Shown here: in pieces, positions 1 to 64,000 of the stretch
How positions within the stretch are numbered: the first letter of the stretch is position 1
Layout: every line of letters begins with the position of its first letter
Assembly (NCBI GenBank): GCA_963841015.1
Contig: CAWJAX010000005.1
Coordinates: 512,001-576,000, forward strand
DNA: 64,000 nucleotides
Direction of reading: 5' to 3'
DNA from: an uncultured Methanoregulaceae archaeon
GTDB lineage: Archaea > Halobacteriota > Methanomicrobia > Methanomicrobiales > Methanospirillaceae
Position numbers and translations under genes: made by a program
Notes under the pieces: generated by a model
Databases searched by the model: none
The model's input: only the letters and a program-made list of their open reading frames with translations
Told to the model about the DNA's origin: nothing

Positions 1-1
1 C

Positions 2-451
2 GAGATCATCTGCTGCTTTTGCCGACCGGCGCTCTCCTTCAGCAAGACAGGGAAGTGTTACAAGACCAAAGATCGGTTCAGTAATCGAGGAACGAAGTGC
101 AGCGATGATGTGCGGTGCAACATCCACCATGCTGCCACCAAGCCCGCAACACATAAAGATTGCATCAGTCTCCCCAATCTCGATGTTCTGGATGCGGGCA
201 ATGATTTCCCCGATATCAATTGTTGCTGTATGAGTATCTCCAGTCTCTTCAGTATGAATGTCCAGGTCGATTGGGGGAAAAAATAGTTTTGCACTATCAG
301 GCAGACCCCCCAAATGAGCTAATGTTTCTGCATTTACATCAATGGCAAGTGCCTGGACGCAGACAACTTTGCTGCTCCGTCGATCTGTTGTATAAAGACT
401 GTTAACAATTCTGCAGCCTGCGCCGCCCAATCCAATAGCAAGTATACGCAT
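2..451 (-). CDS. Tubulin/FtsZ-superfamily (CetZ-like) protein, N-terminal part; runs off the left edge
   Basis: Not in the ORF track. Manual translation from the ATG at 451 stays open to the window edge: MRILAIGLGGAGCRIV...ALAIDVN...DAIFMCCGLGGSM...EPIFGLVTLP...EGERRSAKAADDL. This matches the FtsZ/CetZ T1 motif (IGxGGAG) and the 'TLP..EG' motif. Confidence 0.8.
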   Translation of the reverse strand, partial: MRILAIGLGGAGCRIVNSLYTTDRRSSKVVCVQALAIDVNAETLAHLGGLPDSAKLFFPPIDLDIHTEETGDTHTATIDIGEIIARIQNIEIGETDAIFMCCGLGGSMVDVAPHIIAALRSSITEPIFGLVTLPCLAEGERRSAKAADDL

Positions 452-605
452 GAACAAATCCCGATTAAAACCCTATAGGGCATCCTGTAGCTTATTGTAC
501 TATTATTTGCTGGAAGTTCAATATCTTATAGTATACTGCTTTGCAGGCGATTTATTGCAGATTTTATTTTTAAAAAACCGAATTAAAAAAAATTGCTCTG
601 GAGAA

Positions 606-763
606 ATGCTCAATTACAAGCTAAACGCTCAAGGGGGTTTCACCCCCGCCGCTGTGGCTCCCCCGATGCGATAATTCCCGCAACGGTGCTACGTCATCAT
701 CGCTCAGCGCAGGGGCAGCATGGGGGGACAGGCACTGTCCCCTCCTTCCTTCGTACCAGCATC
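606..763 (+). repeat. Dispersed palindromic repeat family A, copy 1 (~158 nt)
   Basis: Near-identical to the reverse complement of 21946-22103. Hairpins GGGGGT-ttc-ACCCCC and GGGACAG-gca-CTGTCCC. Confidence 0.85.
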
Positions 764-1025
764 TTGAATTTCATATCAATGGAAAAGGAATTCTCCAGAG
801 CCAAAAAAATAGTAAAAATCAATTTATCTCCCCCAAGGATCTCAATCGATGGGAATCATTCAAGGGGTAGTGTATGAACGAATTTATTCAATAACCCAAA
901 ACAGGGGAAAACATCAGAAGGACGACTAAAATGTGTATATCTGGGTGCGTTCACCTCCGCTCCACGATCCTTGGGAAGATTGCAAAAGAAAAAAACGATA
1001 AAATGGGCATATTTTGAGCGGATAG

Positions 1026-1064
1026 CGCAAAATGATCAACGCAAAATGATAATTTATTTAAATG
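1026..1064 (+). promoter_or_regulatory. mer promoter: CGCAAAATGAT direct repeat followed by a TATA-like box
   Basis: Exact 11-mer at 1026-1036 and 1040-1050, then TTTATTTAAA. GAGGTGA RBS precedes the TTG start at 1100. Confidence 0.5.
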
Positions 1065-1099
1065 CGTGGACAGTAAATACTCCATGAGGTGAATAACCC

Positions 1100-2087
1100 T
1101 TGACATATGGAATTGAATTTGTACCAGGAAATGTCAATGTAAAGCAAGTTGTCAACTTCTGTAAACTTGCAGAGTCAAAAGACATAGATTTCGCATGGAT
1201 CACTAACCACTACAACAACCGCCACTGCTACCCCACCCTCGCCGCGATCGCTCAGGCGACTACATCGTTGAAGATGGGCCCGGGTATCATGAACGCGTTT
1301 ACCGACACCCCCGCCGCAATGGCGTCATTCGCATGCACACTCAACGAGATTTCCGATGGACGTGCTGTCCTCGGTATCGGGCCAGGCGACCTTTCAACCC
1401 TCCCGAAGCTTGCAATCAACGCTGAAAAGCCGGTCGGACGCCTCGAGGAAGCTGTAGTCCAGATTCGCAAGCTCTGTGCCGGTGAAGAAGTCAAGAAATC
1501 AGGAATGACATTCTTTGACTACGATGGCGCAAAGCTCACGGGGGTCACTCTCCCGGGCAAAAAGGGCATCCCGATCTACATCGGTGCACAGGGACCTAAA
1601 GGTACTGGACCTCGCCGGAAGGATCGGCGACGGTGCGTTGATCAACGCATCCAACCCTAAGGACTTCAAGATTGCAATCCCGATTATCCAGGCCGCCTGC
1701 GACAAAGTCGGCAAGAAGGGCTTTGATATCGGTGCATACACGGCGATGTCCATTGATCGGAGTGAAAAGAAGGCACGCAATTCAGCAAAAATTGTCGCTG
1801 CATTCATCGCTGCAGGTTCCCCACCGGACCTCCTTACCCGCCACGGTCTTGACCTCAACAATGTTGCAAAGATTAAGGCAGCACTGGGGAAGTTTGACTT
1901 TAAGACGGTTGGAGAACTTGTCGGAGACAAGGAGATTGACGCATTCACCATTGCAGGAACTCCTGAGATGGTCAAGCAGAAATGTGAAGACCTCACCAAA
2001 GCCGGTGTCACCCAGATTATCTTCGGCTCACCGCTCGGTCCAGATATGACCACCTCTATCCGCCTGCTCGGCAAGTACGTCGTATAA
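1100..2087 (+). CDS. mer: F420-dependent methylene-H4MPT reductase (one frameshift near 1600)
   Basis: ORF 1100-1660 (YGIEFVP, WITNHYNNR, GIGPGD, IYIGAQGPK) continues in ORF 1515-2087 (VLDLAGRIGDGALINASNP...GSPLGPD). Confidence 0.95.
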
Positions 2088-2434
2088 GTGCGGAACGACC
2101 TTCCTGCCTGAATACAGCCGAAAAGTGGCAAGGCAGAAATGCCTTGGCAGATAGACTAATCTCTTTTTTTTTTAATAATACACGGTGGACTGTGTGTTTT
2201 TGCGCCCGACCAGAGAACCCATCCAGGTGTTATGTATACATTTTTGGTGCCATTTGGGAAATAGATGTCAAGTCTAAGCGGCGGGCTTCGCCCGCCTTTC
2301 CAGCAGCCAGGTTTACCTGCGGAACTTGGTTATCAAGCCTTGGACCGTTTCTCTGAGCCCGCTGGAGGGATTGTAGAGGGAGAATTTATCCCCCCTTTTT
2401 GCTCACCACCCCCCGAAAGGGAGCGAGGCAGGAT

Positions 2435-2563
2435 AGCCTCCCTGAAGGGAGGACGGGCTCCAGACCGGGACCATGAACATCGCCCTGTGATACACTTGTA
2501 GCGAAGCGTCACTCCCTTCATTTTTGCGATTTTTCGCAGTGGACTGTGTGTGTTTTTAAAAAA
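2435..2563 (+). repeat. Dispersed palindromic repeat family B, copy 1
   Basis: Shares AGCCTCCC..GGGAGGACGGGCTCCAGACC..GAACATCGCCC..CACTTGTAGCGAAGCGTCA..TCATTTTTGCGATTTTTC with 58543-58673. Confidence 0.85.
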
Positions 2564-2633
2564 TTTCCTTTTCAGGTCAGTTACTGTGCAAACGACTATC
2601 TGATCTTACCGGAAATAGTTTTGTGGAACAGGC

Positions 2634-3563
2634 ATGTTTTCGGTCCGGGAAGTGGTCACCAGCAGAGGCACGCTACAGTATCGCGAAGAACATCTCACGG
2701 GCATCCGGTGCAGGATCAGTCCTGACCGGTTAAAAAGGCAGATCGATCGGACTGCATACATTCCTTCAAATGCTGAGGGTTGCCCGTTCTGCCGCGATGC
2801 TGTTTTTTCTGTTACACCCACATTTCCCGATGGCAGACGGATCATCCGAGGGGAGAGTGTTACCTTCCCGAACCTGTTTCCCTTCGGGGAAGGGCACGTA
2901 GTCACCGTAATCACCCGTGAGCACTCGGTCACTGCGTTCAGCAGGCAACAGATAACAGATGCACTCCTCGCGCAAACCGAAGCCCTCCGGCAGGCCGATG
3001 GCTATGCCAGCATCAACTGGAACTTCCTTCCATCGGCAGGTGCAAGTCTTGTCCACCCTCATATGCAGGGTTTGTCAGATTCATGCCCATCCCGTATTGT
3101 CGACTCTTATATTACCGCAAGCGAACAGTTCCGCAGGATACAGGGCAGGAACTACTGGGATGTAGTAAGGGAGGAGGAAAAATCCTCAGATCGATACCTG
3201 TTCGGTGATGAAATACTCTGGTCAGCCCATGCGGTGCCGGTTGGTGAGCGTGAAGTGAGAGGTATACTGCCAATCTCCACACTTGAAGAAATGGAAAACT
3301 ACGTGGATCTCGTGGCGCAGGGCATACTTGAGATCATCTCATTATACCGGCAACTGGGAACCCATGCGTTCAATATGTCCATTTTTTTTGATAAGAATGG
3401 CAACGATCACGGATTACGGGCGTTTTGCTCTATGATCTCACGAATCAACCCCAACCCTTCATCCACAAGCGATTCTGCATTCATGGAGCGGCTCCACCTC
3501 GAACCGGTAATAATGACGCTTCCAGAAGACCTGGGAAAATTTTACAAAAAAGAGAAAAAGTAA
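2634..3563 (+). CDS. Galactose-1-phosphate uridylyltransferase-like (GalT/HIT) protein
   Basis: CPFC zinc motif, FPNLFP, and the GASLVHPHMQ catalytic HxHxQ motif. Confidence 0.85.
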   Translation: MFSVREVVTSRGTLQYREEHLTGIRCRISPDRLKRQIDRTAYIPSNAEGCPFCRDAVFSVTPTFPDGRRIIRGESVTFPNLFPFGEGHVVTVITREHSVTAFSRQQITDALLAQTEALRQADGYASINWNFLPSAGASLVHPHMQGLSDSCPSRIVDSYITASEQFRRIQGRNYWDVVREEEKSSDRYLFGDEILWSAHAVPVGEREVRGILPISTLEEMENYVDLVAQGILEIISLYRQLGTHAFNMSIFFDKNGNDHGLRAFCSMISRINPNPSSTSDSAFMERLHLEPVIMTLPEDLGKFYKKEKK

Positions 3564-3567
3564 AAAT

Positions 3568-4407
3568 TTACTCGAATTTTGCTACGAGTTTGTTCTTGGA
3601 AACGAGCACGCCGTCTTTCTTGTGGGGCTTTCTGAGAACGGAGTCGTTTGCCTTTTCTATTTCGCGGGCTTCATCACAGAGAATTGCTGCAACTTTCAGC
3701 ATTTCGTGAGCGCTTGCAACGATCGGGATATATTTCTCCCATTCCTTGGTCATGAAGCAGCCCTTGACATTCTGTCCTGCAACAGCCATTGCGATCTCGT
3801 GGGCTGCGCGTGCCTTCGCCAGTGCATAGTTGTTGGTGAACTCACCCTCAACAGCCTTGTCAGTGGTCATGACGATCTTCGGGAGGACAAGTTCTGCGCC
3901 CTTCTTTCCTGCCTTCACCTGGTCGATGACCAAGTCAACAGCGAGCTGGAGTTTGCGGAATGCACCGGTAATTGCCAGAACTTTGACAAGGTTGCCGTTG
4001 AAGTCGGCCATCTCTACGGGGTCAAGGAACTCGCGGCGTGCACCGATCATGGAGTCTGCCTTCATGATGATGTAGCCGAAATTGCTGGCCTTGACTCCTT
4101 CCCATTCCTTCTTCGTGGTCACATCATCGGTTATGATGATGACCGGGATTCCTGCCTTGGCGAGTTCTTCACGGGCACCGGTGGGTCCCGGGAGAACACC
4201 ATTCGGGGAAACCACAATGCAGAAATCTGGTTTCCATGCCTTCATGTTCGTTACGACACGGTCAATGTCTTCCGGCTGGAGTTTCGTCCCGCTGGTCGCC
4301 ATGAATGTCTGCATGTCTTCACGGTCTGCCCTCTCATCGAGAAGCAGCTCAGCCATTACACCACTTGCAATATTGCCGAGTTTGGCAACTCCTACTTTAA
4401 CAACCAT
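3568..4407 (-). CDS. mtd: F420-dependent methylene-H4MPT dehydrogenase
   Basis: [32 protein letters not shown] motifs. Confidence 0.97.
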
Positions 4408-4611
4408 CTATATCACCTAATTTTTTTTTATAACACGTTATTATGACCCGGTATTCATATAAACATTTTGAAATGTCCTCTCTCGCCGAAAAATTGTGAA
4501 AAACCAAGGGTATTGTTGAATGATGATGTTTTAATGAGGGCACTTCAAGAGTAAATTGTATTTGGGCATAGTTAACGAAAAGTGTTTAAGTTTGTATAAA
4601 GTATTAATAGT

Positions 4612-5016
4612 ATGAAAGATGGTCTGCTCACTGAACGCCAGATGGAGGTTCTCAGGTACCGTAAACAAGGGCTGACCCAGCAGCAGATTGCTGATATTAT
4701 CTCTACTTCAAAAGCAAATGTCTGCACGATTGAAAAGAGTGCTATGGAGAATATCAGAAGGGCAAAAGAAACACTTGAATTTCTATATACACTGGATGCA
4801 ACACATCTGTGCACTATCCCTTCAGGGACGGATCTCTTTGATGTTCCCTCCATTATCTTTGGTGAAGCAGAAAAAATTAACATAAAAGTGATGTATGATA
4901 CAATTTCCCTCATAAACCGGCTGAGAGAAACCCGTCCCCAGTGTTGTAAAGCCCGTTGTTTATGTGAAGATATTATTGTGTATGTCACTGATCTCGGTGA
5001 ATTGTATTTTGGATGA
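4612..5016 (+). CDS. tfx: Tfx-family DNA-binding protein
   Basis: LLTERQMEVL..R.QGLTQQQIA...TSKANVCTIEKSAMENI HTH, followed by a Tfx C-terminal domain (GTDLFDVP..IFGEA). Confidence 0.85.
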   Translation: MKDGLLTERQMEVLRYRKQGLTQQQIADIISTSKANVCTIEKSAMENIRRAKETLEFLYTLDATHLCTIPSGTDLFDVPSIIFGEAEKINIKVMYDTISLINRLRETRPQCCKARCLCEDIIVYVTDLGELYFG

Positions 5017-5134
5017 AACCGAAATGAAAATCAAAGGATAATAATAAAAAAGCATATTTTTCCTGGAGAATCCGTAGCACGTTGTATCCGGCCATGGGCA
5101 TATGTTTATATTCTTTTTTATGCAATGATTAAGG

Positions 5135-5700
5135 AAGCCGATATGAGGTTATCCTCTGATGTATCCATGTGCTGATTCGATGAAAAGCACATTTTTGATA
5201 TTATCATACGGCGGGACCAGACTTCCGGACACAGGAAAGTCGGTTGTGCCGTGGGTATTCCTCGATTGGTGAACTCCGCACCATAGCGGAGGAAACCCGA
5301 GAAGGAGTTGTGACTCGTCACAACAGGCTGACTAAGTGGGATCTGACCAGCACGCATGGGTCGACGTTTGAACAAACGAGCCCGTTCCACCTGCTCTCTC
5401 ATTGAGCAGATGGATGCGTTATTGTCAGGATCTTCTTTCGCGAGACAGGAAAGCTGGTGTATCAGCTCGTGGATGAGAAAAATATCATCCCAATGTCCGT
5501 AGGCCACATGAAAAAACCGGACGTTCATTAATACCCGAAAAATCCCGCAAATGCGGGTTAGCGTATTACCTGAGTTGTCCGGATTTCTCAACTGGCTTCG
5601 CGTGTTGGCATCTAAACCAGACAACGTTATCACACGGTCTCGGATTAATCAAAAATTCGTGTCGCAAAGGGAATAACCTACACGCAGAAAAAGGATTGAT
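5135..5700 (+). ncRNA. Putative long structured 5' leader or ncRNA upstream of rpl3
   Basis: No credible CDS. A TTTATA box lies at 5105-5110 and about ten hairpins follow, including a nested multibranch domain at 5339-5433. Confidence 0.55.
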
Positions 5701-5706
5701 TAACAT

Positions 5707-6720
5707 ATGCCAAAAATAAACAGACCACGCCGTGGTTCTCTTGCATTCAGCCCAAGAAAGCGTGCAAAGAGCCCGATCCCGAAATACCAATCGTGGCCTC
5801 TCTATGACGGGGCACCGGTACTGCAGGGGTTTGCCGGTTATAAAGTAGGTATGACACACGTTATCATGGTAGATGATCACAAGAACAGTCCTACAGAGGG
5901 GAAGGAAATTATGGTGCCGGTCACCGTTATTGAAATTCCCTCTATGAAGGTCGCTGCGATTCGTGCCTACTCTGAAGATACCTATGGCAAACATGCGCTG
6001 ACAGAAATCTGGGCAGACCAGCTCGATACTGTGCTTGGTCGCCGTATCACCCTGCCGAAGGACTATGACAAAAAGGCTGCTGAGAAGAAATTTTCGGATG
6101 CAGTTGAAGCTGGTACGGTTGCTGAGATCTATGCAGTCTCCTACACACAACCGGCAATTTTATCAGGTGTCCCCAAGAAAGTCCCCGATCTTATGGAGAT
6201 TAAGGTGGGAGGCGGAGACATCAAAAAGCAGTGGGAGTTTGCCCAGGGTATTTTGGGAAAAGAGGTTTTTCTGAACAATGTCCTCCAGTCCGGTGCATAC
6301 GCCGATATTACTGCGATCACCACCGGAAAAGGTACGAATGGTGCAGTAAAACGGTGGGGTATAGCGCTGCGCAAGCGTAAACACTCCGTCGGCGGAAAGG
6401 AGCGCCACCTGGGGACACTCGGACCCTGGAATCCCCATCATGTAAGATGGCAGGTACCCCAGATGGGCCAGCTGGGATTCCAGCAGCGGACAGAGTTTAA
6501 CAAACGTATTTTAAGGATAAGTGAAGACGCGAGCGAGATCACCCCAGCCGGGGGGTTCCTGCACTATGGTGTACTCAGGAGCCCGTATGTCCTGGTCAAG
6601 GGATCCATTCCTGGCCCGGTCAAGCGGCTTATACGTATCCGTCCGGCGATGCGCCTTGGTGAACATGTAGTCAGGATGCCGACAATCCAGTTTGTGAGCG
6701 TCCAGAGCAAACAGGGATGA
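5707..6720 (+). CDS. rpl3: 50S ribosomal protein L3
   Basis: [26 protein letters not shown] motifs. Confidence 0.98.
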
Positions 6721-6726
6721 TCAGAG

Positions 6727-7473
6727 ATGAAAGCACAGGTTAAATCACTTGATGGCGGAATCGCGAAAGATATTGAACTTCCGGAACTCTTTTCCGAGGA
6801 GTACCGCCCCGATCTGATCAAAAAGGCAGTCATGGCCCTTCAGAGCACCCGGCGACAACCCCATGGGACGAATCCGTATGCCGGAATATGTTCTTCAGCA
6901 GTCGGCTGGGGAAGTGGCCGCGGGTCATCGCATGTACCCCGTATCAAGAACGGTTCACGCGCTGCAAAAGTTCCGCAGGCAAAAGGAGGCCGTGAAGCAC
7001 ATCCTCCGAAGGTTGCCAAAATCCTGATCAAAGAGATCAACCAGAAGGAAAAACAAAAGGCATTCCGTTCAGCGGTAGCTGCTAGTATATCTGCGGACCT
7101 CATCCGCGGTCGCGGTCACCGGTTCGAGGGGGCTGTTCCCGTTATCCTTGAGGATAAGTTTGAGTCACTCGACCGTACGCAGGATGTCATATCAGCGCTT
7201 ACTACTGCAGGTGTCTATCATGATATCGAACGGGCAAAGGAGAGCAAGAAAGTCCGTGCAGGAAGAGGCAAAATGCGCGGTCGCAGGTTCAAACAGAGAA
7301 AAAGCCTGCTCATTGTCACCGCAGGAAAACCACTACGGGCAGCACGTAACCTTTCCGGTGTCGATGTTGTAACCGTAGACCAGCTGAATGTCGAGCACCT
7401 TGCACCGGGTATGCTGGCTGGACGTCTCACGGTCTGGACTGAGAGCGCCCTTGTGCGCCTGGAGGGGAGATAA
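6727..7473 (+). CDS. rpl4: 50S ribosomal protein L4
   Basis: YRPDLIKKAV, GSGRG...VPR, LAPG...GRLTVWT. Confidence 0.97.
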   Translation: MKAQVKSLDGGIAKDIELPELFSEEYRPDLIKKAVMALQSTRRQPHGTNPYAGICSSAVGWGSGRGSSHVPRIKNGSRAAKVPQAKGGREAHPPKVAKILIKEINQKEKQKAFRSAVAASISADLIRGRGHRFEGAVPVILEDKFESLDRTQDVISALTTAGVYHDIERAKESKKVRAGRGKMRGRRFKQRKSLLIVTAGKPLRAARNLSGVDVVTVDQLNVEHLAPGMLAGRLTVWTESALVRLEGR

Positions 7474-7722
7474 ATGGTTCTGAAATACCCGTTTGTAACA
7501 GAAAAAGCAATGGTCCTTTTAGAGAACCAGGCAAAACTCCAGTTCCTCGTCAGCCGTGAAGCCTCCAAAAGCCAAATCAAACGTGAAATCGAAAAAGCGT
7601 TTGGACAGAACGTCAAAAACGTTCGCACGCTCATGACCATGCACGGTCAGAAGAAGGCAATTGTGAGTTTTGAGAACGAAAAGGCCGCCGAGGAAATTCT
7701 CAGCCGGCTTGGTATTATGTAG
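7474..7722 (+). CDS. rpl23: 50S ribosomal protein L23
   Basis: P.VTEKA, KKAIV motifs; operon position. Confidence 0.96.
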   Translation: MVLKYPFVTEKAMVLLENQAKLQFLVSREASKSQIKREIEKAFGQNVKNVRTLMTMHGQKKAIVSFENEKAAEEILSRLGIM

Positions 7723-7730
7723 GTGGGAAC

Positions 7731-8447
7731 ATGGGACATCGTATTACAACACAAAGCCGGGGCAAGGGAGGCCCGACCTATCGAGCACCATCCCACCGGT
7801 ACAAGGCCGAACTGAAGCACATCGGTGATGATACACAAAAAATCACGGGAAGTGTCATTGATATTGAACATGATCCGGCACGCAATGCACCGATAGCACT
7901 CGTGAAACTCGAAGATGGGGCCAAAGTCTATATGCTGGTCACCGAAGGTCTCGGTATTGGTGAAATAATTACCTGGGGATCCAATGTTGAGGTAAAGAAC
8001 GGCAACACGCTCACCCTCCAGCATATTCCCACCGGTACATATATTTGCAATATCGAATCACGGCCGAATGATGGCGGCAAATTTGTCCGTGCATCTGGCG
8101 TCCAGGCGGTCGTCATTGATAAGATTGAGGATCGTGTCGGTATCAGAATGCCCAGCGGAAAGACCAAATGGTTCAACCACCGTTGCCGCGCAACTATAGG
8201 AATTGTGGCCGGCGGCGGTCGTGTCGACAAGCCGTTTGTGAAAGCAGGCAACAAGTACCACAAGATGCAGAACACAGCGTCAAACTGGCCACGAGTCCGT
8301 GGTGTTGCAATGAACGTCATCGACCACCCGTTTGGTGGCGGCGGTCACCAGCACACCGGTCGTCCGAAGACGATTGCACGAGGGACCTCTCCGGGCAGGA
8401 CGGTCGGACATGTGGCTGCACGCAGGACAGGTAAGAGCAGGAAGTGA
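7731..8447 (+). CDS. rpl2: 50S ribosomal protein L2
   Basis: HDPAR, WPRVRGVAMN..DHPFGGG. Confidence 0.98.
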   Translation: MGHRITTQSRGKGGPTYRAPSHRYKAELKHIGDDTQKITGSVIDIEHDPARNAPIALVKLEDGAKVYMLVTEGLGIGEIITWGSNVEVKNGNTLTLQHIPTGTYICNIESRPNDGGKFVRASGVQAVVIDKIEDRVGIRMPSGKTKWFNHRCRATIGIVAGGGRVDKPFVKAGNKYHKMQNTASNWPRVRGVAMNVIDHPFGGGGHQHTGRPKTIARGTSPGRTVGHVAARRTGKSRK

Positions 8448-8452
8448 ACGGA

Positions 8453-8872
8453 ATGGCAGCACCAAAAAAGACTCAGAAGAGAATGCCAAGAAGGCGTGAA
8501 GAGTTCACCTATCGGGGATACAGGATAGACGAGCTGAAGGCGATGGGGATTAGCGAACTCCTCCCGCTCATGCCGGCCCGTGCACGCCGCAAGATAGTAC
8601 GCGGTTTCTCCCGTGGTGAAGAAATTTTGCTTACAAAGGTCCGTGATGGGGACGAGAAGATCAGAACGCATCTGCGGGAAATGATTGTCATGCCTGAGAT
8701 GGTGGGCAAATCGATTGAGATTTATAACGGCAAGGAATTCATGAAAGTTGAATTTCAGCCGGAATCTGTTTTCCACTATCTCGGTGAGTTTGCACTGACA
8801 AGAAGGAAGGTCGCTCATGGTAGTGCCGGTATCGGTGCAACACGAGGAAGCAAATACGTTCCGCTGAAGTGA
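8453..8872 (+). CDS. rps19: 30S ribosomal protein S19
   Basis: [26 protein letters not shown]. Confidence 0.97.
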
Positions 8873-8877
8873 TGAAC

Positions 8878-9342
8878 ATGGCACGAATTGATTATTCACA
8901 GAAAATCAGCGGCGACAATATCGCAAAAGCGAAAGCTAACGAACTGAATATGTCGCCCAAGCATTCGATCGAAATTGCTACGTTCATCAGGCATCAGCGC
9001 GTAAACGACGCAATCGCGTACCTGAATGATGTCGTGGGTTTAAAGAAAGCAATCCCGTTCCGGCGTTTTAACCGGAATGTGGCGCACAAACGCGGTCTCC
9101 CGGGAAACTGGGATGCAGGAAGGTACCCGGTGAAGGCATCGAAGGCATATATCCGGGTTCTTGAATCGGTTAAGAAGAATGCCGAGTATATCGGTCTCGA
9201 TGCTGATAATCTTGAGATCATCCACGTATCGGCTAACCGCGGGCGCGCCCAGAAATCTTTCTTCCCCCGTGCAATGGGACGAGCGACCCCCAAGGTCCGT
9301 GAAAGTGTGAACATTGAAGTTATAGTCCGCGAGGTGGTGTAA
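8878..9342 (+). CDS. rpl22: 50S ribosomal protein L22
   Basis: [22 protein letters not shown]. Confidence 0.97.
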
Positions 9343-10040
9343 TGGCGGTGGAGCAGAAGTTTATCTCAGAAGGTGTGCGGAAAGCCCGTGTTGAAAAGTA
9401 CCTGTCAAAGGAACTGAAGCGTGCAGGATACGGCGGCATGGATATAGCCAGAACCCCGCTGGGCACACAAGTGACCATCTTTGCAGAAAAACCCGGTATT
9501 GTTATCGGAAAAGGCGGCAAACTGGTTCACCAGTTGACCCTGGACCTTGCTCAGAACTATGGCGTTGAATCTCCCCAGATTGAAGTTCAGCAGGTAACAA
9601 ACCCAAGCTTCAATGCCCAGATTATGGCAGAACGGCTGGCAAATGCCCTTGAACGAGGCTGGTACTTCCGTAAAGCGGGATCGAGCATCCTTCGCAGGGT
9701 TATGGACTCCGGTGCGCTTGGATGTGAAGTTGTGATTGCCGGTAAATTAACCGGAGCGCGTGCCCGTACCCAGAAGTTTACTGAAGGGTACATCAAGCAC
9801 TGTGGTGAACCGAGTAACACCATCGTTGAGAAAGGGTATGCAGTCGCCATCAAGAAACTGGGAGTCATAGGTGTCCAGGTAAAGCTTGTCCCAGCTGGTG
9901 CGAAACTACCGGATCACTTTGAAATAATTGAACAGGAGAAGAAGCGAAAGGCACCGAAAGTGACCGTCACGGATATTGGAGATATTGACGTGGACGAACC
10001 AGCCCTTCCCGATGAAATTCCCTTCAGGGAGGATCGGTAA
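9342..10040 (+). CDS. rps3: 30S ribosomal protein S3
   Basis: KPGIVIGKGG KH motif, LERGWYFRKA. Confidence 0.97.
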   Translation: MAVEQKFISEGVRKARVEKYLSKELKRAGYGGMDIARTPLGTQVTIFAEKPGIVIGKGGKLVHQLTLDLAQNYGVESPQIEVQQVTNPSFNAQIMAERLANALERGWYFRKAGSSILRRVMDSGALGCEVVIAGKLTGARARTQKFTEGYIKHCGEPSNTIVEKGYAVAIKKLGVIGVQVKLVPAGAKLPDHFEIIEQEKKRKAPKVTVTDIGDIDVDEPALPDEIPFREDR

Positions 10041-10243
10041 TGGCACTATTACGGGCACGGGAAGTCCAGCAGCTTTCTGAAGTAGAACTGCAGGAACAGA
10101 TGGAAAAACTCCGGATGGAGCTCGTCCAGCATTACGGAAAAGTCAGTGCCGGTGGCGCCACAGAAAACCCGGGTCATATTGGGGAAATCAGGCGAACAAT
10201 CGCCCGTTTGAAGACCGAGCAGAACCGCAGGAGAAATGTATGA
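10040..10243 (+). CDS. rpl29: 50S ribosomal protein L29
   Basis: ENPGHIGEIRRTIARLKT. Confidence 0.95.
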   Translation: MALLRAREVQQLSEVELQEQMEKLRMELVQHYGKVSAGGATENPGHIGEIRRTIARLKTEQNRRRNV

Positions 10244-10524
10244 TCTCTTCCCAGAATGTCCTCCGTCATGAACTGATCGGACTGGACGTTCTGGTATCGG
10301 GAGCGGCAAACCCCCTTCACCGGGGACTATGCGGTCACATCATCGATGAAACAAAAAATCTGCTGATAATTGAGACCTTAAACGGGGTCAAACGCATTCC
10401 TAAGATGCACAGCAGATTTCAGCTGCACCTTCCAGGCAGTGAACTTGTTGAGATAGATGGATCCGTGATGGTTTTGGCTCCTGAAAAGAGAATCAACCTG
10501 CACGAAAAGAAGAGGATAAAATAA
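10240..10524 (+). CDS. rnp1: Ribonuclease P protein component 1 (Rpp29)
   Basis: RHELIGL..G.IIDET.N motif; canonical position between L29 and S17. Confidence 0.93.
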
Positions 10525-10850
10525 TGGCACTAAACATTGGATTGAACGTTCAGGCACCAAAACAAGAATGCCATGACGTTAATTGTCCGTTTCACGGCAC
10601 TTTACCGGTGCGCGGCCAGGTGATCACCGGCAAAGTCGTGAGCGATCGAATGATGGGAACGGTCGTTGTCGCACGTAATTACCTGCACTACATCCGTAAA
10701 TATAAGCGGTATGAAAAACGCAGCTCGAAACTTCACGCCCACAACCCAGCCTGTATTCAGGTTAAGGTTGGCGATATGGTGAAGATCGCTGAATGCAGAC
10801 CGCTGTCGAAGAGTACAACCTTCGTTGTCGTTGAGGTGCTGCAGCCATGA
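10524..10850 (+). CDS. rps17: 30S ribosomal protein S17
   Basis: CPFHG.L.VRG, ECRPLSK. Confidence 0.97.
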
Positions 10851-11245
10851 AGGCAAAGCAGTCTACGATTCCTCGCGCGCTTGCCACGGGGACAAGGCTT
10901 GCCTGCGCAGATAATACCGGTGCAAGGACAGTTCAGATCATTTCTGTCTTCGGCTACCACGGTGTCAGGCGCCGTCAGCCCAAGCTGGGTCTCGGGGATC
11001 TCTGCACAGCGAGCGTCCAGAAGGGGACTCCTGACATGCGCCGCAAGCTTGTGCGTGCTGTCATCATCCGTCAGAAAAAAGAGATGCGCAGGCCGAACGG
11101 CATGCGGGTATCCTTCGATGACAACGCAGTTGTTGTTGTGGATGAGAAGAACGAACCAAAAGGGACGGAGATCAAGGGTCCGATAGCCCGCGAGGTCGCG
11201 GAACGGTTCCCCAAGCTCGGTTCCATGGCAACGATCATTGTGTGA
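10847..11245 (+). CDS. rpl14: 50S ribosomal protein L14
   Basis: [23 protein letters not shown]. Confidence 0.97.
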
Positions 11246-11255
11246 GGTGAGAAGT

Positions 11256-11618
11256 ATGGTAAGAATCGAAAGTGAACAGCCAAGAAAGCAGAGAAAGGCG
11301 CGCTACCAGGCACCTTCACACGTGAAGACCAAATACCTCAACGCCCCGCTTTCCGCTGCGCTCAAGGAAAAATACAAGAAAAAGACGCTGCGGGTGATTA
11401 AGGGTGATACCGTTAAGGTAACCCGGGGAGATTTTGTTGGCAACGAGGGTATTGTTGACGCAGTTGATAGCAAGAAGTCAAAACTTGTTGTCCATGGTGT
11501 TTCTTCCACGAAAGCAGATGGAACCGAAGTACCCCGGAACATCGATGCCTCAAATGTGCAGCTCACCAAACTGAATCTCACTGACAAGCGCCGTGGGGAA
11601 AAATTAGGGGAGGCTTAA
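11256..11618 (+). CDS. rpl24: 50S ribosomal protein L24
   Basis: QPRKQRK, KGDTVKVTRGD KOW motif, IDASNV. Confidence 0.96.
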   Translation: MVRIESEQPRKQRKARYQAPSHVKTKYLNAPLSAALKEKYKKKTLRVIKGDTVKVTRGDFVGNEGIVDAVDSKKSKLVVHGVSSTKADGTEVPRNIDASNVQLTKLNLTDKRRGEKLGEA

Positions 11619-11621
11619 ATA

Positions 11622-12347
11622 ATGTCGGATCATCTGAAGCGGTTAAACGCCCCTGACTCGTGGCACATTGCAAAGAAGACCACGAAATTCATTACGAAAA
11701 CAGCCCCCGGACCGCACAATGCAAATGCAATGCCGATTGCAGTCTGGCTCCGTGATCATATGGGTCTGGCACGGAATTTAAAAGAAGTCAAGCAGATCCT
11801 TCACCAGAACGATGTAATTATCAATGGAAGACCCTGCCGTGACGCAAAAGTTGGCATCGGTATTTTTGATATTATCTCATTACCGAAGATCAACAAATTC
11901 TACCGTATCCTGCGTGACAAGAACGGTCGTCATGTCTCGATTGAAATTGATGCCGAGGCAGCAAAGACCCGTCTGTGCAAGGTTAAAAACAAGACCATTG
12001 TCTCAGGTGGTAAGGTTCAGCTCAACATGAGGGATGGAGCCAACCTGCTTGCTGACAACACCTACAAAGCCGGGGACTCGATCATTCTCTCGCTTGAACC
12101 TGAAACAAGGTTCAATATTATTGACCACTTCCCGTTTGCCGTTGGTAACATGGCCATGGTTATCGGGGGTCGTCACTCAGGAAAGGTTGCAAGAATCGTT
12201 GATATTGTCAAGATGCCGGGCAGCGTCCCCAATAAGATTATCTTAGAGGATGAAACGACAAAGACGCGGTTTGACACGATTGCACCCTATATTTACATGG
12301 TCGGAAAACAGACCTCCGCGATAGCGTCATGGGGGCATGAGCAGTGA
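11622..12347 (+). CDS. rps4e: 30S ribosomal protein S4e
   Basis: [20 protein letters not shown]. Confidence 0.97.
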
Positions 12348-12850
12348 CGTCAATGCGCGATATCTATATCGACAAGGTGGTAGTTCACATGGGAGTCGGC
12401 GAGAGCGGGGAAAAGCTCGTAAAAGCTGAAAATATCATGAAGACTATCACCAGACAGACCCCTATCCGGAGTATTGCGAGGATGACTCAACCGGCATTCT
12501 CAATAAGGAAAGGTGCCCCGATTGGATGCAAGGTCACCCTCCGTGGCAAACCAGCCCGGGATTTTTTCTCGACATCGATTGGGATCATTAACAAAACCGT
12601 CTTTGAGAGCCAGTTTGACAAGAGCGGGAATATCTCATTTGGAATAGAGGAACATACTGATTTTCCCGGCATGTCCTACGACCCACAGATTGGTATCTTT
12701 GGTATGGATGTCAATGTGGTTCTCGAACGCAAAGGCATACGAATCACCCGCAGGCGCATGGAGCAGAAAAAACTCCCGGCAAAACAGCGCGTGAAAAAAG
12801 AGGATGCGATTGCATTTCTCAAAGAGCAGTATCAGGTTGAGGTGCGCTAA
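12344..12850 (+). CDS. rpl5: 50S ribosomal protein L5
   Basis: [27 protein letters not shown]. Confidence 0.97.
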
Positions 12851-13005
12851 TGGCTGGAGAACAGAAGAAGATCTATGGTCGCGGTGCGAACGAATGCAAG
12901 ATGTGCGGGCGTAAACAGGGGCTTGTGCGCAGATATCATATTATGTTCTGCAGGCAGTGCTTCCGCGAGTGGGCCCGGAAAATCGGATTTAAAAAGATGA
13001 GCTGA
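12850..13005 (+). CDS. rps14: 30S ribosomal protein S14 (zinc type)
   Basis: Below the ORF-track cutoff. Manual translation: [51 protein letters not shown]. Confidence 0.95.
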
Positions 13006-13018
13006 AGGTGAATGCACA

Positions 13019-13411
13019 ATGACACGAAGTAATCCAATAGCAGACGGAATGTGTTCCCTGAAAAATGCCGGTGACACCGGTAAGTCCGTGTGCATCATCG
13101 AACCAGCAAGTAAACTCCTCGGTGCAATGCTCCGTATTATGCAGGACGCCGGTTACATCAGCAGTTTTGAGTTCATCGATGATGGCAGAGGAGGACAGCT
13201 TAAGGTTCACCTCACGGGTAAAATTAACCGGTGTGGTGCGATAACCCCGCGGTTTTCGGTACAGATGGATGAGATGGAATACTGGGAGAAGCAGTACCTG
13301 CCCGGAAAGAACTTCGGGCTGCTGATACTTTCGACCTCGCGTGGTGTACTATCACACGAACAGGCGAGGAAAGATGGTATCGGTGGCGAACTGCTCGGGT
13401 ATGTTTATTAA
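13019..13411 (+). CDS. rps8: 30S ribosomal protein S8
   Basis: [22 protein letters not shown]. Confidence 0.97.
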
Positions 13412-13424
13412 AAGGTGCGAGATC

Positions 13425-13949
13425 ATGTCAGCAGTCAGAAAAGTTAAGATTCCCGAGGGTGTAAAAGCCCGTCTGGATGGCTCGCAGCTCGAAGTGAAAG
13501 GTCCAAAAGGTCAGCTTTCACGAAACATGCGGTTCCCCCAGGTAATCGTAACCTGCGAAGGAAACGAGGTTACTATCTCAACCGAATCCAAGAGAAAAGA
13601 GATGACAGCGATGGTTGGGACACTGGAGGCGCATACCAAAAACATGTGCCGGGGTGTCAGTGAAGGGTTTGAGTACCATATGAAAATGGTCTACAGCCAC
13701 TTCCCGATCCAGCTGAAACTTCAGGGAAACCGGCTTGAGATTGCCAACTTCCTTGGTGAGAAGAAGGCGCGTTACGCACGGATTGAGCCGGGTGTTACCG
13801 CAAAGATAGCAAATGATGAAGTTGTGCTCACAGGAATCGACCGCGAACTGGTCGGAACCTCAGCAGCAAACATTGAGCATGCTACTCACATCCGTAACCG
13901 TGATCCCAGGGTCTTCCAGGATGGCATCTATATTGTGCAGAGGGGCTGA
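13425..13949 (+). CDS. rpl6: 50S ribosomal protein L6
   Basis: VKGPKG, YSHFPI, RDPRVFQDGIY. Confidence 0.97.
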   Translation: MSAVRKVKIPEGVKARLDGSQLEVKGPKGQLSRNMRFPQVIVTCEGNEVTISTESKRKEMTAMVGTLEAHTKNMCRGVSEGFEYHMKMVYSHFPIQLKLQGNRLEIANFLGEKKARYARIEPGVTAKIANDEVVLTGIDRELVGTSAANIEHATHIRNRDPRVFQDGIYIVQRG

Positions 13950-13955
13950 AGATCG

Positions 13956-14699
13956 ATGACCACTGAAATAAAACGGTTAATCCGGGTGCGTGTAGAAAAG
14001 GGTGCAACCTTCAAGCGTGACGGATACGGTAAGAAGAAGCAACTCTCTGATTCCTGGAGAAAGCCACGGGGGCAGCACAATAAGCAGAGAGAGCAGAAAA
14101 AGGCAAAAGGAGCACTCCCCAAGCCCGGGTTCGGAAGCCCGATTGCAGTCCGCGGGATGCACCCCAGCGGATTTTTTGAGGTGTTGGTCTCTTCGGCTAA
14201 GGAACTTGAGGGTATTGATCCCAAGACTCATGCGATCCGGATAGGAGCAACAGTTGGTGACCGTACACGTGCCGGACTCCAGGAAAAGGCACTTGCGGCA
14301 GGGTTCAAAGTGCTGAATGCCCGCACGGTAAAGACCGGATCAGAACAGGAAAAGGTCCGCAAACCAGCAAAGGTGGCAGACAACAAGAAGAGCGAAGAAA
14401 AGAAACCCGCAAAGTCAAAAGCCCCGGCAGCAGAACCTGTCAAAAAAGATACCAGGAAGACAAAGAAAACACCCGAGGCAGAAGAGAAAAAGGCTCCGGT
14501 AAAAGAAAAGAAACCGGTAAAACCGAAAGCGGAACCGGCAGAAAAAACACCGGAAAAAACGAAGGAAGCAGCTCCTCCAAAAACAACCAAGAAAGCGGTG
14601 AAGCCAAAGACGGATGCTCCTGCTGAAGCCAAACCCAAGGCAGCAGCAAAACCCAAGACTAAAAAGAAGACCGAGTCAGAGGTGAAGAAGAATGAGTGA
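13956..14699 (+). CDS. rpl32e: 50S ribosomal protein L32e with a long Lys/Pro/Ala/Glu-rich C-terminal tail
   Basis: SWRKPRG, GFGSP..VRGMHPSG core ending near KVLN (~aa 122), followed by ~125 low-complexity residues. Confidence 0.93.
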   Translation: MTTEIKRLIRVRVEKGATFKRDGYGKKKQLSDSWRKPRGQHNKQREQKKAKGALPKPGFGSPIAVRGMHPSGFFEVLVSSAKELEGIDPKTHAIRIGATVGDRTRAGLQEKALAAGFKVLNARTVKTGSEQEKVRKPAKVADNKKSEEKKPAKSKAPAAEPVKKDTRKTKKTPEAEEKKAPVKEKKPVKPKAEPAEKTPEKTKEAAPPKTTKKAVKPKTDAPAEAKPKAAAKPKTKKKTESEVKKNE

Positions 14700-15144
14700 T
14701 GTTGCCAGCCAGAAACGCATCGCTGCATCAGTATTGAAGTGCGGTGTCAATCGTGTCTGGTTTGACCCGGCCCGTATCTCGGATATCGAGAACGCAATCT
14801 CACGTGAAGACTTACGAGGGCTTATCACTGATGGTGCAATCAAGGCACAACAGAAGAAGGGTGTAAGCCGCGGGAGAGCCCGTGCACGGATCGCAAAACG
14901 GTCATACGGCCACCGTAAGGGTGCGGGAAAAAGAAAGGGTGCGGCAGGTGCCCGCAATCCAAGCAAAACAGCCTGGGTCCAGAAGATCCGTGCTATACGA
15001 AAAGTGCTCGTCGAACTCCGCGATGCCGGTACGATTGACCGTCATCTGTACCGCATAATTTACCGGAAAGCGGCAGGCGGTCAGTTCAGGAGCGTTGCGC
15101 ACATGAAGGCACAGATGGAGATCCTCGCAGGGAGGATGAAGTAA
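14692..15144 (+). CDS. rpl19e: 50S ribosomal protein L19e
   Basis: QKRIAA.VLKCG.NRVWFDP, KGVSRGR. Confidence 0.97.
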   Translation: MSDVASQKRIAASVLKCGVNRVWFDPARISDIENAISREDLRGLITDGAIKAQQKKGVSRGRARARIAKRSYGHRKGAGKRKGAAGARNPSKTAWVQKIRAIRKVLVELRDAGTIDRHLYRIIYRKAAGGQFRSVAHMKAQMEILAGRMK

Positions 15145-15145
15145 C

Positions 15146-15670
15146 ATGGCAACAGGATCACGGTATTTTGTTCCCTTCCGAAGACGAAGAGAGGGCAAGA
15201 CCGATTACTACAAGCGGACCAGGCTCGTCGTAGCAGATGCGCCACGAATGGTTGTGCGCAAAACAAACCGGCATATCATTATCCAACTCGTTACAGCAGA
15301 GATGGATGGCGACCGCACACTCATCGCAGCAAATTCTGCCGAGCTGGAAACATACGGATACAAGGGATCGACATCCAATACACCGGCAGCCTACCTGACC
15401 GGCATGCTCTTTGCCGTAAAAGCGAAAAAAGCAGATTACGGCAGGGCTATCCTGGATATCGGGCTCAACCGCGCAACTCCCGGTGCCCGGGTCTTCGCCG
15501 CACTGAAAGGTGCTGTTGAAGCAGGACTTGATGTACCTCATGGAGAGAAGATCCTTCCCTCCGACGAACGTGCCAAGGGTGCACATATCGCTGCATATAA
15601 TAAAAATGCCAGTGATATTGTTTCAATTGTCGAACAGGTGGCAGACGCCATAAAAAAGGAGCTGGTGTAA
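15146..15670 (+). CDS. rpl18: 50S ribosomal protein L18
   Basis: RRRREGKTDY, NTPAAYLTG. Confidence 0.97.
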   Translation: MATGSRYFVPFRRRREGKTDYYKRTRLVVADAPRMVVRKTNRHIIIQLVTAEMDGDRTLIAANSAELETYGYKGSTSNTPAAYLTGMLFAVKAKKADYGRAILDIGLNRATPGARVFAALKGAVEAGLDVPHGEKILPSDERAKGAHIAAYNKNASDIVSIVEQVADAIKKELV

Positions 15671-16288
15671 ATGGCTTATGAAAGAGAAGAGTGGCGCCCG
15701 GTCACCGGTCTTGGCAAACTCGTCGCCTCGGGAGAGATAAAAAGTATTGACCAGGTACTTGAGAGCGGCAGGCCGATCAAGGAACCCCAGATTGTCGATA
15801 TGTTCCTTCCCGATCTGGAAGATGAAGTTCTTGATATCGCCATGATGCAGCGGATGACCGACTCAGGTCGTCGCGTTCAGTTCCGTGCTGTTGTTATTGT
15901 TGGCAACCGGAACGGGTATATCGGATTTGGTCAGGGTAAGGACGTGCAGGTAGGTAATGCGATCAAGAAGGCGATCGTGAAAGCCAAGATGAATCTTATT
16001 AAGGTGCGGCGCGGTTGCGGCAGCTGGGAATGCGGGTGTGATGCAACTCATTCGATTCCAATGCAGGTCAAGGGAACTGCAGGCAGCGTCCAGGTCACCC
16101 TCAAACCCGCACCCCAGGGTATCGGACTTGTTACCGGGGATATCAGTAAGAAAGTGCTTGAGCTTGCAGGAATCAAGGATGTGTGGACGTTCGCACGCGG
16201 ACAGACACGTACTACTATCAACTTTGCCAAGGCTACCTTCAACGCCCTCAATGAAACCAATATGATCAGGACAGGGAGGTTGCCGTAA
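15671..16288 (+). CDS. rps5: 30S ribosomal protein S5
   Basis: [23 protein letters not shown]. Confidence 0.97.
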
Positions 16289-16750
16289 ATGTTTGCAGTT
16301 GTTCAGGTCCGTGGCGTCGTAAAAACGCGCCGGGACATCAAGGACACCCTCAAGATGCTGCGTCTTCATCACATCAACCACTGCGTGCTCGTGCCGGACA
16401 CACCGGAAAACCTCGGCATGATCCGCAAGGTAAAGGACTATGTTGCTTATGGTGAAGCCGATGCATCCACCATTGAGACACTGCTGCTGACCCGTGGCAG
16501 GGTTATTGGTGATGCACCCCTTACCGATGAGTACATCAGATCGAATTCGACATACAGCAACATTTCCCAGTTTGCACAGGCGCTTGCGAGTGGTGAAACA
16601 AAACTGCGTGAAATTCCGGGACTCAAACCTGTATTACGCCTTCATCCGCCACGCAAGGGATACAAGACCACCAAACGCACTTTCCCTCAGGGTGGAGCGC
16701 TTGGCTATTATGGTCAGGAGATCAATACTCTCCTCTATAAGATGAGGTGA
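16289..16750 (+). CDS. rpl30: 50S ribosomal protein L30
   Basis: TLKMLRL, LRLHPPRKG, GGALGY. Confidence 0.96.
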   Translation: MFAVVQVRGVVKTRRDIKDTLKMLRLHHINHCVLVPDTPENLGMIRKVKDYVAYGEADASTIETLLLTRGRVIGDAPLTDEYIRSNSTYSNISQFAQALASGETKLREIPGLKPVLRLHPPRKGYKTTKRTFPQGGALGYYGQEINTLLYKMR

Positions 16751-16756
16751 TGCAGG

Positions 16757-17185
16757 ATGCCAACCAACAAACGTTCAAAGTTCCGCGGATCGCGGACATG
16801 CGGTGGCGGCACCCATAAAAACCGTCGTGGTGCAGGCAACCGCGGCGGTCGCGGTCGCGCCGGTATTAACGCTCACCACTTTGTAAAGTGGTATAAAGAG
16901 ATGGGAGGACCGGTCTTTGGAAAGGATGGTTTCTCGAATAGTTCCCGGACTTCAGTCACGGTAATGGATGTCGGGATTATCGATCAGATTATACCATCGC
17001 TCCTGGCGCAGGGTATTGCAAAGAATGAAGGAGATGTCATCATAATCAACACCGCTGATATGGGCATCGAGAAGGTGCTGGGCAGCGGCAAAGTCACAAA
17101 AAAGCTGAACATCACCTCGCAGGCATTCTCTGAATCAGCCAAGGTAAAGATTGAAAAAATGGGTGGAAAGACGCAAATCGTCTGA
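16757..17185 (+). CDS. rpl15: 50S ribosomal protein L15
   Basis: RGSRTCGGG, RGAGNRGGRG, KVLGSG. Confidence 0.97.
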   Translation: MPTNKRSKFRGSRTCGGGTHKNRRGAGNRGGRGRAGINAHHFVKWYKEMGGPVFGKDGFSNSSRTSVTVMDVGIIDQIIPSLLAQGIAKNEGDVIIINTADMGIEKVLGSGKVTKKLNITSQAFSESAKVKIEKMGGKTQIV

Positions 17186-17211
17186 CCTGACCCGTAATTT
17201 TTGGTGAAACA

Positions 17212-18644
17212 ATGGGAAACCTGCTGGATCGAATGGAACCCCTGCTCGCTGCGATGCCCGCAGTCAGGAGTCCCGAAGGACATGTCCATTTCAAGAATAA
17301 ACTGATCTGGACAGTTGCAATACTGATTCTGTATTTTGCCCTGACGAATATCCCGCTTTTTGGCATGGCACCCCAGTCCGAGGATTTATTCGCGGCATGG
17401 CGTGCGCTTCTTGCAGGTTCAAGCGGTTCAATCGTTCAACTGGGTATCGGACCAATAGTTACAGCATCCATCGTGCTCCAGCTGCTGAAAGGAGCAGATA
17501 TCCTCCACATTGATACGAGCGAGACACGCGGACAGGTCATGTACATGGGTCTTCAGAAGCTCCTTGTCATGGTCATGATTGTAATTGAAGCAGCCCCGAA
17601 TCTTGTGGGAGGCTTCATTCAGCCAGATCCGGTGATCGCCCAGCAATTCTTTGGTGGCAACCTCTTTGCTGTATCCTTCATCATCTTTATCCAGATCTGT
17701 ATCGGGGGCCTTCTCATCTTCTTCATGGATGAAGTAGTAACCAAATGGGGTATTGGTTCAGGGGTCGGGCTCTTCATCATTGCCGGCATATCCCAGGCAT
17801 TGGTGAATGGGTTTATTCAGTGGGCAGCAGTTGCCGATCCATATCCGGTCGGTTTTTTCCCCGGCTCGTTGCCATCGGGCTGGATGGGGCAAGTTATCTC
17901 ACGTACTTTAGCAGGGACATGCTCGCATTTGTTACAACCGTTGTAATTTTCCTTGTTATTGTCTTTGTCGAATCAACGCGCATCGAGATCCCGCTTGCTC
18001 ACGCCCAGGTAAGGGGTGCACGGGCACGTTTCCCGGTAAAACTGATCTATGCAAGTGTCCTGCCAATGATCCTCGTCATGGTGCTTCTGGCAAATATCCA
18101 GATGATTGGGCTGTTCCTCTACAATATGGGTATCACAATATTCGGTACCTTCGTAGGTACACAAGCCGTCAGCGGTATAATGTATTACCTGTCACCGATC
18201 AATGGGCCATCGGACTGGATGTGGTGGGCTTACGATCTCCTGCATGCTCCATGGGAGGTGCTTTTACGTCTGGGCATCAATATGACAATTATGGTGGTCG
18301 GTGGTGCGATCTTCGCGCTCTTCTGGATCAAAACTGCAGGGCTCGATTCAAAAGATGTAGCCCGGCAAATCCAGTTATCGGGTATGTCCATTCCCGGCTA
18401 CCGCAGGAACCCGCAGGTACTTGAAAAGTATCTTGACCGGTATATCCCCCGGGTCACCGTCATTGGTGGTGTCTTTATTGGTGTGCTCAGTGTAGTTGCA
18501 AACCTCTTTGGTGTCATCGGTGGTGTGAGTGGAACTGGCCTGCTGCTGACGGTAAGCATCACATACCGTCTCTATGAAGAAATCGCAAGCCAGCAAATCA
18601 TGGAGATGTACCCGTTCATGCGGACATTCTTTGGTAAAGAGTGA
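17212..18644 (+). CDS. secY: Preprotein translocase SecY (frameshift near 17860 in a T/C homopolymer)
   Basis: LGIGPIVTASI and WGIGSGVGLFI in ORF 17212-17946; FPVKLIYAS, IPGYR and GTGLLLTV in ORF 17745-18644. Confidence 0.95.
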
Positions 18645-18663
18645 AGACGTGGAAGGGACCAGG

Positions 18664-19236
18664 ATGGAAGGAAAAAAGGTTATCATAACCGGAGTACCGG
18701 GAGTCGGAAAGACGACGGTCGTCAACGAGGCGTTAAAGAAAATCAAGGAAGAAGGTGTCGAGTACAAATCCATTAATTTCGGCACCTTCATGTTTGAGGT
18801 TGCCATGAACGACAAAATCGTTCAGGACCGGGACCAGATGCGCACGCTGGACCGTGCAGTCCAGAAACGACTGCAACAGCGTGCTGCACAGGCAATTGCA
18901 CAGGTCCCCGGCAACGTTCTGATTGATACGCATGCATCGGTAAAGACACCGAAGGGGTATCTTGCCGGATTACCCGACTGGGTTCTGCGCGAGATTATGC
19001 CTGATAGTATCGTTCTCGTTGAAACGGATGAAGACCAGATCCTCATGCGGCGTTTAACGGATGAAACGCGATCCCGGGACAAAGAGGGTGCACGATCGAT
19101 AGCAGAGCACCAGCAGTTCAATCGCTCTATTGCAGCTGCATATGCAATGCTTACCGGCTGCACGGTAAAAATTGTGATAAACGCTGATTTCCTCCTCGAA
19201 CGGGCTGCAGAAGATATGGCAGCCGTGCTCAGGTGA
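18664..19236 (+). CDS. adk: Archaeal adenylate kinase
   Basis: GVPGVGKTT P-loop, DTHA, GYLAGLP. Confidence 0.95.
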   Translation: MEGKKVIITGVPGVGKTTVVNEALKKIKEEGVEYKSINFGTFMFEVAMNDKIVQDRDQMRTLDRAVQKRLQQRAAQAIAQVPGNVLIDTHASVKTPKGYLAGLPDWVLREIMPDSIVLVETDEDQILMRRLTDETRSRDKEGARSIAEHQQFNRSIAAAYAMLTGCTVKIVINADFLLERAAEDMAAVLR

Positions 19237-19240
19237 ACAT

Positions 19241-19852
19241 ATGGATATTGGAAAAGTTTGGGATAAATACGGTCTTTTCATTGCATTAGGCTTTATGATG
19301 CTGATGATGTTTTCCTACAGCGTCGAGTGGCTCCGTGTGGGAGTCGGCCAGGGGATGGATGGTGCATTCTCACCCTTAATCGAAGGATTTAAGATTCCCT
19401 TTTATATTCTCATCGTAATACTTTCTGCTCTTACGGGATTGTACTCTTCCGTTATCCAGAAATATACGATAGATTACGAGAAGATGACTGAAACTCAGGA
19501 ACGGATGAAGGAGTTCCAGACCGAGTATCGTGAAGCGCAACTTTCCAAGGATGAGAAAAAAATCAAGAAAATGGATGCAAAAAAAGACCGGGTAATGAAG
19601 GAACAGCTTGAAATGTCCCAGAACCAGTTCAAGCCGATGGCATACATCCTCGTACTGACCGTTCCAATCTTTTTCTGGTTGCTCTACAGGCTGAATGAGG
19701 TGCCCAGCACGATCACGCTACCCTATGCAGGGCTTCAAAGCCTGCTTGCTCCGGTGCTCTGGGTTGTCCCGGCATGGATGATCTGGTATATGATCTGTTC
19801 CATCACTTTGAGTCAGGTGATAAGGAAATCCTTAAACATCGGGGGTATCTGA
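19241..19852 (+). CDS. DUF106 / EMC3-TMCO1 (Oxa1-superfamily) membrane protein
   Basis: TM-coiled coil-TM layout, FKPM, WY..CS; canonical position between adk and cmk. Confidence 0.88.
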   Translation: MDIGKVWDKYGLFIALGFMMLMMFSYSVEWLRVGVGQGMDGAFSPLIEGFKIPFYILIVILSALTGLYSSVIQKYTIDYEKMTETQERMKEFQTEYREAQLSKDEKKIKKMDAKKDRVMKEQLEMSQNQFKPMAYILVLTVPIFFWLLYRLNEVPSTITLPYAGLQSLLAPVLWVVPAWMIWYMICSITLSQVIRKSLNIGGI

Positions 19853-20394
19853 TGAGGATTACCGTGAGCGGGCTGCCCGGGAGCGGGACAACCTCACTCT
19901 CACGGTACCTCTCAGAACGCCACGGTTTTTCATTGATCTCTGCCGGGGAAGTCTTCCGCCAGCTTGCCCAGGAACACAACATGGGACTGGCCGAGTTCGG
20001 GCGCCTGGCTCAGGAAAACCCGGCTTTTGATACCATGATTGATGCCCGTCAAAAAGAGATCGCAGAGCAGCGGGACAATATCATCGTTGAAGGCCGGCTT
20101 TCCGGCTGGATGGTCAGGGATGCGGATATCAGGATATGGCTCTTTGCCCCGATTGGGTGCCGGGTAAAACGAATTGTCTCAAGGGATCAGATAGCAGATG
20201 ATACGACTGCAGAACGGATCACCATTGAGCGGGAAGCGTGCGAAGCGGGCAGGTATCGGACGTATTATAATATTGACATCAGCGACCTCTCCATATATCA
20301 GATAATCCTGAACTCCGAGCACTGGAGTGTTGAAGGACTCGGTTCAATTATTGATACGGCAATCGTGCAGCTCAATTCTCATGAAACCCGGTAA
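19852..20394 (+). CDS. cmk: Cytidylate kinase
   Basis: ITVSGLPGSGTTS, SAGEVFR, EGRLSGW. Confidence 0.93.
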   Translation: MRITVSGLPGSGTTSLSRYLSERHGFSLISAGEVFRQLAQEHNMGLAEFGRLAQENPAFDTMIDARQKEIAEQRDNIIVEGRLSGWMVRDADIRIWLFAPIGCRVKRIVSRDQIADDTTAERITIEREACEAGRYRTYYNIDISDLSIYQIILNSEHWSVEGLGSIIDTAIVQLNSHETR

Positions 20395-20499
20395 TTTCTC
20401 TCTCTGTATACAACAGAATATTACACCATGTCGGGATCGCATCTCGTTATTTTTACCCATGATACTGAAGAAAAAATCCTTTAACCGGTATCAGGGAAT

Positions 20500-20928
20500 G
20501 TGATTACTGTGGAAGATGATATTACAATCCAGCTGGTTCGGGACTGGGATGAGGTGGATATCGTAAACCTGTACCGTGCCGGCGGCTGGTGGAAGGAGGA
20601 GTACAACCCAAGGGAGCTACCCCGTCTGATCCGGGGTAGTTTCCTGTTTGTCGTTGCGATTGATGTGAAAACCGGTCATGCTGTAGGAATGGGAAGAGTC
20701 ATATCCGATGGGGTTTCCGATGGTTATATTCAGGATCTTGTTGTGCTTCCGGAATACCGCAAAACCGGGATCGGAGCCCGGATCATTTCAACATTAGTAA
20801 AAAAATGCGTTGAAAGGGGAATTTCCTGGATTGGTATTATAGCAGAACCAGATACTGAAAAATTTTACCTGCCTCTCGGATTCCACCCCATGGAAGGACA
20901 CGTTCCGCTGAAATTCCGGAGTGATTAA
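20500..20928 (+). CDS. GNAT-family N-acetyltransferase
   Basis: IQDLVVLPEYRKTGIG acetyl-CoA motif A, FY..LGF. Confidence 0.9.
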   Translation: MITVEDDITIQLVRDWDEVDIVNLYRAGGWWKEEYNPRELPRLIRGSFLFVVAIDVKTGHAVGMGRVISDGVSDGYIQDLVVLPEYRKTGIGARIISTLVKKCVERGISWIGIIAEPDTEKFYLPLGFHPMEGHVPLKFRSD

Positions 20929-20931
20929 GTG

Positions 20932-21825
20932 ATGCTTACCCAGGAAAATTTCAAACCCGTTACTCTTTCGGATAGGGCTTTTTTTGAGCGGCACTATGCA
21001 CAATATCCGCAGACACATAGTGACAACACGTTCACGAATATGGTCTGCTGGAACCATTACGCACACTACCAGTATGCCTATGTACAAAAAAATCTCATCA
21101 TCGCAAGCACCATTGATGGTGTCACCCGGTTTCGTCCCCCTATCGGTCCAAGGGATCCCACCCTCCTCCGGTCGCTGATACGGCTGGCATCGGATATAAG
21201 CGATAATGAACCAATCGTGCTGATAGATCCTGATACCGCCAGCTGGATGCGTGAAATCTGTCCTGGTATAAATCTCATTCCTGACCGTAATCATTTTGAA
21301 TACGTGTACCGATCTGCAGACCTTGCCGATCTACCCGGCAAGAATTATCTGACTATCCGTCGCCAGATAAGCAAATTCCGTCGCAACTGCACCAGCTCGG
21401 TTGAGCAGATTACCCGGGATAACTGGGAGGAGGTAAAACGATTCCTGATCGAATGGTGCGAATGGAAAGGGTGTGAAAACGATAAGGTTCTCGCACATGA
21501 AAAGGAAGCGGTTTTTTTCGCTATTGATCACTTTGACGAACTGGCGATCAAGGGAATGATCATACGGGTCTTTTCAAAAATAGGTGCAATGGCCCTGTTT
21601 GAACACCTCAATGCGGATACTGCATTGGTACATTTTGAAAAAGGGCTGCCTGATTGCGAAGGGATCTATAAAGTCATAAATGCTGAAACTGCAACATTTC
21701 TGTCGAAAAAATACCCCTACCTTAACCGGGAAAGTGATCTTGGTATACCCGGGCTCCGTGAGGCAAAAATGCGCTATCATCCTCATCATATGGTTGAGGT
21801 TTATTCTCTGAAGCGTGATTCCTGA
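20932..21825 (+). CDS. DUF2156 (aminoacyl-phosphatidylglycerol synthase C-terminal-like) protein
   Basis: SDNTFTN, EYVY...LADLPGK, VHFEKG, NRESDLGIPGLREAK..YHP. Confidence 0.8.
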   Translation: MLTQENFKPVTLSDRAFFERHYAQYPQTHSDNTFTNMVCWNHYAHYQYAYVQKNLIIASTIDGVTRFRPPIGPRDPTLLRSLIRLASDISDNEPIVLIDPDTASWMREICPGINLIPDRNHFEYVYRSADLADLPGKNYLTIRRQISKFRRNCTSSVEQITRDNWEEVKRFLIEWCEWKGCENDKVLAHEKEAVFFAIDHFDELAIKGMIIRVFSKIGAMALFEHLNADTALVHFEKGLPDCEGIYKVINAETATFLSKKYPYLNRESDLGIPGLREAKMRYHPHHMVEVYSLKRDS

Positions 21826-21945
21826 TAACATAGTGCTGACGACAGGTTTTGCCGGAAAAATTTCCCGGATTTTGGTTTGACAATATTGCGTCTGTTGCTC
21901 CACGTTTGACAGAACAGACGCATTTTGTTAAAAATCTGGCTCTGT

Positions 21946-22103
21946 GATGCTGGTATGAATGAAGGAGGGGACAGTACCTGTCACCCCATGCCGCCTCTGC
22001 GCTGAGCGATGATGACGTAGCACCGGTTCGGGAGCTATCGCATCGGGGGGCCATAGTGGCGGGGGTGAAACCCCCCTGAGCGTTTCAGCTTGTAATTGAG
22101 CAT
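21946..22103 (-). repeat. Dispersed palindromic repeat family A, copy 2
   Basis: Reverse complement of 606-763 with scattered substitutions. Confidence 0.85.
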
Positions 22104-22164
22104 ATCCCATGAAAATCAACGTATTCAGATATAATATGGGGATTGCTGCTACTCTCTGTCTCAG

Positions 22165-22335
22165 ACACGATGATTGCCGCCGCCCCCGACGGGGTGCCGG
22201 GGCGGCGGATTGGTAAGCAAAATTCAAAAAAAGTCCCTGCCCCGCCGTGCCTCGCAGAGGCCCTGAGGCGGGAGTCTATCGTATTAATTAAGATTTTCAT
22301 GGATCGGGAGTGAACCCGATGAGTTCATACCCGTT
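22165..22335. repeat. GC-rich multi-hairpin intergenic element
   Basis: CCGCCGCCCC..GGGGCGGCGG, CCCGCC-GCCTC-gca-GAGGC-GGCGGG and CGGG-GTGAAC..GTTCAT-CCCG stems. Single copy in this window. Confidence 0.45.
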
Positions 22336-22544
22336 TCTACAGAGCAAAGAATCCAAGATTCTTCAGGATTGAATTTCTTCCTGTGGGTTTATTAAAATGG
22401 TCATGGGATAAAAAATTTTGGAAATGTGGCTCTCGAGAAATTTTTTTGCCATGATATGAAATACAAAGCACTGGAATAATGAAGGAGGGGCCCTACCTGT
22501 CCCCCGATGTCTTCCTTAAAGCAGGGAGAGTCTTAAAAAATGCG

Positions 22545-23141
22545 TTATACTGCTGCCATATACGCCATGATACCTGATGCTATAATATTAACCGCAATAG
22601 CGGCCACCAGCATTCCAAGGACTTTTCCCATGATATCGGTCACAACATCTCCTAAAATGCGCTGGATGTATTCCGAATAGTACAGAACGAGCCACGTGGC
22701 AATGAGGGAGAGGGTAATGGCAATTAATGGGACGAGGAATCCATAATCTTTTGAAAGAAGCATTACTGTTGTGATAGCACCCGGCCCACACAGAAGTGGT
22801 GTACCGATGACCACTCCGGCAGCAGTTGCTGAATGGTCTTTACAATGCCCGATTTCAATCCCCAGTGCTTCCTGAATCCCGAGAAGGAAAAGAAGAATTC
22901 CCCCGGCAATCTGGAAGCTGGCGATATTGAGCCCAAGGATATCAAAGATCATCTTATTGAAAATTAAGAAGAGATACATCAGCCCTCCTGCAACTGCAAC
23001 TGCGATGAACGCCTGTTTATGTATTTCAGCAGGTGTCTGACCTTTGGTCATTGCCGCAAAGATAGGCACGGACAGAAGCGGGTCAAGAATGATGAACAGG
23101 GCAGCAAAAGCATAAATGATTTCGGAAAGTATCTCCTGCAT
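22545..23141 (-). CDS. MarC-family membrane protein
   Basis: LFIILDPL, FQIAGGILL, GTPLLCGPGAITT. Confidence 0.92.
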   Translation of the reverse strand: MQEILSEIIYAFAALFIILDPLLSVPIFAAMTKGQTPAEIHKQAFIAVAVAGGLMYLFLIFNKMIFDILGLNIASFQIAGGILLFLLGIQEALGIEIGHCKDHSATAAGVVIGTPLLCGPGAITTVMLLSKDYGFLVPLIAITLSLIATWLVLYYSEYIQRILGDVVTDIMGKVLGMLVAAIAVNIIASGIMAYMAAV

Positions 23142-23226
23142 GGTCTGAATTATGATATAGGCTCTGATTGTGGATAAAATTGCGGGATCAGGGGTCGGTT
23201 TTTCATGTGCCGCAAGGGTACAATCT

Positions 23227-24387
23227 CTAAACGATAAAGTAAATAACGAGGATCGAAGCCGTTGAGATTGCTCCAGCGGCAGAAACCAGACGGGCTTTGA
23301 TATCGGTCACCAGCACCCATGAAGCAAGACAGAAAAAAATGTAGGGGACAAGCGTTGTGATCACGGAAATTGTCGCGAGCTGGTCAAAATGGTTGGAAAA
23401 GAGCAGGAGCGCTGCACTGATTACGCTTCCGGTGATGAGTGCATACACCGGAGTACCATGAAGGTTTAAATCCCTGATCTTAGGCACTGAAAACTGTGCG
23501 GACAGGGACTGGAGTATCCGTGAAGTTCCGATAATATAGGCGTTTATTGCCGAAAGCATTGCCACAATGCCGATTATTGCAATAAAGGTGCCTGAACGGT
23601 CAAAGACGATCGCAGCTGCAGTCGCAAGAGGAGCGGGTGATGCAGCAAGGGCTTGTGCACCAACACTGCCGATAAGGGCAACATTGAGAAGAAGATACAG
23701 TGACACTACAATACCCATGACCAGGATAAGCGATCGCCGGATAAGTTTTGGATCCCGCGTCTCTTCAACCATAATCGCGCTGATCTCAAAACCGGTAAAC
23801 GGCCAGTACACAATAATGATTGTGGCGAGGAAACCAGTGACAGTGACCGGAGTCTGGGGGACAAAATTATCTGCTTTTATGAACGGTATAAGAAGGAAAG
23901 AGAGGAGCACCAGGGGGATAATCTTGAGCGTAGTGAGGATATTTTCAGTCATCCCCGAAAGAGAGATTCCCCTGATGTTCAGCCAGCAGAATGCGCCAAT
24001 AATCACGATCTCGATGAGCAGAACGCTTGAGATGCCAAAATACGCAATGTACTGACCTATCCCTGCTGCAATAGTAGAGATGCCAAAAACAGAAGAAACA
24101 AGGTACAGTATGATAAGCAGGAACGCAAACCGGGTGCCGAATACCGAAGAGAAAAGTGAATAAAAACCATTGGATGACGTAAACCGGAAAGAAACATAGG
24201 CAAGGGAAAGGAGAACACAGGATGCAGACACGGCAACAATCAGCCATGCAAGCAGTGACCAGGGACCGCTGAGTTTCGCAGCCACTCCGGGAACAACGAA
24301 GATACCTGAACCAATGGTCCCTCCTACCCCGAGGCTGACGAGTTCAAACAATCCCAGCGATCGTTTGTACTTACCCTCCTCCGTCAT
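23227..24387 (-). CDS. APC-family amino acid permease
   Basis: GGTIGSGIF and FTGFE motifs; multi-TM hydrophobic pattern. Confidence 0.9.
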   Translation of the reverse strand: MTEEGKYKRSLGLFELVSLGVGGTIGSGIFVVPGVAAKLSGPWSLLAWLIVAVSASCVLLSLAYVSFRFTSSNGFYSLFSSVFGTRFAFLLIILYLVSSVFGISTIAAGIGQYIAYFGISSVLLIEIVIIGAFCWLNIRGISLSGMTENILTTLKIIPLVLLSFLLIPFIKADNFVPQTPVTVTGFLATIIIVYWPFTGFEISAIMVEETRDPKLIRRSLILVMGIVVSLYLLLNVALIGSVGAQALAASPAPLATAAAIVFDRSGTFIAIIGIVAMLSAINAYIIGTSRILQSLSAQFSVPKIRDLNLHGTPVYALITGSVISAALLLFSNHFDQLATISVITTLVPYIFFCLASWVLVTDIKARLVSAAGAISTASILVIYFIV

Positions 24388-24509
24388 ATTTCATCTTTCT
24401 TATTTGCATGAAACCAAATTTATAATAGCCGGTAATCTCCATTGTCAGCTATACCTGGCTCTTTAAAAAAAAGATGTTGATGAAGGGCTTTGGAAGGTGT
24501 GAATTTCTT

Positions 24510-24980
24510 ATGGTAAAAGCAGCAACACCCTCAAAAAAGAGCAGTGCGACCAAAAAACCGGTTGCAGCAAAAAAGAAAGTCGCAGCAAAAAAGAAAAGTG
24601 TCTCCCTGATGAGATACAAATGCAGGGTCTGCGGGTATGTCTATTCACCACTTCGCGGGGAGCCGCATAATGGTATTCCTGCAGGAACCGCGTTTGATGA
24701 TCTTCCTGACACCTACCTTTGCCCGGTCTGCGGATTTCAGGGAAAAGGCAAGGTTGGCAAGTGGGGTTTTGACGAATGGCGCCCGACACGCTATATCTGT
24801 TCCATGTGCGATTACATCTATGATGAAAAACGCGGGGAACCTCATCGTGGTATCAAACCCGGGACAAAATTTGAAGATCTTCCTGAAGATTATGTCTGTC
24901 CTGTCTGTGCAACCGATCCAAAAATTGTTTTACGGTATGGGAATGTTCTCAAGCAGGGTTTCTCCCCCCTGTATGAATGA
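24510..24980 (+). CDS. Two-domain rubredoxin with a Lys-rich N-terminal extension
   Basis: [23 protein letters not shown] and [27 protein letters not shown]. Confidence 0.9.
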
Positions 24981-25537
24981 TTAATCAACTTCCCCTCTTT
25001 TTTTTATCATACAAGGAGATAGGCGTGTTTTTTTTTAAAGAATCACCCTCTTCCGGATTCAGGTGTTTTTGCCTGGTGTTTGGTTTTGGTACCTGATGCA
25101 TAAACTCACCGGCAGTTTATTTGACAAAAAAACAGGAATTAATGCCTGTTCTTTACTGCCCCGCGGTGAGGTCATTTTACCGATATACAATTGAATTGGT
25201 CTGATGTCCATACCTTCAGAAGTGTGTGGCGCAGTCTCCTGCCTCAAAGGGATGCAGGTACCCCCTTCTTAATTCGGACCTGGATAAAGTGAGGGGAGTA
25301 GCAAACCTGTGCCCGCTATGAGAGGCAATTCATCACCGAAGATCTTTCCATAGGACCAAACCAAAAAAAAACAGATCCTGAAAATTTCAGAGAAAAGATT
25401 TCCGGACCGAAGATATCAGTGGATCTCAACGCCGATGGATAACCGCTTCACTGTCCATATGTGATTATGGAAAGAAACCTAAAAGATTTCTCATCGGGAG
25501 AAAATAGCCCGCATCGAAAAGAAAATACAAAAAAAAT

Positions 25538-26576
25538 TTAGATGAGTTTGAAGATTGGGTGGTTTTCTGCTTTGCACTCGATACCCAGTTGACGGGTAGC
25601 CTCAAGGACCGTGATATCCGTGTAGGCCTGTGCGGTGATCATTGCTTCTACATTCTCGATGGGTCCGTACATAATCAGGTCTGCCCCAAGCGTGCTGGCA
25701 ATCATGTTGCAGCCAATATCGGGGGCTGACCATGCTGCCTGCTTGATGCCTTCCATTCCGCCGAGGTAGTGGTGGGACATCTGCTGGAGGAGGAGATCTT
25801 TGCCCTTGTATCCTTCTGCGAGTACCTGAGGGGGTCTTGCTTGTTCCCTTCCAGCGTTTGAGCCAGGTCCAGGAAACCGTCATGTTATGGTAGGCACCAC
25901 CGGTCGGGTAGCCGTGAATTGCCTTGCATGCAAGGATCTCACGGTATGAACCACCGCTTCCAAGACCGAGCGGTGTTGCTGCAGTGTCGAGAATCGGGCG
26001 TTTGATACCGCAATATTCTGCAATCTCCAGCATACCCTTGGCCTGTCCGGCAACGCCACCCTCAACAAGAACCTTCTCCCTGCCGACAACGGATGGGTCA
26101 GCCGGGTTGAAGGCGAGGACGATGGCTGCATCGACGTCACTGTTCTTCAGTGCTTCGATGCTTTCGGGAAGGATCGAACCGTTGATCGAGTTGTAGATCG
26201 CACGGTGTGCAAGCCCGACATCAGTCACATACTTGCATGCGTGGGCAAGTGCCTTGGGAACTGATGAGTCCATCAGGAAGGCAGTCTTGTTGTCAATGCT
26301 GTCGAACCAGCTGATATAACTCTCGAATGCTTCCCCGTATTCCGCGATAATCTGGATGAAGTGCGGGATACCAGTCAGGTCAGAGAGGACCTGACAGCGG
26401 TTCCAGAGCGCCTCTGCTTTTGCCTTGTCAATAGTTCCTTTGTGGTCGTCAAGCACCACTTCGTGCTTGTTATAGAAGATTGAGGCACCCAATACCGTCG
26501 GGTACTCCCCGGGTTGTCCACCGATCTTGGTGCCGTTGAAGTCCCAGACACTCTGTTCTTTTTCAAATTTGAACAT
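25538..26576 (-). CDS. mtrH: Methyl-H4MPT:CoM methyltransferase subunit H (frameshift near 25825)
   Basis: MFKFEKEQ, GGQPGEYPTVL; the C-terminus (YGPIEN, HPIFKLI) lies in ORF 25538-25780. Confidence 0.95.
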
Positions 26577-26592
26577 GTTATTTTACACCTCC

Positions 26593-27330
26593 TTATACCA
26601 ATGTCATCAATTTCTGGTACAAAAACAACAGCATCACAAATACGGTTAGTCCTGCGACCAGGCCGTAGAGTATGCCGATATCTCGTCCGATCTTTCTTCC
26701 AACACGCTGCGCAACCTCAGCATCAACGAACTCAAGCTGCTTCTCGATCTTATCGAGTCGCTTCTCAATTTCGAGGAACTGGGGATTTGCACCTGCGGCA
26801 GCAGTCTCAACCCCACCTGCAGCTTCCTTGACCTCTACGACAATGGCATCAGCAGCGAACGCACCCGGGTCACGGGCTTTGAGTTCGTTGATTTTTGCCT
26901 TGATTACGTTGAGGTCTTCGCTTTCCATGATGTTGACGATTTCCGTCTGTTCCTGGAAGCGCTTGATGGCTGCATCATTGAGGTTCTCGATGAAAGGAAT
27001 AGCACCTTCAGCACCGACAACTCTGCCTTCCTTGACACCGCCTTTATGGAGTGCCCCGAATGTCTGGCCGGATAGGTGGCCTTTGACTTCGGTACCGCAG
27101 AACAGCATGAACCTGATGTTGGGGTTGGCGATGACGTTGGCGATGACCTTTTCAAGACCGAGGTTTTCAGTCTTACAGGAACCGCACAATGCCGCACCTG
27201 CGTCACAGATGCCTTTTTCGTCGAGGTGTGAACCCATAGTGACAACAGCCACCGGACTGTTTGCGTCACCTGCGTAGAAGTCACCCTTGACGAGCGGCCA
27301 GCCACTTGCTGGTGATTTCTTGTCTGCCAT
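26593..27330 (-). CDS. mtrA: MtrA-MtrG fusion protein
   Basis: MtrA corrinoid domain (CKTENLG, EVKGH) fused to an MtrG tail ([11 protein letters not shown]...[17 protein letters not shown]). Confidence 0.93.
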
Positions 27331-27339
27331 TTTTCCACC

Positions 27340-27543
27340 TCATCCCACCAGTAATACCGGCAATACAATCAGGATCAATGCACAGAGCAATCCTGCCATG
27401 AACCCGATTATACCGTTCGCGCCGACTGCCGAGTCAATTTTATTGGTCCGTGCCAGGATTTGTGATTTATAGCGGATGTTTTCCACCATGTTTTCAATCG
27501 CAACCATCCTGACTGGTCCTGTATTCTTTGCGTCTTCTCCCAT
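27340..27543 (-). CDS. mtrF: Mtr subunit F
   Basis: VENIRYKSQILAR..KIDS plus a C-terminal TM helix. Confidence 0.9.
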   Translation of the reverse strand: MGEDAKNTGPVRMVAIENMVENIRYKSQILARTNKIDSAVGANGIIGFMAGLLCALILIVLPVLLVG

Positions 27544-27548
27544 CTCTT

Positions 27549-28271
27549 TCACCTCATCATCAGGAATCCGACCAGGGCGAACGAGACGATCAGACCGATC
27601 ATCAGGCCTTCGATCTTACCTGCATAGACCCCGGCAGCAAATTTGTCCCGGTATCCGATATTCGTCACCATTTTTTCGATGACTTTCATGCGGGCAGTGA
27701 TAAGTGCCATTTCACCGGACAACGGGCGGACTTCGCCACCAGTCTCTTCTGCACCACCTGCAGCTTCCTTGACCTCTACGACAATGGCATCAGCAGCGAA
27801 CGCACCCGGGTCACGGGCTTTGAGTTCGTTGATTTTTGCCTTGATTACGTTGAGGTCTTCGCTTTCCATGATGTTGACGATTTCCGTCTGTTCCTGGAAA
27901 CGCTTGATAGCTGCATCATTGAGGTTCTCGATGAAGGGAATAGCCCCTTCAGCACCGACGACCCTGCCTTCCTTGACACCGCCTTTGTGGAGTGCCCCGA
28001 ATGTCTGGCCGGATAGGTGGCCTTTGACTTCGGTACCGCAGAACAGCATGAACCTGATGTTGGGGTTGGCGATGACGTTGGCGATGACCTTTTCAAGACC
28101 GAGGTTTTCAGTCTTACAGGAACCGCACAATGCCGCACCTGCATCACAGATGCCTTTTTCGTCGAGGTGTGAACCCATGGTGACAACAGCCACCGGGCTG
28201 TTTGCGTCGCCTGCGTAGAAGTCACCCTTGACGAGCGGCCAGCCACTTGCTGGTGATTTCTTGTCTGCCAT
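27549..28271 (-). CDS. mtrA: Mtr subunit A
   Basis: [24 protein letters not shown] tail. Confidence 0.96.
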
Positions 28272-28272
28272 A

Positions 28273-28566
28273 TCAGCCCACCTTTATCATTTGGAATGCA
28301 ATGATTCCGGCGATGAATAGTCCGATTGCAAGCCCGTACCAGAATGAGGTAATAGCACCACCGATCTTGAGACCGTTCTCCCTGTTGGGGAATGATGCAA
28401 GCAGATTGCCTGTCCCCGAGAGCATGTTGATAAGGTCATCGCTTGTTGCTTCAAGGATAGCCACCTTTTCAAGCACGGGTGAGAGCGATTCCCCGGCTGA
28501 GGTCACGAGTCCCACAAGGGGATCTGCGACAAGCCCGAATTCCGGAAGTACCTGAATGTATGCCAT
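28273..28566 (-). CDS. mtrB: Mtr subunit B
   Basis: [19 protein letters not shown]. Confidence 0.92.
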
Positions 28567-28567
28567 G

Positions 28568-29422
28568 TCAGTGTCCCTCCATCTCAGGAATCGGCTTTGC
28601 ATCAAGCCATGCAGCGGCATCGCGCTTTGACAGGCAGATATACTGGTTGTAGGTGTATGCCCACCCGATAATTCCAACAATCAGCGATATGACTGCAGCC
28701 CCCACGCTGATGAGCGCAAAGGACATGAATGCCGCGACGATCATGCTTAAAAAACCACATTCTGCGGTCAACATGAGCATCCGGTCCTGTTTCCAGCCAG
28801 GTCCGAGAGTTGCGTTGAACGGGTGCTGGATTGCGATAGCTCCCAGCAGGAATGCAACGGCGATAAGTGCGCCACCGATGAATGAGTTCTCGGTAGAGGT
28901 TATGGATAACCCGAGCATCGAGACTTCGCCTGTGGTCAGGCCGGCAAAGGTGAATCCACCGGTCATCAGTGCTGCGAATCCCATGAGAGAAAGTGCACCG
29001 ACTATTGCCATCTCGGTAAGTGCCTGGACCATTGCCGGGATCTTCATGTTCAGGATATTATTTGAAATATACCCGAGGATGAACCCGACAAAAGCTGCGA
29101 GAAGAGTTGCTACGATTGGAGCTGCCATACCGAATATTGGTTTAGTGGCAAGCACCATTGCAATGACACCGGAACCGAATGCGATCATACCTGCTGACGG
29201 AACACCGGTACCAATACCGTAACTGCACAGCACCTTGATAGTGTGGCTTCCCCAGATCAATGCGATAACCATCGCAAGTCCACCAAAGAATGCGAACATT
29301 TCGGTGTTGGTGAGCACGTTGAGGTACGTCAGGTAGAGGCACACAAGTGTGCCCACGAGTCCCCCAATCATGATCTTCTGGTGAGGAATGCCCCCTTCAA
29401 TTACTTCAATTTTTACTGACAT
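28568..29422 (-). CDS. mtrC: Mtr subunit C
   Basis: SYGIGTGVPS, HPFNA.LGP, KRDAA. Confidence 0.95.
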   Translation of the reverse strand: MSVKIEVIEGGIPHQKIMIGGLVGTLVCLYLTYLNVLTNTEMFAFFGGLAMVIALIWGSHTIKVLCSYGIGTGVPSAGMIAFGSGVIAMVLATKPIFGMAAPIVATLLAAFVGFILGYISNNILNMKIPAMVQALTEMAIVGALSLMGFAALMTGGFTFAGLTTGEVSMLGLSITSTENSFIGGALIAVAFLLGAIAIQHPFNATLGPGWKQDRMLMLTAECGFLSMIVAAFMSFALISVGAAVISLIVGIIGWAYTYNQYICLSKRDAAAWLDAKPIPEMEGH

Positions 29423-29432
29423 CTTCAACACC

Positions 29433-30267
29433 TCAAATTGCAACGATCAGGATAGCCAGAAAACCGCAGAGGGCTGATGCGACAGCGGATGCAACGATTG
29501 CCCGTGGCCAGCGCTTGAATTTCGGGTCGTGGGGTCCTTCGATGGTTCCCGTGATGTTATATGCGGTCAGCACTGCATTCACGAGGAACAAACCAACAGC
29601 GAAAATACCTGCGGCTGAAACTGCAATTGGCATCACCTGTTCGGGACGCATACTCATAACGGCCGGGAGCGTTGCCTCGTAGAGGGTAAGAAGCTGCAGG
29701 TAAATGATTGTACCGCCAGCGCCTCCGAGAAAACCCCCGATGACACCACCGACGAATGATACAAACGGAAGACCGTGACCTTCAGTTCCCTGGGATTTGA
29801 ATTCCTTCTGTGAATCTCCGGTGATGGGGTCATTAAGGACTTTACCTGATGCTGCAGGAATACCCATGCCGAAAACATAGACGTAATTCACCATCATACA
29901 GGTAATGGCCATCATGAGTCCGCCACCGACTCCACCGGTTATTGTCGCGACGACAAGACCCTGTTCAGCAGCCCATGCACCGCCAAAGAGCCCTGCGAGA
30001 CCAGCACCAGTCTGCAAGCATCGCTACACCAGTTGCGATACCGGGTGCCTGCCCCATTGCTGCGGGAGCACCACCGACCGGCACGAAGTGTGTACCGAAT
30101 CCAATCAGGACCCCGCCGATGATGATACCGATCAGGGCCGTGATTCCCAGACCGGGTGAGATAGCGTATGCCAGACCAATGATGATAATCAGCATGACAA
30201 CGCCGACTGCCATCGCGGCCGGGTTCACAGCGCCGCCAGCCTGTGGTTTTGCTGCAACTGCGCTCAT
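29433..30267 (-). CDS. mtrD: Mtr subunit D (frameshift near 30010)
   Basis: HFVPVGGAPAAM in ORF 29965-30267; DPITGD, GTEGHGLP and GTIEGPHDPKFK in ORF 29433-30017. Confidence 0.93.
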
Positions 30268-31164
30268 GAGGATGCCTCCTTGACTTCAGTGTACGGGCCG
30301 TAGTTCTTGCGTGCCCAGACCTCAATGTACCGGTCGATGACCGTGAAGATGAGGATCATCAGGACACCGACAACGATTGCACCCCAGCCGGCACTGACCT
30401 GTTCAAAGAGAACCTGTACGCCAGATTTCCAGGAACACAATCAGACCAAAACAGACTCCTGATGCTGAACCACCAATCTTTGCGGTAAACCATCCGTTGT
30501 CCAGTGAGTTGCGTTCGCCGGCTTCAGCGTACCGGACGATGTTCCCCGATGCTGAGATCGGGACACCTGCACCGAACTTCTGGTTCTGGTACTGGCGTTC
30601 CTTTCCATAGTACGGGTTGCCTGTCGCAGAACCTGCTGCACCAAGTGCAATACCCCAGATCAGACCGAGCAGCGGCAGCGGGAACGGGTGTCCCAGTGCA
30701 CCGTTGATCAGGTGACAGAGTGTTACTACACAGAATATTGCGATAAAGGCATGTGCCATTGTGACCGATGTCATGGACTTGAGAACGTCCACGTAGACCG
30801 GCTGACCGAACTTGGCGAGACTTGCTGTCCTGCCAAGATACGCGGTTGTTGCATAGACGCCCTGTACAAAGACTGCGAGTACACAGCCAAGGACAATTGC
30901 GAGAACCGCGTTAATCTGCATCGCCATAAAAGCCCAGGCCAGACCTGCGCCGAGTGCACACCAGAGACCGTATGCTGGGGGTTCACCGGCAACCGCCTTA
31001 TTGAAGATGCGGTGCACGAAACCCATCTGCGGTGCGAGCTGAACCTGTGAGTTCGGGTCACCCTGGGACCCGATGTTGGATTCAGTATCTTCCGCAGAAC
31101 CGGCTATAGTGGCAAGAGCTCCTGTCAATGCAGTAATTCCAATGCCAAATACAATTTGTTCCAT
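30264..31164 (-). CDS. mtrE: Mtr subunit E (frameshift near 30405)
   Basis: GSQGDPNSQVQLAPQMG and GEPP motifs; the C-terminus ...DRYIEVWARKNYGPY...EASS* is in a shifted frame ending at 30264. Confidence 0.94.
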
Positions 31165-31261
31165 TTAGCCTCCTCCCTACGTGCGAATGCACGAGAGTAT
31201 TCAAAATGCAATGCCACGCACATTGAGTTAAAACTCTTTGTGGTTAGTGTAAAATTGGTGA

Positions 31262-31285
31262 GAGCTTAATTAAAAGGTTTCGAAA
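31262..31285 (-). promoter_or_regulatory. Probable mtr promoter (BRE/TATA)
   Basis: Minus strand CGAAACC-TTTTAATTAA about 100 nt upstream of mtrE; GGAGGAGG RBS before the ATG. Confidence 0.45.
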
Positions 31286-31560
31286 CTTAATTTTCGAGAT
31301 CGCACTGTAAATCGCCCGAATTATAAAACCAGCGATAATATTGGTTTATTTAATCATGTAAATTTACTTTAACGAAAAAAAAGTTGAGTTAATGTGATCA
31401 TCGGGTTTTTTCTGTGCCATACTCCTTAAAATTCAGTTATCTTATCCAAGGAGGGCAAATGGTACTGTCTCTCCTTGAATTTAGGAATCCCGGGAATATT
31501 CCCCTGGCCCGTCCTGAGAGAATGGAATCGTAGGAAAAATTGAATTTTTTTTTAATTGTA

Positions 31561-32721
31561 TTATTGCGAAACTACCTTGTGCATCAATGCCATAACACCG
31601 GGTTTTGCTGCCTTGCGGGACCTTTTTGGGAAAGCATCCATCTCCATCATGGGGGATTCAAACATCTCCTTATTGAGCCGGTCATTGATCTCATCGAAGA
31701 TCCGGGTGTAAGCAGTGCAATGAGGATCTACCCCGCGGATTTCACCGGGTGTTGGCGCCATGGCATTATACGGGCATCCTCCCCGGCAATATTTTATATG
31801 CCGGCACTCCCCGCAGGCTGTATCCACATAGTTCTTAAACCGGCTCATCAGTTTCCCTGCATCAGATTGCATGAGGTCATCCATCCCAGGATGATCCCGT
31901 ACGTTACCCATAACGTATTCCGGCATTCCCACGAACCGATAACACGGGTAGATGCTCCCGTCAGGTCCGACAGCAAACGTGTTTCCCATGCAATCCACGT
32001 ATGTGCAGACGGTCCCCCGGCGGGTGAACACGCACCGGCAGAGGTCGTTGATGTTCATCACATCGATATCCTGTATATGTTCAAGGGATTTATCCAGAAG
32101 GTAGACCAGGAGGTCCCCGTATTCCTCAGGGGGAAGAGCCCACTCCTTCGGATTCTCAGACCGAAGCGAGGGTAGTGCCGGATGTAATTTAAGCGTAAAC
32201 CCGTTCTTTAAAAAGAAATCAAAAATCTCCTGACGGTGTTTTACTGATTTATTGGTAAATGTGCAGATAAACCGGACATTCAGACCCTGAGCCCTTGCGA
32301 TCTCATAGCCCCGCATGGTCTTTTCAAAATATCCTTTTCCCCGTTGGGAGTCAGTAATGTCTTCGGGACCGTCAATACTTGAACCGATGGGAACATGGTA
32401 CTCTGCCAGGATCTGGGCTATCTCCGGGGTCATCCGCCAGAGATTTGTCTGCATGGCAAATTCCGGGTGAAGATCCTTCAATCCTTCGGCAAGCAGCGGC
32501 AGAGCCTGCCGGTAAAACTCCGGACCGGCAAGCAGCGGCTCACCCCCGTGGAACGTGAAGGTAACCCGGTCCTTTCGGAAATTTTTAAGCCATGCCACAA
32601 CTTCTTTGATAGTCTCGATACTCATGACCGGGGATCCTTCCTCAGAACTCCAGCAATAACTGCACTTGGAAGGACAGCCCAATGTCGGGATGAGCATGAT
32701 GTGAAAAGGATTTTTCATCAC
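31561..32721 (-). CDS. Radical SAM/SPASM protein (resembles the TIGR04083 methanogen peptide/protein-modifying family)
   Basis: CPSKCSYC, FHGGEP, GSIYPC and CGEC...CRGGCP...HC SPASM cysteines. Confidence 0.85.
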   Translation of the reverse strand: MMKNPFHIMLIPTLGCPSKCSYCWSSEEGSPVMSIETIKEVVAWLKNFRKDRVTFTFHGGEPLLAGPEFYRQALPLLAEGLKDLHPEFAMQTNLWRMTPEIAQILAEYHVPIGSSIDGPEDITDSQRGKGYFEKTMRGYEIARAQGLNVRFICTFTNKSVKHRQEIFDFFLKNGFTLKLHPALPSLRSENPKEWALPPEEYGDLLVYLLDKSLEHIQDIDVMNINDLCRCVFTRRGTVCTYVDCMGNTFAVGPDGSIYPCYRFVGMPEYVMGNVRDHPGMDDLMQSDAGKLMSRFKNYVDTACGECRHIKYCRGGCPYNAMAPTPGEIRGVDPHCTAYTRIFDEINDRLNKEMFESPMMEMDAFPKRSRKAAKPGVMALMHKVVSQ

Positions 32722-32996
32722 ACGTTTTTCATTTCGTCAGAGTATAATTGTTTTCATAGTGCCGGTATTTTTCAAAACCGATAAAAATTTGCGCGTTTTC
32801 TAAAATACGGGGTCTTTGGATTGGCAATCTATTTCCCCCCATCTCATGGCTGATGTTCTGCTTCGCCACGTAAAATTGTCCTTGCCGGGTATTGTCCCGT
32901 GCGGGAAGTTGGTTCCGGAATGAAGCTCGAGTGGTAGCTCTTTTTTCCGATTTTTTCTGTCTGCGGTAACATCATTAGAGCAGGGGATTGACTAGT

Positions 32997-33290
32997 CTAC
33001 GCAGTATCGCACTCCTCTTTTCCTTTCGGGTTCAGAGCCTTGTTAATATGGCGGAAAAATTTCCAGTGCAGGAGCAGGTGAATAATCAATAAGGCAGCGA
33101 ATATCAGGCTCGTGTTATTATGCATGGTCACCCACTGGTTTTTTGCAATCCCAAGGTACGTTAACCAGCTGCTGCCTCTCCCGCCACCTTCCGGAAATAT
33201 GAAATACAGGATAAGTCCGGAAACAAGCGATGGGATGAACATGATCAGGCAGCCGATGTCCACAAGTGCGTTGATGGTAATGCGTTTCAT
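32997..33290 (-). CDS. DUF4405-like small membrane protein (cytochrome b-like His pattern)
   Basis: Two TM helices, W...H and H..LHW motif. Confidence 0.7.
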   Translation of the reverse strand: MKRITINALVDIGCLIMFIPSLVSGLILYFIFPEGGGRGSSWLTYLGIAKNQWVTMHNNTSLIFAALLIIHLLLHWKFFRHINKALNPKGKEECDTA

Positions 33291-34004
33291 GAAAACCTCA
33301 TATCTATTCAGGAATGTGCTGGTAAAAAAATATTTTCCACGAATCCTGCGTATGTCATCTCCATACATTCGAATCCGGTCCTGGTGAAGTATTGAGATTG
33401 AACATATATTTTTTGAGCTTTGAGAGTGAAAGGTAATTTGCCAGTTCCTTTTTGATGGGATGTATCGCTTTTCATTCAATTCTTTTATTTTATAATACTT
33501 CGTCGGAAAAAAACAGCCTCATAGTGGTGTTCTGGCAGGGTTTCCAGTGTCTGGATGGGCTAAAGTATGGGGCCAAAAACAGCTCAAATTAATGGGCTTT
33601 AGAAGCCGATGGATGAGGTGCAAATCTGCCGCATTTTGGCAAACAGAGCGATTATTGGGCTTAACCTCCACACGAACCGAAAAGAAGGAATTATACGGCT
33701 TTTCAGGAAGTGGCGGGGGTGTGAAAAAGGGAAATGGAGCACGAAATGGGCGAATTCTCCCCCGTGTCTGCATACCTGATTTTTTTAGGCATTATTCACG
33801 TTCATCACCCTCTGCTGTAATCTCTGGCACAAGGCATTTATACAAATATACCCTCCCGGGCACGTGCCCGGTGCTCAGCAACCATCTCGCCACAGCGCAC
33901 ATTGAACGGACGTGAAGATCGTTGCCCTGACCGGAATCTCCGGTTTGCACCCGAACCTGAACCGGTTATCGATCCTTAATTAAAAAAAAGTGATTGATAT
34001 GATC

Positions 34005-35697
34005 TTACCTTGACGGTATGATCAGTGAGCGCTCTCCAGCGGGCATGAACTCGCGGATTGCACCCTTCGCGAACTCGCGGCGTGGTTCGGAGAAGTCGAA
34101 CTTGAGCGACGGGTCGGCAAACGTGATCTTCATCAGTGGGGATAGGGTCCATGCATCTCCGCGTGCCGTAGTGGGCAGGCTGCGGCGATTGCTGCGTATT
34201 CTCCCTGGTGGCCGACGTTCATTGCATAGTTCGGGTAGTTCGGTCCACGGAGCTCGCCGAGTACATCCCTCGTCGGGACGGATCGACATGGAGTTTGCGG
34301 AACCGCACTGGTCCTGCAGGTCGTAGCCGAAGAAGCCGAGACGTGACCAGCCTTCCTTGTGCATGAGCATGGACAAGTACCAGCCGTTCAGGCCGGCGTT
34401 GGAGTTTGCAGTTGCCAGTGAACAGGAGATACCTGATGCTGCTGCAAGGACGGAGGCACGCTGGGATCCACCGAAGTGGCTCTCGAGGGCGGTCGGGTAT
34501 GTCTCGTACTGCTCCATACCGTAGAGGTTGACCTCGGTTGCGATGTCGCTGACGACTTCCTGGGTCGACTTTGCCTTGCCGATGCCACCGTGTTTCTTCT
34601 TGATGTAGTCAATACCGTAGTAGGTGTAGTCATCGAGGATGTTGTCGGTGTATGCAGCGGTTGCATACTGGGTGAAACCGACACCACCGGACATGTAGGA
34701 TCCGAGCCAGATCTGGTCGAACAGCATGGTACCTGCACCGACGACTTCAAGAGATTGCCTTGACGGGGTCGTTGGGGTACTTGCGGTCTGCCTGGATCAT
34801 GTCGCAGAAGTGTCCGAACTTGATGCCACCTGGCTCGTTCGGGCCACGGGCACGGCGGGCGGGCAGGATATCTGCCATCTGGATAACACCGGCGTGCTTT
34901 GCGGCGAATGCGAGGTCAGCGACTGCTGCCTCACCGGCGCACATCTTGTACGCTCCGATGAAGGACATACCGATCTGCATTGCAGACCAGCGGGAGGTGG
35001 TTCCACCATCGCATGTCCTGCTGACGGTTGTGGGGATGTGCACTGCCTGCCACATCGACTTGCCGACCGCTGCCTTGAGTGCGGCTGCCTGCTTTGCCGG
35101 GAAGAGTTTGTCGACGTTGAGCACGAACTGGGGCTCGAGGTCGTCTGCCATCTCGTCGTCACCCGTGAAGACCTTGACGTAACAGTCGTCCACGAGTGAC
35201 GGGTGAGTCTCGACCATGTGTTCCTGAACAACGGCTGCACCGGGCATGGCGTGGTTCAGCACGTGGAGGTACTCGTTGATGGTTTCTGGGGTGACTTCCT
35301 TACCGAGACGCTTCTGGAGCGTGCCGTGGGCGAGGTCGAGGCCGACAATGATCGTCCTGCGGATATCATCCCACATCTGCTGCATCGCGGCGTTGTTGAC
35401 AAAGTGCAGGTCATCGCCTTCGACGAAGACGCCCGTTGCGCTGACTTCGTAGGTTGTCAGCTGGCGCTGGCCGAGCGGGATACCGCCGCAGTGGCAGCGC
35501 TTCGGGTCGTACATGGAGATGCCGCGGTCCATCTCGGCCTTCTTACCGGCCTTCATGAACTCGACTTTTCTCGGGGACTGCTCAAGACCCTTGCGCTCAA
35601 AGACCGTGGACATTGCCTGGGGGTCTTCGGCAAACTTTGTCTTCATTGCCTTCAGGAAGAGCTTCTGGGTCCTTTCGATTTTTGCTGCTTTTGCCAT
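34005..35697 (-). CDS. mcrA: Methyl-coenzyme M reductase alpha subunit (three apparent frameshifts near 34750, 34260 and 34170)
   Basis: [49 protein letters not shown]. Confidence 0.97.
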
Positions 35698-35699
35698 GT

Positions 35700-36467
35700 T
35701 CAGGCCTCCTTGGGCATGAAGCCGTATTTAACCCGCAGTTCATGGATGCGGGTGATGTACTCAACATATTCGGGGTCGTCACGGAATCCCGTACCTACCA
35801 TTGAGTGGTACATGGTGGTGTGTGCTTTGAGCCACTTTGCGTCCTGTGCCTTGCCGACCTTGACTTCTGCGTCAAGGGGTACACCGACCTGGTCCTTGAT
35901 GTACTTGATGCCGCCGGTCTTCTTGTCGATGACAAAGCGCTGGAGCATGTCGAACATCATACCGTTCTCATCGAGACGGAGGGAGTGGCCGTGCACCGTG
36001 CATCCACGGATACCGGTGAGTGCTGCATCAAAGAGCTCGGTGTTGATGAGTTCCTTTGCATATTTCTCGAGGTCGCGTTCGCGGCACTCGACAATCTGAC
36101 GCCCTGAGAGAGTACCCGGGTCAATACCGCGGAAGCGGTATGCTTCGACGTAGCTTCTCTGGTAGGGCTGGCAGGGTGCGTTGTACATCGAGTCGGTGAA
36201 CTGGATGTAGCGGACGCGGTCGCCGGCCTTTGCGCCGTCGGTTGGGGTCACGAGCTTGCGGATCGGGCATGCGGGTTCCTGCTGCTCTGCGAGCGGCGGG
36301 TGTGCACTTGGATAGGCTGAGCCGGGGGCTCTGTGTCCCATAACGAGGACGATGTCCTTGTCACTGACGTCGCGAAGCTTTTCCAGCTTGTGGGTCGGGT
36401 CCATCTGCTTACGCCTGTTCTCGGCGATCTGAGTCTGGCCGGGACCATACTGGGGTTTGTATGCCAT
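35700..36467 (-). CDS. mcrG: Methyl-coenzyme M reductase gamma subunit
   Basis: [31 protein letters not shown]. Confidence 0.98.
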
Positions 36468-36474
36468 TATTTTA

Positions 36475-37110
36475 TCACTCCAATGTTTCCTTCTTTTTCA
36501 CGATTCTCATTACTGACGAAATGACTTCCGCCATCTTCTCGCGTGTCGGGGTCTGACCCCGGGTTACACCGCTCACGATGGCCATCACCGTACCTTTGGT
36601 ACGGATCCTGTCAGCGGGGGGCATCACCACGGCGGTCTTCACTCCCTCTTTTGCGAGATCCTCGTAATCAATCGGGGCCTGGGAAACCACAATCGCCTTC
36701 ACATCACAGGCCTGGAGAATAAACCTGACCTTGTGCACCACATGGGAACGTACGTTCCCGTGGTGAAGGATGGCAACTTTGTGTTTCTCTATCTGCGCGA
36801 TTTCCTTGTCGGTAAGCCCAAATGAAGCGCCGAGGACGCCACCGGAAATTTTTGGTGCGTCCGGCGGCACGCCACTGCCGGCATACAGCACCAGCGTACT
36901 GATGCTGTATTCAACGCCCTGTTGTCGCAGGCCTGAGGTGATATCGCACACCGGCTTTGTCACGTGGCGGCGTCCGGGAGACATCCCGACCACAATGACA
37001 TCCGGGTAACGGCACTCGGAGATGGTGCCCCGCTGGGCAATACCGCCTCCTTTACCCATGCCCATCGCCTCGCGGCAGTCAACAACCTGGGTTACTCGAC
37101 CAATCGGCAT
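36475..37110 (-). CDS. mcrC: MCR operon protein C
   Basis: VVDCRE.MG.G.GGG.AQRGT, HVTKPVC. Confidence 0.96.
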   Translation of the reverse strand: MPIGRVTQVVDCREAMGMGKGGGIAQRGTISECRYPDVIVVGMSPGRRHVTKPVCDITSGLRQQGVEYSISTLVLYAGSGVPPDAPKISGGVLGASFGLTDKEIAQIEKHKVAILHHGNVRSHVVHKVRFILQACDVKAIVVSQAPIDYEDLAKEGVKTAVVMPPADRIRTKGTVMAIVSGVTRGQTPTREKMAEVISSVMRIVKKKETLE

Positions 37111-37117
37111 AATTTAT

Positions 37118-37586
37118 TTATCTTCCCTGAAGGATTACGGGTCTGGACTTGCTGGTAGGATCAGTAAGTCCGATGATCGTTTTGTCCGCGTCCGGGCCAT
37201 ACTTACAGTAATCGGAAAGTGATGGATCGGTCTTCATAAACCTGCCTTCCTGGATATAGAAACTATAGTCCGTGAAGACTGGTTTGCACGCGGCTTGCAG
37301 TGCGGGTATGACGTCGCGGTTCTCAAGCTCGAGAAGTATGGTACCAACATGCACCTGCAGTTCCAGATCCTCGTCCCCGACACGGATCGTCTTCCTCATG
37401 GTATGAGGATTGGCGAGTCCTTTGGCGGGTCCGTAGGTAATTGTTGCGGGAAGGCGTGGTCCGTTGAGGACCATGCGCCGGACTACCGGCAACAGAACAA
37501 ATCTGGTTCAGCAGGCGCTCGGTCGTCTCGGGGTTAAGTAACCGCTCGGTGACAATCCGGCACTGGGGGAACGTGGCTTCGGTCAT
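37118..37586 (-). CDS. mcrD: MCR operon protein D (frameshift near 37490)
   Basis: RLLNPETTE.LLN joined to GPRLP...YGPAKG...SDYCKYG..GLTDP. Confidence 0.92.
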
Positions 37587-37605
37587 TCGTATCCGCTTTT
37601 GGGGC

Positions 37606-38918
37606 TTATACGCCCTTGGCAATTGCCTGGATCGGCTTCTTGAATGCATCGAGCTGCCCGAAGGTGTCCTGGTAAATCTTTGAGGTTGCTTCGGGGCCGA
37701 ACATCTGGGTGCCTGCATCAAGACAGCATGCTGCTACGATACAGGGCATACCGACACCGGCTGCGTGACGGGTAACGACGTGGTTACCGTTGAAACCGCC
37801 GGGGCCGCCGCCACCGTAGATCGAGTGGCTGAAGAACGAGAAACCGACTGCTACACCCATGGTACGACCGAAGTCGGAGCCGGGGAGGCCGGTCTCGTGC
37901 TCGAGCAGGTCGTTGAAGTAGAGCAGGGTTGCTGAGACTGCCTGGGCAAACCGCCCGGCACCACAGTTGACCATGGTTGCTGCAAGGGTTCCTGCCGATG
38001 CAGTAGGCATTCCACAGCATCGGGTCCTTGGTGTCGTAGAAGATATAACCGCTCTTGCCCTTCTTGCCTGCCTTGATGACTTTGTCCTCAATGGCACGCT
38101 CGACAAGGCTCTGCACGACAGTACCGATGGTACCGGTCTTGCCGTTTGCCTTGACAAGGTCGTAGACCAGGTTGTTTGCATTCAGTCCCTGGTATGCATA
38201 GAGCAGGAGCTGGGCACGCTCGAACGGGCCGATTGCCATACCCATCTCGAACTCCCCTGCCTGTTCAAAGGTCGAACAGAGTGCTGCACCCTGCATGGCA
38301 TTCCGGTGGGTCATCATTGCCGCATGGTTTGCGGGAATGTTACGAAGTGCGTAGCCGAGACCTTCGTTGTTCTGCGGGATGTTCAGGATTGAGACTACGT
38401 TGCCGCCGTCCATGTGCATGGTCTGCGGGTAGGTACCCCAGACAGCTCGCCTTGATGTAGGAGCCGTCGAACATACCGACCTTGTACTGGTCAACCAGTG
38501 CATAGGTGGTGGCTGCTGCAACGGCCGTTGATGCTGCATCATAGGTTGCTGCTGCATCCAGTCGTGCGCTCGGGACCTCGACTAAGATCATCTTGCCGCC
38601 GCCGACCTTGGTGATCTTGGTGTTGTCGCCGTCGGTGACCTGGACCATGTCCTTGATCTTTGCGGAGAGTGCGTCGCAGTCCTTGACACAGCTGCAGTTC
38701 ATGCTGCGGCCGAGAACCTGGTTCGTTTTGCCGCCGATCTTTCCGGTCTTTAAGGCGTCTTCGATACCAGCGAAGTTGACTGCCACGGTCCTCTTGGTGA
38801 GGTCGATGACATTGAGTGCACCCTTGTTGACCAGCGGGCTGATCTTGTCAAGAGTTACATTGCTCTTTAAGAGCTTACCCTCATCGTCGTAGAGGTCGAT
38901 TGTGTCTTTATATTTCAT
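37606..38918 (-). CDS. mcrB: Methyl-coenzyme M reductase beta subunit (frameshifts near 38445 and 38003)
   Basis: [23 protein letters not shown] and [15 protein letters not shown] spread over three ORFs. Confidence 0.97.
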
Positions 38919-39057
38919 GTGAATTCCTCCAAATTTCCATTTAATTGCGATACATTACAGTCTCTGAACGAAAGTGTAACCTAGTTAAGTACACTGGTAA
39001 TGAATGAAAGTCACTATTGCACGTCCCCTAATGGGACATGAAATAATACCAGATTTC

Positions 39058-39082
39058 GCCATATAAGCATTACTATTTTTTA
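39058..39082 (-). promoter_or_regulatory. Probable mcr promoter (BRE/TATA)
   Basis: Minus strand AAAAAATAGTAATG-CTTATAT about 140 nt upstream of mcrB; GGAGG RBS. Confidence 0.45.
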
Positions 39083-39349
39083 CCGGGATAAAATTTTATA
39101 TTAAATAAAAAATAATAATCCAGAATGAAGGAATGTTCAAATACATCATATAAATTACATTTCAAAGTTTTACGCAGTATTACAAAATAAAAGAAATGTA
39201 TCACGTATTGCTATAAGGAATTAGCAATTTTTTTTATTTTTTTGCGCGCTCTGTATAAAAAATATGGGGTTGGGGAATTGCCCGGGTGCTAAATGGTACC
39301 GGACTCCCCCCTCGAATGATTTGCAGTGCATTCGGGTATAAAAAGAAGA

Positions 39350-40150
39350 TCAGATCTTCTGGTACAGGTTTGCGTACACCATCTGACCTTTCTTCTTCTT
39401 GTGACGCTCGCCCATGTCACCGATGTAGTGGGCGAATTTTGCCTTAACCCCGTCGACTTCGAGCTCCACTTCACCTGCGGGTTTGAAACCGGGCATCATG
39501 GTATCGATCGTGCCAAAGACGTAGATTGTACCGTCGACCATCTGGCCGCCGACTTTGCTCTTGCAGTTTCCTTTGATGATGACTTTTCCGCCTTCGGCAT
39601 GGGTGCAGACATGGACATCTGCATTCCCGTTGATGATCATCTCGCCGCCGAGCATGTACATGCCGATGTCACTCCCGGCATTTCCTTTCACGAGGATCTT
39701 GCCACCGGACATCCCGCGCCAGTCGCCACGGTATGCAGCACCAAGGTAGTTACCGGCATTCCCTTCAATGGTAAGTTCGCCGCCCTTCATGGCGGTTCCG
39801 GCAAATGCATCAACATTGCCTTTGACCAGCATCTTTCCACCGGTCATCCAGCCACCGGCGTACTGGTCCATGCCGCTTTCAACAACAAGTTCCCCGGCAC
39901 TCATTTTGAAGCCGAGGTACTTGACCTTCTTCACATCGCCCTTGACAATAATCTTCGTGTCAGCTGCGGTTGCACCTGCATTGCCGCTCACCTCGAAATA
40001 CTTGCCAAGGGTGGAAGTTATGTTTCCTTCGTGAACGTGCAGCTCAGCGATCTGCGCTGCAGTCTTTCCGGCAAATCCATCAGGCGATACATTGTCTGCC
40101 TCAAGATAGAGTGCAGGCGGATTTTTCATGGTGATAGTTACTGTTTCCAT
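39350..40150 (-). CDS. fwdC: Formylmethanofuran dehydrogenase subunit C
   Basis: GxxMxGG beta-helix repeats, YRGDWRGMSGG. Confidence 0.95.
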   Translation of the reverse strand: METVTITMKNPPALYLEADNVSPDGFAGKTAAQIAELHVHEGNITSTLGKYFEVSGNAGATAADTKIIVKGDVKKVKYLGFKMSAGELVVESGMDQYAGGWMTGGKMLVKGNVDAFAGTAMKGGELTIEGNAGNYLGAAYRGDWRGMSGGKILVKGNAGSDIGMYMLGGEMIINGNADVHVCTHAEGGKVIIKGNCKSKVGGQMVDGTIYVFGTIDTMMPGFKPAGEVELEVDGVKAKFAHYIGDMGERHKKKKGQMVYANLYQKI

Positions 40151-40165
40151 CTTCCACACCTGCAC

Positions 40166-41872
40166 TTAGGTTGCATCTACCTCTAAGGTATACGGGTTCG
40201 GGACAAAGTGGTGTCCGAGAGCTTCGTAGTTCGCCTGGGTCATGCTGTAGTACTTCAGGAATTTCTCGTTGATGTCACGCATGACCTGCGGGTTGTCCTT
40301 CACTTTTGCATTCACCCAGAGTGTACGCTTGTGACCGTTGCTGACGATCTCTCCGTTGGTAACGACCTCGACACCACTCTTGAAGACATGGGCACAGCGT
40401 GAGAATGCCTTTTCGATGTCATCGGGGTTGGCTACCGGTTTGTCCGGGTTGAAGTTGTACACGGCAACATCTGCATCCATGCCGGGCTTCAAGCCTCCGC
40501 ACATGCTGGCAAGGCCGAGCGATTTTGCCGGGCCGGCACGGGTCATCTGGGCGAGTTCGTAGAGCGAGATCTCGCGGTCCAGCGAACCGATACTGGTCTG
40601 TGAGAGAACCTTGTCCTTGTGCTTGAATGCATTGACCTGTGCTTCACGGGCCTTGGCAGACATCAGCCACTTGATAACCCGCGGGTACCGGGTAAACGGA
40701 CCTGCGTTGGGGTGGTCGGTGGTGATGTAGCAGCGCATGGGATCCTTTGACATCAGGGCAATTTCAAGACCAATCGCCCACTGGATGGCACAGACCGAGA
40801 TGCTCGGGCTGTAAATGTAAGGCACGACACCGGCGGCGGTCTCGAGTTCGACGTCACAGTTGGCCCACTTGAGGTTGTTAAGACCGGTGAGGTGGTGCTC
40901 GAACGGACCGTCCGCGGTCATGGTCGTTGTCTCATCGAGGGTTACGTTGCCCGTGTCAATAGTGATGTTCTTGTGACTGTTGACATAGTCGGTAACCTCT
41001 TTTGCCTTGGACTCAAAGTCGCCCCAGTTGGTTCCGCCATACGAGTGGAACTGCGAATGGGTCAGGTGCATCACCTGTTCACGACCGAACTTGTTCTTGG
41101 CCTTGAAGCCCTCAGCAAGTTTCAGCGTGTCAAGCGTGGTCTCGTAACATCCCGGGTTCCCGAGATTGTTGGGGTGGATGTGCATGGAATGGGGGAGACC
41201 AAGGTACTCGTTTGCCTCGATCAGTCCGGTGACGATTTCAGCCGGGGTGATGTCGAAGTACGGGACCGGATCGTTCACGGAAAGACAGTTCAGTCCCCAT
41301 GCCCATGCTTCCGTTCCGCCGGGATTGACAACCTTGACAGCATATCCTTTGGTTACCCGGATGAGCCAGGCGATATATGCCGCAGTGTTCTCGACCTCTT
41401 TGTTTTTGAGGTATTCCAGCACGAACCAGTTGTTGCCAAAGACCGGGAATGCTCCCTCGTCAATGATAGGAGTGTCGCGGATCTCCTCGTGCACGTGACG
41501 GGAGAACATCGGGGGCATTGCTGCCTCCATGGCGGTCGTGTATCCCATCTTGGCATACTCGTAGCCGGTCTTGAACGTGGTAGGGATCGATGCCCCGCCG
41601 CCCATCCGCTCCATGCCTTTTGTCGGCGTGCAGGAGAAGAGCTTGTCCTCGGGACGGTAAATCCTGCCAAGGTTTACTTTAGGACCTGCAATGTGGGCGT
41701 GGATCTCAACGGCACCTGCCATGACGGTCTTGCCCGTGGCATCGACGACCTTTGCACCGGAACCGACTTTGTCAACGATCTTTCCATCTTTTATGGCGAT
41801 ATCTTTCTTGTCGCCTTTGATGCCCTGGACCGGGTCGAATACGTGCCCGTTTTTGATGATATATTCTGACAT
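40166..41872 (-). CDS. fwdA: Formylmethanofuran dehydrogenase subunit A
   Basis: Amidohydrolase HAH, KVVNPGG, HSMHIH, TTDHPNAGPF. Confidence 0.97.
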   Translation of the reverse strand: MSEYIIKNGHVFDPVQGIKGDKKDIAIKDGKIVDKVGSGAKVVDATGKTVMAGAVEIHAHIAGPKVNLGRIYRPEDKLFSCTPTKGMERMGGGASIPTTFKTGYEYAKMGYTTAMEAAMPPMFSRHVHEEIRDTPIIDEGAFPVFGNNWFVLEYLKNKEVENTAAYIAWLIRVTKGYAVKVVNPGGTEAWAWGLNCLSVNDPVPYFDITPAEIVTGLIEANEYLGLPHSMHIHPNNLGNPGCYETTLDTLKLAEGFKAKNKFGREQVMHLTHSQFHSYGGTNWGDFESKAKEVTDYVNSHKNITIDTGNVTLDETTTMTADGPFEHHLTGLNNLKWANCDVELETAAGVVPYIYSPSISVCAIQWAIGLEIALMSKDPMRCYITTDHPNAGPFTRYPRVIKWLMSAKAREAQVNAFKHKDKVLSQTSIGSLDREISLYELAQMTRAGPAKSLGLASMCGGLKPGMDADVAVYNFNPDKPVANPDDIEKAFSRCAHVFKSGVEVVTNGEIVSNGHKRTLWVNAKVKDNPQVMRDINEKFLKYYSMTQANYEALGHHFVPNPYTLEVDAT

Positions 41873-41874
41873 GA

Positions 41875-43191
41875 TTATGCTGCCCCCTTGAGCTGCCTGA
41901 CCCGGTCGCGGACCTTGATTAAGAACTGCTCATCGGTGAGCATACCCTCGGGTGCATCGACGACCTTGCGGCAGTCAATGGGTACATTGTCCATACGATA
42001 GCAGTTCCCACCGGTTTCTACACCGTTGAATGCCACTGGCACATGCAGTTTTGATACACCGCTGGTCGGTGTAAGGTGGGGATCAATGCAGACCGAGGGA
42101 ATATGGGCGAATTGTTTGACGGCACTGATGGGGAAGTGGGCACCAGGATCACTGCCTATGGTGAACATGGCATCGATCTCACCGCGTACGAGCAGATCAA
42201 TGGAGCTGGTCTCACCCGGGTTGTACCGGGCAAATCCTCTGGTCAGGTCCACGGAATACGGAAACCCGAACTGCCAGGCAAACACTTCGCCGGAGCCGGT
42301 CACATTGTAGTGACCCCTCATCGGCATGATCGAGAATTTTGTATATTCGTTGAGGTCTTTTGTGACGGCAATCGCTTCATCGATGTTATGGTTCTTGCCC
42401 AGAGACTGGGTTACTCCCATACCGAAGAAGATAATCCCGAAACGACCGCTCTTCATCATGTCTGCGGCTTCCCGGATCTTCTCCTTGGGGATACCTGCAA
42501 CAGTATCGGGAAGCCATTCTCCCCGGAAGGCAACGCGGAGTGCATTGAGCAGCTCATAATCTTTGCCCTGTTCTACCTGCAGGTGGACATCGGCGAGTTT
42601 GGCTGTATCAGTGACCCGGGGGTCAACAACAATCATTTTCCTGCTCATCTGTCCCTTACCGGTAAAGAATCCGCGGGGATAGATCGAGTACCGTGACATG
42701 TGCCGGGGGTGGGCGTGAACCGGGTTGCATCCCCAGAAAATGATCCGGTCTGCACGGTTCTTGACCTCACCAAGGGTACAGGTCGGGAGACCGATATCCT
42801 GCACGGCAATGAGGGTTGTTCCATGGCAGACTGCAGCAGTATTGTCACAGCATGCCCGGGTGATTTCGGCAATCTCGTTCCCAACGCTCTGTGCTTCACA
42901 GTTGGTGGAGCTCCAGCCGTACATCAGGGGTTTTTTTGCCTTTGCCAGCATTTGTGCTGTGTACTCGACTGCATCGTCATAACTGACCTCTTTCCAGGTC
43001 CCGTCAGGCTGATGCATTCTTGGTCGGGTAACACGGTCCTTTGACTGGGAGTGCAGGAACTTCTCCGTCCCGATGACGCAGGCGTTGTAGACTTCGAGGA
43101 GCTGTTTTCCGTCATCGGATACAACCACTTCAAGGTCATCGCAAAGCGTCCCGCAGAAAGGACAAATGACATCCGGTATAGTCTTGGTCAT
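41875..43191 (-). CDS. fwdB: Formylmethanofuran dehydrogenase subunit B (Cys, not Sec)
   Basis: CPFCGTLCDD, VCHG, HPRH.SRY, MRGHYNV. Confidence 0.97.
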   Translation of the reverse strand: MTKTIPDVICPFCGTLCDDLEVVVSDDGKQLLEVYNACVIGTEKFLHSQSKDRVTRPRMHQPDGTWKEVSYDDAVEYTAQMLAKAKKPLMYGWSSTNCEAQSVGNEIAEITRACCDNTAAVCHGTTLIAVQDIGLPTCTLGEVKNRADRIIFWGCNPVHAHPRHMSRYSIYPRGFFTGKGQMSRKMIVVDPRVTDTAKLADVHLQVEQGKDYELLNALRVAFRGEWLPDTVAGIPKEKIREAADMMKSGRFGIIFFGMGVTQSLGKNHNIDEAIAVTKDLNEYTKFSIMPMRGHYNVTGSGEVFAWQFGFPYSVDLTRGFARYNPGETSSIDLLVRGEIDAMFTIGSDPGAHFPISAVKQFAHIPSVCIDPHLTPTSGVSKLHVPVAFNGVETGGNCYRMDNVPIDCRKVVDAPEGMLTDEQFLIKVRDRVRQLKGAA

Positions 43192-43192
43192 T

Positions 43193-43591
43193 TTATTTCA
43201 CCCCGCATAATTTCTGCACCAGTTCAATGCCGAGAAGGATAGGTTCGTTCATCGCAACGTCGACTTTGACCGGAGTTCCTTTGAATGTTGGCATACCTGT
43301 TGAGTAGGTATTGGGGTCGATTATGGAATTTGCCCAGGGTCCCATGGGGATGAACCCGACGCCCGGGTGTGGTCCCTGCGTGGTCTCGATAGCCTTCACG
43401 ATAACGCTGCCATGATCGCTCGTGACTCTCACATTTGTATTTTTCCACGCCCCAAGTTTTTTCAAATCTGACGCATCAAGCTCGATGATCCCAGAGGCAG
43501 TGCGATAGAGGGGTTTTTCCTTACCGCCTTCAATCGCAACACCCTGCTGGATGCTCCGGCCTGATATCAGGTTCACGTTAATCGTTGCCAC
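43193..43591 (-). CDS. fwdD: Formylmethanofuran dehydrogenase subunit D
   Basis: SGRSIQQG, FIPMGPWAN, GMPTFKG; GTG start after GGAGG. Confidence 0.94.
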   Translation of the reverse strand: MATINVNLISGRSIQQGVAIEGGKEKPLYRTASGIIELDASDLKKLGAWKNTNVRVTSDHGSVIVKAIETTQGPHPGVGFIPMGPWANSIIDPNTYSTGMPTFKGTPVKVDVAMNEPILLGIELVQKLCGVK

Positions 43592-43736
43592 TGTATATTC
43601 CTCCAATAATCGGGTAATTTAAGCAAAACAATGTATCCTGCCCGCCATTACATAAATCCCACCATTGTGACAACGGCCTTTTTCAGCCATTGTAAAAATG
43701 GGATGGGGGGATAGCATTGCCACACTCCATACACCC

Positions 43737-44195
43737 TTATTTATTGAACTCCTTGATGGGGCTTGGTCCGAGTTCATTGATTGTTTTCACTACATCGGTG
43801 ATGACGGCACCCCACTTGGCACCCTCGGATGCGGATACAAAGGTCATCCTGAAGCGGCGGTCATCAAGACCGATGCTCTTCATAAGGCGCTTGACCATGA
43901 ACATACGCTTTGCACCTTTGTAGTTGCCTTCAAGATAATGGCAGTCACCGAAGTGGCAACCAGAGACAAGGACTCCATCTGCACCATCGGCAAATGCCTT
44001 GAGGACGAACAATGCATCAATACGTCCGGTACACATGACACGGACTACCCGGACATCTGGCGGGTACTGTATGCGGCCACCACCGGCAAGGTCTGCACCG
44101 GCATACGAGCACCAGTTACAGAGAATACCAAGTATTTTTGGCTGCCAGACTCCTGGCTCACGTTTTGGAATAGGGAATTCGGGTGCAGCTGACAT
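43737..44195 (-). CDS. mvhD: MvhD [2Fe-2S] subunit
   Basis: CNWCSYAGAD, RVMCTGR, GCHFGDCHY. Confidence 0.96.
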   Translation of the reverse strand: MSAAPEFPIPKREPGVWQPKILGILCNWCSYAGADLAGGGRIQYPPDVRVVRVMCTGRIDALFVLKAFADGADGVLVSGCHFGDCHYLEGNYKGAKRMFMVKRLMKSIGLDDRRFRMTFVSASEGAKWGAVITDVVKTINELGPSPIKEFNK

Positions 44196-46312
44196 TACTG
44201 CTCACCTCCGAGCAGGAATGCATCGATCTGCGCCACGATCTGCGGGGTAGCAAAGTGATTCATCCAGATTGCCCCGCCGGGGCAGAAACCACCGCAGGTA
44301 CCGCAACCCTTGCATTTGGCTTCGGTTACTTCCATAACTGTGCGACCATCCTTTTCTACAAGTGCAAGCGCACTGTAGGGACAGAGGCTGATGCACATAC
44401 CGCAGCCTGCACACCGCTCTTCAATGCACATGGCAAAGTACGGCTCAAGTTCGACCTCACCCGTGTGGATGGGGATACTTGCTGCAGATGCTGCACCTTC
44501 GGCAGATGCGACGGTATCAGGAATATCCTTTGGACCCTGGCAGACACCGGCAAGGAATACACCGGCAGTTGTCGTTCCGCAGGGGTTCAGCTTCGGGTGG
44601 GCTTCTAAGAGCCAGCCGTCCATTGAACAGGAAACCCCAAAGAGCTTGCGGGTCCTGTTGGTATCTGCTTTCGGCTGTACTGCCGCTGCAAGAACCACGA
44701 GATCGACTTCCATATCAACCGGTCGGTTCAGCAGGGTATCATCTGTATAGACATGAAGGTTCTTGGTTGCCGGGTCCTCGAGTATGTTTGCAACACGCCC
44801 GCGGATGAACTTGGCACCCTCGTCCTGGATACGGTAATAGAACTCCTCGTACATCTTACCGAACGAACGGATATCCATGTAGAAGAGATATGCCTGTACA
44901 CCGGGTATCTTCTCATATATCTGGTGGGCGTGTTTTAAGGAATACATGCAGCAGAACCGCGAACAGTACGGTTTGCCATTGCCCGTGTTATCACGGGAGC
45001 CGGCACACAGCACGAAGGCGACTCTCTTGGGTGTTTCCCCGTCGCTTGGTCGTACAAGGTGACCGCTGGTCGGACCGGATGCACAGATGAGGCGCTCAAA
45101 CTCAAGGCTCGAGATGACATTTTCGAACTTCTTGTATCCCCATTCTGTTTTGTTCTCGACTGGGAACATGTCGTAACCCGTTGCGAGAATTGCTGTCCCG
45201 ACTTTGACCTTGACAAATTCGTCCTTATCCTCAAGAACAATGGCATTCTTCTCGGGACCGCAGGCGGTAACGCACAGCCCGCATTTTATGCAGGAGTCAA
45301 AATCGATCGTGTAGAGAAGTGGTACAACCTGCGGGTGACTGATGTAGATTGCCTTTCGGGGCTTCATACCCACTTCGAAGTCATTGGGTTTGATAACCGG
45401 GCACGGTGCTTCACAGTCACCGCAGCCGTTACAGCCGCCACCGACCATACCTTTCGCTGCTGCATCCGCCATGGAGAGGACACCGCGTGCCTTCTTGCGG
45501 ATGGTCACATCGAAGTTGCCGATGTAACCTTCGACTGAATCAACCTCTGAGTAGGTCATCAGCTCGATATTTGCGGCTCTGCCTACATCCACCATCTTTG
45601 GTGTTAAGATACACTGCGAGCAGTCGAGGGTCGGGAATGTCTTGTCCAGCTGGGACATGCGCCCGCCAATGGTGGGGGATGATTCAATGAGGTAGGTCTT
45701 GATCCCTGCATTTGCGAGGTCAAGGGCTGCCTGCATACCGGCAACGCCGGCGCCGACTACCATCGCCGCGTGCTCAACCTTCACTGCCTTCGGGAACAGG
45801 TCCTGCAGGAGTGATGCTTTTGCGACCGCAATCCTGATAGCGTCTTTTGCCTTGTCTGTTGACCCTTCCTGGTCATGCATGTGCACCCACGAGTTCTGCT
45901 CGCGGATGTTTGCCATCTCAAACCGGAACGGGTTCAGGCCACCTTCTTTTGTTGCTGTCCTGAATGTTGGTTCGTGAAGACGTGGTGAACATGCTGCCAC
46001 AACGACCCCGGTAAGGTTGTTGTCCTTGATTGCCTTGTTAATTACAGCCTGCCCGGGCATCGAGCACATATACTTGTAATTGTCAACATAGGCGACATTC
46101 GGGATGGTTTTTGCATATTCCCCCACGGCCTCGATATCCATGGAACCGGCAATGTTGGTACCGCAGTGACAGATAAAGACACCAACACGTGGCTGTTCTT
46201 TTGAGGTACTGCCGACTGATGGGGCTGCCTGCTTTTTGGCTTCCTGTTTTACGGGGGCTTCCTGTTTCTTTGCTTCCGTCTTTTTGGTAGTTGTTTTCTT
46301 CTTTTCGGCCAT
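44195..46312 (-). CDS. hdrA: Heterodisulfide reductase subunit A (flavin-bifurcating)
   Basis: CHCGTNI, ACSPRLHE, GAGVAG, KTFPTLDC, CSRFCC, GPKDIP. Confidence 0.97.
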   Translation of the reverse strand: MAEKKKTTTKKTEAKKQEAPVKQEAKKQAAPSVGSTSKEQPRVGVFICHCGTNIAGSMDIEAVGEYAKTIPNVAYVDNYKYMCSMPGQAVINKAIKDNNLTGVVVAACSPRLHEPTFRTATKEGGLNPFRFEMANIREQNSWVHMHDQEGSTDKAKDAIRIAVAKASLLQDLFPKAVKVEHAAMVVGAGVAGMQAALDLANAGIKTYLIESSPTIGGRMSQLDKTFPTLDCSQCILTPKMVDVGRAANIELMTYSEVDSVEGYIGNFDVTIRKKARGVLSMADAAAKGMVGGGCNGCGDCEAPCPVIKPNDFEVGMKPRKAIYISHPQVVPLLYTIDFDSCIKCGLCVTACGPEKNAIVLEDKDEFVKVKVGTAILATGYDMFPVENKTEWGYKKFENVISSLEFERLICASGPTSGHLVRPSDGETPKRVAFVLCAGSRDNTGNGKPYCSRFCCMYSLKHAHQIYEKIPGVQAYLFYMDIRSFGKMYEEFYYRIQDEGAKFIRGRVANILEDPATKNLHVYTDDTLLNRPVDMEVDLVVLAAAVQPKADTNRTRKLFGVSCSMDGWLLEAHPKLNPCGTTTAGVFLAGVCQGPKDIPDTVASAEGAASAASIPIHTGEVELEPYFAMCIEERCAGCGMCISLCPYSALALVEKDGRTVMEVTEAKCKGCGTCGGFCPGGAIWMNHFATPQIVAQIDAFLLGGEQ

Positions 46313-46322
46313 TATTCCCACC

Positions 46323-47240
46323 TCACAGCACCTTCTGCAGGAACGGTTCGCAGCTGATCCCGTGGAGGTCCAGCCCGAGGTCCTGCGGACTCATTCCCTG
46401 TGCCAGTCCGAGTAGTTCAGCAAAGTGCAGTACGGGTAAATTGTATGACACGCCAAACTTTTCCTGAATTTCAATCTGGCCACGGTCAAACTGGAGCTGA
46501 CAGAACGGGCAGATGTCCGTAAGAGCGTCAACCTTCGCCTCTTTGAGGTTGATCAGCTTTTCGTTGGCGATGTCCAGCGCATGTACAATATCGTAGCCAC
46601 GGACACCCCCACCGGCACCGCAGCACTGCATTTTATTGCGGTATTCGACCGGTGTTGCACCGATTGCAGCAACCAGCTCTTCCATCCACGTCGGGTGCTC
46701 GGTGTTCAGCATGACCTCATCTTCAAACTCCCGGTCTTTGTGGGGTTTTGTCAGGTGACAGCCATAGTGAACAGCGATACGTGCACCCGTGAGAGGGTTG
46801 GTCACGCTGGCGCGGACTTTCTCGACACCAATGAATTTGTCGTTGTAGAGAAGCTCGGCGGTATGGTAGACATTGATCGTGCCCTTGTACTCCATATCGA
46901 TTTCTTTGAGCACTTCATTGACCCCATCACGGAGGTCCTTGTTGTGCTTGAGCTTGTGGTTGACTTCCCAGATCGATTTATAGCAGCCGTTGCAGACAAG
47001 AGCGATATCCATTTTCATCTGTTCAGCAAGGACAAGGTTGCGGGCTGCCATTGCGTAAAAGACATTGAGATCAATCGATCCAAAAGCACCTGGTGCGGGG
47101 CAGCAGCTTGCACCCTTGAGAGGAACCAGCTCAACGCCAAGTTTTTTCATGGCCTTGATGGAAGCGGATTCAACACCCGGGTAACGGTTGGGGGCGATAC
47201 AGCCAAGATAGAATGCGAATTTGTGTTTTGCTTCTGACAT
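46323..47240 (-). CDS. hdrB: Heterodisulfide reductase subunit B
   Basis: CCPAPG, HYGCH, CCGAGGG, CPFC (CCG domains). Confidence 0.97.
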   Translation of the reverse strand: MSEAKHKFAFYLGCIAPNRYPGVESASIKAMKKLGVELVPLKGASCCPAPGAFGSIDLNVFYAMAARNLVLAEQMKMDIALVCNGCYKSIWEVNHKLKHNKDLRDGVNEVLKEIDMEYKGTINVYHTAELLYNDKFIGVEKVRASVTNPLTGARIAVHYGCHLTKPHKDREFEDEVMLNTEHPTWMEELVAAIGATPVEYRNKMQCCGAGGGVRGYDIVHALDIANEKLINLKEAKVDALTDICPFCQLQFDRGQIEIQEKFGVSYNLPVLHFAELLGLAQGMSPQDLGLDLHGISCEPFLQKVL

Positions 47241-47246
47241 GGTATC

Positions 47247-47828
47247 TTACCCCTCCCTTTCCTTGACAATCCGGTCGGCATTTGCTTTGAGTTTGTAGTG
47301 GTCCAGAATCTTCTGGATACCCTTGACGTATTCCGGATACATGTGGGTGGTCGGCGGGTCACGGGAAAGTCCAATCCTCTCGCGGGCAGCACGGTTCACA
47401 TCATTGTTGGGCACACCGTGTCCTGAACTGTAAATCGCCTGCACGGTCTTGAGGAAGTTCACGGGAATGATGTCTCTCTTGAAGGCGAGATTCCTCATTG
47501 CCATAATGACATCTGTTGGTGCGATATCACGGGGGCATCTGTCAGTACAGCTGTAACACGTTGTGCAGAGCCAGAGATCCGGATCCGTGAGGGACTCGTT
47601 CTCGAGACCGAGCACCGCTCTCCTCATAAATTTTCGGATGCGGTACGTGCTCCGGGGAGCAGACGGGCACGATCCGGTACAGGTTCCGCACTGGTAGCAC
47701 ATATGGGCGATGGTGCGTGAGATTCCTTTCACGTTTTTCGTGAATTCCGGGTTTGCGTCATCATTGAAATATCGTTGGTCGCGGAGTTTCTTCTCCAGCG
47801 CTTCCGGGTAACCTTTTGATCTAACCAT
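47247..47828 (-). CDS. hdrC: Heterodisulfide reductase subunit C
   Basis: CYQCGTCTGSCP and WLCTTCYSCTDRCP. Confidence 0.96.
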   Translation of the reverse strand: MVRSKGYPEALEKKLRDQRYFNDDANPEFTKNVKGISRTIAHMCYQCGTCTGSCPSAPRSTYRIRKFMRRAVLGLENESLTDPDLWLCTTCYSCTDRCPRDIAPTDVIMAMRNLAFKRDIIPVNFLKTVQAIYSSGHGVPNNDVNRAARERIGLSRDPPTTHMYPEYVKGIQKILDHYKLKANADRIVKEREG

Positions 47829-47837
47829 AGTACTCCC

Positions 47838-49028
47838 TCACGCCTTCTCCATTACTTTGAGATTGACCTGTCCTTTCACGTCTTCTTTCACTTTTGAAGT
47901 TCGCTTCGTGAAAAGTTTCTCTTTTATCTTCTTGAACAGGTCTGTTTCCGTACCCTTTACGCGGACGCCGGTCCTCTGCATGACTATGATATCCTCACCG
48001 GGACATGCATTGACACAGGCACCGCACAGGATACAATAGTCCTTGTTAACGGCAATGGTCGGCTCTACCACGCCCTTCATGTCGGCCGCAGGCTTTGCTG
48101 TCGGGAGATAGATCGCATTTGCCGGGCAGATTTCGATGCAGGTCGAGCAGCCTCCGGGACATTTCTCGGCATGGAACTCGATATCTCCTTCAAAAATCTT
48201 CTCAACCGTTATTGCCTCGGGCGGGCAGTTCCGCGAACACCACTGGCAGGTGCAGCAGTTGTCCTGGATAATGCTGACCTTTCCGTCAATTTTATCGCTG
48301 ATAACTTCGCGCTCGACAGTGATGCACTCTTCGGGACATGCTTCAACACATACCTTGCACGCATCACATTTGGACTCTTCCCACGGGAGCCCGGTGACCG
48401 GGTCAGCAACTGACTCGACCTTTCCGGTTTCTGCGGTGAACTCCTTGTGTTTGACGGTGATTGCCGGGCAGAGTGCGCCACAAATACCGCACAGCGAACA
48501 TTTTTCCATATCGACTTTAAACGTCGTCTTGGTTTTGATCGCAGCCTGCCGGTCTTTTGCTCCGCTTACCGGTCCTTTATAGGTTCCTTCGTAGGCAGGG
48601 ACGTTCCGGTCAATTGCATCACGGGGGCAGACCTCTTCACAGATCGTGCACCGGGTGCATTTCTCGTCATCAATCTCCGCCTTCATATCATATTGCGGGA
48701 ACCCTTCCTTCTCAAGGATCGGAAGTTTCTCCTGTCCATCAACTTTCAGAGTCAATGCATTGAACGGGCACATTACGACGCATACGCCGCAATACGAGCA
48801 CTTGACCTCGTCAACATCGACCGGTGCAGCGTAATTGATTGCACCACGCCTTGATGCACCGACGAGCCCGAGCACAATTGCTTCTTCGGGGCAAGCCTCG
48901 ACACAGATACCACATCCTGTGCAGGTCTCTGAATTCAGAATGAGGTTGTTCACGCTCTGAAGGAGGCGCTGCTCCATTACAACGTTAACACCCTCTCGCT
49001 TTTTAGAAAACTTTGGAAACAATGCCAT
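47838..49028 (-). CDS. fwdF: Polyferredoxin FwdF
   Basis: Eight CxxCxxCxxxCP-type motifs; position in the fwd/hdr cluster. Confidence 0.9.
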   Translation of the reverse strand: MALFPKFSKKREGVNVVMEQRLLQSVNNLILNSETCTGCGICVEACPEEAIVLGLVGASRRGAINYAAPVDVDEVKCSYCGVCVVMCPFNALTLKVDGQEKLPILEKEGFPQYDMKAEIDDEKCTRCTICEEVCPRDAIDRNVPAYEGTYKGPVSGAKDRQAAIKTKTTFKVDMEKCSLCGICGALCPAITVKHKEFTAETGKVESVADPVTGLPWEESKCDACKVCVEACPEECITVEREVISDKIDGKVSIIQDNCCTCQWCSRNCPPEAITVEKIFEGDIEFHAEKCPGGCSTCIEICPANAIYLPTAKPAADMKGVVEPTIAVNKDYCILCGACVNACPGEDIIVMQRTGVRVKGTETDLFKKIKEKLFTKRTSKVKEDVKGQVNLKVMEKA

Positions 49029-49052
49029 GAATAAACCCTCAACCTTGTTCCT

Positions 49053-49319
49053 TTATTGTACCTTTGCCTGTGCTCTGGACTCCCAGGGCCCTGTCAGCTT
49101 GATAACATCATGCGGGCATGCCTGGACACAAACGCCGCAACCGGCGCAGAGTTCACCTTTAAAATCAAGCACTATGGATTTCCCATCCTTGACTTTGTAG
49201 ATCTTTTCCTTTGAGGAAGGATCCACCGTGTGAAGCTCCAAAGCGTCCACAGGGCACGCGACGACACAATTGTTACAGCCGGTACAATTTTCCATGTTTA
49301 TGTGCACTGCAAATGCCAT
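49053..49319 (-). CDS. fwdG: Ferredoxin subunit FwdG
   Basis: CTGCNNCVVACP and CAGCGVCVQACP. Confidence 0.88.
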   Translation of the reverse strand: MAFAVHINMENCTGCNNCVVACPVDALELHTVDPSSKEKIYKVKDGKSIVLDFKGELCAGCGVCVQACPHDVIKLTGPWESRAQAKVQ

Positions 49320-49583
49320 TTTTTTTCACGCACCAGCTATGATCGATTTCAAAAATCGACTATCAAAAAGTGGTCGAAGAAGATAGATAAATGTTCTGAA
49401 ATAAGCCCATAAAAAAGGGGAATTTATTCAGGATTTTTAATTTTTATAAATATACTCTTGAATCATGTTAATTTAAAAAAATTTACTCAATTCGCCATTT
49501 TCCATGCGCTGTATAAACCGGATTAAATTAGAAAATTTATTCAATAAACATCATTGTACCTTTGTAGTACCGGAGGTTATCAA

Positions 49584-50468
49584 ATGGAAATCAACGGAGT
49601 TACTATTGATAATACGTACGCAGAGGCATTCCCGACCTGGGTCTGCCGTGTAATCATCACTGCGGTGACGAAGGAATGGGCAGAGAAAGCAGCAACGGAA
49701 GCAACCGGATTTGCAACATCGTCTATTGGCTGCCCATGCGAGGCAGGAATTGAAGGATTTGTGCCGGCAAGTGAGACTCCCGATGGAAGACCGGGTGTTG
49801 CCATCCTGATCTGTGCCAGCAAGAAGAAACTCAAGGAACAGGTCGTGGAACGCCTTGCAGAATGTGTCCTCACTGCACCTACCACAGCAGTTTTTAACGG
49901 GATCACCAATGCAGAGGAAAAAATCCCGGTCAAGCTTCACTTCTTTGGTGATGGCTACGAATACCAGAAAGAGGTAGGCGGGAGAAAGTGCTGGGCTATT
50001 CCCATTATGCAGGGTGAATACGTTGGCGAAGAGGAGTTTGGCATCGTCAAGGGTGTTGCCGGCGGAAACTTCTTTGTGATGGGTGAGAACCAGATGGCAG
50101 CTCTCATGGGAGCAAAAGCTGCAGTTGACGCGATTGACAGGGTGCCGGGCACTATCACGAGTTTCCCGGGTGGTATTGTCGGGAGCGGTTCAAAAGTGGG
50201 CAGCCTGAAATACAAGTTCATGATTGCTTCGACCAATGAGAAGTACTGTCCGACACTCCGGGAAAAAGTTGCTGACACCAAGGTCCCGGCTGGAATCAAG
50301 GCAGTCTATGAGATTGTTATTGACGGGATTGATGAGAAGTCTGTTGCAGCGGCAATGGGAGCCGGTGTCAGGGCAGCTGTCATGGTTCCGGGCGTGAAGT
50401 TCATCTCTGCTGGAAACTTTGGCGGTACTCTTGGACCATTTAAGATTGATCTGCACAAAGTGCTCTGA
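49584..50468 (+). CDS. ftr: Formylmethanofuran:H4MPT formyltransferase
   Basis: MEINGV.I..TYAEAF, TPDGRPG, GVAGGN, SAGNFGG.LG. Confidence 0.97.
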   Translation: MEINGVTIDNTYAEAFPTWVCRVIITAVTKEWAEKAATEATGFATSSIGCPCEAGIEGFVPASETPDGRPGVAILICASKKKLKEQVVERLAECVLTAPTTAVFNGITNAEEKIPVKLHFFGDGYEYQKEVGGRKCWAIPIMQGEYVGEEEFGIVKGVAGGNFFVMGENQMAALMGAKAAVDAIDRVPGTITSFPGGIVGSGSKVGSLKYKFMIASTNEKYCPTLREKVADTKVPAGIKAVYEIVIDGIDEKSVAAAMGAGVRAAVMVPGVKFISAGNFGGTLGPFKIDLHKVL

Positions 50469-50772
50469 AATTTTCTCTTTTTTTAATTTATTGCGATCAC
50501 ATCGATCGTTATTTATATTTTTATTGCCGATTCTTTTGTTAACGAAATTTTCGGCGATAACATGATCACCCTGACACACAAGGACGTGAATCCCCGATTC
50601 CGACCTCTTTTCAGCCCGATCTTTCGCCTGGGGGTTGGCGGATTCAATGGTACCTCAGCGATCATCGGACGATGCATTGCCCGAAGCACCAGTACAGCGG
50701 ATATGATGAACCGATTGTGTACCTGGGATGGGGTAATACAGGAAATCAAAGGAATTGAGATGGCTGGACACT

Positions 50773-51669
50773 ATGACGAACATCCCTGAACCGTATGTCA
50801 TACACTACCCGCGGATTGTGGCAGTAGCTGATGAAGCAGGCAGTCATGTGGAGCTCATTGAGTTCTTTGACTGTGTTGGCGGGGCAATGTGGTCAAAGCA
50901 CCACTATGCCCAAAGCCCGGTGGTAAAAAATGTCCGCTGTGTTGGCCAGACCATGCGGTACCTCTTAACCACGGGTACCGTGGACCTTGCTCTTGAAGGA
51001 TCCAGGTTTCCGGCCGGTATCTCCTCGTGCATTGTCGAAAAATCTGAGATCGCTGTCACCTACATCGGAATGGGTGGGGGCGGGGTAGGTGCAGCAGCAT
51101 GCCGTTCTGATGCAGCTGGTGTCCTGCGGAGCAGGTGCGATGAATCCGGGGGTGGGAAAGTTGCCGGTTCCACGATATGGCTGCCCCGCATGCAGCGGGT
51201 TCTCATTGGTGTCGATGATACTGATACCCCTGACGAGGGAGCCACGTGGACGCTTGTCCATAATATTGCAAAAGCGGTTGAGGATGAGCATTCGGTATAC
51301 CTCTCGCACACGATAGTCCAGCTCTTCCCGGTGCCGTACCGTACCAAGAACTGTGTGAGTCTTGTGGCAGAGTTCGCGACAACGGATACCAAGGGACTGA
51401 CAGAAAGGTTCCGGCAACTCCTCGAACGGTACACTCTCTCCCAAAAAACGGGGATGGCAGTCTATACCGGGTTTACACTCTCAGAAAAACTGCTTGAATA
51501 CGGGCGAAATGTCAAACGGGGAGAGATTAAACCGGGAGTGCTCGGAGGCCTGGATGACAAAAACCTGCAGATAATACTGGATGGCAGGGGCATAATCGGG
51601 GCGGTTGCCGCCATCCCTTTTTACACCCGGTACGAGGAGGCGCTGGAATTATGCAGTGGACGGACCTGA
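50773..51669 (+). CDS. mmp11: Methanogenesis marker protein 11 (C-terminal half resembles the TiaS IGxDDTD domain)
   Basis: PY...Y..I, C.GG..W..HHY, GMGGGGVGA..CR, IGVDDTD, KNC, GRGIIGAVAA. Confidence 0.8.
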   Translation: MTNIPEPYVIHYPRIVAVADEAGSHVELIEFFDCVGGAMWSKHHYAQSPVVKNVRCVGQTMRYLLTTGTVDLALEGSRFPAGISSCIVEKSEIAVTYIGMGGGGVGAAACRSDAAGVLRSRCDESGGGKVAGSTIWLPRMQRVLIGVDDTDTPDEGATWTLVHNIAKAVEDEHSVYLSHTIVQLFPVPYRTKNCVSLVAEFATTDTKGLTERFRQLLERYTLSQKTGMAVYTGFTLSEKLLEYGRNVKRGEIKPGVLGGLDDKNLQIILDGRGIIGAVAAIPFYTRYEEALELCSGRT

Positions 51670-52620
51670 AAGCCCGGCTTCTGGCGGTTGGTCAGGCACA
51701 CCTGACCGGTGAACCGGCAGAAAACTATATCGCCCGTTCAGCTGCAGGTACCCGGTGCCGGTGGCAGCGGTGCAGTTTTTTTTGCCATGGGAAGTCACCG
51801 GGTCAAGCTTGCGCTCAGCCCGGTAAGCAGTATCGAGATTGCACACCGTGGCAACGGAACTGCCGATCTGTTCTTTGAAGGACAGAAAATCTCCGGACAC
51901 CTGCTGGAACCCGGGTTCCATTGCCCTGATCAGGCTTTTATCACCGTGACCGGCAGCTGCATTTTTTCCTGCAGCTATTGTTCCGTCCCCCGGATCGGGG
52001 GAAAACGCAAGACCATCAAAGAGATCACAGCGATGGTGGAATCGGTACGTGACCATATCCATGCAATCTCCATAACAAGCGGGGTCCTCACGAGCATTGA
52101 AGAAGAAGAGGCCTATGTTCTTGAAGTGGTAAAACACCTCGCTTCGTTTAACCTGCCTGTTGGTGTCTCCATCTACCCGACCACAACGACACCCGACCGG
52201 TTAAAGGAGCTGGGCGTGGCTGAGGTGAAATTCAATCTCGAAGCGGCAACCCCGGAACTGTTTTCTCAGATGTGCCCGGGTCTGGATTACGGGGTACTCT
52301 GGCAGGTACTGGATCGCTCGGTGAAGCTGTTCGGGAAAAACCGTGTCTTTTCCAATGTCATCATAGGCCTGGGGGAGACTGATGCGGAGCTGGAAACCTG
52401 TATCCAGAAGCTGACAGCGCTCGGGGTGATTCCGGTTCTGCGCCCACTCAATCCGGTAGCCGGGCTTGCAGGCTCACCACGGCCATCTGCACAACGGCTG
52501 ATGAAAATCTTTGCCATACATGCACGGGCTCTTGACCAGGCTGGTCTTGATCCAAAACTTGCAGTTACGATGTGCACGAATTGTGCAGGTTGTGATCTCG
52601 TGCCGGGGAGGGACCAATGA
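51651..52620 (+). CDS. Radical SAM protein, BioB/LipA-like (frameshift near 51750)
   Basis: SAAG-PGAGG after joining the frames, HCP, CIFSCSYC, KFNLE, IIGLGETD, C-terminal MCTNCAGCD. Confidence 0.8.
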
Positions 52621-62376: not shown

Positions 62377-63711
62377 TTATCGTCTCTTCAGTTTTGCAGC
62401 AATCCATTTCCGCTTCATCCAGAGCACAATGCCAATTATGATGATAATTCCTGCAGCAATGACAGGATAGAAGGAACTGATACCTCCTCCCCTGCTGCCC
62501 CCAAATCCGAAAATACTACCTCCGCCCGGCGGGCCTCCACTGAAGCCGCCACTATTTCTTGCAGCGGAACTTCCTGTTGTTGCCGGGGTTACACTGCCGG
62601 ATGAACTTACGGAACCGCCGGATACGGTGCCTGTGCTTCCGGAACCGGCATTTGTCCTGAGATTAAGGTTTTTTGTGATGCTGAACGAGTTCCCGTCATT
62701 ATCTTTCCAGGTAATGACGAGGGGCACCGATGACAGGTCGGTTGCAGTAAAGGTAATCTCGAAACTCGAAAAGTCATCGGCTGCAAGCGAACCGATTGCG
62801 TACTGTGCATAGGGTTCTACAGCTTTTGCGGGTGCACCCACGGTTACAATCATCGATTTCGCATCGGTAAGGCCGGCATTATTTACGTCTCCGGTGAGGG
62901 TATAGGATGTTCCGAAAGATGCGAGTTCAACATTGTTGACCACGGGGATGGCCGCTTTTTTATTATCTCCCAGGATTATTGGCAGGACAATATCGGCAGT
63001 GTGATCATTGTCGCCGTTCTGGTAGCTGATATGGAAATTGAGACTGGATTGCTGGTTAGGAGTGACAGAAAACGGGATCTCAACAGAACTTTGTCCATTC
63101 AGTATGCTGACATATTTCTGGGACGGGCTTACATCAATTCCCTGGCCGGTGGGAGTAATAATAATATTTTTTATTGCTGCGCTACGGGGATTGATAATGT
63201 TCAGGGTTACGGTATCTTTTGTCGATAATGCAAAATTATCGGGTTTTTGCGAGATGCTCGTTTGGATATCCGCGGAATCAACTTTGATTGTAATGGGATA
63301 ATGGATGCTCCCGGCATTTTGCGCACCTACGGTAAACAGCGGAAAATAGGTCCCGTCCGGCGGATCTGCCTTTACCAGGAACGAGTACGTTATGGTCGAT
63401 CCCGGCCCGATAAAACTCATGGTGTTCCAGCTATCCTTGTTCATGATATGGATCTTTTCGCTCAGGATGTCCGGATTTGAGAGCCCGACGGAAGATGTAC
63501 CTGAATTGGCAAGCGTTACGGAGATGGTTCCCTGTTCATAAGGATAGAATACCTCAGGATCAATTTTTACCGATGATACATACACCAGCGATGCTGCATC
63601 CTGTGCGGTGGTCGAGGTACTATCTGATGAGGTGGCCAGGGTTGCTGCGTGTGCAGATGATATCAATACTATCAGTATTATCAGACAGGAAATGACGGAT
63701 TTTCCCTTCAT
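62377..63711 (-). CDS. Secreted COG1361/S-layer-like Ig-domain protein with C-terminal membrane anchor
   Basis: Signal peptide, beta-rich domains (IGSLAADDFSSFE), Gly/Ser linker, TM helix followed by a basic tail; co-oriented with the ABC genes. Confidence 0.75.
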   Translation of the reverse strand: MKGKSVISCLIILIVLISSAHAATLATSSDSTSTTAQDAASLVYVSSVKIDPEVFYPYEQGTISVTLANSGTSSVGLSNPDILSEKIHIMNKDSWNTMSFIGPGSTITYSFLVKADPPDGTYFPLFTVGAQNAGSIHYPITIKVDSADIQTSISQKPDNFALSTKDTVTLNIINPRSAAIKNIIITPTGQGIDVSPSQKYVSILNGQSSVEIPFSVTPNQQSSLNFHISYQNGDNDHTADIVLPIILGDNKKAAIPVVNNVELASFGTSYTLTGDVNNAGLTDAKSMIVTVGAPAKAVEPYAQYAIGSLAADDFSSFEITFTATDLSSVPLVITWKDNDGNSFSITKNLNLRTNAGSGSTGTVSGGSVSSSGSVTPATTGSSAARNSGGFSGGPPGGGSIFGFGGSRGGGISSFYPVIAAGIIIIIGIVLWMKRKWIAAKLKRR

Positions 63712-64000
63712 ATTTCCTCCGGTTTTGTATTCAGGTTCATGGTGACGTGTCCTTTGATTTTCATGAATGCACTGTCATGATGTAATTTATATACGACATT
63801 TTGCCATTTAAAAGTTTCTAAATATCTGGTATAAGTAACAATTATAAGGGAAAACGAACCTATTAGTATTAACCTTCAGATCTTCAGGCCTGAATTTTTT
63901 GACCTTGGCAGGACACTCCTAAAGGCTCAAAAAAAAGGTAAGGTGACCATTAACAGAGTGACAGTATGAAAAAAAATACCTTCTATCTTATATTCGGATG

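Follow-up and report, generated by a model that had tools for sequence, protein, structure and literature searches.

The leader that precedes rpl3 in the archaeal genome analysed here is, judged by comparison with its relatives, a gene remnant: the stretch at 5131-5706 appears to descend from a COG2106/PF02598 SPOUT RNA-methyltransferase gene that formerly headed the operon. About 200 nt with an RNA fold survive recognisably, with their reading frames broken, and these by the same comparison were formerly codons of the OB-fold insert of the enzyme; the parts that coded for the N- and C-terminal regions have been lost to decay or deletion. Gene decay accounts for the unusual length of the leader, which measures about 575 nt between the inferred start of transcription and the ATG. 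The fold is under selection as RNA, both in leaders that have lost the gene and inside coding sequences that remain intact, and we consider it probable that the leader combines a gene relic with a retained, selected RNA domain that acts in cis. All coordinates refer to a 64,000-nt stretch (the window) of contig CAWJAX010000005.1 from an uncultured Methanoregulaceae archaeon of the order Methanomicrobiales, and the features of the locus are collected in Table 1.

Table 1. Features of the rpl3 leader and its surroundings in the window.
Feature	Position	Strand	Basis or remark
Tfx-family DNA-binding protein gene	4612-5016	+	Pfam PF14601 TFX_C, E 2e-31
Promoter block ending in TATA box TTTATAT (5105-5111)	5096-5111	+	Invariant or nearly so in 21 genomes of the genus
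5' element, core GGAAGCC plus AUAUGAGG, at the inferred transcript start	5131-5154	+	Invariant block in the genus
Variable inner 5' domain with hairpins 5167-5173/5186-5192 and 5209-5213/5248-5252	5157-5259	+	
3' partner of the 5' element, closing the 5' domain	5260-5270	+	RNAalifold, duplex energies
Hairpin a, upstream of the Rfam model	5274-5291	+	Model R1
Invariant linker, hairpin b (5307-5313/5318-5324), second linker	5297-5338	+	Invariant in 21 genomes
RF03135 (L4-Archaeoglobi) three-way junction	5339-5433; Rfam match 5343-5428	+	Covariance model
Invariant pyrimidine-rich block after P1	5431-5447	+	Corresponds to I-Y-S-R-D codons of intact genes plus 2 extra bases
Hairpin c, downstream of the Rfam model	5452-5467	+	Helix 6 of model R2
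Variable spacer; its hairpins 5471-5476/5485-5490 and 5545-5549/5554-5558 are lineage-specific	5468-5597	+	Poorly alignable in the genus
3' end of the leader, with conserved blocks 5598-5609 and 5639-5650 and predicted hairpin 5658-5662/5680-5684	5598-5706	+	Invariant, 21 genomes
rpl3 (rpl4 starts at 6727)	5707-6720	+	
Downstream operon rpl3, rpl4, rpl23, rpl2, rps19, rpl22 (and further genes)	5707-9342	+	Pfam L3, L4, L23, L2, S19, L22

The gap between the Tfx-like gene and rpl3 measures 690 nt, and the succession of a Tfx gene, a long spacer and rpl3 is found across the order. Within the genus to which the window belongs, the intergenic DNA was matched in 22 of 24 genomes, and the same gene order is kept in 21 genomes with spacers of 624-745 nt. 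These 21 genomes show no alignable conservation 5' of about position 5093; invariant or nearly invariant blocks (the promoter, 5131-5154, 5297-5338, 5431-5447, 5598-5609, 5639-5650 and the region just before the start codon) are separated by variable hairpins. A TATA-like box also lies about 20-30 nt before the 5' element in most other genera, the pattern matching 45 of 49 loci, and we infer that transcription starts at about 5131-5136. When folded as RNA, positions 5135-5706 reached -200.5 kcal/mol, compared with -162.6 ± 5.7 kcal/mol for 100 dinucleotide shuffles (z -6.6), none of which folded as well.

An earlier note, made from the letters of this DNA alone, had described a very long, structured leader ahead of rpl3-rpl4-rpl23-rpl2-rps19-rpl22, and both this folding energy and the blocks conserved in 21 genomes bear out that description. 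The stems it listed are all present, at 5167-5173/5186-5192, 5220-5226/5235-5242, 5274-5279/5286-5291 and 5307-5313/5318-5324, as are the nested domain at 5339-5433 and the stems at 5452-5456/5463-5467, 5471-5476/5485-5490 and 5545-5549/5554-5558. Its statement that the region holds no credible coding sequence agrees with our examination of the four leader ORFs, at 5118-5633 (minus strand), 5244-5405, 5356-5502 and 5551-5676: none has a Pfam match, and their frames vary among relatives. As to the wider neighbourhood, a Tfx-family gene is the immediate 5' neighbour of either the rpl3 leader or the methyltransferase gene in nearly all loci of the order that were inspected (L001-L112), and small transcription factors do not usually keep so steady a neighbourhood. 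Farther upstream, before the Tfx gene, lies mtd (methylene-tetrahydromethanopterin dehydrogenase, 3568-4407 on the minus strand; PF01993, E 1e-105), a gene compatible with a hydrogenotrophic methanogen.

The nested domain belongs to a known RNA family. A covariance model search matched RF03135 on the plus strand with 60.6 bits, against a cut-off of 34.5 (E 7e-10), over the full model (positions 1-85); the core is therefore not new. This is the sole Rfam family above threshold in the window, and here the motif lies 5' of the rplC/rplD operon, as the family is defined. The closing stem P1 extends beyond the Rfam match, to 5339-5347/5424-5433. LhrC, nuoG, the C/D-box snoRNA and STnc410, which came up in a permissive Rfam scan of 4950-5800, all had E above 1 and were rejected as leader families. 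The earlier note had recommended a cmscan that included L4-Archaeoglobi, and it was this check that identified the nested domain. Its proposal of an undescribed r-protein leader is accordingly supported in part, in that the region is a very long, conserved and structured leader of the operon, and falls for the nested domain, which had already been described, while its caution that a known family might explain the whole region applies to only 86 of the roughly 575 nt.

RF03135 was described by Eckert & Weinberg 2020 (PMC7247131), where L4 is named as the likely ligand 'by precedent' and the motif is rated '?' in Table 1; notwithstanding the name of the family, haloarchaeal, methanogen-like and metagenome sequences already stand side by side in the seed alignment of supplementary file 2. 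The window and the published motif are alike in their three-way junction and in their position ahead of rplC-rplD-rplW-rplB. They differ in extent, however: the conserved structure here spans about 340 nt, not 85. Its P1 is longer, hairpins a and b precede the Rfam core, hairpin c follows it, and a predicted helix with the 5' end of the transcript closes the whole. The label 'leader' also fits poorly with the rest of the phylum, most of which has the motif in the middle of the PF02598 coding sequence.

Among 121 sampled genomes of the order, 61 carry RF03135 above the cut-off, once per genome save for one extra match each in G130 and G140, and it lies between the Tfx gene and rpl3 in every order locus examined. 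In a phylum sample of 151 genomes, 82 have a match above the cut-off and 90 have one with an E of 0.001 or better. The motif is non-coding in the window and in 63 gene-less loci of the order; it lies within an open PF02598 frame in the five intact loci of the order and in 28 of the 28 phylum loci fetched, where its coordinates fall within the listed PF02598 matches. Haloferax volcanii, used in control searches, matched both RF03135 and PF02598.

Three genera of the order provide the intact counterpart of the leader. In loci L033, L034 and L035, one from each genus, the spacer between the Tfx gene and rpl3 measures 1070-1600 nt and holds an ORF of 277-282 aa that matches PF02598 (Methyltrn_RNA_3) over its full length (E 1.5e-51 to 3.6e-57). 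The encoded protein matches PDB 1k3r (MT0001) at E 3.8e-40, and a search of the intact protein against NCBIfam returned no model. COG2106 is characterised in the passages of PMC1829167 that treat it as a SPOUT fold with an inserted OB-fold domain, and the corresponding passages of PMC2584109 place its genes in ribosomal-protein operons of diverse archaea and propose that the enzyme is a 23S m3U methyltransferase. Altogether PF02598 was found in 5 of the 121 genomes of the order, equivalent to 3 of 30 genera, and was not found in the other 116 by a search that reads through stop codons. In the phylum sample it was detected in 80 of 151 genomes, with 79 of 127 for the rest of the phylum outside the order. 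The methyltransferase stop codon in L033-L035 lies 15-81 nt before the rpl3 ATG, so that the rpl3 ribosome-binding site falls at the end of the upstream gene; this arrangement suggests translational coupling in the intact relatives, for which the gene-less lineages would have needed a replacement.

The leader of the window occupies the same genomic slot, directly 5' of rpl3, as this SPOUT methyltransferase gene (COG2106/PF02598; MT0001, PDB 1k3r; human C9orf114). In contrast to the intact genes, it keeps only residues ~105-159 in readable form, in two frames, and the gene itself is gone: tblastn with the intact proteins recovered residues ~105-121 and 124-159 in different frames, and across the leaders of the genus it recovered residues ~100-166 only. 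Frameshifts and one stop interrupt the relic and both SPOUT halves have disappeared, and so the single open frame with SPOUT halves and OB-fold insert that constitutes a PF02598 gene is absent from the window. No PF02598 match was found in the genome of the window (94% complete) at E up to 10, and the same tblastn search gave nothing significant for a methyltransferase trace in 5468-5597. The surviving part can be matched to specific codons. In intact genes the two P1 strands encode G-S-D and V-R-I and hairpin b encodes V-V-x-x-H-N, and the invariant stretch 5297-5338 corresponds to R-E-G-V-V...H-N-G codons of the OB-fold insert. Across the genus the centre of the leader retains about 75-80% nucleotide identity, while the flanking coding parts are unrecognisable. 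Separately, the block at 5639-5650 aligns to codons of the C-terminal SPOUT motif in intact genes and may be a second retained relic.

We evaluated selection on the RNA fold in two ways, using covariation and synonymous sites. For the former, a covariance model (R2) comprising the core with the longer P1 and hairpin c was built from the genus alignment; it matched all 63 gene-less loci and 31 of the 32 intact ones. A cross-genus alignment made with MAFFT only (A2) misplaced the variable hairpins, and covariance-model alignments were used instead. In the gene-less set, 94.2% of cells were paired, 24 of 37 pairs showed compensatory change and the covariation score was 0.411 (best slid control 0.083); in the intact-gene set the corresponding values were 91.9%, 18 of 37 pairs and 0.300 (best slid control 0.078), with the proviso for both sets that the alignments follow the structure of the model and that the sequences share ancestry, problems that the controls lessen and do not abolish. 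The earlier note had called for a covariation analysis of rpl3 upstream regions, and the compensatory changes of the gene-less loci supply a positive answer within a model-fitted alignment.

The synonymous-site check is free of model-fitted alignments. Across 31 intact genes, third-codon-position entropy was 0.90 bits in motif codons versus 1.27 outside, with equal amino-acid identity in the same comparison (0.69 in the motif, 0.66 outside), and the entropy minima fell on the two flanks that form P1, P1b and P2. When restricted to conserved four- and sixfold degenerate columns, entropy was 0.88 in the motif (n=17) versus 1.25 elsewhere (n=92; Mann-Whitney p 0.025). Together with the retention of the fold in loci without the gene, these results suggest that selection guards the fold, not the gene.

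The distribution of intact and gene-less loci bears on how often the gene was lost. In an L3 tree (220 columns, quick search), the three intact-gene genera fall in three places among gene-less genera, and two family-level groups each contain both intact and gene-less genera. Parsimony gives four state changes on this tree, a loss-only reading of the tree as drawn gives seven to eight losses, and the strongly supported branches alone force one state change. A 1-nt deletion before P1 is common to the window's genus and the genera nearest to it and does not occur in the other gene-less genera, and the fold piece has been kept in at least 15 gene-less genera. From these sequence comparisons, repeated loss of the gene with retention of the fold is likely. 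Outside the order, the sole RF03135 matches without PF02598 that we noticed are in G178 and G206 (family f14, genus g46), both weak at 31-32 bits and below the cut-off; their sister genome G201 has both, and this group may represent a second lineage that lost the gene and kept the fold. PF02598 and RF03135 are both absent from whole families of the phylum sample, namely f7 (0/18), f15 (0/19), f11 and f12. A search of contigs with a 27-nt leader pattern returned two records only, one titled Methanomicrobiales. L115, a contig of a MAG titled uncultured Eubacteriales bacterium, matches all 27 positions of the archaeal pattern exactly and is probably mis-binned or mislabelled.

Within the order the conserved structure extends well beyond the Rfam core. 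Hairpins a and b were combined in a second model, R1, which matched 55 of 63 gene-less and 5 of 5 intact loci of the order (60 of 68), compared with 1 of 28 phylum loci, and that one weakly; the upstream extension is therefore specific to the order. Compensatory changes occur in 6 of 6 pairs of hairpin a (88.5% of cells paired), in 2 of 7 pairs of hairpin b (99.1%) and, in the gene-less set, in 5 of 5 pairs of hairpin c (95.4%). At the other end of the leader, a Shine-Dalgarno-like GGAUUGA is located at 5693-5699, before the ATG at 5707. Two further pairings proposed by RNAalifold were set aside: the bases of an outer helix at 5299-5307/5431-5440 are invariant in the genus, and by eye its pairing is lost in other genera; all bases of a pairing at 5297-5301/5639-5643 are invariant in the genus, and it is consequently not claimed.

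The 5' end of the transcript may take part in this structure. RNAalifold predicts pairing of the 5' element with 5260-5270, with one pair changing from AU to GC in 6 of 21 sequences, and predicted duplexes with the cognate partner average -19.35 kcal/mol (n=43, 24 of them from one genus) versus -13.0 ± 3.6 kcal/mol with partners from other genera (n=1234). The inner 5' domain that this helix would close is variable, and its outer stem shows 5-10 compensatory sequences per pair (alignment columns 31-36 with 78-84). In intact-gene relatives the 5' element forms the 5' UTR immediately ahead of the start codon of the methyltransferase, and the place of 5157-5259 is taken by about 300 nt that encode the N-terminal half of the enzyme. 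The distance between the 5' element and its partner is accordingly 86-119 nt in the gene-less genus versus about 300 nt in L033 and L034, and in intact genes a 5'-end helix, as modelled, would enclose the start codon together with about 300 nt of coding sequence.

The gene remnant could in principle be still functional as a gene or, at the other extreme, functionless. That the leader still encodes a small OB-fold protein, or the methyltransferase through programmed frameshifts, would fit the open frames of 120-203 aa that run across the motif in some GC-rich relatives, but the reading frames otherwise speak strongly against it. Of 31 intact genes, 30 have the two P1 strands in the same frame; no stop falls between the strands, and open frames measure 283 aa or more. 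Among the 63 gene-less loci the offset between the strands is spread over the three frames (28, 18 and 17 loci), 22 loci contain stops, and open frames have a median length of 77 aa. With PF02598 missing from 116 of 121 order genomes even when stops are read through, and the ORFs of the window's leader lacking any Pfam match, we regard continued coding as the least credible of the explanations considered. A plain pseudogene, with a centre conserved through slow decay or recent loss, is scarcely more probable. The leader is indeed a gene relic and several of its conserved blocks correspond to formerly conserved codons, yet slow or recent decay does not account for a centre that stays similar across the genus next to flanks that can no longer be recognised, for stems whose pairs change in a compensatory manner and whose lengths change by numbers not divisible by three, or for the retention of this one piece in at least 15 gene-less genera.

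The remaining alternatives concern the transcript. RNA libraries of four studies yielded contigs that map to the leader (5156-5277, 5179-5447 and 5248-5435), a further contig lies within it (5419-5698), and contigs from three studies bridge the leader and rpl3 (5406-5758, 5470-5786 and 5628-5758); as metatranscriptome contigs they do not reveal RNA ends and may include DNA carry-over. In four RNA runs there is essentially no contig over 4967-5128, the gap between the Tfx gene and the leader, an uncovered stretch that carries no evidential weight. Contig depth is greater over 5210-5450 than over rpl3, although such depths cannot rank regions. The earlier note had offered an independent non-coding RNA as one of its interpretations, which would here be a stable small RNA of about 300-350 nt made from the promoter at 5105 and ending before rpl3, with rpl3 served by a promoter of its own. 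The variable spacer does separate the conserved structured part (5131-5467) from rpl3. Nevertheless, the contigs at 5406-5758, 5470-5786 and 5419-5698 join the two sides and RNA-library contigs continue from the leader into rpl3, no conserved TATA-like box was seen in 5470-5700 in alignments inspected by eye, and the same bases form the middle of an mRNA coding region in relatives, which together make a separate small RNA very unlikely. In one run (X10), contig joints from 5447 to 5614 and from 5459 to 5658 skip 166 and 198 nt of the variable spacer; these contigs have 90% likeness to the window and most likely come from relatives with a different spacer, splicing and RNA processing being less likely.

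Alternatively, the fold could be a processing or stability element that guides or times an endonuclease cut near the ribosome-binding site without sensing any ribosomal protein; until that cut, the bulky leader would hold translation of the primary transcript at a low level. There is precedent in the passages of Qi et al. 2017 (PMC5499594) on Methanolobus psychrophilus, which report that its ribosomal-protein operons have long 5' UTRs (mean 154 nt), that cleavage mostly takes place 20-30 nt ahead of the start codon, and that the RNAs gain in stability and are translated better once processed. The leader described here is likewise an exceptionally long structured 5' UTR on a methanogen ribosomal-protein operon, but at about 575 nt it far exceeds the mean given there. 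Conserved blocks and a predicted hairpin right before the Shine-Dalgarno-like sequence (5598-5706) would suit such a cut. This explanation nonetheless gives no account of why the fold is kept inside intact coding sequences across the phylum, and we consider it unlikely as the whole explanation; it can coexist with a retained cis-acting domain.

How a retained cis-acting domain would work can be outlined by analogy. The E. coli S10 operon leader is a structured RNA regulated by L4. Both leaders are structured RNAs ahead of an operon for L3, L4, L23, L2, S19 and L22; they differ in that no sequence or Rfam-level relation exists between them (only RF03135 was above threshold in the window), in the first gene (there is no S10 gene at this place in archaea), and in the ancestral location of the present fold within a coding sequence. 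By this analogy, the fold would act in cis on expression of the operon as the putative binding site of a ribosomal protein that the operon encodes. The candidate ligand is uL4, as the Rfam name assumes, and an excess of free ribosomal protein would lower the output of rpl3 and the genes behind it. Output could conceivably be lowered through decay or processing of the transcript, through premature termination, or by masking, over a long range, the start region of rpl3 some 280 nt downstream; the RF03135 motif lies 279 nt from the rpl3 start, which is far for direct masking of the ribosome-binding site. A comparison with the 23S rRNA of this genome for mimicry found 9 shared 9-mers versus 7.1 ± 3.3 in shuffles, with no extended match to the core. 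Feedback by a ribosomal protein from the operon is the leading candidate for the function of the fold, but the specific mechanism, with L4 as the ligand, is one that we hold with somewhat more doubt than conviction.

A broader evolutionary scenario would connect these observations. The RNA fold may ancestrally have resided inside the rRNA-methyltransferase coding sequence that heads the largest archaeal ribosomal-protein operon, serving as a feedback sensor embedded in that coding sequence; in this order the host gene would have died, probably several times, with the fold kept each time and subsequently enlarged to a leader structure of some 340 nt that a helix clamps to the 5' end of the transcript. 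We advance this scenario tentatively, with the balance tipped slightly against it.

Two components of this picture were known already, namely the RF03135 core and the long structured leaders of methanogen ribosomal-protein operons. Within the literature searched, which covers PMC7247131 apart from its supplementary text, three are new: the origin of a leader from a gene relic, the domain of about 340 nt in this order, and the finding that most genomes with RF03135 have it within a coding sequence. We found no statement placing RF03135 inside the PF02598 coding sequence in that literature, and the supplementary text may mention it. For annotation, RF03135 matches usually overlap a real gene, and the 'large intergenic regions' ahead of rpl3 in Methanomicrobiales are gene relics. 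Most of the order, moreover, is without the COG2106 enzyme.

To our knowledge, autoregulation of an S10-like operon has not been demonstrated in archaea, and the Methanococcus L1 system is the sole archaeal case we know to have been worked out. The lineages compared here constitute a natural experiment with three states: haloarchaea and three genera of Methanomicrobiales have the fold within a functional gene, the genus of the window and no fewer than 14 others have only the fold, in a leader, and several families have neither. This contrast separates protein constraints from RNA constraints, and Haloferax volcanii, with matches to both RF03135 and PF02598, is a tractable organism in which to test them. 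If the fold is indeed a sensor embedded in a coding sequence, RF03135 would be wrongly classed as a 'leader' in the majority of archaea in which it occurs, and this lineage would show a coding sequence becoming a riboregulator.

Follow-up and report, generated by a model that had tools for sequence, protein, structure and literature searches.

The question raised by this locus is which reaction is catalysed by methanogenesis marker protein 11 (Mmp11), whose gene stands directly in front of genes for the synthesis of CoB. [quoted passage not shown] To our knowledge, none of the enzymes that act after 2-oxosuberate in its synthesis has been assigned. The original prediction took Mmp11 to be restricted to methanogens and made it a candidate ATP-dependent ligase or kinase of this pathway.

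In the window, which is the whole stretch of 64,000 nucleotides that was analysed, ftr is followed by a 304-bp AT-rich spacer and then by eight genes on the same strand, with overlapping or abutting ends, in the order Mmp11, radical SAM enzyme, TPP/FeS enzyme, aksA, aksD, aksE, the XcbA-like DUF7714 protein and aksF (Table 1). Mmp11 is the first of these eight tightly packed genes, and it is therefore correct to say that it heads the aks operon. Upstream of it, the TATA-like stretch TTATTTATATTTTTATT is, judged from its letters, a possible archaeal promoter. No Rfam family was found in the Mmp11 leader (50400-50850), and this leader folds no better than its shuffles (z +0.86).

Table 1. Features of the Mmp11 operon, with positions in the window.
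Feature	Position	Strand	Basis or remark
AT-rich TATA-like stretch	50509..50525	+	In the ftr-Mmp11 spacer, read from sequence
Mmp11 (methanogenesis marker protein 11)	50773..51669	+	298 aa, intact; TIGR03280 match
Family-specific N-terminal domain, residues 1-139	50773..51189	+	Glycine-rich loops G99-x-GGGGVG106 and G126-G128
TiaS-type kinase (TCKD) and ferredoxin-like domain, residues 140-298	51190..51669	+	Structure, Foldseek, profile and hhalign matches
DDTD motif of Mmp11	51214-51225	+	Aligned with TiaS
Thr158 codon of Mmp11	51244-51246	+	Invariant, aligned with TiaS Thr
Radical SAM enzyme (LipS2 / variant-rSAM / MSMEG_0568-like), C-terminal CxxCxxC	51651..52620	+	Radical_SAM E 9.1e-15
Short TPP enzyme, related to indolepyruvate:ferredoxin oxidoreductase alpha	52617..53888	+	TPP_enzyme_C E 4.5e-10
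aksA (homocitrate synthase family)	53869..54997	+	HMGL-like domain in two pieces, profile 2-62 and 62-260
aksD (homoaconitase large subunit family)	54997..56211	+	NF001614 485 bits; HacA_Meth 413 bits, under the 550 cut-off
aksE (homoaconitase small subunit)	56208..56678	+	Assigned from position and orthologues; matched in 10/10 Methanomicrobiales loci
DUF7714 protein, distantly XcbA-like	56675..57475	+	PF24830 303 bits
aksF (homoisocitrate dehydrogenase family)	57460..58437	+	Assigned from position and orthologues in Methanomicrobiales loci

The radical SAM gene overlaps the stop of Mmp11 by 19 nt. A single surplus base at 51749, which is missing from the contigs of three runs, interrupts its frame, and aksA is likewise split over two frames near 54072-54074, where the contigs of other runs are one base shorter; within the Mmp11 gene, the contigs of other runs show no unbalanced indel. 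The NCBIfam matches of the radical SAM enzyme are weak (67-68 bits; LipS2 reaches 68 bits against a cut-off of 270), and the alignment of its orthologues contains invariant Cys residues. The TPP enzyme scores 156 bits against IOR_alpha, far under the cut-off of 650.9, and has four invariant Cys (270, 273, 295 and 412), making it a candidate 2-oxosuberate decarboxylase.

The frame of Mmp11 runs from 50755 to 51669, and its start ATG at 50773 gives a protein of 298 residues, which is the length of most close homologues. In the NCBIfam search it matches TIGR03280 (methan_mark_11) with 344.5 bits, above the cut-off of 255.8, practically end to end (profile positions 1-291 of 292). The protein on which the original prediction was built is, therefore, a real, full-length Mmp11. 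At E<=0.01 this is the sole NCBIfam model matched; the TiaS model NF040849 is absent from the matches, and Mmp11 is not a TiaS equivalog by that measure. It nests within the Methanomicrobiales Mmp11 clade in a quick tree (SH-aLRT 100). With an alignment of 13 rows as query, at least 80 related loci were found, and among the matches listed all are from Methanoregula or related Methanomicrobiales MAGs. A literature search by the protein's names found no paper naming Mmp11. The accessible part of the supplement of PMC12068725 lists MA1981 as a 'DUF1743 domain-containing protein', which could be Mmp11 or TiaS. Contigs from two RNA libraries (runs X15 and X16) match parts of the Mmp11 gene; these matches were not counted as expression, because contigs cannot show transcription and are only 90-99% alike.

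The AlphaFold2 model of Mmp11 (pLDDT 92.7, pTM 0.91) relates its C-terminal part to TiaS. Pfam detects TiaS_TCKD (E 5.4e-12) and TiaS_FLD (E 1.4e-6), that is, both the kinase and the ferredoxin-like domain of TiaS, and no domain beyond these two. The comparison with TiaS that had been called for was carried out: residues 140-298 superimpose on 3amt_A with Z 19.9 and an rmsd of 2.1 Å over 152 residues (VIA-align), and Foldseek gives E 3.9e-8 for the same structure. At the sequence level the two proteins are about 20% identical; a single-sequence search of the PDB sequences with Mmp11 returned nothing (best E 0.79), and only the search with its profile reached TiaS (3u02 1.8e-25, 3amt 1.2e-16). 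The fold is common to the TiaS structures 3amt, 3amu, 3au7, 4rvz and 5xob and to 3u02 from P. furiosus. The motifs named in the original prediction, IGVDDTD (residues 145-151), TKNC (191-194) and GRGIIGA (271-277), are all present, conserved in the family and aligned with TiaS; DDTD, GAT158, KT-x-N and G-x-G-x-IGA are kept across the Mmp11 clades. Thr158 is invariant in Mmp11 and is aligned by hhalign with Thr16 of the TiaS encoded in the same genome, which we take to be the equivalent of the autophosphorylated Thr18 of A. fulgidus TiaS. TiaS phosphorylates an oxygen (at C2 of cytidine), which is followed by the attack of an amine, and it phosphorylates a Thr. Given the shared fold and motifs and the aligned Thr, an ATP-driven phosphorylation of oxygen would be expected of Mmp11.

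TiaS holds its tRNA by means of an OB fold and a zinc ribbon. Neither was found in Mmp11 by Pfam or by hhalign against TiaS: the hhalign match (probability 98) ends at residue 143 of the 407 of the genome's own TiaS-like protein, and Mmp11 stops about 16 residues past the part aligned with residues 1-143, shortly after the ferredoxin-like domain, bearing out the claim that it lacks the tRNA-binding parts. Instead, Mmp11 has a glycine-rich N-terminal domain of 139 residues that is unique to its family, and this two-part architecture of about 300 residues aligns with 44 family members. The TiaS-like protein of this genome is encoded at a separate locus and scores 396 bits over the full NF040849 model, under the cut-off of 600. 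With neither OB fold nor zinc ribbon, and in a genome that encodes a full-length TiaS elsewhere, Mmp11 is not a tRNA enzyme by its architecture. The shared TCKD and ferredoxin-like fold would also suit a TiaS-like enzyme that modifies RNA and finds it via the novel N-terminal domain; this is extremely unlikely given the missing domains and the genuine TiaS elsewhere, and no recurring RNA-related gene was found among the neighbours of Mmp11 in the loci examined. The gene context of Mmp11 is metabolic, versus translational for TiaS. Mmp11 would thus be a TiaS-type (TCKD) ATP-dependent phosphotransferase that acts on a small molecule rather than on tRNA.

The N-terminal domain had been described as Gly-rich with Cys and His residues. 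The first half of this description stands, with the loops G99-x-GGGGVG and GGG126-128 kept in all 22 of the Mmp11-proper rows examined, but conservation does not extend to its Cys and His residues (alignments A1 and A2 contain no invariant Cys in this domain). Modelled alone, the domain reaches a pLDDT of 91.2. The best match in a fold search of solved structures has Z 5.5, which is in the noise range (Z>=5 in 1 of 48,161 chains), and an Atlas feature search returned only archaeal clusters that bear TiaS_TCKD (scores 0.79 and 0.76). The domain has no clear solved relative, and neither search shows its fold to be new.

The gene neighbourhood was compared across 34 loci, hand-picked at one to few per family from a single phylum-level sample of 301 related genomes, in which relatives are not independent (f-numbers denote families of this sample, and G and L numbers its genomes and loci). 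Mmp11 abuts the radical SAM gene, the TPP gene or both in 29 of the 34 loci, and has neither beside it in the other 5. The order Mmp11, radical SAM, TPP, aksA, aksD, aksE and aksF on one strand is found in all ten Methanomicrobiales loci examined; nine of them have DUF7714 inserted between aksE and aksF, whereas in L087 it lies upstream of Mmp11 in divergent orientation. The TPP gene was called there by adjacency, as its short Methanomicrobiales form and ordinary IorA both score about 300 bits on the TPP profile. At least five families have the aks-linked TPP gene directly next to Mmp11, among them f7 (8/8 loci), f23 (2/2), f29 (1/1) and f14, and orthologues of the TPP gene adjoin Mmp11 or aksA in other families. 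Families f10 and f14 contain clusters of TPP, aksA/D/E/F and DUF7714, and f7 has the arrangement aksE-DUF7714-aksF. Mmp11 thus clusters with aksADEF and with the candidate genes of the late steps. These conserved neighbours make Mmp11 a candidate for a late step, and by its gene context Mmp11 is slightly more likely than not to have a part in late CoB synthesis.

DUF7714 follows the same pattern. It is found in 130 of the 301 genomes, as a single copy in 129 (G099 has two matches), and comprises every sampled genome of f1-f7, f10, f14, f23, f27 and f29, plus G244, and no other family; McrA is present in most genomes of the families that bear it. XcbA of Xanthobacter autotrophicus is described, in the consulted text of PMC9457059, as a [2Fe-2S] protein that converts sulfoethanethioaldehyde to CoM. 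The DUF7714 protein matches the XcbA family model NF052538 over most of its length (E 4.5e-16), but its 59 bits are under the 150-bit cut-off, and its gene lies among aks genes in archaea, versus the CoM cluster for XcbA. By analogy, it is a candidate thioaldehyde reductase.

Some members of the Mmp11 family are paralogues with the same two-domain architecture and TCKD motifs, which differ in their scores on TIGR03280 (103-234 bits, under the cut-off), in forming separate clades in the quick tree and in their neighbours. A tandem paralogue lies upstream of Mmp11 in 7 of the 10 Methanomicrobiales loci; the window's genome has no tandem paralogue, and carries one linked to homoserine dehydrogenase (L002) on another contig. 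Apart from the tandem paralogue, no gene of the operon other than Mmp11 encodes a recognisable ATP-using enzyme. White is said to have found in 1994 that the last two steps of CoB synthesis depend on ATP, and two paralogues would fit two such steps. In line with the original prediction, Mmp11 may be the amide synthetase and/or kinase of CoB, which would make the acyl phosphate of 7-mercaptoheptanoate for attack by the amine of L-threonine, and/or phosphorylate the Thr hydroxyl of the product. Such reactions would mirror both activities of TiaS, whose fold, motifs and aligned Thr are found in Mmp11. There are also weak links to threonine: the gene order hom-rSAM-Mmp11 in G057, the paralogue after homoserine dehydrogenase in the window's genome, and a class I/II aminotransferase, presumably of the cobD type, upstream of cbiB, cobS and Mmp11 in L104. 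The paralogue linked to homoserine dehydrogenase was considered as a missing homoserine kinase: no thrB was found over the cut-off, but a split candidate kinase of the TIGR02535 type is present.

The role of CoB amide synthetase and/or kinase is possible but doubtful, since neither an amide nor a phosphate step has a use for the radical SAM enzyme to which Mmp11 is so tightly coupled. All 40 genomes of f7 have only two or three TIGR03280 matches (one at the Mmp11 level, the rest read as TiaS-level) and none with a paralogue-level score, so that in f7 the two steps would have to fall to a single enzyme, or a second one would be unaccounted for. In its fullest form, in which Mmp11 is a CoB synthetase, a TiaS-derived dual kinase that forms the acyl phosphate, couples Thr and phosphorylates the Thr hydroxyl while its radical SAM, TPP/FeS and XcbA-like neighbours supply the thiol acid, it is rather unlikely; if it were true, the entire CoB pathway would be encoded in the Methanomicrobiales operon of eight or nine genes.

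The distribution of Mmp11 bears on this point. It was found over the cut-off in 146 of the 301 genomes, of which 130 have McrA and 16 have no McrA match. Ten of these 16 belong to lineages without McrA in any sampled genome (eight in f8, plus G057 and G211). Conversely, canonical Mmp11 was not found in 36 McrA-positive genomes (27 in f15, four in f12, two each in f20 and f28 and one in f31). In this sample, Mmp11 is thus not simply present with MCR and absent elsewhere, and to call it methanogen-restricted was too strong. The 36 genomes should need the same two steps, and the ten others contain Mmp11 in lineages without McrA; both argue against the amide synthetase and kinase, and likewise against the sulfur step proposed below. 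As an ATP-dependent enzyme of CoB synthesis, Mmp11 is consistent with its TiaS-type kinase fold, motifs and Thr158 and with its gene context, whereas these two groups of genomes weigh against a universal ligase or kinase role.

The radical SAM enzyme is the most conserved partner of Mmp11. Of the 34 chosen loci, 17 have its gene directly beside Mmp11, and in our own pairing of coordinates it lies within about 100 bp of Mmp11 in 64 of 82 genomes. Both genes are present in the ten Mmp11-positive genomes of McrA-negative lineages, and among the 49 genomes of f8 the 14 with one gene are exactly those with the other. Among the Mmp11 genomes of McrA-negative lineages, five are without DUF7714 and five are without MMP16 (the CoM synthase) over the cut-off; in f8, MMP16 over the cut-off was found in 0/5 Mmp11-positive and 0/5 Mmp11-negative genomes. 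Since the pair occurs in these ten genomes, some of them lacking DUF7714 or MMP16, its tie to CoB is not universal. Mmp11 and the radical SAM enzyme might, then, form a general module for another small, probably sulfur-containing, metabolite or cofactor in methanogens and some non-methanogenic archaea, with the place in the aks operon reflecting co-regulation. This would suit the pair's divergence from a thioredoxin-reductase-like flavoprotein gene in both McrA-negative f8 loci examined, and the Mmp4/MtxX gene (PTA fold) that abuts Mmp11 or its paralogue in 2/34 loci. It is unlikely in view of the adjacency of Mmp11 and the TPP gene across families, the conserved Methanomicrobiales operon and the McrA found in most Mmp11-positive genomes, and no result points to an alternative product.

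Other neighbours point towards methyl-coenzyme M reductase itself. Both f10 loci contain a ycaO-tfuA-hycI-like-Mmp11 operon, and in a single f8 locus ycaO-tfuA is a neighbour of rSAM-Mmp11. One f16 locus has mcrBDG 850 bp downstream of Mmp11. Where coordinates were compared among Methanomicrobiales genomes, about 12-25 kb separate the Mmp11 cluster from mcrA. According to the part of PMC5589413 consulted, ycaO-tfuA install the thioglycine of McrA. A role of Mmp11 and the radical SAM enzyme in the maturation or post-translational modification of this reductase is nevertheless very unlikely, given the Mmp11 of McrA-negative lineages and the McrA-positive genomes in which it was not found, and because the genes found nearest to Mmp11, and most often, are TPP and aks rather than mcr.

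A link to sulfur chemistry is suggested by the genes that surround the radical SAM enzyme. In 14 loci of families without Mmp11, it abuts an L-ASST-type HcyBio+CBS gene in six and a TtuA-like PP-loop ATPase in two, and ThiI or Thi4 stands beside it in 2 of 6 further loci of the survey. In several lineages, genes for YcaO/TfuA or TtuA/ThiI-type enzymes adjoin Mmp11 or its radical SAM gene; the folds of these enzymes are unrelated to that of Mmp11 and no homology was detected, so that the analogy is functional only. In these enzymes ATP activates a carbonyl oxygen, which is then replaced by sulfur. The fact that the radical SAM enzyme is found beside enzymes that exchange sulfur for a carbonyl oxygen where Mmp11 is missing, together with the XcbA-like gene of the operon, points at least as much to a thiol-forming step as to an amide or phosphate step. 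Because L-ASST- or MMP16-type enzymes can thiolate aldehydes without ATP, the thiolation step does not obviously call for a kinase. The likeness of the radical SAM enzyme to sulfur-inserting families, as far as its sequence goes, is also weak, which counts against a sulfur step. The match of DUF7714 to XcbA, being under the cut-off, counts against it too, as do the other contexts of Mmp11, namely the f16 locus with mcrBDG and the five loci with neither the radical SAM nor the TPP gene beside it. In the part of PMC12068725 (2025) that was consulted, the pathway to the CoB thiol is described as still unknown, and as possibly requiring MMP16 and/or L-ASST.

It is tentatively proposed, with some doubt, that Mmp11 provides the ATP-driven activation of an oxygen for the incorporation of sulfur during CoB synthesis, together with its radical SAM partner; we lean slightly towards this step over the amide ligase or Thr kinase. 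For Mmp11 we infer the substrate, the step and the link to sulfur as follows. The aks enzymes lead to 2-oxosuberate, which is the established part of the pathway. The TPP/FeS enzyme would remove C1 from 2-oxosuberate to give a C7 aldehyde acid, of which Mmp11, working late in CoB synthesis with the adjacent radical SAM/FeS enzyme, would phosphorylate a carbonyl-type oxygen with ATP, in the way that TiaS acts on C2 of cytidine. A sulfur nucleophile supplied via the radical SAM partner would then displace the phosphorylated oxygen, and the thioaldehyde so formed may, by analogy with XcbA, be reduced by the XcbA-like DUF7714 protein, which would yield the thiol of 7-mercaptoheptanoate.

The conserved gene set provides four concrete candidates for late CoB synthesis, namely Mmp11, the radical SAM enzyme, the TPP/FeS enzyme and DUF7714, which, if confirmed, would complete the textbook pathway of this cofactor. 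Confirmation would also reveal a second use, on a small molecule, of the unusual kinase fold of TiaS, and would add methanogen-specific enzymes to the possible targets for the mitigation of methane.

The methanogenesis marker protein 11 (Mmp11) of the window matches the NCBIfam model TIGR03280 from end to end with 344.5 bits (cut-off 255.8 bits), and the only Pfam domains found in it are TiaS_TCKD (E 5.4e-12) and TiaS_FLD (E 1.4e-6), TiaS being the tRNA(Ile2) 2-agmatinylcytidine synthetase. Its nearest database relatives are likewise 298 residues long, share 80-93% identity with it and come from Methanoregula-type metagenome bins; JGI labels them 'methanogenesis imperfect marker protein 11'. 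The best 80 genomic loci all belong to Methanoregula or Methanomicrobiales MAGs, and the family is small, with 157 clusters (50% identity, E at most 1e-3) among 1.84 billion representatives. The searched literature, which excludes subscription-journal papers and bioRxiv supplements, names neither methanogenesis marker protein 11 nor TIGR03280, and its accessible parts yielded no link between TiaS and a methanogenesis marker and no enzyme assigned to a late step of coenzyme B (CoB) synthesis.

The structure prediction and Foldseek comparison with TiaS proposed with the original prediction were run. The AlphaFold2 model of the whole protein, built on 45 aligned sequences, has a pLDDT of 92.7 and a pTM of 0.91, and its residues 140-298 match TiaS (3amt_A, E 3.9e-8), with TiaS entries accounting for 9/9 Foldseek hits at E of at most 0.001. 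By VIA-align these residues superpose on TiaS with Z 19.9 and an rmsd of 2.1 Å over 152 residues, the first unrelated structure following at only Z 6.8. A PDB search with the family profile returned TiaS chains at 1e-16 to 2e-25, and hhalign paired Mmp11 143-282 with residues 1-143 of TiaS from the same genome at 98% probability. The Mmp11 and TiaS families share the motifs IG(V/I)DDTD, (K/R)T-x-N and G-x-G-x-IGA as well as the Thr in GAT158. Given that these ATP-site motifs are conserved, the objection that Mmp11 might lack an ATP site does not apply, as far as the sequence tells. Thr158, invariant in the 45-sequence alignment, is matched by Thr16 in the local TiaS; this Thr16 presumably corresponds to the autophosphorylated Thr18 of A. 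fulgidus TiaS.

Modelled separately, the N-terminal domain (residues 1-139) reached a pLDDT of 91.2; the fold search, with a best score of Z 5.5, gave no convincing match among solved structures, and the Atlas search returned only archaeal clusters bearing TiaS_TCKD. This domain had been described as Gly-rich with Cys/His residues. The glycine loops stand, given that all 22 of the Mmp11-proper rows examined keep G-x-GGGGVG together with a second GG(G) motif, while the Cys/His residues are not conserved in the alignments.

The same genome encodes a true TiaS of 407 residues, whose Cys-rich C-terminal region is consistent with a zinc ribbon. It also carries, on another contig (C3), a 321-residue Mmp11 paralogue (TIGR03280, 103.7 bits) immediately downstream of the homoserine dehydrogenase gene. 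No thrB match over the cut-off was found in this genome; a split TIGR02535-type candidate homoserine kinase lies on contig C2. A quick tree, supported by SH-aLRT only, separates Mmp11 proper, a tandem-paralogue clade and the paralogues linked to homoserine dehydrogenase, with TiaS outside, and nests the window protein within the Methanomicrobiales Mmp11 clade.

In the window, ftr is followed by an AT-rich spacer of 304 bp, which contains a TATA-like stretch, has no Rfam match and shows nothing unusual on folding. Eight plus-strand genes with abutting or overlapping ends come next, in the order Mmp11, a radical SAM gene (rSAM), a short IorA-related TPP enzyme, aksA, aksD, aksE, the XcbA-like DUF7714 and aksF, the start of rSAM overlapping the stop of Mmp11 by 19 nt. 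One extra base breaks the rSAM frame (51749) and another that of aksA (54072-54074). Both are missing from the contigs of three other public runs (one DNA and two RNA libraries), and the breaks are therefore probably assembly errors or strain-specific frameshifts; Mmp11 itself has no unbalanced indel against contigs of other runs. [quoted passage not shown] In the Mmp11-linked TPP enzymes (alignment A4), C270, C273, C295 and C412 are invariant beside the TPP-binding GD...N motif. These four cysteines suggest a putative FeS cluster of the kind found in 2-oxoacid:ferredoxin oxidoreductases; a simple non-oxidative decarboxylase would not be expected to have one.

Features in the window and in the extracted loci (L-numbers) of other contigs and genomes
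Feature	Position	Strand	Remark
McrA C-terminal domain match	~34338-34718	-	window
ftr	49554-50468		upstream of the spacer
Mmp11	50773-51669	+	298 aa from ATG; open frame from TTG at 50755
rSAM	51651-52620	+	window
TPP enzyme	52617-53888	+	window
DUF7714	56675-57475	+	window
Mmp11 paralogue and homoserine dehydrogenase	L002:1468-2433 and L002:2559-3548	-	same genome, contig C3
Mmp4/MtxX abutting Mmp11	L113:3547-4269	-	genome G057; TIGR03270 over cut-off, PTA-like fold
Mmp4/MtxX abutting Mmp11 paralogue	L117:10439-11299	-	genome G118; TIGR03270 over cut-off, PTA-like fold
Disulfide oxidoreductase	L099:10528-11496	+	family f8
Disulfide oxidoreductase	L100:8284-9327	-	family f8
PLP-dependent and fused TPP enzymes	L100:12128-15275	+	genome G063

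Neighborhoods were compared over 20-kb stretches around Mmp11 in 34 genomes. The families covered (f-numbers) contributed one to a few genomes each, picked non-randomly for large contigs and including related, non-independent ones. All ten Methanomicrobiales loci keep the core Mmp11-rSAM-TPP-aksA-aksD-aksE-aksF; DUF7714 stands between aksE and aksF in nine and divergently upstream of Mmp11 in the other (L087), and in seven a tandem paralogue immediately precedes Mmp11. In f7 (8/8 loci), f23 (2/2) and f29 (1/1), Mmp11 adjoins a TPP enzyme of longer form, which is also near it in one f14 locus; by coordinates, this adjacency holds in every f7 and f23 genome listed in the searches of the 301-genome sample. 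Families f10 and f14 place the TPP gene beside aksA/D/E/F and DUF7714, apart from Mmp11, and one f7 genome has the order aksE-DUF7714-aksF. The rSAM gene adjoins Mmp11 in 17 of the 34 loci (11 families), and rSAM or the TPP gene does so in 29. The five exceptions are two f10 loci with ycaO-tfuA-hycI-like-Mmp11, an f16 locus with mcrBDG 850 bp downstream of Mmp11, an f33 locus with no informative neighbor, and an f15 locus where a paralogue-type gene is next to Mmp4/MtxX. The ycaO-tfuA and mcr contexts would fit a role of Mmp11 in MCR maturation, which we consider very improbable. Mmp4 of the window's genome is on a different contig from Mmp11.

Among 301 genomes sampled from the window's phylum, with completeness of at least 80%, Mmp11 is over the cut-off in 146, McrA (PF02249) is found in 168, the rSAM profile (E at most 1e-40) in 198 and DUF7714 in 130. 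Mmp11 and McrA occur together in 130 genomes. Six of the 16 Mmp11-positive genomes without a McrA match belong to families that otherwise have McrA, so assembly gaps are likely there; the other ten are in lineages with no McrA-bearing sampled member (eight in f8, plus G057 and G211). Conversely, 38 McrA-positive genomes have no Mmp11 over the cut-off; two of these have the gene truncated by a contig end, and the remaining 36 are from f12 (4), f15 (27), f20 (2), f28 (2) and f31 (1). Mmp11 and rSAM occur in the identical 14 of 49 f8 genomes, and rSAM is present in families without Mmp11 (f12 4/4, f15 39/42, f20 2/2, f28 2/2). All sampled members of f1-f7, f10, f14, f23, f27 and f29 have DUF7714, and beyond these families it occurs in G244 alone; of the named controls, M. 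jannaschii and M. acetivorans have Mmp11 over the cut-off, and only M. acetivorans has DUF7714. The presence of the Mmp11-rSAM pair in McrA-negative lineages would suit a broader function of the pair outside CoB synthesis, an unlikely reading in our judgment. In the two McrA-negative f8 loci that were examined, Mmp11-rSAM adjoins, in divergent orientation, a gene for a thioredoxin-reductase-like pyridine nucleotide-disulfide oxidoreductase. About 700 bp downstream of the pair in McrA-negative G063, a PLP-dependent enzyme is encoded together with a TPP enzyme in which, as in sulfopyruvate decarboxylase, the N- and C-terminal TPP domains are present, here fused; the two enzymes resemble the cysteate synthase and ComDE pair of CoM synthesis.

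Fourteen rSAM loci without Mmp11 were examined (f9, f12, f15, f20, f28, f31). [quoted passage not shown] L-ASST-type genes are found beside rSAM in McrA-positive lineages without Mmp11, and in L126 and L127 rSAM is placed between a CofD-like and a TtuA-like gene. Where rSAM is unlinked from Mmp11 (six loci; f7, f14, f16), its neighbors include ThiI once and Thi4 once. In an MMP16 mutant, deletion of L-ASST proved impossible despite supplied CoM, which the authors of that study read as pointing to CoB synthesis, by a pathway they call still unknown (PMC12068725). XcbA has been shown to be a [2Fe-2S] protein catalysing the reduction of sulfoethanethioaldehyde to CoM (PMC9457059). The window DUF7714 matches the XcbA family model with E 4.5e-16, under the model cut-off.

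The chain of association from Mmp11 through the TPP enzyme and aks genes to DUF7714, together with the Mmp11-rSAM pairing, makes it on balance probable that Mmp11 acts somewhere late in methanogen CoB synthesis. The original prediction, that Mmp11 is the CoB amide ligase (forming mercaptoheptanoyl-threonine) or a threonine kinase, fits TiaS chemistry and the ATP need of the last two CoB steps, which White is said to have found in 1994; we regard it as rather doubtful. Slightly favored over it, and itself tentative, is that Mmp11 would use ATP to activate a carbonyl-type oxygen, which is then replaced by sulfur, because the coupling to rSAM is tight and the other rSAM partners are sulfur-for-oxygen enzymes, because an XcbA-like gene is in the operon, and because for thiolation, unlike for the amide and phosphate steps, alternative enzymes are known from lineages that lack Mmp11. 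In Methanomicrobiales, where two paralogues are frequent, oxygen activation and a ligase or kinase activity are not mutually exclusive.
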